From Candidatus Bathyarchaeia archaeon (GTDB lineage Archaea; Thermoproteota; Bathyarchaeia; Bathyarchaeales; Bathycorpusculaceae), in contig JBEKGO010000012.1 of NCBI GenBank assembly GCA_050012755.1, forward strand, positions 1 to 55,076: 55,076 bases of DNA, in the 5' to 3' direction. The position numbers and the translations under genes were made by a program. The notes beneath the pieces were generated by a model that saw nothing but the letters and a program-made list of their open reading frames with translations, searched no databases and was not told where the DNA came from. This document shows positions 1 to 55,076 of this stretch, piece by piece (the stretch's first letter is position 1; each line of letters starts with the position of its first letter).

Positions 1-122
1 CGGTAACGGCTCTACCTTCAAGTTTCTTTTTGATTATCCATTTTCTAAGTTTTTCCCGATCTCTTTCCAACCAAGCACTCCCCCATTTTAGGGAGAATGT
101 AGCCTATTTTAAAGATAGAACA
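1..122 (-). mobile_element. Left end of a probable IS481-like insertion sequence, running off the window edge
   Basis: On the minus strand the kinase frame switches at 122 into TGTTCTATCTTTAAAATAGGCTACA. 5'-TGT ends are typical of IS481. This is followed by GGGGAG and a TTG-started ORF resembling a transposase N-terminus. Confidence 0.6.
2..70 (-). CDS. Putative transposase N-terminus, partial (MERDREKLRKWIIKKKLEGRAVT...)
   Basis: Manual translation: TTG at 70, RBS-like GGGGAG at 79-84, frame open to the window edge. Resembles the lead-in to an IS481-type HTH. Confidence 0.55.
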   Translation of the reverse strand, partial: MERDREKLRKWIIKKKLEGRAVT

Positions 123-1537
123 GTTAATTGTCCACCGTCAGGCATGGCTTGCACTGCATTCGTTATTAAGTTGGTTAGAACGCGCTTTACGAGTTGGGGG
201 TCTGCTTTTATTTGAGGAAAATCATTTTTCGTTTGCGTTTGAACCGAAATGTTAGCTGGAATAGCGATTGAAAATATTACGGCATCAACGATTTCCTTGA
301 GTTTAACAGGTTTTTTATCTATTTTGATGGGGCGAACGAACGCTTGCAAGTCAGAAACAATCTTGTCCATGTAAACCGCTTGTTCTTCTATAGTGTGCAT
401 AGACTCCTGCAAATTGTTCTTGAGGTCACTGTTAGAAAGTGACTCAACCTCGATTTTAGCTAAGTACAATTCGCCCGCTATCGTTTGAAGCGGATTACGA
501 AGATCATGACCCACCATACCAGCTGTTTGACCAATAGCTGCTAGACGCTCAGAATCCTTAAGCTGCTTAGTACGTTCTTCGATAAGATTCTCCAAAATTC
601 CAGCATGCTGTTCAAGATTCTTTTGACGCTCTTTCTGCTCTGAAATATCTCGAACAATGGACCATATTCCTTTTGCTTTTCCTCTGCCATCAGTCAACCG
701 CCAAGTTCTAACGGAAGCAGGAAAAATCGAGTTGTCCTTGCGTTTGTACTCTCTCTCAAAAAGGATTGAGTGCCCGGTCTGCAAGACTTTTTTAACGATT
801 CTTTCCCTCTGATCTAACCATTTCTCGGGCAACAAGGACTGAACAGAGAGACTTTTCAACTCTTTTTTTGAGTAACCAAGCATTTTGGCATAAGCTTTGT
901 TGCAGTCAATCATCCGTCCCTGAAGATCCCGTGCCATGATTCCATCTTGAGTTGTCTCGTACAGTCGACGGTACGTCGTATGTGAATTAATGAGCTCTTG
1001 TTCCCATCTTTTTCGATTCTCAAGATCCCTGGCATTTTGTTTTTTTTGTATAGTTATATCCGTAAAAACTGAAATAATAAAGTCTTTTTTTGGGGAGCAA
1101 GCGTAAACTTGAAACCATTTATTCTGAGACACCCCGTAAGTTTCAAAATACTGTGGTTTACCAGTTGTAGCTACTTTATGGTAAATGTCAATCCAGCTCA
1201 CTGGTTTATTTTTCAGTTTAGTGGTGAACTGCGTTGCCTGCTTACCAACGTGTTGTCTTTTGAACACGTGAATGTCATCATAAGCCTTGTTGCTTTTGAG
1301 AAGGATCAAGCCACTTGGACTAGAGTTGTTGTCATAAACCATCTCAAACAAGGCGACGCCTTGAGGTAAATTATCGAATAAAAGTCCGAATTGTTGAGTG
1401 CTTATTCCTAACTCTTCAAGCGGCTTTTCGATTTTGCGCTCACCATCTCTATGATAAAGGAGTTTCTTTAAAGATGGTGTTAATGGAGGAATCTGTTTTT
1501 TTGATACTGATTGAGCAACATCGATAGATTTTACTAT
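104..1537 (-). pseudogene. PAS-PAS-HisKA sensor histidine kinase with truncated HATPase domain
   Basis: Two PAS domains, H-box GMVGHDLRNPL and N-box NLITNAVQAM are present. The ORF stops at ...GGQLTVLSLK before the G1/F/G2 boxes. The frame is open upstream of the track start (1351) to an ATA at 1537. Confidence 0.8.
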
Positions 1538-2036
1538 CTTATTACTCCCCTAACAACTGTTCCCCTAACAACCGTTTAATTATTGAGTAAATAGCATAAA
1601 AAACTTTCCAATATCTCATGTGTTAATACAATAGTTATTTACTTTGAAAGCCTATTGCGCTACGTTTCGCTTTGGTTTCCAAAGTCAAAGCGAATTGAAT
1701 AATCAAAAATCCCATGAAAAGGATTAAAAGAGTAACTTAATCCCGCCCAAGAAAACCTGCGTTTTGTGTTTTCCCAACCTCTGAAAAGCGTAGCTTTCTC
1801 AGAGCACCATTAAAATTCTTCGGTTAAGATGAAGTTTGGGCATAGATTTTCCTAAAAGCTTGGTCAAATCTTGGGCTAAGATAAAAGTCAATCAAGCAAG
1901 CATATATAAAATTGAGTGCTGCCTTAGCTCACAGGCTATTCAGTCGTGGGGAATTCGTGTTTTTTTGGGCAGACTTTGAGTTTTAATTCAGAAATAGTCT
2001 TAAAGTTGTCTAGTTGATAGTATTTGCGAAGTCTGT

Positions 2037-3221
2037 ATGCCTACTAATTTGCCGCCAGAAGCAATGGACAAATGGGAGCTAGTTGAAGCTGCCCATACGC
2101 CTAGAGAAAAAATGGATGCCATGATTGAGTTCCTAAAGTATGTTCCACATCACAAAGGCACCATGAAACTGCGAGGCGAAATGAACAGGAAAATTTCTCT
2201 TATCCGCGCTGATTTAGACAAAAAGAAGCGCATGGGCACGGGCAAGAGCAGCGGCGGGCCAAAGCTGTTTATTGAAAAGCAAGGTTCAGCACAAGTGGCA
2301 TTAATAGGCATGACCAATGTGGGCAAAAGCTGCTTAATGAAAGCAACAACTAATTCAAAAGTACTAGTCACCCCAACTCCTTACAGCACCCATGAGCCAG
2401 TGCCGGGAATAATGACTTATGGGGATGTGCAGTTTCAGATTGTTGAGGCGCCTGCAGTTATGGAGGGCAGTGCGGATGGACGGGCAGCGGGGCATGTTAC
2501 GCTTGGGTTAGCTCGGAATGCTGACGGCGTAATTTTGATGGTTGATTTGTCCCTTGATCCAATTAAGCAGTTGGAGCTACTTTTGGGTGAGTTAGAGAAG
2601 AGCCGTGTTTTAGTCAATAAGCCCAGTGGACGCGTATATGTTGAACGTCGCCATGCTGGTTCAGCGTTGCGCATTATTCTTGTGGGTAGACTTTTAGATT
2701 GCAGTATGCAAGATGTTGAGGATTTACTGCGCAGCTACAAACTAAACGATGCCATAGTAAAAATCAGCGGAAACATTCGACTTGACGACGTGGAAGACGC
2801 AATCTTTGAAACCACCACCTACAAACCCGCCGTGATTGTTGCTAACAAGTTGGATTTGAAGGGTGCAGCCGCAAATCTGCGTATTTTGAAGCAATACGTC
2901 GATGGAAAGTTGCCCGTTATAGCTATGTCATGCGAACAGAAAATTGGAATACCAGAGTTAGGAAAAGCGCTTTTCGAAAGTCTAAAAGTTATTCGAGTTT
3001 ATACCAAAGATCCTGGTTCTAAACAGGATACGGGTCACCCGTTTGTTATGAAATATGGGGCAACAATTAACGATTTGGCGCGAAACATTCACAAAGAGAT
3101 GCTTGAGAATTTTATGTTTGCTATGGTGTGGGCTAAGCGTTTACCGTTTAGTCCTAAAAAAGTTGGTATGAATTTTGTTTTGGACGACGGCGACATTGTG
3201 GAAATTCATACAAGACTCTAG
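2037..3221 (+). CDS. DRG/OBG-family GTP-binding protein with C-terminal TGS domain
   Basis: P-loop GMTNVGKS, NKLD G4 motif, HHKGT N-terminal segment, TGS-type end LDDGDIVEIH. Confidence 0.9.
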   Translation: MPTNLPPEAMDKWELVEAAHTPREKMDAMIEFLKYVPHHKGTMKLRGEMNRKISLIRADLDKKKRMGTGKSSGGPKLFIEKQGSAQVALIGMTNVGKSCLMKATTNSKVLVTPTPYSTHEPVPGIMTYGDVQFQIVEAPAVMEGSADGRAAGHVTLGLARNADGVILMVDLSLDPIKQLELLLGELEKSRVLVNKPSGRVYVERRHAGSALRIILVGRLLDCSMQDVEDLLRSYKLNDAIVKISGNIRLDDVEDAIFETTTYKPAVIVANKLDLKGAAANLRILKQYVDGKLPVIAMSCEQKIGIPELGKALFESLKVIRVYTKDPGSKQDTGHPFVMKYGATINDLARNIHKEMLENFMFAMVWAKRLPFSPKKVGMNFVLDDGDIVEIHTRL

Positions 3222-3438
3222 CGTAGATTATCCGTGTGTTCTATTGGCAAATAGATGTCTGACTAGCCTCTCTATGCTTGGCTGCAATTTGGACAAACGT
3301 ACAATATTAGTGGTTCTATAGCTAATTTTTTGGAAGTATGAGTTTTGAAATACATTAGCCAGTGAACAAACAGATAGTTTTTTATCCAACCTGTGGCAAT
3401 CACCTATTTGGGAAGAAATAGTAATCGAGGAATCTTAG

Positions 3439-3720
3439 ATGAGATTTCAACAACCTTTACCTCATTGGAACAACTTTACTGTTCCAGAATTAAAGCAAAT
3501 TATGGTTCATTGCAGAGCGTTAGAGAGACTCGGAATCGCCCAAGATGAAGAAATGATGATCTCTATTGAAAGAGACATTACAATGCGAGAGAAAATAAGC
3601 GCGCAACCCTTTGAACCGAAACTCGCAAAAACAAGAGAAACAGAAAAACAAAAGCTACCTAAAATAAACAAGAAAGAGCAGCCACAAGAGCTGTTATTGG
3701 AACAAACTGCTAACAATTGA
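3439..3720 (+). CDS. Hypothetical protein (93 aa)
   Basis: ORF with GAGG RBS upstream and T-rich tract downstream; no motif recognised. Confidence 0.65.
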   Translation: MRFQQPLPHWNNFTVPELKQIMVHCRALERLGIAQDEEMMISIERDITMREKISAQPFEPKLAKTRETEKQKLPKINKKEQPQELLLEQTANN

Positions 3721-3874
3721 AAAAACCAGTTTCGAGTTGCTTTTTTCGTCTCTAATTCAGATGCAAGTATGCAAATTATTCACTCGGGTTTGATTTTGGA
3801 TTTTATGAATTAAGACATAAATTTTTTTAACAAGTTTTAAATGTGCACAGCTTAGAAAGGAAGTGAGGGAAAAA

Positions 3875-4036
3875 TTGAAGAAGTGCGGCTTGTGTGGAGA
3901 AGAAATTAAAGATGGCAAATATTTCACGATATACCAGTGTAAGGGTACTGAAAGCAGACTTGTATTGATAGCCTGTGAAAAAGACTTCAAGGACAAACAA
4001 TACCGAGAAATCATCATGAAAATCTCAAGCATGTGA
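3875..4036 (+). CDS. Small Cys-containing, probably Zn-binding protein (53 aa, MKKCGLCGEEIKDGKYFTIYQCKG...IACEKDF...)
   Basis: Manual translation below the track cutoff: TTG start after GAGGGA, N-terminal CxxC knuckle, distal CxxD. Confidence 0.6.
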   Translation: MKKCGLCGEEIKDGKYFTIYQCKGTESRLVLIACEKDFKDKQYREIIMKISSM

Positions 4037-4088
4037 GCGGTTAGATCAGAATAAGCCTTAAATCTGCACTGAATAGAAATAGCATAAC

Positions 4089-4382
4089 ATGACAAAAAGA
4101 TTGACAACAATCATTGTTGTAGCCAACGTGATAATGGGTTTGCTTCTGTATCTGTCCAGTCAATTAGTGCTCTTTAACATCAACTCACCGGTGCAAAATC
4201 CTGTAACAGTAGCTGGATTTAATATTTTCACAATCTATCTCCAGCCTCCGCAAGTCGGTTCTGGAGTCATTTTGCCGATTGTTTGGGGTACGCCTAATTA
4301 CCCGTTCTATGCCTTTGCCACCTTTTTGGTGGTGAATGCTTGTTTTATAATAATATTGCTAAGAAACAAGGAAACAAAATAA
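4089..4382 (+). CDS. Small membrane protein (two hydrophobic segments)
   Basis: N- and C-terminal hydrophobic stretches. Confidence 0.65.
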   Translation: MTKRLTTIIVVANVIMGLLLYLSSQLVLFNINSPVQNPVTVAGFNIFTIYLQPPQVGSGVILPIVWGTPNYPFYAFATFLVVNACFIIILLRNKETK

Positions 4383-4423
4383 ACTCGTCTGTAAAAAAGA
4401 AAGAACAAAAGATAAAGAAGTTT

Positions 4424-5011
4424 TTATCTGCTTGATTGTGCGACGCGTTCAATTTCGTTGCGTTTTGCGACGCCTGCGCTTTTGATGTCTTTGGCTGCTG
4501 CAAGAATGAGTTCGTCTGCGAGTGTTTCTTGTATGCTTTTTGGGTTGTTTATGCTTGCTGCTCTTGCCCCTTCACTTATATGACGTATGGCGAGGTCGAT
4601 TCTGCGTTGTGGAGCAACGTCAACGGATAGGTGGTAGACGACTCCTCCGTAGCTGATTCTTGTGGTGTCTTCGCATGGTGATGCATTTTCAACGGCTTTG
4701 ACGAGAACTTCGATTGGGTTTTTGCCTGTTTTTGCGTTGATGATTTCGAATGCTTCTTTGACTATGTTGGTTGTTTTTGCTTTTTTGCCGCTGTTTTTGC
4801 CTGATCGCATGAGGCTGTTGATTAAGCGTTCGACTACGTTGACTTTTGCTTTGCGGAAGCGTTGGTGCTCGTGGCGTCCCATGCTGTGTGGGGCAACCAT
4901 TGGGGTTAAATTCAGGTATCTTTGTAGGCCGATGTCTACGACTGTGACGTCTTTGAAACTCCATTTTTGGAAAAGTTTGATGTCTTCGGGTTGAGCTATT
5001 GCTTGTGACAT
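4424..5011 (-). CDS. rps7: 30S ribosomal protein uS7
   Basis: Archaeal S7 motifs KLFQKW, PHSMGRH, SVDVAPQRRIDLA, ERVAQSSR. Confidence 0.98.
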   Translation of the reverse strand: MSQAIAQPEDIKLFQKWSFKDVTVVDIGLQRYLNLTPMVAPHSMGRHEHQRFRKAKVNVVERLINSLMRSGKNSGKKAKTTNIVKEAFEIINAKTGKNPIEVLVKAVENASPCEDTTRISYGGVVYHLSVDVAPQRRIDLAIRHISEGARAASINNPKSIQETLADELILAAAKDIKSAGVAKRNEIERVAQSSR

Positions 5012-5016
5012 ATCTA

Positions 5017-5457
5017 TTACCTTGCTGGTTTCTGTTTTCGTCCGTAGACGAGTTCGTTTAGGCTTACGCCGTTAACCATAACAACTTTCCATCTAACGCC
5101 TGGAATGTCTCCCATGGCGCCGCCTCTTGTGCCTCCGATGCCTTCAACAACAACTTCGTCGTGTTCGTCAACAACGTTGAGTGCGCCGTCTCCAGGTAGG
5201 AACGCGGTGATGGTTCTTCCGTTTTTGATAAGTTGTGTTCTGACGCATTTTCTGATGGCGCTGTTGGGCTGTTTTGATTCAACACCTACTTTTTCTAGAA
5301 CGATCCCTCGGCTTTGGGGTGCACCCTGCATAGGGTCAACTTTTTCGTCTAGCATAAGCATGCGCCTGTTAAAGTAACGATCAGACCAACGGAAATTCTT
5401 CCGTTTCTTCGCTAGTTGCCTTGCGGCAAATTCGCCTCTTGGAGATTTAGAACCCAT
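5017..5457 (-). CDS. rps12: 30S ribosomal protein uS12
   Basis: [21 protein letters not shown] and [10 protein letters not shown] motifs. Confidence 0.98.
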
Positions 5458-5783
5458 ACTTCAGATATTCCTTCTTTTGCACATCCATAGTCAATATTCC
5501 AATATATAAACAACACGAACAAAATCCGTCAAGTTAGAAGAAGTTGTTTATCTCTAAGGGATGAAAAAGAAAAATTGGACAACGAGAATAAGCATAACCC
5601 CATAGCGAAGAGGTCACTTTTAGGCGGCTATGTGAGTACTCTTTGTTTGAGTATAGTAAATTTGTGTTCAAATAAAGGGTAGCCTGCATTCCTTATTGTT
5701 CTCAATTACTAAACTAGCCAAGATGGACTTTCAGCAAAATTTTATAAGCGATTGCAGGGTTAATAATTAGCATCTGAAAAGGA

Positions 5784-6473
5784 ATGTCCGAACCAGATCC
5801 GCGGAAACACTATGATTTTGTTAGTTATGGTCGATCGTTGAAGGTAAATATGCCTTTGGTTATAGATGAGCATGAAAATACTCACATCACCGTTTACAAT
5901 TTGGACGATAAGGCTGACCTTAGTCTTAAAATTCAGACAACGGGTGCCCTAGTTTTGCAATACAATAATGCCGAAACAAACCACATTGATGATGGCAAAA
6001 TTGCGAAAAAGGGCAATAATTCATATCCAATTCAATCGCCAGTTAATTGTGAGTATCCATCAGGAACGGAAGGGGAATGTGTCGCCCAAGTTAATATTTG
6101 CTTTACAAAAATTGAAAAACTTCTTGGTGAAGAGGTTCCTTCAGATAGTTTAAGCGTTGATTTGTACATTCGCCGAAAACTGTTAAATGTATTTACCGCG
6201 ATGTGGAAAAGTGCCAATGGTTTCCTCACAAACATTGGAAGTTCAGCCATAATTACTGCTCTCGTTGCGGTTGCTACTTTTTTTATTGGCAGTAGCCTAG
6301 CTTCCTTGATACCTGAATTTGCAACTTTATTTATTGCTTTTGCTCTGTTTTTTTCATTGGGGCGTTCTTGGTATACACGGGATAAATTTCTAAAAAAGAG
6401 ATTAGAATGTAATAATGAATATCAAGATTTAACCTCTCGATTGGAACAGGAGGCGAGTAGAAATGTCAATTGA
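5784..6473 (+). CDS. Hypothetical membrane protein (soluble N-domain, two TM helices, coiled tail)
   Basis: 229-aa ORF with TTTATAAG promoter-like element upstream; overlaps the next ORF. Confidence 0.65.
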   Translation: MSEPDPRKHYDFVSYGRSLKVNMPLVIDEHENTHITVYNLDDKADLSLKIQTTGALVLQYNNAETNHIDDGKIAKKGNNSYPIQSPVNCEYPSGTEGECVAQVNICFTKIEKLLGEEVPSDSLSVDLYIRRKLLNVFTAMWKSANGFLTNIGSSAIITALVAVATFFIGSSLASLIPEFATLFIAFALFFSLGRSWYTRDKFLKKRLECNNEYQDLTSRLEQEASRNVN

Positions 6474-6765
6474 TATTGAAAAATTACCGAAGAAAATACG
6501 TAGAGGAGAAGCTGGAACTATAGTTCTGAAGCTTCCGCAGACAAAAAGTTTAAAAATTTTAAGAATTGAGTTACCTGATGGCGTAACCAGCACAAGTGGA
6601 AATGTAATTACGTTAGCTCCGGATTTAACGCACATTAACATACCAATTTTAGTCGGCAAGAATGCTAAGCAAGGAAAAGTCAAGTTCTCAATGTCCGAAA
6701 AAATGACAGGAAAAATCCAGCCAAACGAGTTGTTAGCGGATCACAATTTGAACATTGACGAATAA
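6463..6765 (+). CDS. Hypothetical protein (100 aa, beta-rich)
   Basis: GGAGG RBS upstream; overlaps the preceding ORF. Confidence 0.6.
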   Translation: MSIDIEKLPKKIRRGEAGTIVLKLPQTKSLKILRIELPDGVTSTSGNVITLAPDLTHINIPILVGKNAKQGKVKFSMSEKMTGKIQPNELLADHNLNIDE

Positions 6766-6961
6766 TTAGCACTCCGTTTTTTTCGTATTGGACAGTTAAT
6801 AAATCACTTCGCGTTCTCCTAACTTCTTAGCGAGATGTTTCTGCTCTTGAAAGCAAACGTTTTTCCACGAGCATTCTAAAGGTTTTCAGCATTTGCTATT
6901 ATGACATAGTAGTAGCAACCGTGCTGTAGGTGCGTGTTGTTGTCAAGTTGGGTTCTTTGGG

Positions 6962-6983
6962 TTAGTCAAGAAATATCGACGAA
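6962..6983. promoter_or_regulatory. Degenerate copy of the TTAGTCAA-N6-TTGACTAA palindrome, next to a BRE/TATA-like element
   Basis: TTAGTCAAGAAATATCGACGAA; its first 12 nt match the copies at 36691 and 36725. Confidence 0.45.
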
Positions 6984-7258
6984 AACACTTTTTACGCCTC
7001 TCAAACTCAGAACAAATGACACAAGCAAAATGGTTGGCTAATCTTAGGTCTTTAGCTTGTTTGGTTGAATCAGTGGCACTTGGCCTACGTGGTCGATTTG
7101 TTGTTTGCCAGACAACTTTTGCTGCTATGGCTTCGGCATCGGTAAAGACATTATTTTTGGAAAATTAAATAATATATTTGGGTAAAATCAATCGCCATTT
7201 CTAGCGAAAGCTTTTAGGTTATAAAAGCAGGTATTAAGTAAAATAAGAGGCGATATGA

Positions 7259-7360
7259 ATGGAAAAGAAATGTCCTGTTTGTAAGAAGAAGTATACTACG
7301 TTTGATGTTAAGTCGAAGTATTGTAGTGATGCTTGCGCTAAAAAAGCGGGTAAAAGGTAA
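7259..7360 (+). CDS. 33-aa C4 zinc-finger microprotein, copy 1 (MEKKCPVCKKKYTTFDVKSKYCSDACAKKAGKR)
   Basis: CxxC...YCSxxC pattern; GAGG RBS; paralog at 8170 differs almost only at synonymous sites. Confidence 0.85.
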   Translation: MEKKCPVCKKKYTTFDVKSKYCSDACAKKAGKR

Positions 7361-7370
7361 AGCCTGCCAG

Positions 7371-7808
7371 TTAGCTTTCGGACAATAGATCCTTAAAAGT
7401 TAGATTTGTGTTTTTCCAAGTTATTTTTTGTATTTTTAGAAGTTCTTTGTCATGTGTATAAATGACGGGTATTTTGTTTACTATATAGCTGGCTACTATA
7501 AGGGCATCTCTTCCTCCGAGCGCATGCCTTACTGATAAGTTAAGGGCAATATGACTTGTTTTTTTGGTTTGGTTAAAGAAATCAATAAAAGGATGCCTCA
7601 ACAAAGCATCAAGCCGCACTGCTGCTTCTTCTGAAGACCATTTTTGACCAAAAACGAGTGTATGGTATGTCTCATGGAGAACGGTTGGGTTTAATGCGAG
7701 CTTACTTTCCTCGGACAGATTCAGAAGTAAACTGCCAAGAATTTTGTTTTCAGGGTACGCTTTATCTAACGTATAACATAGGATGTTGGTGTCCAAGCCT
7801 GCAATCAT
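7371..7808 (-). CDS. vapC: PIN-domain toxin (VapC family)
   Basis: LDTNIL, conserved E in VLHE, RDALI and THDKEL acidic PIN motifs. Confidence 0.9.
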   Translation of the reverse strand: MIAGLDTNILCYTLDKAYPENKILGSLLLNLSEESKLALNPTVLHETYHTLVFGQKWSSEEAAVRLDALLRHPFIDFFNQTKKTSHIALNLSVRHALGGRDALIVASYIVNKIPVIYTHDKELLKIQKITWKNTNLTFKDLLSES

Positions 7809-8048
7809 TTAGGCGCCTTTCCAGATTGCCTTCATTTTCTCAGGAGGCCAGCACTCAGGTTTGCCTGTTCTGTGTGGTTCTGAAGTTATTAATTTCTTGA
7901 ATTCTTCTAGAAAGTCCTTTTGTTTTCCTGGTAGCAGGAGATATCCTCGTGGAGTTTTTTTTATAAGGGCGGTGTCTCCGATTTCTGCTCTGATTTCTGC
8001 TGGAATGCAGATTCTGCCCTTTGAATCGACTTTGACGATTTGCTCCAT
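7809..8048 (-). CDS. vapB: AbrB/MazE-type antitoxin (VapB)
   Basis: VKVDSKGRICIPAEIR AbrB motif; its stop abuts the PIN start; ATG at 8048 preferred over 8078. Confidence 0.88.
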   Translation of the reverse strand: MEQIVKVDSKGRICIPAEIRAEIGDTALIKKTPRGYLLLPGKQKDFLEEFKKLITSEPHRTGKPECWPPEKMKAIWKGA

Positions 8049-8169
8049 CTTTCCCACACCACAGAGTGGGACAATCAATCATTTAAAACTTTCTAAAACA
8101 CAAGCATTTTTAGAAAAAGTTTTTACCTTATCACTAAGCCATATACCAATATTGTGAGGTGTAATTTGT

Positions 8170-8271
8170 TTGGAGAAGAAATGCCCAGTTTGCAAAAAGA
8201 AATACACAACCTTCGACTCAAAATCAAAGTATTGCAGTGATGCTTGCGCTAAGAAAGCGGGTAAGCGTTGA
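8170..8271 (+). CDS. 33-aa C4 zinc-finger microprotein, copy 2 (MEKKCPVCKKKYTTFDSKSKYCSDACAKKAGKR)
   Basis: TTG start after GAGGTG; 32/33 residues identical to copy 1. Confidence 0.85.
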   Translation: MEKKCPVCKKKYTTFDSKSKYCSDACAKKAGKR

Positions 8272-8366
8272 GACTGCTTTAGCTTGAGCAAAGCAAAGCA
8301 GTTTTTGTTTTTCTGTTTTTGGCTTTTTTCCCTGAAAAAGCATGGTTTGCTATGTTGAAAAGCAGC

Positions 8367-8981
8367 CTATGATTTAATCTCTATTTTCACAAGAAAGTAT
8401 GCCCAGTAACTGCCTTCGGTTAACAATCCTTGAGGCCCCACAAGGGCTATGCTCAGAGGCCCTTTGTCTGAAGCCAGGCTTGTGCAATTGCAGTAGTAGG
8501 CAACAATAACCGTTAATGGTTGCGAGGGTTGTACTGTGGCATCTGTTGTTGGGTCATAAGTTGTTAGGTTTAATCCTTGTACCTGTTGATATGTAAATGT
8601 TGTCTGGTAGCCATCTGAGCCGGTAACAGTCACGTTGTCGCTGCTTGTAACTCCTCCGACTAAATTCAGAAGAGTCAAAAGAGGCACTCCCGTGAAGTTC
8701 CCAACATAAGTTTTTCCTTCTTCACTGTATCCGCCATTTGCCGTGATGGATTTCAAGGCGGCAAGCTCGTTTGAGTTCAGAATCTTTTGTTGACCATCAG
8801 CTCCCACTAGAGTCAAGCTCAGGTTAGGAAGAGTAACCTTTGACTTTGAATTGGAGGATAATTCATAGATCTGCCAGGAAGCCACGACAGCCACCACGAC
8901 GATAGCGATAACAGCAACCGCTAACATTTTCTTGCCAAATTTAATTTTTGCTCCCTTGTTTGCGTTCATTTGTTTATTCAT
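8367..8981 (-). CDS. Membrane-anchored protein with molybdopterin-oxidoreductase-like domain
   Basis: N-terminal TM; FTGVPLLTLL, GSDGY and GPL motifs; no Mo-ligating Cys motif evident. Confidence 0.6.
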   Translation of the reverse strand: MNKQMNANKGAKIKFGKKMLAVAVIAIVVVAVVASWQIYELSSNSKSKVTLPNLSLTLVGADGQQKILNSNELAALKSITANGGYSEEGKTYVGNFTGVPLLTLLNLVGGVTSSDNVTVTGSDGYQTTFTYQQVQGLNLTTYDPTTDATVQPSQPLTVIVAYYCNCTSLASDKGPLSIALVGPQGLLTEGSYWAYFLVKIEIKS

Positions 8982-9004
8982 CCCTTAATTTTTTACTAAT
9001 TAAC

Positions 9005-9553
9005 TTACTCATAATGAGAATATCTCATTGTTATGCGCGTAGCCTGACGCTGGAACGCTACATTATCCACATTCGTTTTCGCTCGCCTCAACATAATGAC
9101 CAAGACGGCAACCGCTAAAATCACAACGACCAAAATGACCACTATTACAACAGCGAATCCTTGGTTAGACCACAGATTTAAGCTTCCTTGAGGTGACGCA
9201 TTTACAGAGTAATCTAACGTCACATTTTTACCTCCCTCGCAGGAACAGAATGAATTGTCAAAACTCAACTTGTAGTTTCCATTAGTGGAAGCTGAAAACG
9301 AGAAACTTTTGGCTGAAGTGTAATTATAACTCAATAATTTTTTTCCGTTTGGATCCGTTACAGTAAAATCGACGCCTGTTCCCGTACCGCCTGAAGCAGA
9401 AAACGTGCCGTTAACACAGTCGCCCTGATTCAAATTCACATTTATAGTTTTTTCAGTGAGAGGCGGAATCGTAAATGTCTGGGCATGAACAAAAATCGAC
9501 AAAGATCCCAGAAGCAAAAAGAAAATGATCAATACTAAAACGGGCTTGTTCAC
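9005..9553 (-). CDS. emp24/gp25L/p24-like GOLD-domain type I membrane protein
   Basis: Signal peptide; GG..VDFTVTDPNG and FSFSA...GNYKLSFDNSF GOLD pattern; C-terminal TM and short tail. Confidence 0.75.
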   Translation of the reverse strand: MNKPVLVLIIFFLLLGSLSIFVHAQTFTIPPLTEKTINVNLNQGDCVNGTFSASGGTGTGVDFTVTDPNGKKLLSYNYTSAKSFSFSASTNGNYKLSFDNSFCSCEGGKNVTLDYSVNASPQGSLNLWSNQGFAVVIVVILVVVILAVAVLVIMLRRAKTNVDNVAFQRQATRITMRYSHYE

Positions 9554-9708
9554 AAAGGGTCCATTTCTAGTTTTGCTTAGCTTTGTTAATAAGGCTTTTG
9601 AGTAAATCGCATTTTTCTAAGAAAAACAATACTTAGCAGCGAGGAAGCATCGGATTCAGCTTTGTCGCGACATAAATAAATATGCTAAACTTTAATGTAT
9701 TATTGTAA

Positions 9709-10545
9709 ATGCAAGTTCTTAAACAGCATAAAATAATAATTCTGGTAGCAGTTTTTTTAGTGGTTATTTTGCTTGTGTCATTTTTCATTGTTGAGAACGG
9801 TTCTAAACCCTCTCCGACGCCTTCGTCTACGCCTTTGCCCACGCCATCGCCCACGTATTCGCCCAGTCCAACTGAAACTTCGCCGACACCAACGGAAACA
9901 TCCTCACCCATTCCTACCACTTCACCATCTCAAACACCTACTTCTACCCCGTCAACTGGACCCTTTTATTATCCAGGAGAAGTCACTCAATACCAAGGGG
10001 AAAACCTAGACTCTGTCAACACTTTCCTTCAACTGCTCATTACACATCCTGATGTTTCCATCAATGGAGTACAAAACATAAACCAGGCAACTTACCGCCT
10101 GACCGTCACCGACCTAGTGAACAAATCTCTGTCATATACGTACAACGATGTAGTCAATAACTTCACTTTATACCAGCAAGTAGATACGCTTCTTTGCGTA
10201 GAAGGCTGGAGAGTCACGTGTTTGTGGCAAGGAGTTCTTTTGAGCGACCTCCTCAAAGAAGCAGGCATCAGCCCAAACGCAACAACCCTAATTTTCTCTG
10301 CCTCCGACGGCTACACCACAGAACTTCCAATAAACTACGTCATGCAGAACAACATATTCTTAGCCTACAAAATGAACAACATCACCCTTCCCGCCGCGGC
10401 AGGATGGCCATTCATGCTAATAGTTCCAAACCAATATGGATACAAATGGATAAGATGGGTAACACAAATCGATGTGTCAAATGACACAAGCTACCTTGGA
10501 TACTGGGAAAGCCGAGGCTACCCAAACGACGCCACAATAAGCTAA
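9709..10545 (+). CDS. Molybdopterin-dependent oxidoreductase (sulfite oxidase/MsrP-like), membrane anchored with Pro/Ser/Thr linker
   Basis: CVEGW, WQGV, DGYTT, GWP, YGYKWIRWV and GYWESRGY motifs; PS/PT low-complexity linker. Confidence 0.88.
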   Translation: MQVLKQHKIIILVAVFLVVILLVSFFIVENGSKPSPTPSSTPLPTPSPTYSPSPTETSPTPTETSSPIPTTSPSQTPTSTPSTGPFYYPGEVTQYQGENLDSVNTFLQLLITHPDVSINGVQNINQATYRLTVTDLVNKSLSYTYNDVVNNFTLYQQVDTLLCVEGWRVTCLWQGVLLSDLLKEAGISPNATTLIFSASDGYTTELPINYVMQNNIFLAYKMNNITLPAAAGWPFMLIVPNQYGYKWIRWVTQIDVSNDTSYLGYWESRGYPNDATIS

Positions 10546-10701
10546 CAAAACCAAAATTCATCCAGCCAAACGAAGCAGTTGCAAGCAATCGGTAACCTGA
10601 TAAACATTTCATAATTAAATTATTGTTTAGAATTTTCTTGAGTTGTAATTGCGCAAATTAGAAATATTTGTTGCGTCATAGTATTATTTAGGCGAGTAGA
10701 A

Positions 10702-10872
10702 TTGGACGAGTATGTTAAGGGTGCAGAGCCTGACAGATGGCATTGGTCAAAAGATTGCAAGCAATACCCGCGCGTTATCATGCAGCGGCGTTTGAGGAGA
10801 CCGGATTCTGATCTCTGCGATGAATGTTTGGATATAGAAAAAAAAGCTCTGCGTAAAATAGCAGCAACCTAA
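10702..10872 (+). CDS. Small putative metal-binding protein (56 aa, MDEYVKGAEPDRWHWSKDCKQYP...RPDSDLCDEC...)
   Basis: Manual translation; WHWxxxC plus CxxC ligand pattern; AGGCGAG upstream. Confidence 0.65.
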   Translation: MDEYVKGAEPDRWHWSKDCKQYPRVIMQRRLRRPDSDLCDECLDIEKKALRKIAAT

Positions 10873-11113
10873 CCGGTTAGCCCTAAAAGTAAGACTGCGA
10901 TTTAACAAGGCAGTTTATACTATGTGCTTTGCTATTTTTAACAAATGTTTTTTTCTTATGAGCGGAATTCAAAGTAGAATTACCTCTGAAAAACAAAAAT
11001 AATATTTAGATGTGAAAATTAATAACAATTTTTAATCCACCCCAATTCCCAAAAACAATGCTGAATCAGCATGCTTTTATTTGTGGCGCAAGAATATCCC
11101 TTAACAATCTCAA

Positions 11114-12670
11114 GTGCACATTGAAGGCAAGCATATGGTTGAACTTAGAGCACAAGAACAACAATTACTCACCGCCCTGGAATCGCTTGACGGAAGTGCT
11201 TCAGTAGAACAACTAGTTGATGCTTGCAAATTTCCCGACACCGCAGTTATGCGTACAGGGTTGACTCTTCAGGAAAAGAACCTCATCAAAATACATGCTC
11301 AATACAAAAATGTTATCAAACTAACTGCTGAAGGAGAAGCATATGGAAAAAATGGCTTGCCTGAACGCAACCTCATCCGAGCTGTCGAGGCACTTGGCGG
11401 AACAGCAGACCTGAAAGCGGCAGCAAAACAGGCGGGACTTGAGCAGCAGTTTGTTCAGATTGCGCTTGGTTGGGCAATACGAAAAAAATGGGTCCTCTAC
11501 ACTTCAAGCGACAACACAATACGCATCAGTGAGCCGCTGCTGCATCAAGCGTTAATTGAGGAAGGCTGCGACGAAACACTTCTTAAACACTTAAACGATA
11601 AGCATCAACATCAATTAGCGCTCGAAGAGTTGAGCCCAGAGTTAAAAGCAGCTGCTGAACAGCTTAAGAAACGCAAAGTCCTTACTATTGAACCTAAAAC
11701 CACTCGTACTCTCCAAATAACAGTAGAGGGCAAAAAAGCAGCAGGAGAAGTCAAAGTTGCCCCACAAGAAATTACTCAACTTACACCCGAACTTATCATC
11801 ACAGGTAAATGGCACACTTCAAAGCTCCAAAAATACAATATTGAAGCACCTGTATCTAAAACTTGGCCAGGCAAAAAGCACCCGTACTTGCAATTTTTCG
11901 ATGAAGTCCGTGCTAAACTCGTCAACTTGGGCTTCCAAGAAATGACGGGCACAGCGGTTGAGACCAGCTTCTTCAATTTCGATGCCCTTTACGTGCCGCA
12001 AGATCATCCAGCCCGTGAAGAAAGCGACATTTACTACCTCAAAGACCCACAGTACGGCGACATAAGTGCTCATGCCAATGCTGTGGAGCACGTTGAGGAG
12101 ACACATGAAAACGGCTGGAAAACAGGGTCAACAGGATGGGGATACAAATACTCGCTTCTAGCCGCCCAACGTCTGATTCTCAGGGGGCACGGCACATGCC
12201 TAAGTGCAAGGACCCTAGAAAGCAAAAATTTTGAGGTTCCGAGCAAACACTTCTCCATTGCGCGGGTTTATCGTCCAGAAATAACGGACAAAACCCACCT
12301 TTCAGAATTTAACCAGGTTGAAGGCATAATTATAGACAAAAAATTAACACTCAAAGACCTGCTGGGAGTGCTCAGCAAATTTGCGATGGAGATTGCTGGA
12401 GCAGACAAAGTACGTTTTAAACCAGACTATTTCCCTTTTACGGAACCCAGTGTTGAACTTAGCGCTTACAAGGAAGGCTATGGCTGGGTAGAATTTGGCG
12501 GTTCAGGAATTTTCCGTCCAGAAGTCACTCTGCCGCTTGGTGTTAAGGTACCCGTTATCGCGTGGGGATTGGGTGTGGATCGTCTATTTATGATGCGAGC
12601 CGGCATAGAAGATATCCGCCAGATTTTCAGCCAAGACCTTGATTGGCTAAGAAAAAAACAGGTGACGTAA
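11114..12670 (+). CDS. pheS: Phenylalanine--tRNA ligase alpha subunit
   Basis: NFDALYVPQDHPARE, THLSEFNQVEG, YFPFTEPS, AWGLGVDRL. The ATG at 11135 may be the true start. Confidence 0.98.
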   Translation: MHIEGKHMVELRAQEQQLLTALESLDGSASVEQLVDACKFPDTAVMRTGLTLQEKNLIKIHAQYKNVIKLTAEGEAYGKNGLPERNLIRAVEALGGTADLKAAAKQAGLEQQFVQIALGWAIRKKWVLYTSSDNTIRISEPLLHQALIEEGCDETLLKHLNDKHQHQLALEELSPELKAAAEQLKKRKVLTIEPKTTRTLQITVEGKKAAGEVKVAPQEITQLTPELIITGKWHTSKLQKYNIEAPVSKTWPGKKHPYLQFFDEVRAKLVNLGFQEMTGTAVETSFFNFDALYVPQDHPAREESDIYYLKDPQYGDISAHANAVEHVEETHENGWKTGSTGWGYKYSLLAAQRLILRGHGTCLSARTLESKNFEVPSKHFSIARVYRPEITDKTHLSEFNQVEGIIIDKKLTLKDLLGVLSKFAMEIAGADKVRFKPDYFPFTEPSVELSAYKEGYGWVEFGGSGIFRPEVTLPLGVKVPVIAWGLGVDRLFMMRAGIEDIRQIFSQDLDWLRKKQVT

Positions 12671-14386
12671 ATGCCTACAATCGACATAGAATATGCAGAA
12701 CTTGAACGTTTACTTGCCCTCAAACTTGAAGGCAACATGGCAAAACTAGACGACATTTTAGCCTACGTCAAAGGTGAAGTCAAACTCTACAACGAAAAAG
12801 AAGGCATTGTCAGCTTCGAAATGAAAGATACTAACCGCCCTGACCTCTGGAGCGTGGAAGGCTTAAGCAGAGCACTCCGCGGCTACCTAAAAATGGAAAA
12901 AGGGCTCAAACAATATTCTGTTGGCAAATCAATCGTTAAAGTCAACGTCAATTCTCAACTTTACAATATTCGACCTTTCATTTGTTGTTCAGTAATAAAA
13001 GACATTCACCTAACAGATAACACGATTAAAGGAATCATGCACCTGCAAGACAAACTGGACCAGACGTTTGGTAGAAATCGACAAAAAACCAGTATTGGCA
13101 TCTACAATTTTGACTTGATTAAGCCGCCGATCGAGTACACTGCTGTTAAGCCAAAAGATGCTAGTTTTGTCCCGCTAGGATTTACTGAAAAGATGAATTT
13201 GGATGAGATTTTGGAGCGGCATCCAAAGGGCATTGAATACGGGCAAATAGTGAAGAAAAATCCGCTGTACCCGATGTTGTATGATTCTGAAGGTAAAGTT
13301 TTGTCTTTTCCACCAATCATCAACTCAAACGATTTGGGAAAGATTACTGAGGAATCAAGGAATTTGCTGGTTGAAGTCACAGGCACCCTGCATGAAACAG
13401 TCCTAAATACACTAAATCTTGTCTCTGCCGCCTTAATTGACAACGGCGGAAAAGCCTATTCAGCAACAATCCATTATCCAAACAACTCAGAATACACACA
13501 GCAAACCGTGACAACGCCAGACTTCACCAGCAGAAAAATGCCGTTAAGTGTTGAAGGGACAAACAAACTTCTCGGTCTAAAGCTTTCCTCCAAACGTATA
13601 GCTGAACTTTTGTTAACCGCTGGTTTAGGCATTGAAAAAATCAAGGTGGACATGATAGATGTGCTTGTTCCATTCTACCGCATTGATGTAATGCATCAGG
13701 TTGACTTAATCGAGGACGTCGCCATCGCCTATGGCTACAACGATATTGAGTGTGTTTGGCGTGAACTGCCAACCACCGGATATGCAAAACCTGGTCAGCG
13801 TCTTATTGATCTTGCACGGGATCTTATGGTTGGTTTAGGCTACCAAGAAATTCTCACCTACACACTAACTAATCCCGAAAGCCTATTTGACAAAATGAAC
13901 CAAACCAAAACATCTCTTGTAGAACTGGCCAACCCCAAAGTCGTTACCATGACATGCCTGCGCAATTGGCTCTTGCCAAGCCTCATAGAGTTTCTCAGCA
14001 ACAACCAATCCACAGAGTTCCCCCAAAAAATCTATGAACTCGGCAAAATCACCCTGCTGGATGAAACAAAAGAAACCAAAACACGAGATGAGGAATGGCT
14101 CTGTGCAGCAACCGCACATGCAAACGCAAACTTTACAGAAATAAAATCTGCTCTCGACGCATTTTTCGGCAATTTTGGGGTTGAATGGCAAATAAAAGAG
14201 ACTGCTCACCCAAGCTTTATTGAAGGTAGGGCAGGAAGAATTATCGTCGACAACTTAGATATGGGCATAGTCGGCGAAATTAACCCAGCTGTGCTTGAAG
14301 CATGGAAGCTAGAGAATCCAGTCGCCGCTTTCGAGGTTAACCTGCAAAGAATCCTCAATAGCAAACTAAGCAAAAGAGTCGAATAA
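12671..14386 (+). CDS. pheT: Phenylalanine--tRNA ligase beta subunit
   Basis: MPTI start, NRPDLWS, SFPPIINS, RIDVMHQVDLIEDVAIAYGY, HPSFIEGR. Confidence 0.98.
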   Translation: MPTIDIEYAELERLLALKLEGNMAKLDDILAYVKGEVKLYNEKEGIVSFEMKDTNRPDLWSVEGLSRALRGYLKMEKGLKQYSVGKSIVKVNVNSQLYNIRPFICCSVIKDIHLTDNTIKGIMHLQDKLDQTFGRNRQKTSIGIYNFDLIKPPIEYTAVKPKDASFVPLGFTEKMNLDEILERHPKGIEYGQIVKKNPLYPMLYDSEGKVLSFPPIINSNDLGKITEESRNLLVEVTGTLHETVLNTLNLVSAALIDNGGKAYSATIHYPNNSEYTQQTVTTPDFTSRKMPLSVEGTNKLLGLKLSSKRIAELLLTAGLGIEKIKVDMIDVLVPFYRIDVMHQVDLIEDVAIAYGYNDIECVWRELPTTGYAKPGQRLIDLARDLMVGLGYQEILTYTLTNPESLFDKMNQTKTSLVELANPKVVTMTCLRNWLLPSLIEFLSNNQSTEFPQKIYELGKITLLDETKETKTRDEEWLCAATAHANANFTEIKSALDAFFGNFGVEWQIKETAHPSFIEGRAGRIIVDNLDMGIVGEINPAVLEAWKLENPVAAFEVNLQRILNSKLSKRVE

Positions 14387-14423
14387 TCGTAACTTTTCAA
14401 AACCAACAGTCGGGACTAAGAAT

Positions 14424-15221
14424 CTAGAACCACGACAGCGTCCCATTTTTCCTTGCTGTTTTAAGACACCATGCGTAAATAACGTATCCTAACGGCACAA
14501 TAATCGCGCACATTAAGGTTAAAATCTCTAAGTCAGGCAAAATCATAGCGATTGTCCAACCCAACAGCATATGCCTGATACATGTAAAGAAGTAATATGG
14601 CGGAGTAACATAGGCGATTGCTTGCAGCAGGGGAGGCAGGACTTGCGGCGGAAAAAGTACGTTCCCAAACAAGCTTGTTGCGATGGTTATGAGCGCTGTT
14701 ACTGGGTCGCCCTGTTTAGTTAAAATCAATATTCCTGAGCCAATCATGCTGAAACCGATGAATGTGCCAACGCCCAAGACAATAACAATCAGTGTCCCAA
14801 CAACATTTACGGTTAAGACTACGCCGAAAAAGTAAACGCCAATAAGAAGGTAAACTGCGACTACGGCTGTGCTCCAGATAAAGCCCCATATGGAACTACC
14901 GACAATAAAGGTTGTTAATCCAGTCGGCGAAACCAAAACTTCTTCGAGTGCCCATGGATTAATCGTTTTTTGGACCAACGTTAAGGCTTGTCCAAGGTAA
15001 GTGTTGAATGCTAAGCCGATTATAAGGTAAGTAGTCAAGTTCGTGTGGAAGTCTTGTGCAACGCTTTGTGAGATGGCGCTTTGCCCAAAGTAAGCAAAGG
15101 ATAACGCACCGAAAACCGCTGTCAAAAGGAGGATGACAATGTTTGTCTTGTAAGTGGAGAAGCTTACCATGTCCCGCTTCATGAAATACCAGATTTTTTC
15201 AAGCTCAGCCGACACACCCAT
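14424..15221 (-). CDS. ABC-2 type transporter permease
   Basis: About six TM segments; LEEVLVSP and FPPQVLP motifs; directly downstream of an ABC ATPase. Confidence 0.88.
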   Translation of the reverse strand: MGVSAELEKIWYFMKRDMVSFSTYKTNIVILLLTAVFGALSFAYFGQSAISQSVAQDFHTNLTTYLIIGLAFNTYLGQALTLVQKTINPWALEEVLVSPTGLTTFIVGSSIWGFIWSTAVVAVYLLIGVYFFGVVLTVNVVGTLIVIVLGVGTFIGFSMIGSGILILTKQGDPVTALITIATSLFGNVLFPPQVLPPLLQAIAYVTPPYYFFTCIRHMLLGWTIAMILPDLEILTLMCAIIVPLGYVIYAWCLKTARKNGTLSWF

Positions 15222-15225
15222 GGAA

Positions 15226-16236
15226 TCAGGTCCTCTTTGTTAACTCTATAAATGCGTCTTCAAGGCTGGGTTCTTCACGTTTAAAGTTGATAAGCTTGAT
15301 TTTTTGTTCAAAAAGGAAATCGAAGATCGATGGCAATTGGTCAACGTTTTGCAGTTCAACAAACAAACCTTTCTGGTTAGGCATTAAGTCGGGGTCGGCT
15401 TTTTCAGTTATCGCGATTATGCCTTGGATTGAACGCATTTGCTCTATTTGAGTAGCCGATATTTCTTCAACTATCAGGTAGATCTGTTCACCCTTTTTGA
15501 TTTTATCTCTCAAAGCGTTCGGTGTATCGCAGGCAATGATTTTGCCCTGTTTGAGAATGCCGATTTTAGTGCAGATTTGTGCTGCCTCTTCAATATAATG
15601 CGTTGTATACAAAACTGTTTTGCCTGTTTCCTGAACAGTACTCTTAACGAAGTCTCGAACGTTGCGTGACGAAATGGCATCTAGACCAGTCGTGGGCTCA
15701 TCAAGCATTATTATAGGCGGATCTGGAAGGAGCGTTCTGGCAAGAGCAAGTTTTCTTTTCATCCCACCAGAATACCTTTGGAATAGCTGAAAAGAGCTGT
15801 TTTCTAAACCCACAAGTTTCAAAACTTCCATAATACGTTCATGCCGTTTCTGCCTTGGCACATTATATACCGCAGCGAAAAACTCCAGATTCCTGTATCC
15901 GTTAAGACGCCAAAAGAAACCTCTTTCTCCAACACTGAACAATGTGCCTAATGACCGCTTTACCTTCATAGGCTCTTTGACTATGTCGTAACCGTTGATT
16001 AACGCCATCCCATGGTCAGGAGGAAGAAGGGTGCAAAGCATTTTGACAAGCGTTGTTTTTCCCGCTCCATTTGGGCCTAGAAGACCGAAAAGTTCGCCCT
16101 TCTTAATTTCAAATGTAAGGTTATCAATTGCGTTTACGGAAACGGTTTTGTGCCTTAAAAACCCGTTTGAGTTTGGAGATTTTGATTTAAATGTCTTGGT
16201 TAAGTTAATTGTCTGAATGGCGTTCTCGTTTTGCAA
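15226..16236 (-). CDS. ABC exporter ATP-binding protein (DrrA-like)
   Basis: GPNGAGKTT, YSGGMKRK, LDEPTTGLD, TTHY, EPSLEDAF. Confidence 0.95.
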   Translation of the reverse strand: MQNENAIQTINLTKTFKSKSPNSNGFLRHKTVSVNAIDNLTFEIKKGELFGLLGPNGAGKTTLVKMLCTLLPPDHGMALINGYDIVKEPMKVKRSLGTLFSVGERGFFWRLNGYRNLEFFAAVYNVPRQKRHERIMEVLKLVGLENSSFQLFQRYSGGMKRKLALARTLLPDPPIIMLDEPTTGLDAISSRNVRDFVKSTVQETGKTVLYTTHYIEEAAQICTKIGILKQGKIIACDTPNALRDKIKKGEQIYLIVEEISATQIEQMRSIQGIIAITEKADPDLMPNQKGLFVELQNVDQLPSIFDFLFEQKIKLINFKREEPSLEDAFIELTKRT

Positions 16237-16327
16237 CAGTAAACCTCGTGATTCTCATTCGTCGGGGAAAAACGTTGTTGTAGTTTCACGTAGCGTTAGC
16301 AGGCAATTAAGCGTTTCTGATTGCCAA

Positions 16328-17266
16328 CTAGAATTTATGAATAAATGGAGATAGCTGCTGGGCTTTCTCGAATTTCTCTCTTAAGGGCAACTGCAAGTAG
16401 GCGCCATATCGGTTAGAGTAGGGTGCGCCTTTTCGCGAGAACAAAGTTAAAACTTTGCCGCTGTGATTAATTTTGAAGCCCATATTGCTTGCTTCGTGTC
16501 CTCTTATCAAAATTTTGGCGTTCAAACGCTCAAGAACCTGTTTGGTCACTTTTTTGCCGAAGAGTTTTCCTGCGCCTCGAGGCGAAAAAGAAACATCTGG
16601 CACTTTTTCATCAGGGTCGTTCCAAAGAATATCTTCGAGCACTTCCTCATTGTAGTTTTCTTGTGCATGCGCGATGTCTTGGAGACTGTTGATTTTTGGA
16701 GATAAGCCTCCGTGAAGGATTAAATACCGATCCTCAACATACACAGCATTATAAAGGCAAGCATGTAAGGCGCGAATTTTTTCATAAGCCTCCGTCCAAT
16801 TTTCGCCAAACCTGTCTTGAAATCGGAGGGGTAAATCATGTGGAACACCAAGTAAATCGGTTGGCGCTTCATGGTTTCCGCGCAAAAGAACAACTTGTCG
16901 GGGAAAAGCAAGTTTAAGCTTGAGAATCAGATAGTAGGTTTCGGGTGATTTTTCGCCTCTGTCACCGTAGTCCCCTAAAAAAATCAATGTAGAATCTTGG
17001 GTTTTATGCATTTTCTCGATGAATTTGCTTGTTTGAAGGATAATAGTGAGGCTTTCTAGGTCGCCATGCAAGTCGCCAATTACCAATGCTTCGCCTGATG
17101 CTTCAAGCTTAACTAAACAGTCCAAAATTGTTAGGTTGCCGATTTGACCTTTTTCTTTATGCAGCACAGATTGCGTTTTTTCAACTGTTTCGATGAAGCC
17201 ATTGCTTTGAACGCTTTGGGCTTCTTTGACAATTAAAGGCAAGTCCAAAAGGCAGGCACACAGCAA
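16328..17266 (-). CDS. PPP-family Ser/Thr protein phosphatase (metallophosphoesterase)
   Basis: GDLHG, GDYGDRG, LRGNHE, HGG, LWNDP, SPRG, IRGHE. Start may be the TTG at 17248. Confidence 0.93.
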   Translation of the reverse strand: MLCACLLDLPLIVKEAQSVQSNGFIETVEKTQSVLHKEKGQIGNLTILDCLVKLEASGEALVIGDLHGDLESLTIILQTSKFIEKMHKTQDSTLIFLGDYGDRGEKSPETYYLILKLKLAFPRQVVLLRGNHEAPTDLLGVPHDLPLRFQDRFGENWTEAYEKIRALHACLYNAVYVEDRYLILHGGLSPKINSLQDIAHAQENYNEEVLEDILWNDPDEKVPDVSFSPRGAGKLFGKKVTKQVLERLNAKILIRGHEASNMGFKINHSGKVLTLFSRKGAPYSNRYGAYLQLPLREKFEKAQQLSPFIHKF

Positions 17267-18517
17267 CTATGGGATTTGAACTTTAAAGTTGATTGAGCTA
17301 AGAATGTTTCGCTCAATTGTCCGTTTCATGTTTTTGATTTTATCGTCAGCCTCTTTGTAAGCATTTTCCTTAACTGTTTCATGAGTTTCGATGCTTGTTT
17401 TTCTTGCTTTAAGCGCATAAACTTGTTCCTGAAACACTTGGAGACTACGTTTTATCTCGTCAAGTTGAACAGAGGATATCAGCTGCTGCTTTACATTTGC
17501 CATTTCCAAGCATCTAATTTGAAGCTTCGCCAATGAATCTTCCCTCAGCATTTCATTGATTGATTGCTCAGCTTTGCGGGCTTTTTCTTGTTTAAGTTTT
17601 AATTTGTCTTCTTTTATTAACTGCTCAAGTTTCTGCAAAGTTTCCTTGAGGTCTGGATAACCAACCTTTTCAGCTACTAAGGTGTCAAAAGGCTTTTCCA
17701 AATACTGAGTAACTCTGTTTAGGTCATCTGGAGTTACTCCAGCTCCGCCGCCTGAAATGGCTAATGCCTGCATTTTTATGAAGGGTTTTTGCAGAAGCCT
17801 CATTGAATATTTCAATTCATTACTTAACACATCGATTTCTGCATTTACCATGTTCAGCTTATCTATGGGTCCTTTTGTTTTTATCTCGCTAATTTTTTGT
17901 TCCAGTTCAGCGATTTCTTTTTCGACGGGTATGCGCTCGTTTTTTATTTGTTCTTTTTCTTCTCCAATCGTTAATAGTTGTCTTTGAACGTTTTGAAGTT
18001 CGTTTAGGAATTGGAATGCTTCTTCCAAAGTTTTGGTTTTAATGTACTCTTTTGTTAGGAAATCGTTGAGGGTTTGATGGGCTATTTTGGATCTTTCGTA
18101 TATTGCAAGAAATTTTCTTCTGTCCATGATAAAGAATGGGGAAATTCTTGGGAACCAGTTTTTGATGTCTATGTCGGTTACTAAAAAGATTTTTTGGATT
18201 TCCTGAACATACCTATTTAGGCTGTCATAGGATATTTCTTCCGGTGCATTCAGTTTTTTGAGTCGGTCAACAAACAAATGAGCAAGCCTGTTTAGGGCTC
18301 TAGCTCTATTGTAAACTTTCATGTTTCTTCTGTCGATTTCTCTTGTGCTGTTATCCAGAAGCATCTTGCTGACTTCAGCGACGTTCTGGATCGCATTGTT
18401 CATTTCGTCCCTTAATTTTTTGGCTTGCGCATGCACAGGCGAAAGGATGGAGTTTGTTTGGTCCTGAAGCCAACTTTTAACTTCGTTAACGGATGAGAAC
18501 TGAATTGTTTCAGTCAA
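17267..18517 (-). CDS. Coiled-coil protein of unknown function
   Basis: 416 aa, rich in E/K/Q/L with heptad character; abuts the phosphatase; no Walker A seen. Confidence 0.8.
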   Translation of the reverse strand: MTETIQFSSVNEVKSWLQDQTNSILSPVHAQAKKLRDEMNNAIQNVAEVSKMLLDNSTREIDRRNMKVYNRARALNRLAHLFVDRLKKLNAPEEISYDSLNRYVQEIQKIFLVTDIDIKNWFPRISPFFIMDRRKFLAIYERSKIAHQTLNDFLTKEYIKTKTLEEAFQFLNELQNVQRQLLTIGEEKEQIKNERIPVEKEIAELEQKISEIKTKGPIDKLNMVNAEIDVLSNELKYSMRLLQKPFIKMQALAISGGGAGVTPDDLNRVTQYLEKPFDTLVAEKVGYPDLKETLQKLEQLIKEDKLKLKQEKARKAEQSINEMLREDSLAKLQIRCLEMANVKQQLISSVQLDEIKRSLQVFQEQVYALKARKTSIETHETVKENAYKEADDKIKNMKRTIERNILSSINFKVQIP

Positions 18518-18656
18518 TACGCTTCACTGTACCCTATAGTTTGCAATGGCTTATTTATCAATTTTAGCCTATATTTAACCCAATTTTAACTACACTTTTT
18601 TGGGTAGTTACTCTTAAATAGCTAACCTCTGCATTCAAAAGCGGACGCACAGACAA

Positions 18657-19238
18657 ATGAACACAAAAACACTCGCTTTAATCATAGTCTTTGTAGCGTT
18701 GGCTGCAGCACTAAATATTGTAGGACCAAAAATTCCAGCTCCTTACGAACCCTTCCTTTTCTATCAATTATGGGAAATTCCGATAGTTTTAGCTTTCATA
18801 GCAATAGGGCCAAAAGTAGGTGTTGCAGTTGCGGTGATAAATATGCTAATTCTTTTTGCAGTTTTTAACCCCGGCGCAAATGCAGGACCACTGTATAACC
18901 TCATCGCAATCCTATCAATGTTTTTAGGAATCTACTTACCATACAAACTTGCCGTTCGCGGATGTAAAACAGAAAACTTCAGCGACTACCTTAAACAGCA
19001 CATAAAAGTGATTAGCATATCAGCGACAGCATTAGGAATCACAATGCGCGTCTTAGTAACAACAGTTGTAAACTACTTTTGTATACAGCAACCATATCCA
19101 ATAGGCTTCTCTTTTACTCAACTTGCTGCTTTGGCTTTTCTCCCGCTAGGCGCACTTTTTAACGCAACAGTAGCATTGTATACAATACCAATCGCGATTG
19201 CAATAGCAATACCGATAACTTCAAGATTCAAACTTTAA
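18657..19238 (+). CDS. Probable ECF transporter S component
   Basis: About 190 aa, highly hydrophobic; AxxxA in TM1; PFLFYQLWEIP and GPKVG motifs. Confidence 0.75.
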   Translation: MNTKTLALIIVFVALAAALNIVGPKIPAPYEPFLFYQLWEIPIVLAFIAIGPKVGVAVAVINMLILFAVFNPGANAGPLYNLIAILSMFLGIYLPYKLAVRGCKTENFSDYLKQHIKVISISATALGITMRVLVTTVVNYFCIQQPYPIGFSFTQLAALAFLPLGALFNATVALYTIPIAIAIAIPITSRFKL

Positions 19239-19453
19239 AACAAAAACAGGAAAAAACTGCAATCCCAACGGTTGAGCCAGCACTTTAGAGTTGATTTGTC
19301 CTATTTTGAAGCTTCTGTCTTCTAAGAATCAGTGAAGTCTGCACCCCTGATGCAAAAATTGTGAATTTTCCGTCTCATTCTATCAACTTTCTTTTCTTCA
19401 TCGAGGAAAAACTTAATCTATATTTGCTGAATGTAATTGTCAATTAACTTGAA

Positions 19454-20497
19454 GTGAGGAAACCGTTGGTGTCAACGTCAAAGATTAACCTAAACAAATC
19501 GGCTCTTGTCTTATTCAATAAATTGTGCGATGAATCCGACAAATACGGTGTTATAGTCGAACAGTCAGAATCAGGCGCGACAATAGTTGATGCCGGTATA
19601 AAGGCAGAAGGAGGGTTCCTCGCAGGAGAAATGGTTACTGAAATATGCCTGGCTGGATATGGAAAAGCAACAGTCTCCCCAGTGCAATATGGTGATTTAG
19701 TTTTGCCCTCAGTTTTTGTCCAAACTGACCACCCAGCTTTATCGCTTTTGGGTTCGCAGTTTGCAGGTTGGCAGATAAAGGGTGAGAACTACTCTGCTAT
19801 TGCTTCGGGTCCTGCGAGGGCACTTGCACTTAAACCCAAAGATCTGTACATAAAGCTCAATTATAACGAGGAATCAGACGTCGCGGTTCTGGTTTTGGAA
19901 ACCGAGAAGACGCCACCTGAAGCTATTATTCAGCAAGTCGCCGAAAAATGTCGAGTAGCACCAAAAAACCTTTTCATAGTCATATTCTCCACCACAAGCT
20001 TGGCTGGAGCCACTCAAGTTTCGGGCAGAATCGTTGAGACGGGATTGCATAAGCTTGAAAGGTTGGGTCTGGATCCTCTGGTTGTTAAGCATGCTTGGGG
20101 ATATGCACCTATAGTTCCTATTCACCCGAACAGCGGTGAAGCTATGGGAAGAACAAACGACGCCATCTTGTATGGCGGAGTAACCAATTATACAGTGAAT
20201 TTTGACGATGAGGCAAAACTAGAGGGAATAGTTAAGCAAGCTCCTTCCTCGGCCTCCAAGATGATTCAAGAAGCAAAAATCCTAGCACAACAAAGCCCAA
20301 GATTCATGGATATCTTCAAGGAAGCGGGATTTGATTTCTATAAAATAGACACAAACATCTTTGCTCCGGCTGTAGTAAGCATAAACAATATCAAATCAGG
20401 CAGGACTTTCAGCGCAGGGAACTTAGACGTTGATGTTATGAAACGATCGCTTGGAATTTCTGGACCTCCCATCACACGCCCACCTGCTAATCCCTAA
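19454..20497 (+). CDS. mch: Methenyltetrahydromethanopterin cyclohydrolase
   Basis: SQFAGW, SGPARALA, QVSGRIVETG, AMGRTNDAILYGG, FDFYKID..IFAPA. Confidence 0.96.
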   Translation: MRKPLVSTSKINLNKSALVLFNKLCDESDKYGVIVEQSESGATIVDAGIKAEGGFLAGEMVTEICLAGYGKATVSPVQYGDLVLPSVFVQTDHPALSLLGSQFAGWQIKGENYSAIASGPARALALKPKDLYIKLNYNEESDVAVLVLETEKTPPEAIIQQVAEKCRVAPKNLFIVIFSTTSLAGATQVSGRIVETGLHKLERLGLDPLVVKHAWGYAPIVPIHPNSGEAMGRTNDAILYGGVTNYTVNFDDEAKLEGIVKQAPSSASKMIQEAKILAQQSPRFMDIFKEAGFDFYKIDTNIFAPAVVSINNIKSGRTFSAGNLDVDVMKRSLGISGPPITRPPANP

Positions 20498-20724
20498 TCA
20501 CTTTCACATATTCCTTAGTCAGTTCGAGAAAGTTAGGGAATAACACGTCTACTTACTTTAGAAGGTAGTTCCGTTAACTATGATTTTCCATATTTTTTTA
20601 AGATTCCAGACGGATTATACATTTGGATAAAATTATTGTACCAACAAAGACAAAGGTAGCGGGCTCTACGACAAAAATTATAAATACATATTTCGAGTCC
20701 TTAACACCAGTAGAGGAGAAAAAT

Positions 20725-21492
20725 TTGTCAGAAACTGTCCCAACTATTCCATCCGGAATCGAAGGATTAGACGAATTAATTAGCGGCGGCTTTCCAAAGA
20801 ACAGAGTAATCTTGGTTATCGGGGGGCCGGGCGCGGGAAAAACTATACTTGCCTCCCAATTCTTATACAAAGGTCTGTCCCTGCAGGGTGAAAATGGAGT
20901 TTTTGTAAGCTTGGATGAGACCAAGAAGCATTATTTTGCCGAGATGCAAAAGTTTGGCTGGGATTTCGAAAAAGCAGAGGCTGAAGGCAAATTCGCTTTC
21001 TTAGATGCGACTAGGCTTTCAAGAGTAGCTATGCTTAAAGAAAAAATGCTCAAAGAAGAATCAAGCAGCCTAAGAGGAAAAGAACTCCAAATAGATAAAC
21101 TAATTGAAGACCTACAAACCACGATTCAAAAAGTTAATGCTAAGCGGGTTGCCCTAGACACATTGGCATCACTTTTCTATAGATTCACAGACCCAACAGA
21201 GAGAAGAACAGCGGGCGTCGACCTCATCGAAGCTCTATCAGACATAGGAGCGACAGTACTCGTTACTACAGAGCTTGGCCAGCTTGGCTTAGAGCGAAAA
21301 ATATCAGATGAAGAATTCCTGGTACAAGGTGTCATCATGATGCAGAACATTTTCTCAGGCGGAACATCAACGAGAGGTCTTCAAGTAGAAAAAATGAGGG
21401 GCGTCGGAGTAAACAACAATCTTGTGCCATACACAATTGACAGAAGCGGCATAGAAATCTACCCAAATATGTCGCTCTTCAGAGAAAAATAA
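20725..21492 (+). CDS. Single-domain KaiC/RAD55-like RecA-superfamily ATPase
   Basis: SGIEGLDELISGGFP, GGPGAGKT, VEKMRG. TTG at 20725 after GAGGAG preferred over the track start at 20623. Confidence 0.9.
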   Translation: MSETVPTIPSGIEGLDELISGGFPKNRVILVIGGPGAGKTILASQFLYKGLSLQGENGVFVSLDETKKHYFAEMQKFGWDFEKAEAEGKFAFLDATRLSRVAMLKEKMLKEESSSLRGKELQIDKLIEDLQTTIQKVNAKRVALDTLASLFYRFTDPTERRTAGVDLIEALSDIGATVLVTTELGQLGLERKISDEEFLVQGVIMMQNIFSGGTSTRGLQVEKMRGVGVNNNLVPYTIDRSGIEIYPNMSLFREK

Positions 21493-21823
21493 TCTGAAAA
21501 AACGTTAATCCACCCAGCTTACTATTTAAGATCCAGCCTTGCGGTATTAAGCTTAAAGTTTCTTCTGCTCTTAGAACTGTTCCCTTCAAACCAATACTTG
21601 CGGGGTAGAAAATATGCAGTTTCCACATGAATCACAATGTTTTCTTTATTGCCTCAAGATTGCCTTTCCAAACCTTGTTTCCAGTATTGGGCGTAGATAG
21701 TGGCAAGAAATGAAACGGCTGCTATATCCGTAACACAACGAAGGTGTATTTCATCAACGTATCTTCAAGCACGTAAGTTTTTCTTCTCACGCATTTTTGC
21801 TACCAGAGAACCTGAGTATATTG

Positions 21824-23104
21824 TTAAAGAAGTTTTAGTTCGCTGAAGAGCTGAGCTTTTTCGCGGCTGTCTAATGTTTCCAGGTTTAAAGGAATTAAGA
21901 GCACTGCACCTGCTTCAAGGAATTCGATTTTTGTCTCTTGCAAGCACATAAAGACAGTGTTAAAACCGAAACGGCTAATGAGATATTCAAGTCCGTCAAG
22001 GAGAACGACACCGCCACCAGTTTTTACAAATTTCATAACGGCAATCGAAATTTCTTGAAGAGTATTTAGGGCTTTGTAGCCTTTAATGGGCTTCGATGAG
22101 AGCAGTATGACATCTTCAGGCTGAAGATTGCAGGTTTTCGTTAAGATCGTTGGGTCTTCACGTACAATAGCCAATGCTTTTGTTCCACGTGAACGCAATT
22201 CGCATAGTATTTTGACGCACTGTTCAAGCGATTCGCTCAAGTAGCACTCACCTGGTTTAACGCTGGCAAGACTGTTAACAGAGTCTGTCGATTTTTTCTT
22301 GGGGCCACTTGGTTTTGTGTCAGAGTGTTTGCGTCTTTTTAGAACTATGGCTGATGCACCAATCGAAGCTATTACAGCTGCCGCGACGATGTAGTCTAAG
22401 ATGCCAATCGGAGTTTGGTTGCCCTGCGAAGAAAAGATGTTAGTTTCAGTGGCATACATATCTATCATAATATCTGGGACAGTGGAGTTGGGATGAGAAA
22501 ACAACGCTTCATTTTCTAAAAGAAATCCTGAACTCTTATCATAAACAAAGGTAGTTGTATCCTTAGCAGCCAGACCACTTAATGCACTTGTGAAAAAAGA
22601 TTCGATAACAACAACGTTTACTTGTCTACTAACGTTCACGAACGTTCTAACCTCTGAAGAATTAACTTCAAAGACAGCAGAGATCCCCCCGTATATTTTG
22701 TCTCCCTTATTTAGGTTCGCGGCAATTATTGGACCTAGTTGATCATGAGTATAATTTGTTGCGCCATTTTCAAGGCTGATGAAATACGTTTCACCATTAC
22801 CTGGAATGGCAGATCCATTCTGCATTTGACCAGTCATGCACCAAGTTACATCATTTCCAGAACTGGAAAGCACCTGGGTTTTTTCCCAAGACATGAGATA
22901 AGATGAAGGTGCGTTAATTGAATACCAACCGTACTTTACGTAATCGTTCGCCTTAACACCAGAGTTGTAATTTGCTGCCAATGCGGGGTCAGCAAATGCT
23001 TCTAAAAAAAGGGAAAACATGAAAAAAACAAAAAGCATAGCAGCTACGTTTCTTAGCTTGGAACTCGGAATGGTGAGCTTCCTCCACTTTTCCTTAGATG
23101 GCAT
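21824..23104 (-). CDS. Membrane protein with extracellular domain and C-terminal DUF835 domain
   Basis: Signal peptide, extracellular beta domain, TM, then VVLLDGLEYLISRFGF typical of DUF835. Confidence 0.82.
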   Translation of the reverse strand: MPSKEKWRKLTIPSSKLRNVAAMLFVFFMFSLFLEAFADPALAANYNSGVKANDYVKYGWYSINAPSSYLMSWEKTQVLSSSGNDVTWCMTGQMQNGSAIPGNGETYFISLENGATNYTHDQLGPIIAANLNKGDKIYGGISAVFEVNSSEVRTFVNVSRQVNVVVIESFFTSALSGLAAKDTTTFVYDKSSGFLLENEALFSHPNSTVPDIMIDMYATETNIFSSQGNQTPIGILDYIVAAAVIASIGASAIVLKRRKHSDTKPSGPKKKSTDSVNSLASVKPGECYLSESLEQCVKILCELRSRGTKALAIVREDPTILTKTCNLQPEDVILLSSKPIKGYKALNTLQEISIAVMKFVKTGGGVVLLDGLEYLISRFGFNTVFMCLQETKIEFLEAGAVLLIPLNLETLDSREKAQLFSELKLL

Positions 23105-23231
23105 ATGAATCCGTTTTACTTTTAAATTTTTGCTCTACGTCATTTTCACGTTTACTAAATTCTTTGACAAAGGAAAATTTGTTTTTTGTCTTGAGAACTT
23201 CCATGTATTTGTAAGTATCTGTCGCCTTTAC

Positions 23232-23846
23232 TTATTTCTCCAAAAGGTCTCGATAACTTCTAACCCGTCGATTGTACTCTTCATTGATTAGGTTTCTTAG
23301 TTCCAAGTAAACGTCTAGGTTAACCTCATATTTTGCAGATTTTAGATCCGTAGTCTCAAGCGTCGATGTATGATTTCGAATCTTTTGTTGCCAAAGCTCT
23401 ATGATTTTCGATGTAAACATAAACGGGTAAGTCGCCATAATCTCGTTGATTCTTCGCCGTTCTTCAAAATCCAGCCAAAACGCGGAGTTTTCAGATTTAG
23501 CCGGCTTGTTGAGAATTGTATAGAGCGGACCGTAAGCTTTTTCCAACTCGTTTCTAGCATCCTCAATTTGATCTCTCTTAGATTCACTCGATGCACGCTT
23601 AAACGTTGAAAAACCTTCAACCGCAGCGAAGCTTGCAAGGGCAAAAGTCAGAAGCAAAGTGGTTTTATCCATGAAAGTGAGATCCGACAACACTGAAATG
23701 CGCCCAGAATAGCCTGTCAACTGGGGGAAATACAAAACTAAAACTAAGATAACAAGCCCCAAGATTGGTACATATACCAGCCACTTTTCTTTTTGCATAC
23801 ACATCATATAAAATAATGAGTTCTCTCTAAATATAACTTCTTTCAA
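23232..23846 (-). CDS. Hypothetical membrane protein (two TM helices plus helical domain)
   Basis: Two N-terminal hydrophobic segments; ELEKAYGPLY. Confidence 0.7.
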   Translation of the reverse strand: MKEVIFRENSLFYMMCMQKEKWLVYVPILGLVILVLVLYFPQLTGYSGRISVLSDLTFMDKTTLLLTFALASFAAVEGFSTFKRASSESKRDQIEDARNELEKAYGPLYTILNKPAKSENSAFWLDFEERRRINEIMATYPFMFTSKIIELWQQKIRNHTSTLETTDLKSAKYEVNLDVYLELRNLINEEYNRRVRSYRDLLEK

Positions 23847-23938
23847 TCACGAAACATGACCTCGGAGGCGACATGCATTCAGAAATGAAATCATCTTTGG
23901 AGCAACATCTTCACCGAAGAAGCCGCGTACAAACAATC

Positions 23939-24886
23939 TTAAGGTCTATATCCACTGAGAGTGCAAAGTGCCAACGCCGCCGCCGTTAAATCTGCGGTCG
24001 TTCCAGGATTAAGTTTGTTTTGGGATACCCGTAGTTTTTTGTCAAATTGCCGAAGACTTTCTCTTCCTTGTTCAGTGTCTAATCCGCCAAGCTCCAAAAC
24101 AGCCCTAGCGTCAGATGACACTAATCCCGCTTTTTCCTTGCCTACCTTTCTCGCAATAAATGTGTCGGAGCGCTCTGAAAGGATTTTAAGAAAAGTGTGC
24201 ACAACTGCCATGTTGAAAGGTTTTCTTTTCAGCTGTTCTATCAAATATGGGTAGGCTAATTCAAAGGTTACAGGGTAATTGTTTACCCATTCAGCGCAGA
24301 TATCGTCATATGCTGAGGCAATTTTGAAAACCTCAAACAAAGTAACATTTTCCCGTATCAAGCGCTCCTTAGATCGTGGGTCAGTAACATCAAGGTCTGG
24401 AGCTTCATTGAGACCACTTGGACTAGCGATGGCTACAGCTTCATAAACGTGCACTGAATCCAACGCCGTCGTTGATTTAACGGCTAAATCAATATTTTTG
24501 CGTAAAACAGAAAAATCAAACCTGTAATTTTTGTCCGTCCGCGTCATTCCCGCAGCAACAGCGATTGGAGTAAACAGCATAATCGTACCAAGAATCGTGT
24601 TTCCACCCCTTTGCCATGAATTAACGTCACTGGCACAGGTCTTGATTAGTTGCCCCAAGCCAACATTGCTGATGTTAAGCTTGTTTTCCGCTACCGAAGC
24701 CCCGCGGCAGGCTGCTTCTTGGAAGACTGATCCTGCAGCAATAGCCGAAGCCAAGAAGTGTTGACACGTTGTTCCCTCAAAATTTGATGTGAGATTTACG
24801 TTACCGGGTTTGTCCACGCTGACCTCAAGTAATATAGCTAATTGCAGACATTTTCGAACATGTTCAGCTTTTTCTCGGTTAATCAT
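23939..24886 (-). CDS. CitG-family (triphosphoribosyl-dephospho-CoA synthase-like) protein, archaeal type
   Basis: LEVSVDKPGNV, NTILG, DTFIARK, NPGTTADLTAAAL. Confidence 0.9.
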   Translation of the reverse strand: MINREKAEHVRKCLQLAILLEVSVDKPGNVNLTSNFEGTTCQHFLASAIAAGSVFQEAACRGASVAENKLNISNVGLGQLIKTCASDVNSWQRGGNTILGTIMLFTPIAVAAGMTRTDKNYRFDFSVLRKNIDLAVKSTTALDSVHVYEAVAIASPSGLNEAPDLDVTDPRSKERLIRENVTLFEVFKIASAYDDICAEWVNNYPVTFELAYPYLIEQLKRKPFNMAVVHTFLKILSERSDTFIARKVGKEKAGLVSSDARAVLELGGLDTEQGRESLRQFDKKLRVSQNKLNPGTTADLTAAALALCTLSGYRP

Positions 24887-25090
24887 TTATTCTCAACTTA
24901 ATGGGTTTGCGCAACTTTTATTTTAAGTTTTTAGAAATTTAGTTTAAATCGTTTATTGGTGAATTCTTCGTTTGTCTATATATGCAGCAATTATTTTGAC
25001 CATTGTTTATATCATTAGCTATTTTATTGCAGTATGTTTATATATGGCTTTTTCACCTAAACAAACGTTAAGTACGATAGGATGTGAGAT

Positions 25091-25564
25091 TTGTTGGGCT
25101 TTAAACCTGAAAGCCCACAGAAAAAATTAGATTCCGTTGATTTGCAGATTATCCGAGCATTAGAAGAAGATTCACGAGTGAGCTTGAGAAAACTAGCACA
25201 CAAGCTTTCGTTAACGCCGAATATTTTGCATAATCGAATAAAAAGTTTAGAGAAAGAAGCCATCATCAAAGGCTATGTCCCAATTGTTGATGCCACAAAA
25301 ATGGGATACGCAGTGACCGCCATCATCATGATTCAAGTTGAGGGAGGACATATGCTTGAAATTGAAAACGAAATTGCCAAAGAAAGCAACGTTCTTTCGG
25401 TTTACGACATAACTGGAGAATATGACGCAGTCGTATTTGCTAAATTCCGAGACAATGCCAGCCTCAACGGTTTCCTTAAAAAACTGCTATCTGAACGTTT
25501 CATAAAAAGAACCACGACGTTAGTCGCTCTAAACGCTGTAAAAGAATACAGCAAGATACTTTAG
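25091..25564 (+). CDS. Full-length Lrp/AsnC transcriptional regulator
   Basis: LDSVDLQIIRALEEDSR HTH plus VYDITGEYD effector domain. Confidence 0.93.
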   Translation: MLGFKPESPQKKLDSVDLQIIRALEEDSRVSLRKLAHKLSLTPNILHNRIKSLEKEAIIKGYVPIVDATKMGYAVTAIIMIQVEGGHMLEIENEIAKESNVLSVYDITGEYDAVVFAKFRDNASLNGFLKKLLSERFIKRTTTLVALNAVKEYSKIL

Positions 25565-25691
25565 TATTGAAAAATCCAGAATTAATTTCGCTTCTTTAAA
25601 AAAAGCCTCGATATAGGTACCAAAAAAAAATTGTAAATGTTTAATATTGCTAAACAAGTATTCTTTAATAATAATTTGCAATTAAGGAAGA

Positions 25692-26372
25692 GTGTTTAGG
25701 TTGAAGAGCCTCAAAGGCATCTGGGTGGTAGGAGAAAAAAACATTTTTGGCGAGCTTGCCAAAATTTTTGACATCGCCGCCGAAGCAAACACAATATTAT
25801 CGAACATGTTTAAGACAGGTTATAAAGAAAAAGAATTAACTGAAAACATGCATGCCATGCAAGTGCTAGAAAAAAAATCTGACGAAATAGCCTTCAAAAT
25901 AAGCGAAGACATCACAAGCGGCGCCATCAGCCCCAACATAATAGACAATCTTCTCGATTCTGTCCAGACAGCCGACGACATAATTGACACTTACTATTAT
26001 ATTAGTAGAGAACTTAATCGAATGGCGAGAGCCTACTCAGCTGGCTTTCAAGAACATTTTGCTGATTGGGATTCCGTGTATGAAAATATGCTTGCGCTTG
26101 CTGAGAAATCCCTCTTGAGTCTTAAACAGGCACTGTCTTCCTCTGATATATCTGAAATTTTGCGAATGAGAAAAGAAGTTGAAGATATTGAGGAGCGGGG
26201 CGATGACGTAAAGGATCAAGGATTTGATAGGCTATACAGTATAGCGCCCAAGTTACATTTTTTAGAGTTTTACCATTACGAGGAGCTTTTGCATAAATGC
26301 GATGACATACTTGATTCTTGCGAGGACTTCTCTGACCTTATAGTTTCAGTCGTTACTTCTATCCTCAAGTGA
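25692..26372 (+). CDS. DUF47/PhoU-like phosphate transport regulator
   Basis: Repeated E..D motifs (LEKKSD, IEERGD; DDIID, DDILD); directly upstream of a PiT gene. Confidence 0.88.
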   Translation: MFRLKSLKGIWVVGEKNIFGELAKIFDIAAEANTILSNMFKTGYKEKELTENMHAMQVLEKKSDEIAFKISEDITSGAISPNIIDNLLDSVQTADDIIDTYYYISRELNRMARAYSAGFQEHFADWDSVYENMLALAEKSLLSLKQALSSSDISEILRMRKEVEDIEERGDDVKDQGFDRLYSIAPKLHFLEFYHYEELLHKCDDILDSCEDFSDLIVSVVTSILK

Positions 26373-26379
26373 CAATAGA

Positions 26380-27294
26380 ATGCTTTGGCTTTCAATAGTC
26401 GTCCTTATCGTAACTTTTATCGCAGTAATGCTAGTTTCAGGCAACAACCTTTCTGCATGCGTAGGTCCTGCCATAGGATCAAGAATTATAAGCAAACGAT
26501 TTGGCATGTTGCTAGGCGCAGGTGGATTTACCATAGGTCTCATTGCCCAAGGTGCCGGGATGATTAAGACAGTACATACATTGCTGCCAAATGCCGCTTT
26601 GCAGTTTCAGGCTGAAGCTTTACTTGTAGCGATAATAATTTTCGTAATAGCCGACCTAATTAGAGCACCATTATCTCTTAGCATGTCGCTTGTCGGTTTA
26701 TTTGCAGGCTTATCTGTAGCCAAGGGCATGTTTACCAACGGCATTTATGTGGCTGAAGTGGTTGTCATGTGGGTTGCAGCGCCTCTGATTGCCATATTTT
26801 TTTCATTTTATCTTATCAAAGCAATTAATAAGAAAACGCCAAAGAATATTTGGCGACGATTACAAACCTACAAGGTTTTGCTTATTATTTTGGCATTTTC
26901 CACTTCATATGTTCTGGGCGCAAATACAATTGGGTTGATAGTTGCAACAGGGGGGTTTAGTTTAATAACCGTGGTGGCAGCTGTGCTTGCAATTTTTCTT
27001 GGAACATTTTATTTAAGTGCTGGAGAGATTCGGCGAGTTTCTCAAGAGCTCTTTCTTATGCGGTACCCCAACGCCATGAGTACACTTTTGACTTCAGCGG
27101 TGCTTGTTGAGGCAGCTACAATTTTCAATATTCCACTCTCTAACACTCAAGCTCTCTCATCGGCAGTCTTCGGAGCAAGCTTATCTTACAAATCAAAGTT
27201 TGTTTCGCTTAAGCCGTTTCTGGTTACAGCATTGACTTGGGTAATTGCGCCACTGCTGAGCTTTGCCATAGGATTAATCATAGGTTCCATTTAG
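26380..27294 (+). CDS. PiT-family inorganic phosphate transporter (divergent)
   Basis: Two PHO4-like halves: SGNNLS..GPAIGS, PLSLS, GANTIG, IPLSNTQ. Confidence 0.82.
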   Translation: MLWLSIVVLIVTFIAVMLVSGNNLSACVGPAIGSRIISKRFGMLLGAGGFTIGLIAQGAGMIKTVHTLLPNAALQFQAEALLVAIIIFVIADLIRAPLSLSMSLVGLFAGLSVAKGMFTNGIYVAEVVVMWVAAPLIAIFFSFYLIKAINKKTPKNIWRRLQTYKVLLIILAFSTSYVLGANTIGLIVATGGFSLITVVAAVLAIFLGTFYLSAGEIRRVSQELFLMRYPNAMSTLLTSAVLVEAATIFNIPLSNTQALSSAVFGASLSYKSKFVSLKPFLVTALTWVIAPLLSFAIGLIIGSI

Positions 27295-27393
27295 GCCACT
27301 ATTTTAGCCATAAGTTCATTAGAAATTTCAAATTTTTTCATATGTTCAGTAATTAAGGGCTTTTCTGGAAAAAATCTTGGTTTTTCATAAAAG

Positions 27394-27410
27394 TTATGAA
27401 CAAATATTAA
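27394..27410 (+). promoter_or_regulatory. TTRTGA-N5-TCAYAA-type site (degenerate right arm), 5 nt upstream of TATA
   Basis: TTATGAacaaaTATTAA-ctata-TTTATA. Confidence 0.6.
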
Positions 27411-27465
27411 CTATATTTATATTTAGCTGAACATATTAGTCCAGAACATTAAATCGGTGTTACTA

Positions 27466-27573
27466 TTGAAAAAAACTTCAAACCTTAGAAGAGACATTGA
27501 AGAACTGATTATCATGGACGCTCAAGGCCAGCCACACAGCATCTTTTACAAAAGAATCTCAGGGGCAGATTAA
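27466..27573 (+). CDS. Possible 35-aa ORF abutting the APC permease start
   Basis: TTG after GGTG; MKKTSNLRRDIEELIIMDAQGQPHSIFYKRISGAD; stop TAA is immediately followed by the ATG at 27574. Confidence 0.4.
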   Translation: MKKTSNLRRDIEELIIMDAQGQPHSIFYKRISGAD

Positions 27574-29130
27574 ATGGCAACTAACCAACAAAACGCACCC
27601 GGACCCGAGCTGAAGAAAACCTTAAGCCTCTCAGGATTAACTATCAACGCCATGGCATTAATTGCTCCAGGCGCTTTTCTCTGGCTTACTTACCAATTAC
27701 AAGCTGCTCAGGTTGACCCTTCAGGAGTCTCCACAGCTCCCGACATATGGACGGGGTTGGCTTTAGCGTTGGTACTATCTTTCTTAACTGCAGCTTCATA
27801 TTCATGGCTATCACGCCGTTACCCCGATGCTGGCGCAGGCAGTTCATACTACTTTGCTCAGCGTGCTCTGCTTGACCGAGGCAGCAGCAACAAAACGGCG
27901 CGTAACGCAAAGTTCTTGGTAGGCTGGCTTTCACACCTTTACTATTGGGTTTATCCAGGTGTCATGGTAGGGATGATGGGTTTTTTTGTTACATACATTC
28001 TGTCGACAGTTGGCATTGTAATATCACCGCTAACCGAAGTTGCAATTGTAGTGGCATTCGCGGTTCTCGTAGGTTTCATTGCTTTCAGAGGAATCAACGG
28101 CTCAACTCGAACAAACCTTATGATCAACATAGCGCAGATCGCCATGCTTATCGGCGTTACCGCTATTGCACTTGCCTATCGCTTCATAAACCCCGATCAT
28201 GTGTCTTTCTACTTCTCAAACCCTGCCAGCGTGGTAATACCAAGCAGTGCAAGTCACATGCTCTTTCAAGCAACCATTGCCATACTCGTCCTAGTTGGAT
28301 TCGAATCTGTAACTGCATTAACTGGTGAAGCGAAAAACCCCAAAGATGTTCCGAAGGCAATCATGCTCTCACTCGCTATTCAAGGACTATTCTGCTATCT
28401 GCTAGAATTCTACGGAGTGCAGGCATGGATTAACTCAAAATACACATTTGGAGCAGCAGCAGCTTCCAACTCTCCTATAGGAGACCTAATTATCCGATCA
28501 GTTAACGGATTGTTTGGTGGAGGAGGCTTCATCATCATGCTTGTCGTCGCGGCGGTAGTCGCAACGGCAATACTCGGCACAACTCTATCATGCATGAACA
28601 CAGGCGTCAGAGTAACATATGCAATCAGCCGCGACACTGAAGTCCCTGAACCTCTCGGAAAACTCAACCCAAGATATGGAACTCCAGCGATCGGCGTATG
28701 GGTTATGACTATCGTAACAGCTGCAATAGGCGCCTTCGGTGTCCTGTCACTAACAAACCTGACTGCTATAACGCTGCTCTCCAACTTTGGAACGTTCCTG
28801 CTATACGGTGTAACATGCATAATAGCTGTGTATGCGCTGGCGCGAGAAAGACACACAATCCTGACCAAATACATAGTTCCCCTCGCAGGTTCTGCAGCTA
28901 ACGTAGTCATGCTAATTGCAGTCATCTGGCTCGGTGTGATAGGTGGAGGCAGCACACAGACGGCAGCATTTATGGCAATAGCAATAGCTGCAATATGGAT
29001 GGCAGCAGGATTCGGATACTTTGCTCTAAACTCAAGAAGCACAGAATCAAGAATCTTCCCCTTCCCAGGACGAGAATCAAAAGAAGACAAGAACACAAAA
29101 TACAGCATACACGGGAGTCAATCTGCTTGA
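27574..29130 (+). CDS. APC-superfamily permease
   Basis: About 12 TM segments; PDAGAGSSY, LVGFES, GEAKNP, YGTP motifs. Confidence 0.92.
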   Translation: MATNQQNAPGPELKKTLSLSGLTINAMALIAPGAFLWLTYQLQAAQVDPSGVSTAPDIWTGLALALVLSFLTAASYSWLSRRYPDAGAGSSYYFAQRALLDRGSSNKTARNAKFLVGWLSHLYYWVYPGVMVGMMGFFVTYILSTVGIVISPLTEVAIVVAFAVLVGFIAFRGINGSTRTNLMINIAQIAMLIGVTAIALAYRFINPDHVSFYFSNPASVVIPSSASHMLFQATIAILVLVGFESVTALTGEAKNPKDVPKAIMLSLAIQGLFCYLLEFYGVQAWINSKYTFGAAAASNSPIGDLIIRSVNGLFGGGGFIIMLVVAAVVATAILGTTLSCMNTGVRVTYAISRDTEVPEPLGKLNPRYGTPAIGVWVMTIVTAAIGAFGVLSLTNLTAITLLSNFGTFLLYGVTCIIAVYALARERHTILTKYIVPLAGSAANVVMLIAVIWLGVIGGGSTQTAAFMAIAIAAIWMAAGFGYFALNSRSTESRIFPFPGRESKEDKNTKYSIHGSQSA

Positions 29131-29205
29131 CAACGTCTTTGGGAAGCACCCAAATTTCCATTTTTTTCAAATTTCAGGCAAAATATCTCCAAAATTTTCC
29201 TGAAA

Positions 29206-29222
29206 TTGTGAACAAATCACAA
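29206..29222 (+). promoter_or_regulatory. Palindrome TTGTGA-acaaa-TCACAA upstream of the TATA box of the AsnC-kdpABC unit
   Basis: Perfect 6-bp arms; CTTATATA begins 5 nt downstream. Confidence 0.7.
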
Positions 29223-29379
29223 CCAACCTTATATAATACTGCCAATATGACTATTGGAAGTCGAAAGGAACCTCAAAAATGCAATACTTTGGAAAAGAGC
29301 TTCAGCAGTTTAGTCATCAAAATGAAATTTGCAGTTTGGCGTTGCTTCTCAACAACTTCTGATTTAAGGAGAAATTGAT

Positions 29380-29667
29380 TTGAGTCGATTTTTAGCATCA
29401 GTTAACATTTTTGTTGAATCCACACAAATGGGTAATGTGTTAGCCGCTTTATCAAAGCTTAAAGACATTGAAGAAGTCTACGAAGTCGCAGGTGAATATG
29501 ACATTGTCACCCTTGTTTCAACTTCCACGCTTGAAGAATTTCGCGATATTTTGCAGAAGCAAATCATGAAAATAAAAGGTGTAAAAAGTACCATAACTAC
29601 TATAATATTGCACCAATGCAAAGGACGTAGGTGCCAAGTAAAAACCGCGCTAAAATCAACCACTTAG
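29380..29667 (+). CDS. Stand-alone Lrp/AsnC ligand-binding (RAM) domain protein
   Basis: VYEVAGEYDIV and IKGVKSTIT; no HTH; AGGAG RBS. Confidence 0.9.
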   Translation: MSRFLASVNIFVESTQMGNVLAALSKLKDIEEVYEVAGEYDIVTLVSTSTLEEFRDILQKQIMKIKGVKSTITTIILHQCKGRRCQVKTALKSTT

Positions 29668-29719
29668 TTGGGGATAGGAGCCATAGTGAGCACAAATGTC
29701 TTTTGGAGTTTCGGAATAA

Positions 29720-31381
29720 TTGATCGATGCACTTCAGGCGCTGTCAGTCATCTTTATACTTGGAATAACGGTACTGTTAGCTTGGCTAATAGCACCATAC
29801 ATTACTGGAGTCTTTAGGCGTAAACCAAGCCGTTTAGACAAGATATTCAACCCAATCGAAAACTTCATCTACAAAATCACAGGGGTAAACTCAGAACAGA
29901 CGATGGGTTGGAAGCAGTACTTCCTTTCAGGTTTACTACTAAATGTTGTTATGATGGTTATTGGCTTTCTAATCCTTGTCTTCCAAGGCAATTTGCCGCT
30001 TAACCCCATGAGATTCGCTGGCGTCAGACCGGACCTCGCTTTTAATACTGTGGCATCATTTGTGACAAACACAAACCTTCAGCACTATAGTGGCGAAATC
30101 ACTTTGTCGTATCTTAGCCAGATCGGTGTTATACAGTGGCTTCAATTCACATCCGCAACGACAGGATTATGCATGGGCATAGCATTTATTCGAGGATTAA
30201 TAGTTGGCTCCAAAGATATGGGCAACTTCTACACTGACTTCACCAGATCCCTCACAAGAATTTTTCTACCACTCTGCATCATAGCATCAATCATATTTCT
30301 CGCATTAGGTGTGCCTCAAACCCTCAATGGTTATACAACAGTAAAAACCATAGAGGGAGCATCACAATCAATTCTAGTCGGGCCAGTAGCTTCTCTTGAT
30401 TCCATTATGCAAATAGGTACCAACGGCGGCGGATTTTACGGTGCAAACGCTGCCTACCCGTTCATGAATCCTTCGCCGATAAGCAACATTCTCATGATCT
30501 CTCTCATGCTTCTGTTGCCCACTGCGTTAATTTTTGTGTTTGGACAAATGATTGGCAAAAAAAGAGAATCAAGACCACTTCTATGGGGCGCTTACATCCT
30601 TTTTGGACTTAATCTGGTCATTGCGTTTATTCCTACCCTTCCTTTGATAGCTCCATTCATAGAAGTCAGATTCGGCGGTTTCATGAGTAGTTTCTACACT
30701 GTTACAACAACGGTCGCCACAACAGGCTCGGTGAACTCGGGTTTAATTGGAAACCATCCTCTTACAATACTTTCTGGATTCTTAGGAATGTTCATTCAAT
30801 CAATCCCAGGCGGAAAAGGTGTGGGTATGATGTACATGATTATGTACATTATAATAACAGTCTTCATAGTCGGACTGATGTCGGGAAGAACCCCTGAATA
30901 CTTGGGCATGAAAATAACAGGGCGCGACGTTAAACTCGTGATGGTTGCTTTCCTCATTCATCCGCTCATCATACTTATTCCTACAGTAGTAGCGTACGCG
31001 TCAGGGGCAGTCTCGGCAATAGGGGTGGGTGGAAACTCTGTTGGTTACACGCAGATTCTCTGGGAATTTACCAGTTCTGCCGCGAACAACGGTTCTGACT
31101 TCTTAGGTGCCTCAGGAAACACGCCGTTCTTCAACATAGCAACCGCAATCGTCATTCTCATTGGACGTTATGCTCCAATTGCAATATTATTGGCGCTTTC
31201 AGGTTCAATGATTGGCAGAAAACGCGGCGGAACAACCTCGGGTCTAAAAACTGACACGCTAATATTCACGCTAGTATTGGTTGCTAGCATCATTATACTG
31301 GTAGTGTTGACTTTCTTCCCATTCTTGGCAATTGGACCATTAGCTTCATTCTTTAAAGGAGCGGTGAACGGTCTTGGCTAA
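29720..31381 (+). CDS. kdpA: K+-transporting ATPase subunit A
   Basis: Filter motifs TNTNLQHYSGE, GTNGGGF, TTGSVN and NNGS; GLMSGRTPEYLG. Confidence 0.96.
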   Translation: MIDALQALSVIFILGITVLLAWLIAPYITGVFRRKPSRLDKIFNPIENFIYKITGVNSEQTMGWKQYFLSGLLLNVVMMVIGFLILVFQGNLPLNPMRFAGVRPDLAFNTVASFVTNTNLQHYSGEITLSYLSQIGVIQWLQFTSATTGLCMGIAFIRGLIVGSKDMGNFYTDFTRSLTRIFLPLCIIASIIFLALGVPQTLNGYTTVKTIEGASQSILVGPVASLDSIMQIGTNGGGFYGANAAYPFMNPSPISNILMISLMLLLPTALIFVFGQMIGKKRESRPLLWGAYILFGLNLVIAFIPTLPLIAPFIEVRFGGFMSSFYTVTTTVATTGSVNSGLIGNHPLTILSGFLGMFIQSIPGGKGVGMMYMIMYIIITVFIVGLMSGRTPEYLGMKITGRDVKLVMVAFLIHPLIILIPTVVAYASGAVSAIGVGGNSVGYTQILWEFTSSAANNGSDFLGASGNTPFFNIATAIVILIGRYAPIAILLALSGSMIGRKRGGTTSGLKTDTLIFTLVLVASIIILVVLTFFPFLAIGPLASFFKGAVNGLG

Positions 31382-33551
31382 TCAACTTATAGACTCAAAG
31401 AAAAGCTCAGAATCAGCACCCACTGGACTACGTACAGTCTTCTCTAGGAAAGTGCTAGTTGACTCAGTAGTTCGATTAAATCCCAAATCTTTACTTAAAA
31501 ACCCAGTAATGCTGATCGTTGAACTTACCTTCTTCATTGTGGCAGCAATGGCTATTGTTCCACAAGCATTTGTGCCAGTATCCAGCCCCAGTTTACAAGT
31601 TTTCTATATTGAGGTCGCCGCCATCCTCCTCATTACAGTCTGGTTTAGCACACTCTCGGATGCGCTTGCTGAGCAACAAGCAAAAAGCACTGCCGGAAGC
31701 CTCAGGAAAATGGAAACAGAAGTAGCAAGCAAGAAAATCATCACTGAAGGCTGGACGAGAAAGATAGTGGCTGTGAAATCAACTGAACTTAGAAAAGATG
31801 ACCTTGTCCAAATTGAAGCAGGCGACATTGTTCCCTTAGACGCTGACGTAATCGAAGGAATAGCAATGGTAGACGAGTCCCTTGTCACAGGTGAATCAGC
31901 CCCAGTCAGAAAGGCGCCTGGAGACTCCCTAATCGGGGGCTCACGTCTTGCCAGCGATACCTTGACAGCGAAGATTACAACTAACCCCGGAGAAACCTTC
32001 ATTGACCAAATGATCAAGATGGTAGAGTCCTCCAAGCGGCCAAAGACTCCCAACGAAGTAGCGATAACCATGGTCTTGATTGGCTTAACAGCCATATTCA
32101 CTATAATTATACTTGCATTGCTAGGCACATCAGTTACACTTGGCCTTGGAGCAGATTTGTCAGTGTTGATCGCGTTATACGTTTGCCTGCTTCCCACAAC
32201 AATAGGCGCATTGCTACCTGCCATCGGCCTCTCAGGCATAACCCGACTATACAAAAACAAAATCGTAGCAAAATCAGGCAGAGCCATAGAAACCGCAGGA
32301 GACACAGACGTGGTACTCTTAGATAAGACTGGCACAATTACAGTGGGTAATCGGCAAGCCATAGAGTTCATCTCTTTTGAAGGCTACACTGAAGAAGACG
32401 TCGGTGAAGCTGCATTCCTTTCTTCTTGGCATGATGATACACCTGAAGGACGAAGCATACTGAGACTTGCCTACGAAAAAGGGTTCGTACCAAAAGAACT
32501 AAACTCCCTTGCAACTTCAGAAGTTTTTCCATTCTCTGCTAGTACTCGAACAAGCGGAGTCAAGGTAACAACTCAATCAAATTTAGCGCTTCCAAAAGGA
32601 GGCAAAGCCATTTTCCAAAGGCAGAGAATGAGGAGAAAAACCTCCTCACTATCTAGTGAGTCGATGGCTTCAACTTTTCAACCTCAGATCAATGTTCTCA
32701 AAGGTGCTCCAGAGTCAATAAAAAAATTGTCATCTTCAGCTCCCAAAAACTATGACCTAATAGTCGAAGGCATTTCTTCAGTAGGAGAAACCCCGATAGC
32801 AATTTCAGTAAATGACAAAGCCATCGGAATTATTAGACTGAAAGATGTCCTCAAAGAAGGCATAAAGGAAAAGATACAAGCGCTTAAGGTCATGGGAATC
32901 CGTCCCGTCATGATTACAGGGGACCAACCGCTTACTGCAAAAAGCATAGCTTCGGAAGTTGGAATTGAAGAATTTGTTGCACAAGCTAAACCTGAAGACA
33001 AATACAAGATAGCTAAGAAAGAGCAGGCTGAAAACAGAATCGTAGCCATGATCGGCGACGGAACAAACGACGCACCAGCACTTTCTGCTGCTGATGTTGG
33101 GTTAGCCATGAACTCTGGCACTGAAGCCGCAAAAGAAGCCGCCAACATGGTGGATTTGGAATCAAACCCGGCGAAAATAATTGACGTTGTTATGTTGGGC
33201 AAGCAACTGCTGATGACTAGAGGTGCAGTCACAGCCTTCAGCATCGCCAACGATGTATCAAAATACTTCGCAATTATGCCAGTAATCTTTTCAGTGGCTA
33301 TTCCACAACTAAGCAGTCTGAACATCTTACACTTGGGGCTTAAGAGCGCCGTGTTGTCTGCTCTGATCTTTAACGCGATAATTATTCCGCTTCTGATTCC
33401 CCTCGCTATGCGCGGCATCGCCTTCAAACCCACAAGCACAATGACGCTCTTCCTCAAGAACACTTTAATTTACGGAGTGGGCGGAATTATCGTGCCCTTT
33501 ATCGGAATCAAACTAATTGACATGTTACTTGTCTATCTATTCCATATTTAG
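31374..33551 (+). CDS. kdpB: K+-transporting P-type ATPase subunit B
   Basis: TGES, CLLPTTIG, DKTGT, MITGD, GDGTNDAPAL, FSIANDVSKYF. Confidence 0.98.
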   Translation: MANQLIDSKKSSESAPTGLRTVFSRKVLVDSVVRLNPKSLLKNPVMLIVELTFFIVAAMAIVPQAFVPVSSPSLQVFYIEVAAILLITVWFSTLSDALAEQQAKSTAGSLRKMETEVASKKIITEGWTRKIVAVKSTELRKDDLVQIEAGDIVPLDADVIEGIAMVDESLVTGESAPVRKAPGDSLIGGSRLASDTLTAKITTNPGETFIDQMIKMVESSKRPKTPNEVAITMVLIGLTAIFTIIILALLGTSVTLGLGADLSVLIALYVCLLPTTIGALLPAIGLSGITRLYKNKIVAKSGRAIETAGDTDVVLLDKTGTITVGNRQAIEFISFEGYTEEDVGEAAFLSSWHDDTPEGRSILRLAYEKGFVPKELNSLATSEVFPFSASTRTSGVKVTTQSNLALPKGGKAIFQRQRMRRKTSSLSSESMASTFQPQINVLKGAPESIKKLSSSAPKNYDLIVEGISSVGETPIAISVNDKAIGIIRLKDVLKEGIKEKIQALKVMGIRPVMITGDQPLTAKSIASEVGIEEFVAQAKPEDKYKIAKKEQAENRIVAMIGDGTNDAPALSAADVGLAMNSGTEAAKEAANMVDLESNPAKIIDVVMLGKQLLMTRGAVTAFSIANDVSKYFAIMPVIFSVAIPQLSSLNILHLGLKSAVLSALIFNAIIIPLLIPLAMRGIAFKPTSTMTLFLKNTLIYGVGGIIVPFIGIKLIDMLLVYLFHI

Positions 33552-33563
33552 GAAGGAAAATGT

Positions 33564-34028
33564 ATGACTGAACAAAAAGAGAAATGGAACTTCAAACCGA
33601 TTATAGGTTTAGCACTGGTTTCGCTGTTAATCTGCGGGCTATTTTACCCGTTTTTAGTCACAGGGATTGGCCAAGTTTTCTTTCCTAACCAAGCTAACGG
33701 CGACGTTGTCCAACTTAATGGGCAAGCGGTCGGATCAAGCCTGATAGCTCAAAGTTTTACCCTGCCTATTTTTTTCCGTACGAGAAACGAGACAGCTTCG
33801 CCTTCTGCATCAGGCGTTGACCCAGACATTACCCTGCAAGACGCTTATTCCCAGATTCCAGGAGTAAGTAACGCAACAGGTATTCCTTCGACTGCGTTAA
33901 CTGTCATCATTAACCAGAATGAAGAGGGAACATTTTGGATTTTTGGGAGCCCATACATAAATGTCTTGAGAGTCAATTTGCTGCTCATTAAGGATTATCC
34001 GTCTATATACAGTAATTTTACCGGCTGA
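33564..34028 (+). CDS. kdpC: K+-transporting ATPase subunit C (short form)
   Basis: YPFLVTGIGQVFFPNQANG, GSSLIAQSF, SASGVDPDI, INVLRVNL. Confidence 0.92.
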   Translation: MTEQKEKWNFKPIIGLALVSLLICGLFYPFLVTGIGQVFFPNQANGDVVQLNGQAVGSSLIAQSFTLPIFFRTRNETASPSASGVDPDITLQDAYSQIPGVSNATGIPSTALTVIINQNEEGTFWIFGSPYINVLRVNLLLIKDYPSIYSNFTG

Positions 34029-34196
34029 TGTTAGCGTTTGGTGGATAAAGTTTGGTTCACTGAGTGCTGGAGTAATAGCTCTAGCTATTTTTACAAATTT
34101 TCAATGTTAAACCCCATTTCTGTACGTTTGTAGGGCTAATGATGAAACTACTGTGCGCATTGCACAAAAAGTATAAATACGCGAAACTCATGTTCA

Positions 34197-34514
34197 ATGA
34201 GGAAAGAGACCCATATGCCAAAACTACTAGCATTTGTAGACATATTTGTAGAATCTCAAGAAATGGACGATGTTTTAGCCTCGCTCACCAAATTAGACCA
34301 TCTTGAAGAACTCTACGAAGTTACCGGAGAATTCGACATTGTAACTATGGTATCAGCCGCTGACATAGAAGAGTTTCGGGATATCCTAAAAAACAAAATC
34401 ATGAAAATAAAAGGTGTAAAAAGCACAGTTAGCTCTATCGTGCTTAAAGCTCATAAAGGGCCAAAATGTACTGATCAGGAAAACTTGTCTGCTTCGGCTC
34501 CTTCATCCGTTTGA
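34197..34514 (+). CDS. Stand-alone Lrp/AsnC ligand-binding domain protein, paralog of 29380-29667
   Basis: LYEVTGEFDIV and EEFRDIL...IMKIKGVKST; no HTH; own TATAAATA at 34172. Confidence 0.9.
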   Translation: MRKETHMPKLLAFVDIFVESQEMDDVLASLTKLDHLEELYEVTGEFDIVTMVSAADIEEFRDILKNKIMKIKGVKSTVSSIVLKAHKGPKCTDQENLSASAPSSV

Positions 34515-34744
34515 AAAGTGGCTTTTTTTGACTAGAAATATCTTATTGCAGCGACTGATTATCCAATTGTTGTGTTATTACTCTTAACAGTCTCTAAAAA
34601 ATCATTCAAGGAATCACCTTTTTCATTATTTAGACTTCTGCAAAAAAATCGTCAAGAGTCCCCATCTCAGCAATACCCCTTAAACTGAATTAATAAAGCA
34701 CAGAAAAGGAAACAAGATTTTGCTGAACAAAAAATCAGAAGGAG

Positions 34745-35062
34745 TGCAGGTTGAGTCTAAGCCTTAAGATGTTCGCGGCCCATTGAGGCTATGTCTTTGT
34801 CGTTGCACAGTCTTTCACCGTTTTGACCGTGCTGCTCATGGCCTCACTGCAACATATGGTGATGTTCAGCCCATCGAAGCATTGTCTTTGTCGCGTATCA
34901 ATTTTTCGCTGTTTCAATTGACACACTCATTGCCTCAATGCACTGCGTCCAATGTTCAGCCCATCGAAACAAAGTCTTTGTCGCGTATCAATTTTTCGCT
35001 GTTTCAATTGATACGCTCTTTGTCTCAATACATCGCTATTAAAGCGTGCTCCTCAACCTGCA
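34745..35062 (-). ncRNA. Putative structured non-coding RNA (~318 nt) with three repeated hairpin domains
   Basis: 11-bp terminal inverted repeat; three ~90-nt units with compensatory stem changes and conserved loops; TATA-like element about 25 nt upstream and U-tract downstream on the minus strand. Confidence 0.7.
34768..35036. repeat. Three tandem ~90-bp units (two near-identical, one diverged)
   Basis: GTCTTTGTCGCGTATCAATTTTTCGCTGTTTCAATTGA occurs twice, 90 nt apart. All three units share ATGTTC..GCCCAT and GTCTTTGTCG. Confidence 0.9.
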
Positions 35063-35384
35063 ACACTATAACTGTGCTTGCTAAAATATAACAAATTGTA
35101 TACAAAAAATCGGCAATTAAACTCGTTTTTTGTCTTGTAAAGACCTTCTTTCTAACCAACTGGGTTTGTCCCAGCTAAATTAGTTCCAAGAGTTTTTTAT
35201 GGTGGAATTAGCTTTTGACATAAACTTGTCAATTTGACATGAATGACGCAATTTATCTGAAAACAGGGTTAACCGACGGCAACATACGGTCGGTGGTTAA
35301 TTGAATTATCATGAAGTGTAAATTGCCATACCTTTTTTTATAACTCTGCTGGTGGGCTCATCTTATAGCCACATCAAACTTTGA

Positions 35385-35795
35385 TTATTCAAATCTTAAG
35401 ACCACTGCAACCTTCTTTTTGGCTAAATCATCAACTATTCGGATCCAGGCGTCAGGAATTTCCCTTTCCTCTTCTTCTGTGAGTTTCCTGACAAGCAAAT
35501 TATTCTGAACGAAAAAAGAATGCTTGCATGACTCACAATTCAAATATGGAAAAACGCCATCTAATGGTTTGCTTATAGCTTGTTTGGCACCACAATACGG
35601 GCATACCCGAATCATATGTTTTTGAGTGTGATTTGCCGAATCTGATTTAACCTCAATATTTCTTTCAAGCTCATCCCAAGATGAGTACATTCGGTGTAAG
35701 GGGGAATTTCCTGCAGACCATAATTCCTTAAAAATGCTCAAGGCTTCTTTTCGCTCATGCTCTTTACTATTTGGACAATCGTTTTGATCGCCCAC
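35385..35795 (-). CDS. Hypothetical zinc-ribbon protein
   Basis: CPYC...CESC pair. Confidence 0.7.
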   Translation of the reverse strand: MGDQNDCPNSKEHERKEALSIFKELWSAGNSPLHRMYSSWDELERNIEVKSDSANHTQKHMIRVCPYCGAKQAISKPLDGVFPYLNCESCKHSFFVQNNLLVRKLTEEEEREIPDAWIRIVDDLAKKKVAVVLRFE

Positions 35796-36143
35796 AACAA
35801 CGCCCCAGATTACTAAAAGAAGTATTCGACAGAGTTAATAACGTTTTTTGAACTTCAAGAACTACCGGCTAACAATTAGAAAAGACTAAACTGTAATTTA
35901 ATCCAACCAACCTTGTCGAATTTGCATGAATTTGGGAAAAACAGGGTTGGTTTAGGTGTATAGAACGTTCAGGGCATACTGCAAGTTTAAGAAATATTCA
36001 AGACGAAGAGTACAGGTAGATTTCAGTTCACAAATTAAGTAGTTCAAAGTATATCTCTTCCCGAAAAAGCATATGTTCTTTGATTGTCAGAAAACAGTAT
36101 CAAAGCAGGAAATGGGTATAGTTTAAAACGAGTATTTTGACTT

Positions 36144-36554
36144 TCAAGTTAGCGTTGGGATATTCTTTGCACCGCGAACCAACGCATTCGCGCAAAGTCT
36201 CGTGAAATCATAAAGGTCGTCAATAGGAATTCCAATGCCCGCTGCCGCTCTACCATATAACGCTCTAACTTCATCTTCAAACTCCGGGCTGTAACGCTGC
36301 AGAACAAAGTAGATTCTTAAGTTACTGATTGGTTCCATCATTATCGCCCAATCAGTTGCCGAATCAATAGTAAGGTCAACAAGTTTTCCACCAACTAATG
36401 ATGCTATCTTTTCAGCCATCAATTTGTTCACAAGTCTCAAATCTTTCGTGCGAATGGCCATCTCTCTTTTATGCATACTATCGATCGCAAAACAGCTTTC
36501 ACCATACCCCATTTCTTTCAGTGAAAGGACTTGTGATAACTCTATTTTTTCCAT
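36144..36554 (-). CDS. Hypothetical protein (136 aa)
   Basis: ORF with GAGG RBS; no confident family. Confidence 0.7.
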   Translation of the reverse strand: MEKIELSQVLSLKEMGYGESCFAIDSMHKREMAIRTKDLRLVNKLMAEKIASLVGGKLVDLTIDSATDWAIMMEPISNLRIYFVLQRYSPEFEDEVRALYGRAAAGIGIPIDDLYDFTRLCANALVRGAKNIPTLT

Positions 36555-36690
36555 GCAAGAACCTCAATTAAAATAGCACTGAAGACGCATAATTAAATTC
36601 ATCTATTAGTGGAATTTCAGTAAATTCTAGTCCCCAAACCCAAGTCAACACTGACGACTGCCTTTCAAGTCAAAGCTATTTTTGAGAGGC

Positions 36691-36746
36691 TTAGTCAAGA
36701 AACTTTGACTAAATGCAGGAGTACTTAGTCAAGAAACCTTGACGAA
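36691..36746. promoter_or_regulatory. Tandem palindromic operator pair TTAGTCAA-N6-TTGAC(T/G)AA
   Basis: 36691-36712 has perfect 8-bp arms; 36725-36746 has one mismatch and runs into the BRE/TATA-like GAAAAAGCTTTTAC. Confidence 0.7.
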
Positions 36747-36838
36747 AAAGCTTTTACAAGTTGCTAAACAAGAAATGCAAAAAGAGAATTAAAAGGAACA
36801 GTAGACCACGTGACAAAAAACCACCATAGGGCGACATA

Positions 36839-38134
36839 ATGTTAGTACAACAGGTCGAATCAATAGAGAAAAGAATTGACACTAACTTCATCTACCCTCA
36901 ATATAACAAGAACGGTATCTCAGAAATACCAAACACGATTCTAAGCTTATTTGACGCAAAAAACGAAAAGACAAAGTCGTGCCTTCAAAACTCAATTATG
37001 ATAGGCAGTCCTGAAAGAATAAACAAAGTTGTGCTTCTAGTCATCGACGGTTTCGGTTTCAACCAATTCCTGAACCACCTTAAAGAAAACCGATTCTTAA
37101 CCAATCTTACCAATAGAGGAGAAGCATATCCCTTAACGAGCGTTTTTCCGTCTCAGACAACCAATGCACTGACAACTCTAAACACAGGCTTGACCCCTCA
37201 AGAACATGGGCTCTTTGAGTACTTCATTTACCTAAAAGATATCGGTCTAGTTAACGCATTGCGATTTGAGCGCATGGGTTCCAAACGCCAAAATGAACTC
37301 GTAGACGAAGGATTTGACCCAAATATCCTTCTGTTTAAAGGTAAAACCATCCATAACACACTAAGACAAGAAGGAATCAACACCTTCACACACATTCACT
37401 CATCAAATGCTTTCAACGCCTGTTCAAACTTAATTTTCCAAGGAAGCAAAATAATTCCAGCCGTGAAATCATCTGATTTAATTGTTAGCCTTAGAAAAAA
37501 CATAGAGGAAAACAGTGGCAAGAGCGCCTACTTTTTTGCGCATCTAGACACTCTGGACACGATTTCACATGAATACGGACCAGAAAGTTACGAGTATTCT
37601 GCAGAATTATCAATGATAACTTATCTATTAAAGAGGGAATTAGTGCAAAAAATAGAATCCAAAACCGCAAAAGAAACGCTGCTTCTGGTGACCGCTGACC
37701 ATGGGAGTATTAAGGTTGACCCCAAAGAAACAACTTATCTCAATTGTTTACCCAAAACAATACTGAATTTGAAAGTTGGAAAAAACCGAAAACCAATTTT
37801 ACCCTTAGGTGGCCCCCGAGAAGTTTTTCTGCATATTAAGGAAGAAAAGCTAATTGAGACCAAGGAATGGTTATCACAAAGAATTGGTAACAAAGCTCAA
37901 ATTATTGAAACCAAGGAAGCAGCAGAAAAAGGTTTGTTTGGTTTGGGCGTTGCAAACAAAGAGGTTTTTGAAAGAACAGGGAACTTGATGATTTTGCCAT
38001 ATGGAAATGAAACAGTATGGTTTGAGAACTCTGAGAACAGAAAAATTAGTTTTCTTGGTCAGCATGGAGGGCTAAATGAGCAGGAAATGGTGGTTCCATT
38101 TGCAATGGCTAGGCTCAGCAGTCTAAAAGAATAG
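36839..38134 (+). CDS. Alkaline-phosphatase-superfamily nucleotide pyrophosphatase/phosphodiesterase
   Basis: LLVIDGFG, SVFPSQT (Thr nucleophile), DTISHEYGP, TADHG, GQHGG. Confidence 0.9.
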   Translation: MLVQQVESIEKRIDTNFIYPQYNKNGISEIPNTILSLFDAKNEKTKSCLQNSIMIGSPERINKVVLLVIDGFGFNQFLNHLKENRFLTNLTNRGEAYPLTSVFPSQTTNALTTLNTGLTPQEHGLFEYFIYLKDIGLVNALRFERMGSKRQNELVDEGFDPNILLFKGKTIHNTLRQEGINTFTHIHSSNAFNACSNLIFQGSKIIPAVKSSDLIVSLRKNIEENSGKSAYFFAHLDTLDTISHEYGPESYEYSAELSMITYLLKRELVQKIESKTAKETLLLVTADHGSIKVDPKETTYLNCLPKTILNLKVGKNRKPILPLGGPREVFLHIKEEKLIETKEWLSQRIGNKAQIIETKEAAEKGLFGLGVANKEVFERTGNLMILPYGNETVWFENSENRKISFLGQHGGLNEQEMVVPFAMARLSSLKE

Positions 38135-38266
38135 AAAAAACAAGAAATTGCAATGGAGAAGTTTTGGGTTTTGGACCAGATTTAATCTCAAACCCAAACG
38201 CAAATGAGACTGCAATTGAAAAACAAAAAAATGGTTTGGTAGTTTTTGTCGCGATTAGCTAGGAAG

Positions 38267-38500
38267 CTACATTGGTGACAGGACAATGGAAGTTTCTGTT
38301 CGGATGACGTTGGGATCCTTTTCGATTATTTTGTAAACCACTTTGTTTATGTCTTCGAGGGCTGGTGCTTCTAATGTTACGATTGCGTCATACCTACCAA
38401 ATATAGCATCGGCTACAACGGTCTCTTTGACTTCTTTTAATCTTTTAACGACGTCTAATGATGTGCCTGGTTTTGTGCTTAAGAGTATGTAAGCTTTCAA
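38267..38500 (-). CDS. Stand-alone Lrp/AsnC ligand-binding domain protein
   Basis: KAYILL..KPG, IFGRYDAIV, VIRTETSIV. TTG at 38500 after GAGGT preferred over 38575. Confidence 0.88.
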   Translation of the reverse strand: MKAYILLSTKPGTSLDVVKRLKEVKETVVADAIFGRYDAIVTLEAPALEDINKVVYKIIEKDPNVIRTETSIVLSPM

Positions 38501-38596
38501 TTTTTTTACCTCATTCTTTTTCTTTGGTTTATGAAGAATATTACTCGTCTTACAATATAAGTCTTGTTTAGACATGCGTTTAACTTTTATGAAATA

Positions 38597-38613
38597 TTAT
38601 GAACAAATCATAA
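38597..38613 (+). promoter_or_regulatory. Palindrome TTATGA-acaaa-TCATAA, 5 nt upstream of TTTATA
   Basis: Perfect 6-bp arms; same geometry as the sites at 27394 and 29206. Confidence 0.7.
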
Positions 38614-38668
38614 CCAGATTTATATTCAGCTGGGCAACTAACTAAACATAAAAGAAAATAGTGAAAAT

Positions 38669-38767
38669 ATGTTCGGAATAATCGATATAGCCTCAATAGC
38701 TGCAATAGTTGGTTCATTCGCCTATGTCATTTACAGCATCAGGGTAGAGCTAAAAACCAAAGTGTAA
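38669..38767 (+). CDS. 32-aa single-TM microprotein, KdpF-like (MFGIIDIASIAAIVGSFAYVIYSIRVELKTKV)
   Basis: Manual translation; one TM helix with YxxY then E; own TATA box with the operator shared with kdp. Confidence 0.6.
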   Translation: MFGIIDIASIAAIVGSFAYVIYSIRVELKTKV

Positions 38768-38958
38768 TGCACAGAACTTCATCAATTAAGCCTTCACATT
38801 CACATGCTATGATTACTCCAAACACTTTCTTAATTGTGAGCAGCCACAGAGGCAACGCGCCCCCTGGAATTTATCCATAACTTAATTCTTCTTAATTCCT
38901 TTACAACGATTTTTTGAGGAATTGGTCAGTATCAAAGTTAGGGGCTTAGAAGGATTGA

Positions 38959-39037
38959 TGGTGAGGCCGCTGGGATTTGAACCCAGGATCGCATACGCCC
39001 CAGGCATGTATCCTGAACCATGCTAGACGACGGCCCC
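38959..39037 (-). tRNA. tRNA-Pro(GGG), CCA encoded
   Basis: Acceptor GGGGCCG/CGGCCTC, anticodon arm CATGC-CTGGGGC-GTATG, T-loop TTCAAAT. Confidence 0.95.
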
Positions 39038-39332
39038 TTTTACGGATTTCCGTTGGCTACGGACTTATGGAGATAACTAGCAGCATTATTTAATTTTTCT
39101 GAAAAGACTAATGCCTTCCTATCCTGTCAGCACAAATTTGAAGCTTTGTTTCTACGATTCTCACAAACCTGAATGGTTGTCGTCAACCGCAAAAACACAT
39201 AGAAACTATCTTAGACAAAGAATCAGCAAAGGAAAACTCCGTAATGATCAAAAATAATGATTAAGAATTCATAATCCTTTACTTGCTTTTCCTCGTTTAA
39301 GAATTATCGCACAAGAACTCCATGTTGACAAT

Positions 39333-39776
39333 GTGTTCGTAGAAAGAGAAAGGCAGTCGGGTAATGATTTGACTAAAAATAATGATAGCAAGAAATTCGA
39401 AGTTATTCTGCTAGAGACATTAGATGAAGCGTTATCCACTTTAGGAGAAACTGTAAAAAAAACAATTTACTTTCACCTCCAGCAAAAATTCCTAATTGCC
39501 AAACAGGAAATCCCATACAAAATCGACGATTTCTCCGACGCCCTTGAACAAATCTTCGGTTCAGGCGCCCGAACATTAGAGATACTAATCATGATGAAAC
39601 TTCATCAAAAAATCAAATCCCGCTACAGATGGGAAGGTCCAAAATGGCTTGTTCCCGAATTGACTTTCAGTCAATATGTAGAATTATTGAAGTCATTTTA
39701 TGAAGATAATGGAAAAATTGGTCAAGTAGAGGTAATAATTGATGCAGGGGAACAAAGACAAGAACAAAGAGCATAA
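39333..39776 (+). CDS. Conserved archaeal signalling-associated hypothetical protein (DUF3227-like)
   Basis: LDEALSTLGE..IYFHL..IP..FSDALEQIFGSGA pattern; upstream of a receiver-domain gene. Confidence 0.7.
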   Translation: MFVERERQSGNDLTKNNDSKKFEVILLETLDEALSTLGETVKKTIYFHLQQKFLIAKQEIPYKIDDFSDALEQIFGSGARTLEILIMMKLHQKIKSRYRWEGPKWLVPELTFSQYVELLKSFYEDNGKIGQVEVIIDAGEQRQEQRA

Positions 39777-39812
39777 AAACTGTTTATTACAGTTAGTTGG
39801 AGGTGAAAAAAT

Positions 39813-40262
39813 TTGGATCGAAATGCCAAAATACTCATTGTAGACGATGACGAAAACATAAGAAACACGATGAAAGCGATACTTGAGGATGAAGGGTACA
39901 TAGTTGATTTGGCAGCCACTGGAAATGAAGCTGTCCAGAAAACTGAGAGAGTCGCTTACAACCTTGCTTTACTAGACATTCGGCTACCCGACATGGAAGG
40001 CGTAGAACTATTGAAACTAATGAAGGACGCTACTCCAAGAACACGCAAAATAATGGTTACAGGATATCCATCTATGCAAAACGCAATCATAGCCTTGAAC
40101 AAGAATGCAGATGCCTATCTGATCAAGCCTGTAAACGTTGAAAAACTTCTAAACACGGTAAAAGAACAACTGCAATTGCAAGAAGAAGAAAGACAATTTA
40201 GCGAACAAAAAGTAGCAGAATTCATTGAAACCAGAGTCAAAGAGTTATCTAGTCCTCTTTAA
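39813..40262 (+). CDS. Response regulator (receiver domain with short helical tail)
   Basis: ILIVDDD, LLDIRLPDMEG, TG, YLIKP. Confidence 0.95.
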   Translation: MDRNAKILIVDDDENIRNTMKAILEDEGYIVDLAATGNEAVQKTERVAYNLALLDIRLPDMEGVELLKLMKDATPRTRKIMVTGYPSMQNAIIALNKNADAYLIKPVNVEKLLNTVKEQLQLQEEERQFSEQKVAEFIETRVKELSSPL

Positions 40263-40406
40263 CACCTCAATCTCCCATTTTATTTTCTTTCCAGATTTTG
40301 TTAATCTGAATTTTTTTGTTTGTTGTTGCTTATGCGCAATCACGCATGTTAATACTGTAAATTTTCAACTTTCCTTCTTGTATATTTTTTAGAGGTGATA
40401 GATTTT

Positions 40407-40568
40407 TTGGAAGAGAAAAAGAAGGGTGAATTTACTATTCAATAGCGGAAGAAGAAAAGAGAAATAATCGAAGAAAGCCATCATCAAGTCAATATTCCGC
40501 CAGATGTTTCTGACGAAGAAAAGAAAGCGATGGAGCAAACAGGTGACGACGCAACATCAGGGGGGTAA
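40407..40568 (+). pseudogene. Small charged ORF interrupted by an in-frame TAG at codon 13
   Basis: GAGGTGA RBS, TTG start; MEEKKKGEFTIQ*RKKKREIIEE...ATSGG*. Confidence 0.45.
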
Positions 40569-40758
40569 ACCAACAATTTCTTGATTTGCCAGCTTTAATC
40601 AGAAAAAACAAAAGCAACCCAATGTCTGGGTTAAGTGCTATATTTTAGACAAAATTTGAGCGGAATGTTTCAAAATCGTAAAAATGATTTTTTAATACTT
40701 TAAGGCAAATCTTTTTAGTAACTTCAAATACATCAATTTAACACGGTGGAGAAATGGT

Positions 40759-41019
40759 TTGATTGAAGACAACATAATCGAAATAGGCAATATTGCACAC
40801 TTTTTCCCCAAGATCAGCGTTGCGGTATTAGACTTAACATTGCCTCTGACAGTTGGCGACCGCATCCTTATCAAAGGACCCACTACCGATTTTGAACAAA
40901 TTGTCGAATCCATTCAAATAGACCGAGCAGCTATTCAACGAGCCGAAGGCGGACAAAGCATCGGATTAAAAGTGGCACTGCCAGTAAGAGAAAAAGATGT
41001 AGTTTACAAGAAACTCTAG
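40759..41019 (+). CDS. Small beta-barrel protein (EF-Tu domain II-like / U32 C-terminal-like)
   Basis: HFFPKISVA, GDRILIKGPTTDFEQIVESIQI, GQSIGLKV..PVRE.D.VYK. Confidence 0.85.
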   Translation: MIEDNIIEIGNIAHFFPKISVAVLDLTLPLTVGDRILIKGPTTDFEQIVESIQIDRAAIQRAEGGQSIGLKVALPVREKDVVYKKL

Positions 41020-41108
41020 CAAATGTTTTGACATTTTACGGACCTCAGAACTGAACTTATAATGCACCCTAAAGATTTAATTCTTGCAAGAATTCAAATT
41101 ATCAAAGA

Positions 41109-41339
41109 GTGATTCAGGATTTGGCTGGTCTTTCTAAAAACCAAAAGAAAATTTTGGAAATGCTAGATATAAAGCCTGATATGACAACCAAGGAAATTGC
41201 CGAGATGCTCTTTGGCAAAATAGTTGAGTACAAATCAAAAGAATATGCTTCCGTTCACCGCAGCCTAATTTCCTTGGAAAAACGGAAACGAATCAAGAGA
41301 ATACAGGTTCAGCTCCGTTGGCAAAACGTGAAACAATAG
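41109..41339 (+). CDS. Small winged-HTH protein
   Basis: LSKNQKKILEML, TTKEIAEML, VHRSLISLEKR. Confidence 0.7.
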   Translation: MIQDLAGLSKNQKKILEMLDIKPDMTTKEIAEMLFGKIVEYKSKEYASVHRSLISLEKRKRIKRIQVQLRWQNVKQ

Positions 41340-41446
41340 AATAAAGCATGTTAACGCATAAAGATGATTAATACTCTGCTTCTTCAACCAGATTATTTAA
41401 AACGATTATGATTGCATTACCCTTTTTGTGGACCAGTGATGTAAAC

Positions 41447-42577
41447 TCAAGGAATTATTTCACAGCCATTGTATTTTACATAATCAAAATCTTTCAGCTT
41501 TATTTTTCCGTTTTTTTGCAATCGCTGAATTCGTGGAATTTCAGTCTTAACGGCCTCCACCAACTCTGCAACTGTGAGGCAAACTTTGTGGTAAGCCGCG
41601 TCGTTCCACCGCTTGGTTATATTAGCGTATAAGCATCTGCCACCGCAGACATTTAGGATTGAACAGTCTATGCATGGCGGTTGTTCAACAAAGATTTTTG
41701 ATAGTTTAAGCGGATCTGCATTGCTTATATGGCCTAAATAGTATTTTTTCATGCCCCACATTGTTGGGCAAGGAATAATGTAACCGTCAGTTTGAATGGC
41801 ATAGTTTATCCAGCCTCCGCCGCATCGCATTAGGCAGTTTTTTTCTTCATTTACAAGGGAATTGGCGATGCCTAGCAAGGGGTAAAGCTTCAAAACGACG
41901 CCCGTCTCCTCCATCTGATCAACCCAGAACTCTGCAAGCCACTTTACGCCTGGAATATAATTTGTTTTTGTCCACTCGTCAAAATTGCGTCTCTGGTAAT
42001 CGTTTCCCCAAAAGCCGGCGTTCAATTGCCAATGTATTGAAGAAAAAGAAAAATCATCGTTTTCTAGAAGCCATCGCACCTGCTTGTAAATATCGGTTTC
42101 CTCCATCACTGTCATTCTAGCGATTAATTCTCCGCTGAAACCGTTTCGTCTTATTAATTTCAGGTTATGGATGACTTTTTGGAAGGTGCCTTTTCCACGG
42201 TAATGATCAGTTAAGGTTTCTTCACCATCTATTGAAACAAGTATTGTGTGAAAACGGTTAACATACTTGGACTCTAACTTGTCAAGCAGCAAGCCGTTTG
42301 TCTGGATCATAAAATGCTTTGGTGTGACGTTATCCATTATCTGTCTGAGCTTGTCTAGAGCAAGTAACGGTTCACCACCGTAGAACGTTAGGACGCATTC
42401 AGGGTCTTTCTCGCAAAACCTACTTAGAGCCTCAGTGTCATAGTTGAATTGAACGGGCAAGTCATAGTCAATTTCAATATCGTCACCAAAATCCTCGTCA
42501 AAATCATCCAAGCTTTCGCCAAAGCAGTACTTGCACTGCAAGTTGCAATGGGACGTGAGGATCACATGAAAGAACAT
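41447..42577 (-). CDS. Radical SAM/SPASM enzyme (resembles the AF0577/TIGR04084 putative peptide-modifying family)
   Basis: CNLQCKYC, FYGGEP, QTNG, SIDG; SPASM cysteines CGGG...PCP...CIDC..NVCGGRC; ends NGCEIIP. Confidence 0.88.
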   Translation of the reverse strand: MFFHVILTSHCNLQCKYCFGESLDDFDEDFGDDIEIDYDLPVQFNYDTEALSRFCEKDPECVLTFYGGEPLLALDKLRQIMDNVTPKHFMIQTNGLLLDKLESKYVNRFHTILVSIDGEETLTDHYRGKGTFQKVIHNLKLIRRNGFSGELIARMTVMEETDIYKQVRWLLENDDFSFSSIHWQLNAGFWGNDYQRRNFDEWTKTNYIPGVKWLAEFWVDQMEETGVVLKLYPLLGIANSLVNEEKNCLMRCGGGWINYAIQTDGYIIPCPTMWGMKKYYLGHISNADPLKLSKIFVEQPPCIDCSILNVCGGRCLYANITKRWNDAAYHKVCLTVAELVEAVKTEIPRIQRLQKNGKIKLKDFDYVKYNGCEIIP

Positions 42578-42601
42578 AGCCTAAATGTGCACAATGCTGC
42601 C

Positions 42602-43951
42602 TTAATAGTATTTTTCCGCCAGCTTCCGCGCTTCCTCATATTCTTCATTCTTTTCTTTGCTTTCATCTTCAGTTTTTTGCTGGGGTTTATCTTTGGAGTT
42701 TTTCTTTTCTTCTTTCATTGCTACTTTCCGGGCCTTCTCAACATAGCTCTTAAGGTCCCTATCTTTGATTGCTTTCTCAGGCAGAGTTTCAGGAGCATAG
42801 ATTAAGGGCAAGACTGCTATGAATAAGAAGAAAGCTCCAAAAGAAAATAGTGCTGAAGTCGCGTTCGAACGATTGAAATAGTTTGATATTTGGTTGCCGA
42901 TAGTGAGATCTAGGAATTTGGAGATGAAAAAGGGCATTACTCCAATTGCGTAATATTTCTCGCTTGATTCACCAAAACTTAAGTCACCCCATAATGTCAA
43001 AATGCACAGGACAAATAGGAAGCCCCATGCAATTCCATCTAAAATTGCATTAAAATAGAGAACAGGTAAACTTGGCAAGGGCGAAAAAATACCTAATACG
43101 GCGGTTCCAAGACCAAGCAAAATAAAACCAGTTACTGCAACTCGTTTTCTCCCCACAGAATCAATGAAAAAGCCGCCAAGTATCGCAAATATCCCAGCAA
43201 AGCCAGTTTGCACTAATGGTAGGTTTTCTGAGCCCGCTAAATTGCTCACAACCCCAGAAGGGGGTGCAACAAGGTAATTTATCAAAGAAAACATTACCCA
43301 AGGTACGAAATACAAGATGAATGAACGCTGACCAAAAATTTTCTTGTAACCTGAAATATCTTTCTTTATCGCCAGCGGTGTGGGAGGAACTTTAGCGGAT
43401 AAGAAAATGATTAATCCAGCTAACCTCAGAATTGCAAGAACAACGCCAAGTATTAGGAGGCTGCTTATTCCCGAAATGCTAAAGGCGACAATTCCAATTC
43501 CGCTTGCAAATAGGGTAATTCCACTTAGGCGTCCACGGCTCTCTACTGGTATGGAAGAAGCGTAACGACCGATACAGGTGGGCATTCCGATGCCTAGAGA
43601 AATACCTAAAAAGAGACCAATCAGGCTGACTTGGGCTATGCTTGATGGATTCACCAAGATGACCGCAAGTGAAGATATTGTGCCAAGAGCCAACCAAATT
43701 ATTAGAAATTGTCTTTGTTGAATTTTTTTTGATACAAAGGTTCCAGCAACTGCTGAAGCAATCAATCCGCCGAAATGTAAGCCCCAAATCAATAGACTTT
43801 GGGAAAAGTTAGGATTAAGATTTGTAACTATTTGTTGGAGCAGAAGAATTAGAACTACATAATACCATATGAAAGAAGTCCCGACTAGTACAATGTCTAT
43901 TAGTGCAGATCGCAACCCAAATCTGAATGGGGTAAGTAGCCTTTTTAGCAT
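42602..43951 (-). CDS. MFS-type membrane protein
   Basis: About 12 TM segments; DSVGRKR motif A, RGRLSG, APETLPE; charged C-terminal tail. Confidence 0.85.
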   Translation of the reverse strand: MLKRLLTPFRFGLRSALIDIVLVGTSFIWYYVVLILLLQQIVTNLNPNFSQSLLIWGLHFGGLIASAVAGTFVSKKIQQRQFLIIWLALGTISSLAVILVNPSSIAQVSLIGLFLGISLGIGMPTCIGRYASSIPVESRGRLSGITLFASGIGIVAFSISGISSLLILGVVLAILRLAGLIIFLSAKVPPTPLAIKKDISGYKKIFGQRSFILYFVPWVMFSLINYLVAPPSGVVSNLAGSENLPLVQTGFAGIFAILGGFFIDSVGRKRVAVTGFILLGLGTAVLGIFSPLPSLPVLYFNAILDGIAWGFLFVLCILTLWGDLSFGESSEKYYAIGVMPFFISKFLDLTIGNQISNYFNRSNATSALFSFGAFFLFIAVLPLIYAPETLPEKAIKDRDLKSYVEKARKVAMKEEKKNSKDKPQQKTEDESKEKNEEYEEARKLAEKYY

Positions 43952-44153
43952 CGAATTTTCATGCTCGAAAATATAGTAAAGATATAGACAATTAAGTATT
44001 TAGTATTAATAATCCATATTTTGTGTCTCGAAGCCACTTTTCAGCTGCCTACACCCGCCTAAAAGTCTTCACCAAAAAACAATATCCGGTATTTTAGCGT
44101 CGGGATAGTATGGTCAAAATGGGGTATCGTTACAAATTAGTCATGACTCTTCC

Positions 44154-44196
44154 GAAAACCTTTTAAGCATATCTGTACAACAGAAATACAGATACA
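44154..44196 (+). promoter_or_regulatory. BRE/TATA promoter of the peptide ORF, with an inverted repeat over the predicted start site
   Basis: GAAAACC-TTTTAAG followed by TATCTGTA-N9-TACAGATA. Confidence 0.6.
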
Positions 44197-44222
44197 AAAG
44201 AAAAGGAGAAGTGCTTCCATCA

Positions 44223-44261
44223 ATGCGCGTTAGACCAATTAGAGCAAAGTATTGGGGATAA
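44223..44261 (+). CDS. Putative precursor peptide MRVRPIRAKYWG (MLPSMRVRPIRAKYWG if started at GTG 44211)
   Basis: Promoter, AGGAG RBS, then a TTGGGG/CCCCAA hairpin and T-tract; lies between the MFS gene and the prenyltransferase-like gene. Confidence 0.6.
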   Translation: MRVRPIRAKYWG

Positions 44262-44286
44262 TTAAGCCCCAATTTTCCATTTTTGT

Positions 44287-45276
44287 TTAGAGATCCTCTA
44301 CTGTTGACTCTAGCAATAGCTCTAAAATTTCTTTATTAACCTTCAGGTAATTCAAATTGCCAATTTCCTCTTTTATCATTTTCTTCATGCGATCAACCAA
44401 GTCTCTGCTTGATTGGCAATCCATCGAAAGATCCAATATCTTTTCAATATTTTCGGTAGTAATTTCATTTTTCAGAATATTTTCAAGTTGCCCATTTCTT
44501 TTTTTCTCTTGAAGAGCAAGCAAAATTGGAAGAGGCAAACATTCGTTTGCAAGTCTATTTCTGACTTCTTCAACCTCAAAAACATCTACAAATTCATCTC
44601 TTAAGGATAATAGTACTCCATAGGTCCTGCCATAATGGCTTAGAATATCGATTTCCTTTGGAGATCCCTTGCCTATAACTGCGCCGATTCTCATTGTTGC
44701 CTCAACGGTTGCTACTTTTTGCCTAACAATTGAAAGAAAATCATCTAACGAAATTGTAGTTTCCCTCCTTAGACTTGCCTCCTTTGCTACGCCGCTGCTC
44801 ATTTCAAAAAAAGTCCTCTTAATTGAATCAAAAATTACATCCTCTTCATTTTTACTCAAGTTCCTGCATCCTTCCCTAAGCAGGTAAAATCCCTTCAAAA
44901 GCAAAGCATCTCCTGCCAATATTGCAATGTCCTGACCGTATTTTCCAAAAACCGTTGGTTTTGATCCTTTATCTACAGATTTGTCCATAATATCGTCATG
45001 AATGTCTGCAGCTCCAGCCAGCAAGACAATTGCGGCACCAATCTTCACAGTTTCACTTCTATCGCCGCCCACGGCCTCACAAGCAAGAGAAACTAAGGCT
45101 GGGTGAAGAACATCAAAGAATTCCCCAAGGAAATACTCCAAAGCCTCCCTTAGAGGCTTAAAATCAATCTTTTCTTCAAGCACGTAGTCTTTTGAGAATT
45201 TCAAAGATTCTTGACCATACGTACCTAAAATAATGTTTACTTTATCCCACAACTTTTCCTTAGGCAAATTAACCAT
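44287..45276 (-). CDS. Polyprenyl-synthase-fold protein with degenerate IPP site (ComQ-like prenyltransferase candidate)
   Basis: First Asp-rich motif HDDIMD, AILAGDALL and LPLPIL retained. GKRxRP replaced by DVLHP; RRG absent; second motif reads RDEFVD. Confidence 0.85.
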   Translation of the reverse strand: MVNLPKEKLWDKVNIILGTYGQESLKFSKDYVLEEKIDFKPLREALEYFLGEFFDVLHPALVSLACEAVGGDRSETVKIGAAIVLLAGAADIHDDIMDKSVDKGSKPTVFGKYGQDIAILAGDALLLKGFYLLREGCRNLSKNEEDVIFDSIKRTFFEMSSGVAKEASLRRETTISLDDFLSIVRQKVATVEATMRIGAVIGKGSPKEIDILSHYGRTYGVLLSLRDEFVDVFEVEEVRNRLANECLPLPILLALQEKKRNGQLENILKNEITTENIEKILDLSMDCQSSRDLVDRMKKMIKEEIGNLNYLKVNKEILELLLESTVEDL

Positions 45277-45416
45277 CGAATTCTATTCTGTATGTATCTG
45301 TTATTTGTCTTTTTAGGTTACAACTTTGAAAGCTTAAGTCACCCTTTCTTTGGGGATCCCCAATTTATGTTTTAAATCAGAAATTCTCATTTGGTCCAAC
45401 GGCTTAAATGCAGTTG

Positions 45417-46517
45417 TCAACCGAGCACTTTCCCAACATACGGTATTTTTTTCAGCGGAACAATCACTGCCAAGCAAATAAACAATGTCAAGGCTGTAAT
45501 TAGTGGTATTTCTATAACGGGGTTTATTGTGGTCACGCTTATTTTGAAGCCTAAATATCCTTTTTGAAGGGTTTCCAAAACCATTACATGGAATAAATAG
45601 ATAGGCAGAGTGTTTTGACTAATAACTTGAATTATACGAGTTGTGCGCGGAACCCGAATCGCTTGCTCGGCAGCCCCAGATACCAACGTTTTCGGATGTT
45701 GGATGGTTGACAACATAAGAAAGAAAACGACTGAAGTAATTATGACGTTGACGCTGGAGGCGTCAAAAAAGAATTGACTGTAGCGTTCTCCCAAAGTACC
45801 GACTATAATATAAGTTCCAATAATGGTCCAAACTAAACTTACAGCAAAAATCAAATACAATATTGAAGGACGTATTTTCATTTTAGCTATATAGGCGCCT
45901 AAAACAAAGTATCCTATCAGACCGGTCAGAATAAAAACTGTTGCCTGGAACCATGTTATTTGAGCGCTAATACCTTGATATAAACCAAAAAGAGGTATAA
46001 TGCCTGTTCCTACAAACCAAATAACTAGTAAATACTTGACAATGTTCCAGTTAGCATAAGTTACGATTACACGTAAGACCGGCGTTAGAAGGTATAAGCC
46101 GATTAAAGCGTAAAGATACCAAAAGTGATAGTAAGGTCCCGCAAGAATACCCTGTATGATTGAATTTGAAGTGAGCACCTCAGAATTAACGAAGTATCGC
46201 CAAGCAAAATATGCTGCACCCCAAAAAATTATGGGTAAACCAATTCGATTGAATCTTTTTTTGAAAAACACCTTGAGCGGCTCATTTACTTTGGCTGGTT
46301 GCAAAAGTAGAGCGCCGGTTAACATGACAAATAATGGTACCGCTGATCGAGCCAAGGAGTTGTAAATATCCGAAGCCCACCAGATTTGCACCCCTTGCGG
46401 CGACATAATATCAATATTGGGAGTTGCTTCTATCGACGCATGAAGCAAAATCACCAAAATGATAGCTATTGTACGAATCAGATCTACTGGAAGCGAGATG
46501 CGCCCATTCGGGTACAA
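45417..46517 (-). CDS. Acyltransferase-3 family membrane acyltransferase
   Basis: DLIRTIAIILVILLHA, AVPLFVMLTGALL, FFKKRFNR, HFWYLY, IYLFH. Confidence 0.92.
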   Translation of the reverse strand: MYPNGRISLPVDLIRTIAIILVILLHASIEATPNIDIMSPQGVQIWWASDIYNSLARSAVPLFVMLTGALLLQPAKVNEPLKVFFKKRFNRIGLPIIFWGAAYFAWRYFVNSEVLTSNSIIQGILAGPYYHFWYLYALIGLYLLTPVLRVIVTYANWNIVKYLLVIWFVGTGIIPLFGLYQGISAQITWFQATVFILTGLIGYFVLGAYIAKMKIRPSILYLIFAVSLVWTIIGTYIIVGTLGERYSQFFFDASSVNVIITSVVFFLMLSTIQHPKTLVSGAAEQAIRVPRTTRIIQVISQNTLPIYLFHVMVLETLQKGYLGFKISVTTINPVIEIPLITALTLFICLAVIVPLKKIPYVGKVLG

Positions 46518-46850
46518 TAGCAGTCGCCTTAAAATCTCTACAATGCTATAGGAAAGAGTTGCTATAAAATACTTTCCATTATAACATCAAAATGTTTACA
46601 GACATGAGGGCGATCAGACTCCCGAAAAAATAGGTCCAAAAAACCTAAAAATTGATTGCCAATGCTCATGCAACGGATTGTAGAGGATGCTCGGTCTAAA
46701 AGTCTTTTCTTCGTGTGTATTTCCTTCAACTTTTGCCTTTCTTGCTTGAGTACAATAATGGAGGATTGCCGTTATTTACAAGCAAAAGAAAGATAAAGTA
46801 ATACGCACACAAGAATATCACCCTGAAAACCCCTTCTCTTTTCATCATGT

Positions 46851-46964
46851 TGGTGCAGGGGGTGGGATTTGAACCCACGAACCTCTACAGGATAGGCTCC
46901 TGAAGCTAACGCGTCGCTTTAAAAAGGCGGCTCTACGCCTTTGACCATGCTCGGCGACCCCTGC
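46851..46964 (-). tRNA. tRNA-Leu(CAG) with 26-nt intron at 29/30, CCA encoded
   Basis: Acceptor GCAGGGG/CCCCTGC and long variable arm. Removing 46907-46932 restores the anticodon arm TAGGC-TTCAGGA-GCCTA. Confidence 0.92.
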
Positions 46965-47066
46965 GTTTAACGTTGTATCAAAATTGGTTCTTAACGATAA
47001 ATAGGTTTTCACCGTATCATGGCTGTCAAATGTCTCTGTTTTTAAGATTTTGCATTTTTGATTTTT

Positions 47067-47327
47067 TCAATTAATTTGGGTTTCCTCTTCTGAGGGATGC
47101 GTGATAGCGCTTGCAGGACAGATATCTTCGCAACCTCTACACATAACCACGCATGCATTTTGGTTCATTACAACCGTTTTCTTTTTTCCATTAATCTCTT
47201 CAAATCCAAAAGCACTCATATGGCAAAAATCTACGCATTTTCCACAGCTTACACATTTTTCATAATTGATTTTTGGACTCCACGGTATTTTGCTTCTTGG
47301 AATGCCATCATATGTTTCTTCAGACAT
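47067..47327 (-). CDS. 2[4Fe-4S] ferredoxin
   Basis: CVSCGKCVDFC and CVVMCRGCEDICP. Confidence 0.92.
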   Translation of the reverse strand: MSEETYDGIPRSKIPWSPKINYEKCVSCGKCVDFCHMSAFGFEEINGKKKTVVMNQNACVVMCRGCEDICPASAITHPSEEETQIN

Positions 47328-47356
47328 GGTTGCCGCCTTTCTTTTGTTAGAAGGAG

Positions 47357-47430
47357 GGCCGGGGCAGGGATTTGAACCCTGGCAAAAGGCTCCACAGGCC
47401 TCTAGGCTACCAAGCTACCTCACCCCGGCC
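47357..47430 (-). tRNA. tRNA-His(GUG) with encoded G-1
   Basis: Acceptor GCCGGGG/CCCCGGC with C73; anticodon arm GAGGC-CTGTGGA-GCCTT; extra 5' G at 47430. Confidence 0.95.
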
Positions 47431-47591
47431 ACTTTTCGATGTTTTTAACTATTTTGCCCGCCTATGATGGCTTGGTTATTGTTATTTTCTTTTTCTCAGG
47501 AATATTAAGTTGTCCTTCTGGCAAACATATTCAATTCAAATCTAGGAGGCTTTTTACTTTTTGATGGTTTTGCGAGAATTCGCCTCAAGGC

Positions 47592-47933
47592 TTTCTCGTT
47601 TCAGGCAAAAGCATTCAAGGCAACATGCTTACGTACAGTTTTATGGTGCCAACATTCGAAGCTTATCAGGGTATAATAGGAGACCTCAAAAAAGCTGGCT
47701 ACCACGTTAACATCCGAAAGGTGGGCAAGTTTGAACAGCATATTGACGTTTTAACTGAGAATCAAGAGCGTATCTTTTGGCTTGCATTGAAAAGTGGGTT
47801 TTTTGATTATCCACGGCAAATAGGCATGGCTGAGCTGGCTACTAAACTGGGAATTAGTCCTGCAACGCTATCAGAGATTGTTCGAAGAGGAACAAGAAGA
47901 TTACTCGAGCATTACTTCAAACGGGAACTATAA
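47592..47933 (+). pseudogene. HTH_10 (Bat-type) regulator, probably 5'-truncated
   Basis: LTENQERI..ALKSGFFDYPR..ELATKLGISPATLSEIVRR. Protein-like frame (FLVSGKSIQGN) continues upstream of the ATG at 47625 with no start codon before a stop. Confidence 0.6.
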
Positions 47934-48097
47934 CTATTTTAAGCCAAAAGTTGGGTTTTGTTTACTAGCTACTTTTACGGTTGACAAGAAATGGGGTTTT
48001 CTCATTACAGAAAAAGGCAAATCAATTCTCTGTAGCAAATCTATTAAAGACTTTTCAGCTATATCTTTCTCTGTGGGCTATTCGAGATTGATTTGCA

Positions 48098-49603
48098 ATG
48101 AACGATAGCACATGGAAGTATCTGGTCACTTCGTTCTTGGTTTTCTCACTTTTGTCTTTAACTGTAATTTGTAATGTTGAGGCACAAAACAAGTTCGTTC
48201 TACGTAGTGAACAGCATTGGGACACCTATGGAGTAGGGGGTACATGCGACCATGGATCAAATGACCTTTTTATAGCCGATGTAGATGGCGACGGCATTAA
48301 TGAAATAATAGTAGGAGGCTTCACGTATAACATGATTAATGGTTCAAGAACAACATTGCAAGCCCCACTTACAACATGGAATTGGAACGGACAAAACTTT
48401 ACACTCAAATCAAGTTGCAAATGGCCTGGCACAATCGAAGTCGTTTACGCCGCAGATGTTGATAGTGATGGTGCAAAAGAGGTTATCACAGCTGGAGAGT
48501 TTACGAATGAATCAGGAACTTTCAGTTCTCTAAGAGTTTGGCATTGGAGCAATGGCGCGTTTAGTTTAGAAGCACACTATGAAGGGATTTCAGTTAGCTC
48601 CATTTTTGTTAGCACCTTGAACAATAAAGGCACGCCTGAAATATTTGCAACTGGAAGCTTTGATGCAGATTCCCAGCATACAGCTCAACTTTTCTTATGG
48701 CATTTGGAGGGAAATAGCCTTATCTTGGATAATAACTGGTCGTTAGATGCTGCTAACGTGACAAGTTCCAGTTCAGTTTACGTTTCAAATGTGACCAAAG
48801 ATGGCCAGATTGAGATTTTCACTGCAGGCTATTCTGGCAATCTGAATGACAGCAAGGGGCAACTCTGTACATGGTATCTGAATGGAACAACATTATCGCT
48901 AAAAGCTAATCAGGAATGGCAAATGCAATCAGGAGGCTACGCGCCAAATATCGCCGGGGGCATTTTAGGAAACACAGTTGTAAATAACTTAAAAGTAGGC
49001 GATGTAGATGGAAATGGTGTTCCAGAGATAGTAACAGGTGGGTTCACTTATGATGGCAGCAAAGCTGAAGGTCAGCTTAGAATCTGGAATTGGAACGGAA
49101 GTGCTTTGAATCTTCTGGGCAGTCGAGAATGGATAAATGATGATATTACTGAAGTTCTGAGTGTCTCTTTAGGTAATGTGGACAGCGATTCGTCAATAGA
49201 AATCGTTACCGGTGGGATGTTGGCACCTTATGGGAGCTTCAACACAAATGCTACCAAGCCAGATCGAGGGCAGGTTAGTGTCTGGAGCTGGAATGGAAAA
49301 ACTTTGACACTGAAAGAGAGTGAAGACTGGACTTTAGCCGAAGGTGTTAGTGTGTGGAATGTCGGCACAGCCGATTTGAATAATGATGGAAAAGTCGAGA
49401 TAGTAAGTTGCGGATGCATATCTTTCAACAGATTATGTGATCCTGACATGAGAATCTGGTCCATTATGCAAAGCTCCTCTGAAGAGGCTTTTTCAGCTTT
49501 GCCTCTCTTACTTTTAGCGACAATTGTGGCAATCTTAGTTTCTGCGGTAATTTTTATGGTGGCTAAGAGGCGGATTGTTAAAGCAAATAGAACAATTCTT
49601 TGA
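48098..49603 (+). CDS. Surface protein with FG-GAP/VCBS-like repeats and C-terminal TM anchor
   Basis: Signal peptide; repeated DVDGDGxxEI motifs; C-terminal hydrophobic helix with basic tail. Confidence 0.88.
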   Translation: MNDSTWKYLVTSFLVFSLLSLTVICNVEAQNKFVLRSEQHWDTYGVGGTCDHGSNDLFIADVDGDGINEIIVGGFTYNMINGSRTTLQAPLTTWNWNGQNFTLKSSCKWPGTIEVVYAADVDSDGAKEVITAGEFTNESGTFSSLRVWHWSNGAFSLEAHYEGISVSSIFVSTLNNKGTPEIFATGSFDADSQHTAQLFLWHLEGNSLILDNNWSLDAANVTSSSSVYVSNVTKDGQIEIFTAGYSGNLNDSKGQLCTWYLNGTTLSLKANQEWQMQSGGYAPNIAGGILGNTVVNNLKVGDVDGNGVPEIVTGGFTYDGSKAEGQLRIWNWNGSALNLLGSREWINDDITEVLSVSLGNVDSDSSIEIVTGGMLAPYGSFNTNATKPDRGQVSVWSWNGKTLTLKESEDWTLAEGVSVWNVGTADLNNDGKVEIVSCGCISFNRLCDPDMRIWSIMQSSSEEAFSALPLLLLATIVAILVSAVIFMVAKRRIVKANRTIL

Positions 49604-49756
49604 ATTATGTAAGTTTGAAGAAGCTTTATTTGCGAATAAAATGCTTTGGTAATAATAATGCGAGTTGCGTAGATAAAAAAATGTAAATTAACAATAAATA
49701 GCTATTTTTGATGTTATCAGTCTTAACAAAAAAAAGAAAAAGGGAAGTATTTGGTT

Positions 49757-52360
49757 TTATGCGTGTTTTCTGAGGATCAGTACACCAATTATGGCTATTG
49801 CAATGATTATAACGATTGCTACAACTGCCAAGTACATTAACAGGTCCGAGGATGTCGCTAGATTTTGTATTGGGGTTGGCGTTGCTGTTGGTTGTACCGC
49901 TGCATTAGCGTAAACGTGTGTTTCAGCAAATGATGCGTAATAGCCGTTTGTGCCTCCGAATTCAGCGTATATTGTGAAGCTGCCTGGAATATCAGGTGCC
50001 CAATTGAGGTTGAAGGTTCCGCTTGCATCTGTTGTGGCTGTGCCAATGCTTCGGAAGTTGTTATTTGAATCAACCACGCTTAAACTGACTGTAACGCCAG
50101 TGAAGTTGGTTGGTTCTGGTTGTTGCTGATAGACGTAGCCCATCCATTCTCGCATGCTTGCATCGGATGAAACTGGAACTCCATTTGGAAAGTCGCCGGC
50201 CTGTTCAGTCTGTGTTGTGCCTGTAGATTTGTCCATTACTGTGCCCTGGATGACGATTTTGTCGCCGACCGTGACGGAGGTAAGTGGTGCTTGTACTGTA
50301 GTTGCGCTTGGTCCTCTGCCGACAACGTAAATTGAGTTGTCATAGCCGTTGAACCAGGTGTTGTAGCCATCAGCCATAGCGTAGCTGCTAGTTGTGAATT
50401 CTCCAGTGTAAGCTGAAACAGTCCAGATTTCCTGTCCGGTAGTGGCGTTTATTGCTCGAGCCAATGATCCCTTGAACAAGGGTGTTTCAATAGTGTGCTC
50501 AGTAGTTACAGTGTATACGACTCCGTTGCCTATTGCGTTTATAAAGGTTGGATAGTGTCCGAAAGGTGATTCAAGACCAGAATTGGTGGAGTTACCTGAA
50601 CCGCCATTTCCATAAGTCCAAAGCAGATTGCCGGTCTTAGTATCATAGCAGAAGACTACTCCAGCGTATGCAGCACTGTAAAGTTTTCCATAAGCAAATC
50701 CGGCTGCCAATGTGCCTGCTCCTGGACTGCCGTAGTAATCAAGGCTTGGTTGTGATGGAGTCGGTCCCCATAGTCTTGAACCGGTGTCTAAACTGTAGCC
50801 AACAAAGTTGTTAGTTTCTCTAAGGTTTTCGACGAATACTCGGTTTACAGGGTCAATTCCGTCCTCAAGGACTGACAAGTTGCCTGCTGGTGCATTGTAG
50901 GTTTGGTGCCATAGAACTTGGCCTAGCGAGGATGGGTTCATGCTGAGAGCAAAGTATGTGTATGGTGTTGAGCTCGCTGTGCCCACGAAAGTTGCACCTG
51001 TTGAAGGTAGAGAGCCACTGTAGCATAATAGTATGTCACTGGTGATTCCTCCAACTTGGGTCACAGTTCCAGCAGTGTTAAGATATGGCGCAGACACATT
51101 CCAATCGAGCAACAATGCATTGCTTCCGTCAGTGATTGACGGGGCGTTAGTGGGCGTAAATAGCGTACCAATGGTATTTGCATTAAACCACAGTCTAGAT
51201 ATGTTCCATTCTTGTAGATAGTAGTTCGGACTCGCTCTAGTGCCGTAGTTAACCATTTTAATTATTAATTGTTCACCATTTGGGCCCATCAGTTTTGTTC
51301 CACTTGGAACATTTGTCAAGTTAAATAATGCATTTCCTGTGTATGCGTCAAATGCTCGATATGTACTACTGAATAGGATTGGTGGCCAAGTTCCGTGTTG
51401 GTTTTGGTTTTGTTGGTCAAATATGTAGCCGAAGGATGGTGCAGGAACATCGGTTCGTGACCATACTACTTGTCCTGTTTGCAGATTGACACAGACAGTG
51501 GGTCCCGAGCTAGGTCCGTTGTATCCCAATGGCGCAACGTAATAGAGCAGTCCTTCCATTATTATCGGGTTCACGAATCTTTGAGAGTAGGCTGATCCTT
51601 CGAAGTATGAAGCACCTGGGATTGCGCTTTGGTTTCCACCAACTATTCCGCCTGCTTGCAATGGTTTAGTCCACATAATATGGCTAGTCATTGAACCTAT
51701 AGAATCACCGTTATGTCCATTCATTATTTCGCCGCTGCCGCCAAAGCTCAAGCTATTGTATCCTACTGAACCGGTACCTAGCCAGTTTGACGAGATAACG
51801 TTCCAGTTAGGGTTAGTGCCATAGATTGGTCTTGTCCAGTAGTTGGTTGGAAGTGGGGGTAAGGCTAAGTTGGAGATTGGTGTCTGCTGAACTGTGAGTG
51901 TTGTTGAGGCAGAACTAGCAAGATACGTATCGTTGATGTATGCACTTTTTGTCGTAGTATAAGTGTAAATTTGACCTGGGAAAGTGAAGTTAAGTGTGTA
52001 AGCACCGACTGTGTCTGGGGCGAAGTAATAGTCTTGTGCTGATGTGGTGTCCTGAACGATGGGCCACGATTGTGTTGTTACTGTTCCATTTGGGTTAGTT
52101 ATGGTTAACTGGTAGTTTTGGAATCGAACAGCGTTATTAGCAGCAGCGCCATCTATAACATAGTTTAGCCACATTATAACTTCAACGCCTTGACCAACTC
52201 CAACGGGGTTGGGCGACGCATTGATGTAGGCAAATGTCGGTAACGACCATGGAGGTGTATGTGCGCCAGCGCTTGGCACGAGAAGCAATGAAGCTGACAT
52301 TGATACTATCAAGAATATAGCAAATGCAATAGCTGCAGTCTTATTTTTTCCTAATTTCAT
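49757..52360 (-). CDS. Large secreted PQQ-type beta-propeller repeat protein with C-terminal TM anchor
   Basis: Signal peptide; SPNPVGVGQ and LPTNYWTRPI; repeated TGxxxW blades; YDNSIY..GRGPS; PTATPTP linker and TM. Confidence 0.88.
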   Translation of the reverse strand: MKLGKNKTAAIAFAIFLIVSMSASLLLVPSAGAHTPPWSLPTFAYINASPNPVGVGQGVEVIMWLNYVIDGAAANNAVRFQNYQLTITNPNGTVTTQSWPIVQDTTSAQDYYFAPDTVGAYTLNFTFPGQIYTYTTTKSAYINDTYLASSASTTLTVQQTPISNLALPPLPTNYWTRPIYGTNPNWNVISSNWLGTGSVGYNSLSFGGSGEIMNGHNGDSIGSMTSHIMWTKPLQAGGIVGGNQSAIPGASYFEGSAYSQRFVNPIIMEGLLYYVAPLGYNGPSSGPTVCVNLQTGQVVWSRTDVPAPSFGYIFDQQNQNQHGTWPPILFSSTYRAFDAYTGNALFNLTNVPSGTKLMGPNGEQLIIKMVNYGTRASPNYYLQEWNISRLWFNANTIGTLFTPTNAPSITDGSNALLLDWNVSAPYLNTAGTVTQVGGITSDILLCYSGSLPSTGATFVGTASSTPYTYFALSMNPSSLGQVLWHQTYNAPAGNLSVLEDGIDPVNRVFVENLRETNNFVGYSLDTGSRLWGPTPSQPSLDYYGSPGAGTLAAGFAYGKLYSAAYAGVVFCYDTKTGNLLWTYGNGGSGNSTNSGLESPFGHYPTFINAIGNGVVYTVTTEHTIETPLFKGSLARAINATTGQEIWTVSAYTGEFTTSSYAMADGYNTWFNGYDNSIYVVGRGPSATTVQAPLTSVTVGDKIVIQGTVMDKSTGTTQTEQAGDFPNGVPVSSDASMREWMGYVYQQQPEPTNFTGVTVSLSVVDSNNNFRSIGTATTDASGTFNLNWAPDIPGSFTIYAEFGGTNGYYASFAETHVYANAAVQPTATPTPIQNLATSSDLLMYLAVVAIVIIIAIAIIGVLILRKHA

Positions 52361-52688
52361 TTCATTTCATTTCTCCTTTTAAGTGGGCTTTTTTTATGCT
52401 GACAAACGCTTATAATACTTTTTGTTGTGAAGGAATAATAGCAAAAAAATTAAGTAAACCCAACATAACAGGTTAAGAAAAATGCACTAGCAAATATGAA
52501 AACTAAGAAAGCGAGCGATCTGCGCAATAAAACAAACGTTGAAAAGTGAGAAAAACGAGCGGATTAGAAGAAATCGGCTCATCCTTCCTTTTCTGTCTAT
52601 CAGTCTGTCTCCTCTTGTTCTAGATGATCTAAATAGAACCCCATGTCAGAATCTAATAGAAAAAATGCCAAAAGCCAAAGTTGCCTGG

Positions 52689-53264
52689 TTAAGAATTTAT
52701 TTTTTTAAGTAGCCAAGCCATGTTTCTGCCCAAATCTTCCATGGTTTTTATGCCCTCATCATCTTTTTCAACGTCACCCTTGTTTAAGCCGATACCGACA
52801 TTCCAGTAGGATGAACCTGGAATTATCATTTGGTTGATGAGGAAGAAGTGGTTTATGGCATCAAAGGTTGGTATACCGCCTGCCCTTCGCACTGCTACAA
52901 CTGCGGCACCAATTTTTTGTTTAAACATGTTATTGTTGGACCGTGCAACAAATCCTGCGCGGTCAATTAGAGCTTTCATTTCGGGAGACATCATTGAAAA
53001 GTATGTGGGTGAACCAAGGATTATGCCATCGGCCTCAGCCATTTTCTGAATGTACAGGTTAACGTCATCGTTAACAATCTTACATTCTTTGTTTTTGACT
53101 TTGCGGCAGGTCCCGCAGGCCATGCAACCGTGAATCTGCTTCCCAGATAGCTGGATTAATTCAGTTTCTATTCCTTCTTTTTCAAGTATTTCAAGAACAT
53201 GGCGAATCAAAATCGCTGTGTTTCCGTCTTTCCTTGCGCTTCCATTAAAAGCAACAACCTTCAT
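52689..53264 (-). CDS. Iron-sulfur flavoprotein (flavodoxin-like NADPH-dependent FMN reductase family)
   Basis: GSARKDGNT, compact Cys motif CMACGTC...C, GSPTYF, VRRAGG, SSYWN. Confidence 0.92.
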   Translation of the reverse strand: MKVVAFNGSARKDGNTAILIRHVLEILEKEGIETELIQLSGKQIHGCMACGTCRKVKNKECKIVNDDVNLYIQKMAEADGIILGSPTYFSMMSPEMKALIDRAGFVARSNNNMFKQKIGAAVVAVRRAGGIPTFDAINHFFLINQMIIPGSSYWNVGIGLNKGDVEKDDEGIKTMEDLGRNMAWLLKKINS

Positions 53265-53551
53265 TTCAATTACCGTTTTATCCGTAATGTGTAATTATAT
53301 AAAAAGGATAGCGGAAGGTAAACCCTAACATGTTCCTTTTTTTCAACAGAACAACCAAGACTATAATTGCAATTAAGGGTGCAGCTTTGACAAGGTAAAC
53401 AGAAAGTGTAACTGGAATGGTTAAGCAGAGAAAAGTTAGCTGTTTAATACACCCTTACCCTGCGCAGTCCACATTCCATTCGTAACCTCTTATACCTTTG
53501 CAAATTATCGCTCGGCGGCAAAGCTTAAGGCAATATAGTAGCTAGTGTTTA

Positions 53552-54841
53552 TTATTCGAAGTGGTAGGCTTCTTCTCCGTGCTGACTGAGGTCTAAGCCA
53601 TCTTCTTCTTCCTTAGGACTCACGCGGAGGGGTGAAAACAGATCCACCAATCTTAGAAGCAAGTAAGAACCGACAAACGCGAATGCAGAAACGACTACTA
53701 CTGCAAGAGCTTGGATACCAAGTTGAGCAGGATGACCATAAAATAGTCCGTTAACGTTGGGATTAACCAAAGCTGTTGCGAACAACCCAACTGCAATGGC
53801 ACCGATCATGCCGCCGATTCCATGGCAGGCAAAAACGTCAAGTGTATCATCTATTCTAGATCTGCCCGCTCGCCAATTAGCCACCAAGTTGGAAACTACT
53901 CCCGCAACCAAGCCGATGATAACTGCTGCCATGAAACTAACGTAACCTGAAGCAGCTGTAATTGCTGCCAAACCACACACGGAACCAACTGCAATACCTA
54001 TCGCTGAAGGCTTGCCTTTAATTACCCAATCCATAAGCATCCAACTTACTGCTGCTGCAGCGGCTGCCAAGTTAGTACATACAACAGCGGAGGCAGCAAG
54101 ATTGTCGGCTGCTAATGCGCTGCCCCCATTGAAACCGAACCATCCGAACCAAAGTAAGCCTGCGCCTAAAATTACGTATGGAATGTTTGTTGGCTTAAAC
54201 TCAGCTGCTGAAGATGAGGGTTTGCCTGCGCCTTTTTGGTCTAAGGCTTTAAGCTGGTCTTTCCAGTAGACACAGCCCTTTCTTCTGCCAACAACAAGTG
54301 CAGCTGCCAATGCAGATAAACCGGCTGCAATGTGCACTACTATGCCGCCTGCGAAGTCAAAGGCACCCAACACGTGAAGCCAACCGTTGGCGTTCCATAC
54401 CCAATGGGCAATGGGAGAGTAAATGAGGGTTGACCACAAAACAACAAAGATGAGCAGTGATTTGAACCGTATTCTTTCTGCACAAGCACCTATGATTAGA
54501 GCGGGGGTGATTGCGGCAAACTTCAGCTGGAAAGCGAAGAACAGAATTTCTGGAATATCTGGCGCATATGACGTATTAATAGTATTTATAGTTAGGCCAT
54601 TTAATCCAAATAAGTTTGGGCTGAAGCCTATGATTCCACCTATGCTTTTTCCATAAACGAAGCTATAGCCCCAAAAGAACCAAACAAGACTTACTACCGC
54701 AAAAATAATGATGCACTGAACCAGTGTGGAGACAAGGTTTTTTCTTCGCACTAAGCCGCCATAAAAGAAAGCCAAGGCTGGAACCATTAACATTACTAGG
54801 GCCGTTGATGTTAGTACCCACGCGATGTCAGCTGCTCCCAT
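53552..54841 (-). CDS. amtB: Ammonium transporter
   Basis: FYGGLVRRKN, DFAGGIVVH, WFGWFGFNGGS, DDTLDVFACHG, GLDLSQHGE. Confidence 0.97.
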   Translation of the reverse strand: MGAADIAWVLTSTALVMLMVPALAFFYGGLVRRKNLVSTLVQCIIIFAVVSLVWFFWGYSFVYGKSIGGIIGFSPNLFGLNGLTINTINTSYAPDIPEILFFAFQLKFAAITPALIIGACAERIRFKSLLIFVVLWSTLIYSPIAHWVWNANGWLHVLGAFDFAGGIVVHIAAGLSALAAALVVGRRKGCVYWKDQLKALDQKGAGKPSSSAAEFKPTNIPYVILGAGLLWFGWFGFNGGSALAADNLAASAVVCTNLAAAAAAVSWMLMDWVIKGKPSAIGIAVGSVCGLAAITAASGYVSFMAAVIIGLVAGVVSNLVANWRAGRSRIDDTLDVFACHGIGGMIGAIAVGLFATALVNPNVNGLFYGHPAQLGIQALAVVVVSAFAFVGSYLLLRLVDLFSPLRVSPKEEEDGLDLSQHGEEAYHFE

Positions 54842-55076
54842 ACTTGTCTCCTCTCAGCGTCAATAGTGTTTGTTTGTTCTTGCATGTTGGGAAAACTAAT
54901 ATTTAAACTATACATTCGCATTGATAACGGCTATTATTATGGATGAATGCGCAAGAAACCGCTCGCTATATTTGCATTCTTTCAAAGGTTAGCGTAAAGC
55001 TACACTCTTTATGGAAAAGCGTCCAAAAAACAATGATTAAAGCGTTAAATGTTCAAAAATGTATTTCTAAATTAAG

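Follow-up and report, generated by a model that had tools for sequence, protein, structure and literature searches.

In archaea, excision through a bulge-helix-bulge motif followed by ligation of the excised segment into a circle is established for tRNA introns and pre-rRNAs, as set out in the accessible sections of PMC12558985 and PMC7714728. The motif has been defined, in the corresponding part of PMC4090602, as a 4-bp helix with two 3-nt bulges, in which the first two anticodon bases are located in the central helix. Within the accessible sections of the literature that we found, the known substrates of the splicing endonuclease comprise the introns of tRNAs, precursors of rRNA, a small number of mRNAs, and tRNA or SRP RNA genes in permuted form. 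As regards Bathyarchaeia, the published work on circular RNAs that we found deals with rRNA and tRNA only. Our literature searches yielded no account of a structured RNA from this class like the present one; supplementary tables of circular RNAs could list similar molecules.

Here, we analyzed a 55,076-nt stretch of DNA from a Candidatus Bathyarchaeia archaeon (assembly GCA_050012755.1, contig JBEKGO010000012.1, positions 1 to 55,076), hereafter referred to as the window, to which all coordinates refer. We describe a locus within it that probably constitutes a stand-alone gene for a structured RNA, which would be excised through a bulge-helix-bulge motif and give rise to a circular product.

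Results

Locus, Strand and Fold of the Three-Unit RNA

The RNA locus extends from position 35062 to position 34745 on the minus strand. It begins with UGCAGGUUGAG and finishes with CUCAACCUGCA, and these two ends pair as an 11-bp stem (P1). Inside this stem, GCUUUAA pairs with UUAAGGC (P2), and three units of approximately 90 nt are located between its strands. The units and their elements, with bit scores from the broader model R2 described below, are as follows (P3, outer stem; P4, inner stem):

34947..35036, minus strand: unit 1 (R2 score of 85.7 bits; backed by the pairing statistics)
35030-35018/34974-34962 (P3) and 35016-35006/34993-34983 (P4), minus strand: stems of unit 1
35005-34994 and 34982-34975, minus strand: terminal loop of unit 1 and its internal-loop strand GACAAAGA, respectively
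35001-34998/34960-34957, minus strand: pseudoknot of unit 1 (CAGC/GCUG)
34857..34946, minus strand: unit 2 (R2 score of 87.4 bits; 91% identity to unit 1)
34911-34908/34870-34867, minus strand: pseudoknot of unit 2 (CAGC/GCUG)
34766..34855, minus strand: unit 3, "type B" (R2 score of 87.0 bits)
34832-34825/34812-34805, minus strand: inner stem of unit 3 (8 bp)
34820-34817/34779-34776, minus strand: pseudoknot of unit 3 (CGGU/GCCG), whose letters covary with respect to units 1 and 2

The outer stem is present in all three units, with one mismatch each in units 2 and 3, and every unit carries an A(G)/(C)GACAAAGA internal loop and an inner stem. The 12-nt loop RAAACRGYGAAA and a tail of the form AUGGGC..GAACAU are likewise common to the three units. 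All the elements listed in the initial annotation of this DNA (stems, units, internal loops, 12-nt loops and tails) were thus located on the minus strand. Its division of the RNA into three domains holds for the window; what it had overlooked is the pseudoknot between loop and tail in each of them.

The minus strand of the locus folded with a minimum free energy of -119.2 kcal/mol (z = -9.4), and none of 100 shuffled sequences was as good; the plus-strand fold gave a z of -4.4. Tandem Repeats Finder reported units 1 and 2 as a repeat with a period of 90, 1.9 copies and 91% matches. A search of the 2.4-Mb genome returned a single full-length match, while 11 other matches covered only 14-21 nt (E >= 0.67). 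A miniature inverted-repeat transposable element (MITE) or any other dispersed repeat was therefore discarded on the basis of this one full-length copy, in agreement with the earlier view of the locus.

Distribution of the RNA in Bathyarchaeia

BLAST searches detected relatives in 30 of 61 related genomes, that of the window included, and 25 of the 36 other genomes of the same genus had a match. A pattern scan of species-representative genomes yielded 65 loci, 62 of which belong to entries titled Bathyarchaeota or Bathyarchaeia, and the three remaining ones to entries titled "uncultured archaeon", "Thermoproteota archaeon" and "Methanocella sp.". In the case of "Methanocella", the proteins that flank the RNA share 84-90% identity and synteny with those of Bathyarchaeia loci, and this contig is therefore probably mis-binned.

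A covariance model of the unit, of the kind that the initial annotation had suggested, recovered 58 + 123 units in these loci. These units group into 96 RNAs (81 unique), comprising 81 with two units, 13 with one and 2 with three; a few of the "one-unit" RNAs have a second, degenerate unit and are in fact two-unit RNAs. The two three-unit RNAs are that of the window and that of locus L079, which is 89% identical overall and shows the same arrangement. Unit 2 is a recent duplicate of unit 1, and the duplication is shared with L079.

With the broader model R2, matches were found in 25 of 151 sampled genomes of the class, corresponding to 13 of 79 genera in several families and different orders, mostly with one unit. 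In the phylum sample, R2 matches were confined to Bathyarchaeia, with none in approximately 131 genomes from other classes of Thermoproteota. The family is accordingly limited to Bathyarchaeia among the genomes searched. Two units are the usual arrangement and one unit is found in other orders; the three units of the window are a lineage-specific expansion.

This patchy distribution (13 of 79 genera) and the variable number of units are what might be expected of a selfish or neutral intron-like element, or of a functionless by-product of processing. Against such a reading, which we regard as very unlikely, sequence and structure are strongly conserved across several orders with compensatory changes, and the RNA has a promoter of its own (see below) and no exons with any product. 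Further, it is present at one to few loci per genome, and the pattern scan of viral contigs gave 0 matches.

Covariation and Architecture of the Unit

Alignment A4 comprised 73 non-redundant units from relatives. Over the outer stem (13 bp), the inner stem (11 bp) and the pseudoknot (4 bp), 88.9% of its cells pair, compared to 30-42% when the partners were slid. Changes on both sides were observed at 26 of the 28 pairs, and the observed values were reached by none of 500 shuffles. Together with the z of the minus-strand fold, these values bear out the earlier proposal of a structured, modular RNA with covarying stems. Its remark that G-U wobbles are favoured on the minus strand also held: among 2044 paired cells, 189 are G-U or U-G and 54 are A-C or C-A, an excess which supports the minus strand as that of the RNA.

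The pseudoknot is formed by CNGY of the loop and RNCG, which starts one base past the outer stem. It is 99% paired across the A4 units, with compositions of 37 GC, 29 AU and 5 GU at one pair and of 51 CG, 12 UA and 8 UG at another. The forms CAGC/GCUG, CGGU/ACCG and CGGC/GCCG, plus rarer ones, alternate, and the four positions are all pairable in 180 of 181 units. Units range from 77 to 90 nt and fall into two diverged types, which are kept side by side in 79 of the 81 two-unit RNAs; in the same proportion (79/81), the tetramers differ between the two units. This covariation supports the two stems of the unit and the 4-bp pseudoknot between its loop and its tail.

The internal loop is strongly asymmetric (1-2 nt vs. 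8-9 nt), and its 3' side hardly varies from unit to unit or from species to species. It may act as a hinge about which the inner stem turns to lie alongside the outer one, with the pseudoknot forming in cis. Since the tail leaves at the foot of a hairpin of 24 bp, the loop would reach it in cis only by means of such a hinge, and the near-constant lengths of the stems fit this fold-back. Covariation, however, proves pairing regardless of whether it takes place in cis or in trans. The loop tetramer could thus pair with the tail of another molecule, giving higher-order assemblies made of RNA only, i.e., multimers of circles, and multimers of ornate bacterial RNAs have been reported (10.1101/2024.12.08.627333, in its accessible part). 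We consider such an assembly distinctly unlikely, given that stems of 13 and 11 bp with a conserved hinge fit a fold-back in cis, and that the tetramers differ from unit to unit, a difference expected to keep the units from mispairing with one another (G-U wobble permits one cross-combination).

A second alignment, A5, comprised 15 full-length single-unit RNAs from several orders. Using a precursor model with P1, a central 4-bp helix, P2, P3, P4 and the pseudoknot, 95.5% of the A5 cells pair (26-42% in slid controls), and 35 of 55 pairs have changed on both sides. P2 itself covaries in these single-unit relatives, with both-side changes at 6 of its 11 pairs.

Other structural proposals did not find support. 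Short helices closing each unit as a multi-way junction were pairable in 49 of 181 units, compared to a mean of 38.5 with shuffled partners, and are not claimed here. By eye, such helices look plausible in the window and in the genus. A reading of the internal loop as a kink-turn was likewise discarded, as it needs a register shifted by one, while covariation backs a G-C pair closing the outer stem. Thermodynamic folding of the circle nested units 2 and 3 incorrectly, and RNAalifold applied to a MAFFT alignment of two-unit RNAs recovered the structure in part only. An all-against-all scan of column covariation in the two-unit alignment was too noisy for use.

Transcription Signals

The following signals flank the RNA locus:

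35096..35105, minus strand: palindrome TTGTATACAA, a short way upstream of the TATA box
35086..35091, minus strand: TTATAT, a TATA-box-like element centred approximately 26 nt upstream of 35062
34729..34734, minus strand: run of six T, located 11 nt past P1

In the upstream regions of 72 relatives, anchored on the processing motif described below, an A/T-rich block resembling TTTAATAT was found approximately 26 nt before P1. In line with the position of TTATAT in the window, the distance is the same, and it corresponds to that of an archaeal-type promoter belonging to the RNA itself, as previously suggested. An inverted repeat of the TTGT..ACAA type precedes the TATA-like block in relatives, with a spacing that differs between clades. 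The palindrome TTGTATACAA may tentatively be taken as the site of a regulator. Downstream, the U-tract noted earlier corresponds to the six T at 34734-34729, which are likely to serve as an archaeal terminator; a TTTT within approximately 40 nt past P1 was found in 32 of 73 relatives and is weakly conserved. The primary transcript, of some 320-330 nt, most likely starts approximately 26 nt downstream of the TATA box.

Processing Motif and Probable Circular Product

The ends of the RNA contain the following elements, listed in the 5' to 3' direction of the transcript:

35052..35062, minus strand: 5' strand of P1, paired with 34745-34755; it covaries in relatives and has no coverage by RNA contigs
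35048..35051, minus strand: 5' strand of the central helix (GAGC), paired with GCUU at 34759-34762
35045..35047, minus strand: 5' bulge ACG, with the cut between 35046 and 35045, where contigs end
34757..35045, minus strand: 289-nt mature RNA, taken to be circular in view of contig depth and back-joint
35039..35045, minus strand: 5' strand of P2 (GCUUUAA), paired with 34761-34767, as predicted by the circular fold
34761..34767, minus strand: 3' strand of P2 (UUAAGGC)
34759..34762, minus strand: 3' strand of the central helix (GCUU), overlapping the last two pairs of P2
34756..34758, minus strand: 3' bulge AGA, with the cut between 34757 and 34756, where contigs start
34745..34755, minus strand: 3' strand of P1, absent from the mature RNA

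The GAGC/GCUU helix, the ACG and AGA bulges and the 11-bp outer helix together make up a canonical bulge-helix-bulge motif. The closing 11-bp stem of the initial annotation is thus present and pairs; it is, however, located outside the mature RNA, as the outer helix of this motif. By geometry, the motif was found in 77 of 79 evaluable unique RNAs, and the consensus bulges A-N-G and AGA/AGG in 71 of the 79. In the 15 single-unit relatives, the central helix is 100% paired, with one-sided changes only. The inner helix is short in the cleavage-competent register, with 3 bp in the window RNA and approximately 1 bp in some relatives, and is the weak point of the motif. As the last two P2 pairs use bases of the motif and compete with it, motif and full P2 are alternative registers. 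A geometric scan of the organism's own genome yielded 44 candidate motifs, including that of the RNA locus; the rest are chance-like.

Transcripts were sought in public sequencing runs, 24 of which hold part of 34650-35150; ten of them are recorded as RNA runs and contain 0.31-0.42 of the sampled words. Assembled contigs from four of the RNA runs, each belonging to a different study (sources: groundwater, an unspecified metagenome, sediment and groundwater), were placed on 34550-35250; these contigs are unstranded and their depth is not quantitative. In the four runs, depth was confined to 34757-35045, and it was zero at 34550-34741 and at 35054-35250. These silent flanks argue against DNA contamination, and the presence of the RNA in libraries from which its flanks are absent, together with the promoter position, bears out the claim of independent transcription. 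Metatranscriptomes from several habitats yielded assemblies of the RNA, which is therefore probably abundant and stable.

Both ends of the RNA fall between the second and the third base of the two bulges. This is the position at which we take the endonuclease to cut, as deduced from the 37/38 geometry of tRNA and from general knowledge of the motif. The 3' end of the mature RNA is the G of ..AAGGCUUAG and its 5' end is the G of GCUUUAA. A back-joint from 35045 to 34757 was present in all four RNA runs, in 2, 2, 2 and 1 contigs, respectively (7 in total). A similar junction, with ..GGCUYAG joined to GCUUUA, was observed in loose ends and inserted letters of relatives. Because the contigs span from bulge to bulge and their two ends are joined head to tail, a circle of 289 nt is most likely the mature product. 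After ligation, P2 gains two pairs in the circular fold, capped by a 4-nt loop (UUAG) which spans the junction.

In principle, head-to-tail joints could come from template switching by reverse transcriptase, and the evidence for the joint consists of contigs only. The product could then be a linear small RNA, the ends of which are simply trimmed through the motif, with the joints being artefacts of cDNA synthesis or assembly. To this we assign a low probability, as the joint recurred across four runs, each of a separate study, as well as in the variant sequences of relatives, and no 31-mer repeat linking the two RNA ends was detected. Moreover, the ligation of motif-excised archaeal segments into circles is known, according to the accessible sections of PMC12558985 and PMC7714728.

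The contigs also bear on a possible catalytic role, with each of the units acting as a whole or partial ribozyme. The compact, pseudoknotted build of the modules and their invariant unpaired bases would suit a catalytic RNA; on the other hand, no match to a ribozyme family was obtained, the RNA contigs of the four runs pass through all units without internal ends, and the ends that do exist coincide with the motif of a protein enzyme. Catalysis by the units is hence highly improbable.

As for the 289-nt circle, the genome encodes the enzymes that its formation would involve, i.e., two splicing endonucleases (EndA; PF01974, 95 and 73 bits) and one RtcB (PF01139, 592 bits). In the proposed pathway, the ends of the primary transcript would pair as P1, followed by the 4-bp helix flanked by 3-nt bulges, the tRNA splicing endonuclease (EndA paralogues) would cut, and RtcB would seal the ends. 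The circle would then have three arms in addition to the P2 hairpin, whose cap is the ligation junction. In every arm, a 13-bp stem is predicted to lead through the A/GACAAAGA loop into an 11-bp stem that ends in a 12-nt loop, and four of the loop bases would pair with the four immediately 3' of the arm. Circularity would presumably confer resistance to exonucleases.

The circles predicted from the motif measure 106-108 nt for one unit, 195-207 nt for 61 of 64 two-unit RNAs, and 289 nt for three units. The fact that the predicted two-unit circles take every length from 195 to 207 nt is incompatible with a conserved reading frame. This concerns an open reading frame of 102 codons that does exist on the plus strand, at 34783-35091. 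It has no Pfam match, and substitutions in the region maintain pairing and favour G-U on the minus strand, so that the probability of a genuine protein-coding feature is close to nil.

Known RNA Families and Genomic Neighbourhood

No match to Rfam 15 at gathering thresholds was found in the region. At E values of up to 10, the interval 34500-35300 gave three chance-level matches only, and none of 12 loci from relatives had a match on the RNA. The earlier view that the RNA corresponds to no SRP RNA, RNase P RNA or known riboswitch consensus therefore extends to relaxed E values and to relatives. SRP RNA and RNase P RNA, permuted or not, were discarded in view of their canonical copies on other contigs (111 and 186 bits, respectively) and the lack of any local match.

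Guide RNAs were considered as well. H/ACA guide RNAs possess a loop with two variable guide strands, a kink-turn or kink-loop, and an ACA some 14-16 nt from the pocket. Here, the 5' side of the internal loop has 1-2 nt, its 3' side is nearly invariant, the ACA is approximately 20 nt from the loop and partly paired, and no Rfam match was obtained; this class was rejected, as were C/D guide RNAs, for which there was no family match. Type III antitoxin RNAs consist of near-identical short repeats (tandem pseudoknots) that precede a same-strand toxin gene. They were also ruled out, in view of the units of 77-90 nt in two diverged types and the lack of a same-strand gene downstream.

With regard to the neighbourhood, an AsnC-type gene located after kdpABC converges on the RNA locus in the window, where no same-strand gene lies downstream of the RNA; the next gene is convergent in most relatives. 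No family of neighbours is common to more than 15 of 96 loci, the largest being CBS-domain proteins (15/96). Other neighbours include an unknown protein of 183 amino acids, DNA ligase, LeuRS with a pyrophosphatase, MFS, MscL and Kdp. The neighbours are unrelated housekeeping or transport genes without a common pathway, and no transposon gene adjoins the RNA in the loci examined. A cis-acting riboswitch or leader was consequently rejected, given the convergent downstream gene, here and mostly in relatives, and the lack of a common neighbour family.

An aptamer acting in trans deserves separate mention. In that case, the conserved loop and pseudoknot of each unit would form a pocket, and the circle would sense or sequester a small molecule rather than a protein. 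The nearly invariant unpaired bases gather around the pseudoknot, as in many aptamers, and the two unit types present in 79 of 81 two-unit RNAs recall tandem or pseudo-symmetric aptamers. This is nevertheless unlikely, as there is neither an expression platform nor a downstream gene, the next gene being usually convergent, the neighbours share no pathway, and no riboswitch family was matched.

Discussion

The results support a stand-alone gene whose RNA is processed into a circle, and three features of this RNA bear on its function. The scarcity of variable single-stranded stretches argues against a regulator acting by base-pairing. The invariance of the loop, hinge and pseudoknot bases points to a defined tertiary fold that is recognized by something. 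The repetition of the module within a circular RNA suggests a stable, multivalent scaffold or sponge. We therefore tentatively propose, at a level of confidence short of an even chance, that the circle is a long-lived scaffold or sponge presenting one to three modules to a protein or another partner. In a more specific form, which is conceivable and hardly to be called probable, the loci would be "intron-only" genes, the sole product of which is an abundant circle of one to three fold-back pseudoknot modules that works as a protein sponge or scaffold, or as a self-assembling particle.

The route of biogenesis is known; what appears to be new is a stand-alone gene for a conserved, modular and pseudoknotted circle which is absent from Rfam 15 and from the papers that we found. 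If correct, this would define a new class of substrates of the archaeal splicing endonuclease, namely a conserved and independently transcribed gene with a structured circle as its only product. If the "intron-only" reading is true, this would further be the first circular RNA in archaea to perform its own function, as opposed to a processing intermediate or a circularized member of a known family. The finding would also indicate that uncultivated archaea from soil and sediment hold RNA families outside every current library. The module, with its 13-bp stem, hinge, 11-bp stem and 4-bp loop-to-base pseudoknot, would be a compact new fold suited to structural study. In addition, this natural combination of motif and cargo may be relevant to the expression of engineered circular RNAs based on the motif, as described in the accessible part of 10.64898/2026.10.12.758436.

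Several known RNAs share individual traits with the present one. In the topology of SAM-I type riboswitches, a sharp bend in a hairpin allows the loop to pair with the strand at its base. CsrB and RsmZ repeat a binding module within one RNA, and eukaryotic circular sponges are stabilized by their circularity. In contrast to riboswitch aptamers and sponge RNAs, however, the RNA described here has no sequence or model match to them and no gene regulated in cis, and its internal loop, in the register supported by covariation, does not fit a standard kink-turn.

Among archaeal circles, the omega RNAs of IS200/IS605 elements are structured and pseudoknotted too (PMC12558985, in its accessible sections). 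Whereas these lack the motif and lie beside TnpB genes, here the motif is conserved and no transposon gene adjoins the RNA. Circularized 16S and 23S rRNA precursors and circular 23S rRNA, including those of Bathyarchaeia, likewise arise from a long stem and the motif, followed by ligation (PMC12918454, in the part available). The RNAs of the present family differ from them in their size of 106-289 nt, their own promoter and their patchy distribution. The permuted SRP RNA of Thermoproteus, which becomes functional via circularization, is also a motif-circularized product that is neither tRNA nor rRNA (PMC4731332, as far as its accessible text extends). It is a rearranged member of a universal family, while the circle reported here matches no family, even locally.

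Finally, stable circular tRNA introns with a functional cargo, such as the C/D box RNA of the tRNA-Trp intron in Haloferax, Pyrococcus and Halobacterium, are also excised through the motif and circularized, with the excised piece itself being structured and functional (PMC12558985 and PMC4090602, in their accessible sections). Compared to the C/D box RNA of the tRNA-Trp intron, the present RNA shows no C/D match, and its cargo is a modular pseudoknotted fold; compared to circular tRNA introns in general, no tRNA is involved, and the "exons" are the strands of the processing stem alone.

Genomic context of the structured RNA

The gene for the structured RNA (minus strand, 34745-35062) lies between the following features of the window:

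29720-34514, plus strand: kdpA-kdpB-kdpC operon, then the gene for a 105-aa protein
35096-35105, minus strand: perfect palindrome TTGTATACAA, directly 5' of the TATA box
35385-35795 and 36144-36554, minus strand: two 136-aa ORFs, upstream of the RNA and on the same strand

The 105-aa protein encoded after kdpC, whose sole match was an AsnC/Lrp ligand-binding domain, is transcribed convergently with the RNA. The first 136-aa ORF matched a zinc ribbon weakly (DUF2310, E 0.002). A paralogous relationship between the two 136-aa ORFs was ruled out on comparison, and these ORFs were not kept beside the RNA in the relatives' loci.

At the place of the palindrome, the relatives' loci carried TTGTC-N3-GACAA or TTGTnAC-N6-GTnACAA. 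The palindrome may be a regulator site, although spacing within it varies.

Diversity and expression of the family

A variant RNA was found at L118:1360-1850 (genome G095). Its first unit, the unit being a pseudoknotted hairpin module, has an extended pseudoknot in which CCCAG pairs with CUGGG. The second is devoid of the GCGAYAAAGAC internal loop but retains the loop and tail tetramers. In G052, a complete genome from another family, five units were matched at four separate loci (contig C1, approximately 275.5 kb, 730.0 kb, 740.2 kb and 1994 kb), indicating that a genome can carry more than one copy.

Additional back-joints (34942->34757 and 34942->34770), with 11-30 inserted letters, were detected in metatranscriptome run X16. 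We interpret these letters as the junction region of a related RNA that contains fewer units, indicating expression of several family members in the sample.

A geometric scan of the window's own genome (G000) for bulge-helix-bulge motifs, the inferred cut site of the RNA, returned 44 candidates, the majority of which are probably due to chance. Two further candidates from this generic scan, in addition to the RNA gene, have an AGA 3' bulge:

G000:C16:51145-51513
G000:C3:61700-61911

Neighbours of the RNA in relatives

One RNA-bearing contig (L081) belongs to a record titled Methanocella sp. MAG. Its LeuRS and pyrophosphatase genes are 84-90% identical to, and syntenic with, those of the Bathyarchaeia loci L077 and L097, and the contig was probably mis-binned.

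In one relative (L023:2800-3099), the RNase P RNA is encoded on the other strand, some 1.1 kb past the 3' end of the RNA gene. In family f11 (L106, L107, L112, L114, L117 and L118), the RNA gene was followed by a convergent gene in every case; inspected by eye at its translated end, rather than by family search, this gene encodes a C-terminus that reads like that of an ATP-dependent DNA ligase.

Follow-up and report, generated by a model that had tools for sequence, protein, structure and literature searches.

A conserved four-gene module in Bathyarchaeia as a candidate source of a lipid-modified ribosomal peptide

Genes and signals at the locus

The window analysed here is a stretch of 55,076 nt from Candidatus Bathyarchaeia archaeon (GCA_050012755.1 JBEKGO010000012.1:1-55076), and the locus described occupies its positions 41,447-46,517 (Table 1). 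A micro-ORF on the plus strand converges on a PF00348 gene and diverges from an MFS transporter gene, both on the minus strand, and the MFS gene is followed after 24 nt by a radical SAM/SPASM gene. This arrangement had been listed in a preliminary description of the locus, together with the tiny ORF and its BRE/TATA and AGGAG elements, which are read at 44152-44261 on the plus strand. All sequence features named there are present in the window, with small corrections only.

Table 1. Features of the locus; positions are counted from the first nucleotide of the window
Feature	Position	Strand	Remarks
Micro-gene for the 12-aa cationic peptide MRVRPIRAKYWG	44223-44261	+	Presumed precursor and substrate; homologous micro-ORFs at 62/78 enzyme 3' ends
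Predicted promoter of the micro-gene	44152-44191	+	Order of elements recurs upstream of relatives' micro-ORFs; putative function
Shine-Dalgarno-like AGGAG	44204-44208	+	14 nt before ATG
7-bp hairpin, possible two-way terminator between convergent genes	44251-44273		Weak
Trans-isoprenyl-diphosphate-synthase-fold protein, 329 aa	44287-45276	-	PF00348, 86.5 bits; presumed peptide prenyltransferase
MFS transporter, 449 aa	42602-43951	-	PF07690, 51.4 bits; presumed exporter
Radical SAM/SPASM enzyme, 376 aa, TIGR04084	41447-42577	-	Possible second modification
Acyltransferase-3 gene (Acyl_transf_3)	45417-46517	-	PF01757, 136 bits; neighbour, outside the conserved module

The reading frame of the micro-ORF runs from ATG to TGG GGA TAA, which makes Trp the second residue from the C-terminus of its product, MRVRPIRAKYWG. 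The window copy is the only intergenic one in its own genome. This 12-codon gene was overlooked by every gene caller. Its promoter region contains the BRE/TATA-like sequence CCGAAAACCTTTTAAG (44152-44167), the palindrome TGTACAACA (44174-44182) of the form TGTnnAACA, which is likely an operator, and ATACAG (44186-44191), the likely transcription start site. The composite of TATA box and palindrome occurs once in the 2.41-Mb genome, and a strict composite promoter pattern was found in 43 of 78 target zones in the relatives as against four matches in 1.62 Mb elsewhere in their loci. The spacing between the Shine-Dalgarno-like sequence and the start codon is long, yet it recurs in relatives.

At the 3' end of the micro-ORF, a hairpin formed by pairing of 44251-44257 with 44267-44273 overlaps the Trp and stop codons. 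It had been described as terminator-like; the seven base pairs and the T runs after them do exist, but a scan for the consensus terminator pattern gave 0 sites and the stability is modest (-11.6 kcal/mol, z -2.0, with 7 of 200 shuffles folding equally well). By eye, the hairpin was seen only in the closest relatives (L021 and L022).

Conservation of the module in Bathyarchaeia

Homologs of the polyprenyl-synthase-like gene were taken from 80 Bathyarchaeia genome loci (L021-L100), which offer 78 enzyme 3' ends. A strict rule, demanding a convergent basic micro-ORF of 12-20 aa with a start codon, a Shine-Dalgarno sequence and Trp as the last or second-last residue, was satisfied at 62 of these ends. 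The scan for short ORFs beside homologs of 44287-45276, which the preliminary description had proposed as a check, was thus clearly positive. A GGAG-type word, itself required by the rule, precedes the start codon in all 62 loci, and Trp is present in the counted peptides partly by construction, because the rule demanded it. Over both strands of the 2.41-Mb genome of the window, the strict rule gives 131 matches. Under a loose rule, matches were found on the antisense strand at 84 of 97 ends (a number that includes some loci fetched twice), on the sense strand at 5 of 97, and in 187 of 1980 random windows. The stop codon of the micro-ORF lies at a median distance of 27.5 nt from that of the enzyme gene (range -18 to 143).

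The strict rule yielded 60 distinct peptides with a total length of 12-20 aa, none of which contains Cys. Most have a single Trp, most commonly second from the C-terminus, and Gly precedes it in 16 of the 60. A P-[ILVMF]-R motif is encoded by 49 of the 60 distinct ORF DNAs, in which four different Pro codons are used and Arg is written 36 times as AGR and 13 times as CGN; the Pro, Ile/Val and Arg residues are kept while their codons vary across relatives. In seven loci, ACG stands at the place of the others' ATG. By this pattern of conservation, the micro-ORF at 44223-44261 is judged to be a real, conserved gene. The leader or recognition sequence expected of RiPP clusters, to which the maturase binds and which is cut off afterwards, was not found in these peptides, which comprise just 12-20 aa as a whole; the basic N-terminus and the Pro-Ile/Val-Arg stretch could at most be a possible recognition part.

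Downstream sequence of 3.2 kb or more was available at 62 ends, and 51 of these have the full module of enzyme, micro-ORF, MFS and radical SAM/SPASM genes. In most loci, an MFS homolog follows the enzyme gene on the same strand at a distance of 130-400 nt, and the radical SAM gene stands directly behind the MFS gene, about 24-30 nt away. The radical SAM enzyme, 60-83% identical across Bathyarchaeia loci, is the best conserved of the set, and its membership, judged by synteny, is firmer than the preliminary description had estimated. The four-gene module is conserved in Bathyarchaeia. Two loci (L051 and L072) retain the micro-ORF without a radical SAM gene within about 6 kb downstream, and a sub-clade of eight enzymes keeps all invariant residues but lacks the micro-ORF and has a divergent MFS protein.

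Other proposed members fared less well. Among the 99 related loci, only two, L015 and L021, contain a homolog of the acyltransferase, which had been suggested earlier as a less certain part of the cluster. When window ORFs of at least 70 aa from position 30000 onwards were compared across the 99 loci, the enzyme, the MFS protein, the radical SAM enzyme and one 86-aa ORF recurred in many of them, ORFs overlapping these genes in other frames aside. No histidine kinase or other sensor conserved with the module was found among these ORFs, and the response regulator gene at 39813-40262 has homologs in 3 of 99 loci. The idea that the cluster senses its own peptide finds no backing here, and since the module has no conserved sensor, quorum sensing is a guess.

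In three further loci (L010, L012 and L015), the promoter is conserved and a basic micro-ORF is present, but Trp is absent, as in MKKAKKKEVPVRVLP. These loci retain the enzyme and MFS genes and a radical SAM gene whose product is 76-81% identical to that of the window, so Trp is dispensable to the module. In their enzymes, the first Asp-rich motif is intact, as are the remaining invariant polar residues, while positions that are 95-100% conserved elsewhere (P59, A90, L125 and E245) deviate; A90, four residues before the Asp-rich motif, is replaced by Phe. The absence of Trp and the changes in the enzyme probably reflect one evolutionary event, and this co-variation therefore counts only once in favour of peptide prenylation by the enzyme.

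The enzymes and their bacterial counterparts

The polyprenyl-synthase-like protein belongs to its superfamily by a PF00348 score of 86.5 bits against a gathering score of 27, but misses all NCBIfam equivalog cut-offs widely, the best being IdsA_Meth with 124 bits against 468. The AF2 model (pLDDT 93.5) is all-alpha, with the archaeal GGPP synthase 1wy0 from Pyrococcus horikoshii as its top Foldseek match (TM 0.82) and the free-tryptophan farnesyltransferase Ord1 (PDB 9v4g-9v4j) among the top matches. In sequence, 1wy0 is again the top PDB match (110 bits), and Ord1 is the third-best match of the family profile (79 bits). Many homologs are labelled geranylgeranyl pyrophosphate synthase in public records under JGI naming.

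In chain-elongating synthases, the residues of GGKRxR and RRG hold IPP. Across 76 family rows, as in the window protein, the GGKRxR stretch has been deleted and K-G-S stands in place of RRG, whereas the first Asp-rich motif is kept as HDDIMD (HDDIxD in the family), in agreement with the DDxxD of the ComQ family. D94, D95, D98 and K187 are invariant. The second motif reads RDEFVD in place of the canonical DDxxD, and the Lys-rich lid after it is deleted. The canonical GGPP synthase of the same genome (G000:C9) carries all motifs, including GGKRxR and RRG; 1wy0 likewise has the IPP-binding motifs and a DDxxD second motif, which are absent in the enzyme. Judged by its motifs, the protein is a diverged paralog of archaeal GGPP synthase, the likely ancestor of the family, that has kept the donor-binding motif and lost the IPP-binding ones, and the public label of GGPP synthase is a mislabelling. 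The same losses support the view that it has the features expected of a prenyltransferase no longer condensing IPP.

A predicted complex of peptide and enzyme scored 0.36, compared with 0.02 for the best of three controls, with contact agreement of at least 77% and a partner pLDDT of at least 57 across runs. In the calibration, whose chains all had at least 30 residues, 58 of the 80 solved complexes and 2 of the 110 mismatched pairs reached the mark used; only 7 of the 80 solved complexes passed at a score of 0.60 or below, as did both passing mismatches. The prediction gives weak support to an interaction.

The characterised trans-IDS-like prenyltransferases all target Trp (PMC13290415). PalQ, of the isoprenoid synthase superfamily, prenylates the terminal Trp of a ribosomal peptide (PMC10853753) and is favoured by Gly before that Trp (PMC10853753; PMC13290415), and StheQ uses a Trp second from the C-terminus (bioRxiv 10.64898/2026.08.29.745113). 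In the literature searched, such enzymes are described from bacteria only and an archaeal prenylated ribosomal peptide was not found, in keeping with the preliminary description, which knew of no such system from archaea.

In comQXPA of Bacillus, ComQ has given up the IPP-condensing function, as has the window enzyme by its motifs. ComX is cut from a longer precursor, whereas the archaeal peptide is leaderless; the bacterial locus includes the ComP kinase and the ComA regulator, whereas the archaeal module has no conserved sensor and carries MFS and radical SAM/SPASM genes instead. The pseudo-second motif of the ComQ family (pseudo-SARM, NDxxx by its published definition) was not found in the window enzyme, in which the aligned stretch reads D-E-F-V-D, and Asn stands at the first place of the second motif in only 2 of 31 aligned rows. 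StheQ/StheX of Sphaerobacter thermophilus (Chloroflexi) is an adjacent pair of enzyme and peptide genes like the archaeal one, and its acceptor position is the commonest in the archaeal family. StheX, however, has 69 residues, and StheQ has a pseudo-SARM with N215. The PalX core of Paenibacillus alvei, DNVRRFFW, is basic and aromatic, and the archaeal peptides are likewise basic; the Gly before Trp that helps PalQ is also common in them. On the other side, PalX has an NHLP leader, its cluster has a histidine kinase, and PalQ requires a C-terminal Trp, while the archaeal peptides usually have one residue after it.

Ord1 shares the fold of the archaeal enzyme (TM 0.70-0.74), the degradation of GGKRxR (GKMMGP in Ord1) and the Arg-Asp with which the second motif begins. 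It differs in keeping RRS after the first motif, where the RRG position of the archaeal enzyme is replaced, and in its substrate, a free amino acid rather than the presumed peptide. The Gln before the second motif (Q216 in Ord1), a conserved feature of trans-IDS-like prenyltransferases in the PalQ and ChrPC clusters (PMC13290415), is not found in the archaeal family, which has Ser (Ser224 in the window), Ala or Thr there. The likeness to ComQ is partial: the first Asp motif, the loss of the IPP motifs and the adjacent short ORF with a near-C-terminal Trp (62 of 78 ends, with the three Trp-less exceptions) agree with it, but NDxxx and the Gln, the motifs by which the ComQ family is defined, are missing.

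The MFS protein belongs to PF07690 (51.4 bits against a gathering score of 33.4) and the radical SAM enzyme to TIGR04084, a family of unknown function (304.3 bits, cut-off 225). Members of this family occur widely in the phylum with no such peptide gene beside them. The radical SAM enzyme of the window has a SPASM domain (TIGR04085, 40 bits against 27), and its next-best families are PapB (103.7 bits), nif11 maturase (78) and DynA (68.3), all far below their cut-offs. With maturases of the PapB, DynA and PqqE type it shares the CxxxCxxC core, the SPASM domain and the proximity of a short peptide gene and an exporter; its TIGR04084 membership and the Cys-free peptides set it apart. When TIGR04084 genes of other lineages in the phylum were compared at 12 loci, their neighbours varied, and neither an MFS or enzyme homolog nor a credible micro-ORF was found near the radical SAM gene. 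The six matches of the strict rule were spread over four of these loci. The closest to a radical SAM gene lay about 220 nt upstream of it (L110), and none has the Pro-Ile/Val-Arg motif.

Possible functions of the module

The best explanation, which has about an even chance of being right, is a ComQ/PalQ-like Trp prenyltransferase acting on a leaderless peptide that is exported by the MFS protein. The micro-gene would make a cationic peptide of 12-20 aa, MRVRPIRAKYWG in the window. The enzyme would use its retained HDDIxD motif to bind an allylic prenyl diphosphate and, by analogy with ComQ, PalQ and StheQ in bacteria, move the prenyl group to the near-C-terminal Trp with no condensation of IPP. 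The MFS protein would export the lipopeptide, and the radical SAM/SPASM enzyme, whose gene is putatively co-transcribed, may modify the peptide a second time, e.g., by a cross-link to the Pro-Ile/Val-Arg stretch. A regulator may control the micro-gene by binding the TGTnnAACA palindrome, which lies between the TATA box and the likely start site. The product may be a signal, act on membranes or have some other role. In favour of this explanation are the conserved micro-gene with its fixed position, the conserved gene order, the remodelled enzyme and the bacterial precedents. Against it stand the Trp-less modules, the missing ComQ marks, the long leaders of the known substrates (ComX, PalX and StheX), the sub-clade without a micro-ORF, the long Shine-Dalgarno spacing and the ACG in seven loci. 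The interpretation given in the preliminary description is thus supported in part: the pairing of peptide and enzyme is conserved, but NDxxx, the Gln before the second motif and a conserved sensor were not found, and the acyltransferase lies outside the module.

The peptide might instead be modified only by the radical SAM/SPASM enzyme, be it through a carbon-carbon cross-link of the conserved Arg, Pro or Ile to Trp or through another radical SAM reaction, with the MFS protein exporting the product and the prenyl-synthase-like protein making an isoprenoid or transferring it to something else. The full SPASM domain, the peptide maturases among the next-best families, the close position of this best-conserved gene behind MFS and its retention in Trp-less modules would fit such chemistry, but the maturase matches are all far below cut-offs and the 12 loci of other lineages lack the partner genes and a credible micro-ORF. 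Moreover, the micro-ORF is placed beside the enzyme gene's 3' end and is still there in L051 and L072, which have no radical SAM gene nearby, and the absence of Cys from the peptides excludes PapB-type thioether chemistry. This explanation is rather unlikely. Even the chain-elongating function can be weighed: that the enzyme is an ordinary GGPP synthase and the small ORF irrelevant is suggested by the JGI names and the best PDB match, and is scarcely credible given IPP-binding motifs deleted or replaced in 76 of 76 rows, the wide miss of the best equivalog cut-off, the canonical synthase elsewhere in the genome and the micro-ORF conserved beside the enzyme.

Two further explanations concern the micro-ORF itself. 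Bacterial Trp leader peptides are of about the same size, and the micro-ORF, which ends in one or two Trp codons, may be regulatory: it might encode a leader peptide or an arrest peptide, or form the start of an antisense RNA. Whether transcription runs on into the enzyme gene in antisense would then depend on translation of the micro-ORF, which Trp supply might influence. The hairpin over the Trp and stop codons, the orientation of the ORF into the enzyme gene's 3' end and the operator-like palindrome in its promoter are consistent with such a regulatory device. However, a downstream gene on the strand of the micro-ORF is absent, a single Trp is the rule in the peptides, the hairpin, itself weak, was seen only in the closest relatives, and the basic N-terminus and Pro-Ile/Val-Arg, kept through codon changes, would be superfluous for a Trp sensor, so this device is very unlikely. 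A length of just 12 codons could also speak for a chance ORF within a conserved non-coding element, be it a promoter or an RNA. With frame, start, Shine-Dalgarno sequence and stop kept although the DNA has diverged throughout, Arg alternating between AGR and CGN codons, and low sense-strand and random-window controls, chance is hardly to be believed.

Prenylation of the leaderless peptide may be part of a wider scheme, in which Bathyarchaeia would have a new class of leaderless ribosomal lipopeptides, Trp-prenylated by an independently recruited enzyme derived from archaeal GGPP synthase, modified by radical SAM chemistry, exported by MFS and serving as a diffusible cell-to-cell signal; as a whole, this is quite unlikely to be correct. 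The conservation of peptide gene, enzyme, transporter and radical SAM gene across Bathyarchaeia makes the set the first good archaeal candidate for a ribosomal peptide that carries a lipid.

Bathyarchaeia rank with the most abundant archaea of anoxic sediments and soils and, to our knowledge, hardly any have been cultured. The locus illustrates a blind spot of annotation, with a 12-codon gene missed and its partner mislabelled as a GGPP synthase. Precursors of this length can be purchased in synthetic form, which makes the hypothesis testable with one purified enzyme. If it accepts the bare 12-mer, this enzyme may be useful as a tool for peptide lipidation. If true, the conserved module would be the first candidate prenylated ribosomal peptide of archaea, and the prenyl-synthase fold would have become a peptide prenyltransferase independently of the bacterial lines; should the signalling reading also hold, it would be the first archaeal peptide pheromone system.

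The gene module and its surroundings

The tiny ORF reported in the preliminary description is present with its signals as described, an AGGAG and a BRE/TATA-like stretch, its terminator-like hairpin being modest. This micro-ORF lies beside the gene of a polyprenyl-synthase-fold protein, the presumed peptide prenyltransferase (hereafter the enzyme). The MFS transporter gene is spaced by 24 nt from the radical SAM/SPASM gene, with which it is clearly co-transcribed; the SPASM domain of the latter matches TIGR04085 with 40 bits (cut-off 27). No RNA family matches the gap between the enzyme and MFS genes, and the two tRNAs are the only matches in the window (Rfam gathering thresholds, ARAGORN).

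Features of the locus and its flanks
Feature	Position	Strand	Remarks
tRNA-Pro (GGG), tRNA-His (GTG)	38959-39037, 47356-47429	-	Bracket the region
Weak NitrOD5-like ORF, then stand-alone response-regulator receiver domain	39333-40262	+	NitrOD5 22 bits, below cut-off
86-aa ORF	40759-41019	+	No Pfam match; homologs in 17/99 related loci
Radical SAM/SPASM gene	41447-42577	-	TIGR04084, 304 bits (cut-off 225)
MFS gene	42602-43951	-	PF07690, 51.4 bits; separated from the enzyme gene by a 335-nt gap
BRE/TATA-like CCGAAAACCTTTTAAG	44152-44167	+	5' of the micro-ORF
Palindrome TGTACAACA	44174-44182		Flanked by the TATA box and the micro-gene's presumed start site
SD-like AGGAG	44204-44208	+	5' of the micro-ORF
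Micro-ORF, 12 codons	44223-44261	+	In the 335-nt gap; encodes MRVRPIRAKYWG
Polyprenyl-synthase-fold gene	44287-45276	-	PF00348, 86.5 bits
Acyl_transf_3 gene	45417-46517	-	PF01757, 136 bits
Large FG-GAP repeat protein	48098-49603	+
PQQ-like beta-propeller protein	49757-52360	-	Recurs in 6 related loci

The assembly comprises 2.41 Mb in 65 contigs with a G+C content of 41.6%. Its nearest proteins and loci are those of Bathyarchaeia, with which a protein atlas agrees. Among the 80 genome loci retrieved through the enzyme family (L021-L100), 76 are labelled Bathyarchaeota or Bathyarchaeia; the remaining four, all from MAG bins, are labelled 'Nanoarchaeia' (two), 'Thermoproteota' (one) and 'Limnocylindrales' (one).

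A homolog of the enzyme (E ≤1e-40) occurs in 24 of 41 related genomes. As judged by tblastn with the four window proteins, most loci share one layout, in which the enzyme gene is followed on the same strand by a gap of ~130-400 nt, the MFS gene and, ~24-30 nt further on, the radical SAM gene. The arrangement was tabulated for those 62 enzyme ends of L021-L100 that are followed by at least 3.2 kb of sequence. Micro-ORF, MFS and radical SAM gene occur together at 51 of them. Three ends have the MFS and radical SAM genes without a micro-ORF passing the strict rule defined below, two (L051, L072) have the micro-ORF and MFS gene without the radical SAM gene, four, from a clade of paralogs whose MFS gene is divergent, lack all three on that strand, and two show other arrangements. 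In L048 and L066, the enzyme gene, micro-ORF and MFS gene are repeated in tandem ahead of a single radical SAM gene, and two enzyme genes are found in L005 and L094.

The radical SAM gene, the best conserved of the module, belongs to the cluster by synteny, given the complete module at these 51 ends, and its inclusion as a cluster gene is thereby upheld. The acyltransferase gene, tentatively proposed as a further member, is dropped: a homolog occurs in only 2 of 99 loci, and the gene is no part of the module. The response regulator and a small wHTH-like ORF (three loci each), the NitrOD5-like ORF (two loci) and the ferredoxin and HTH_10 genes (each in at most four loci) were likewise rejected. 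The 86-aa ORF is the sole other recurrent neighbour of the module.

TIGR04084, the family of the radical SAM enzyme, is a widespread archaeal enzyme; within the phylum, 63 of 151 genomes have a member above the cut-off. The neighbourhoods of its members in other lineages were rejected as a clue to the substrate, as 12 such loci (L101-L112; proteins 31-53% identical) have no common neighbour. A homolog of the MFS protein or of the enzyme is found near none of the 12, and no common theme emerges from the Pfam domains of single adjacent ORFs taken from 10 of the loci. The neighbours vary (M20 peptidase, AdoMet synthetase, OTCase, LysE and others), and TIGR04084 scores are 400-612 bits in these loci versus about 300-350 in Bathyarchaeia. 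The strict rule yielded no credible micro-ORF near these 12 genes: there are six matches in four loci, the nearest ~220 nt upstream of the radical SAM gene in L110, and the Pro-Ile/Val-Arg motif is absent from all six. Because other lineages offer neither a credible micro-ORF nor common neighbours, we infer only tentatively, from synteny and the habit of SPASM enzymes, that the radical SAM enzyme may act on the micro-ORF peptide.

Enzyme paralogs without a peptide form a single clade (L061, L062, L071, L075, L076, L080, L083, L084). They keep all invariant residues and lack a downstream micro-ORF; six of the loci extend far enough to show a divergent MFS gene on the upstream side and no radical SAM gene nearby. 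In four cases where a second contig of the same MAG was fetched (L026/L062, L047/L071, L049/L080, L058/L083), the paralog accompanies a full module, and L036, from the same MAG as L061, has an enzyme gene and micro-ORF at a contig end. The enzyme tree was built with FastTree, excluding ORFs <250 aa and the loci L002-L020; L055, L082 and the second copy of L048 were labelled peptide-bearing by eye despite failing the strict rule.

The micro-ORF and its peptide

In the first eight relatives inspected, the antisense strand just past the enzyme gene invariably bears a short basic ORF whose last or next-to-last residue is Trp. A loose rule was formulated, which demands Trp within the last four residues and at least three Lys/Arg among the 12 residues preceding the Trp-bearing end, in a zone from 45 nt inside to 200 nt past the enzyme stop. 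It is passed on the antisense strand at 84 of 97 enzyme 3' ends, some places being counted twice, versus 5 of 97 on the sense strand and 187 of 1980 random 245-nt windows of the same loci. The strict rule further requires that the ORF open with a start codon, be preceded at 3-18 nt by an SD-like word and be 8-32 aa long. The check suggested in the preliminary description, a search for short ORFs beside homologous enzymes, finds them under this rule at 62 of 78 ends, with 60 distinct peptides of 12-20 aa. Counts on 78 or 62 ends refer to L021-L100 only; L002-L020 are loci of relatives that partly duplicate these genomes, and identical peptide tails, possibly the same places twice, occur in L002/L048, L003/L050, L004/L056 and L006/L075, L076, L080, L084. 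Both rules are post hoc, set after the first peptides had been seen, and are guarded by the sense-strand, random-window and whole-genome controls. The last of these, limited to ATG, GTG and TTG starts and to 8-25 aa, gave 131 strict candidates on both strands of the genome, ~1 per 37 kb of strand. Among the 13 ends missed by the loose rule, three have Trp-less micro-ORFs and one (L046) has Trp sixth from the end; others include second copies in tandem arrays or members of the peptide-less clade.

The micro-ORF stop lies at a median of 27.5 nt from the enzyme stop codon. The 60 distinct peptides start with Met and a Lys/Arg-rich stretch, usually with Lys-Pro-(Ile/Leu/Val)-Arg and often a second Pro-Ile-Arg. 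They end in 1-4 variable residues, often including Gly, then Trp and 0-1 residue before the stop; in 18 of 60 the Trp is followed by another Trp, and none contains Cys. The motif Pro-[Ile/Leu/Val/Met/Phe]-Arg is present in 49 of the 60 ORFs, which encode its Pro by four codons and its Arg by AGR 36 times and CGN 13 times, and across the 60 ORFs residues are conserved despite codon change. Between the window, L021 and L022, only synonymous or Lys/Arg changes are found, residue 10 excepted. On account of its position, the control counts and this conservation across codon changes, it is concluded from the sequences compared that the micro-ORF is very probably a translated gene, selected for its peptide. 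The micro-ORF motif matches four times in the genome: at the micro-gene itself, at window position 2083 and in C8 and C27. The match at 2083, inside a 394-aa ORF in another frame, was rejected as a second copy and ascribed to chance.

The start codon is ACG in seven loci (L033, L048, L050, L056, L057, L065, L066), where it occupies the ATG position of close relatives (e.g., L045 and L064) with identical SD and spacing; either ACG initiates translation or the start is deliberately weak. TTG is found in seven further loci and GTG in two. The second micro-ORF of the tandem array in L048 has its frame broken after four codons in an A run, with the Trp tail in another frame, and is either a pseudogene or an assembly error.

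Upstream of the micro-ORFs, a recurrent order of elements is found, namely BRE/TATA-like CGCAAAnCTTTTAAG, the palindrome TGTnnAACA, ATACAG, a GGAG-type SD and the start codon. A strict composite pattern of this promoter occurs in 43 of 78 target zones versus four matches over 1.62 Mb outside these zones in the loci; its single occurrence in the 2.41-Mb genome is at 44161-44190. The palindrome, by its place between TATA box and presumed start, looks like a candidate operator. The conserved module contains no gene for any regulator of this palindrome. A 7-bp hairpin overlaps the micro-ORF end and is followed by T runs, its stability being modest (z -2.0; 7 of 200 shuffles fold equally well). A simple scan for terminators returned none, and a sigma-70 scan, a model unsuited to archaea, returned two promoter-like sites versus 1.8 expected.

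The synthase-fold enzyme

The enzyme is confidently predicted to adopt the all-alpha synthase fold (AF2 pLDDT 93.5, pTM 0.91), and Foldseek aligns it to Pyrococcus GGPP synthase 1wy0 with a TM of 0.82. Since its top NCBIfam equivalog reaches 124 bits versus a cut-off of 468, it is, as judged by sequence, no ordinary synthase. The canonical GGPP synthase of the same genome (G000:C9) carries GGKRWRP, RRGKP, FQMQDDILD and a Lys-rich lid. Compared with it, the enzyme family has the GGKRxR stretch and the lid deleted and K-x-S in place of RRG. The second motif of the family reads (S/A/T)-L-R-D-E-F-V-D, and HDDIxD, K103, K187 and D231 are invariant. In this enzyme class, the lost residues serve to hold IPP and the retained ones to hold the allylic diphosphate. 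With the former lost and the latter kept, the enzyme would be expected to pass a prenyl group to some acceptor that is not IPP.

Three loci of the window's genus (L010, L012 and L015, in genomes G021, G018 and G019) have the usual promoter, SD and basic micro-ORF, with a peptide devoid of Trp: that of L012 is MKKAKKKEVPVRVLP, and the two others end in PVRTLPP and PARFD. The enzyme, MFS and radical SAM genes are retained, the last encoding proteins 76-81% identical to that of the window; therefore, the module can persist without Trp. In these enzymes, the Asp-rich motif and the invariant Lys residues are intact, and deviations occur at positions that are 95-100% conserved among 65 peptide-associated rows: P59 becomes Ala or Val, A90 Phe, L125 Phe or Cys, and E245 Asp or Gln. 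A90, four residues before the Asp-rich motif, occupies the chain-length position of the synthase fold. Such joint changes are what one would expect if the peptide end and the enzyme pocket work together. The loss of Trp and the enzyme changes are probably a single event and are hence counted once.

Proposed prenylation and known systems

Several observations favour prenylation. The pairing of peptide and enzyme is constant across the whole enzyme family, down to ~31% identity, and the acceptor site of the enzyme is remodelled. Every characterised enzyme of this kind uses a Trp near the peptide end; according to PMC13290415, Trp is the target of all the trans-IDS-like prenyltransferases ComQ, ChrPC P domain and PalQ, and a Gly adjoining Trp aids PalQ. 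A predicted enzyme-peptide complex gives weak support, with a score of 0.36 versus 0.02 for the best of three controls, at least 77% of contacts shared between runs and a partner pLDDT of at least 57. Of 80 solved complexes, 58 pass the mark applied, as do 2 of 110 mismatched pairs; passes at scores ≤0.60 comprise only 7 of the 80 solved complexes and both passing mismatches, in a calibration free of chains <30 residues.

That the locus works like ComQ/ComX, as had been proposed, is plausible, and the enzyme itself falls outside the ComQ family. The marks of that family, as given in bioRxiv 10.64898/2026.08.29.745113, are DDxxD and a pseudo-second motif NDxxx, and the Bathyarchaeia enzyme lacks NDxxx. 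It also lacks the Gln before the second motif that PMC13290415 names as a common mark of trans-IDS-like prenyltransferases. According to PMC10853753, PalQ modifies the C-terminal Trp of PalX, whose precursor has an NHLP leader and whose cluster contains a histidine kinase. Unlike these known families, the Bathyarchaeia peptides have no leader and the module has no sensor. The quorum-sensing part of the proposal is without support, no sensor being conserved with the module. The authors of bioRxiv 10.64898/2026.08.29.745113 state that their work extends ComQ-like systems beyond Firmicutes; ComQ, ChrPC, PalQ and the ComQ-like systems described in the three sources (PMC13290415; PMC10853753; bioRxiv 10.64898/2026.08.29.745113) are all bacterial. 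Full-text searches of literature outside subscription journals yielded no archaeal counterpart and no description of the Bathyarchaeia gene set.

Ord1, a farnesyltransferase for tryptophan, is the third-best PDB match of the family profile and shares the fold. GGKRxR is degraded in Ord1 too, and Arg-Asp opens the second motif in both; Ord1 has Gln216, whereas the Bathyarchaeia family has Ser, Ala or Thr. With 1wy0 and 5jfq as best matches, the enzyme appears to descend from archaeal GGPP synthase by a recruitment of its own. The interpretation as a prenylated-peptide system, whose first test, the ORFs flanking the homologs, was passed, is plausible: the enzyme encoded next to the micro-ORF would prenylate the near-terminal Trp of the peptide, and the prenylated peptide would leave the cell through the MFS transporter.
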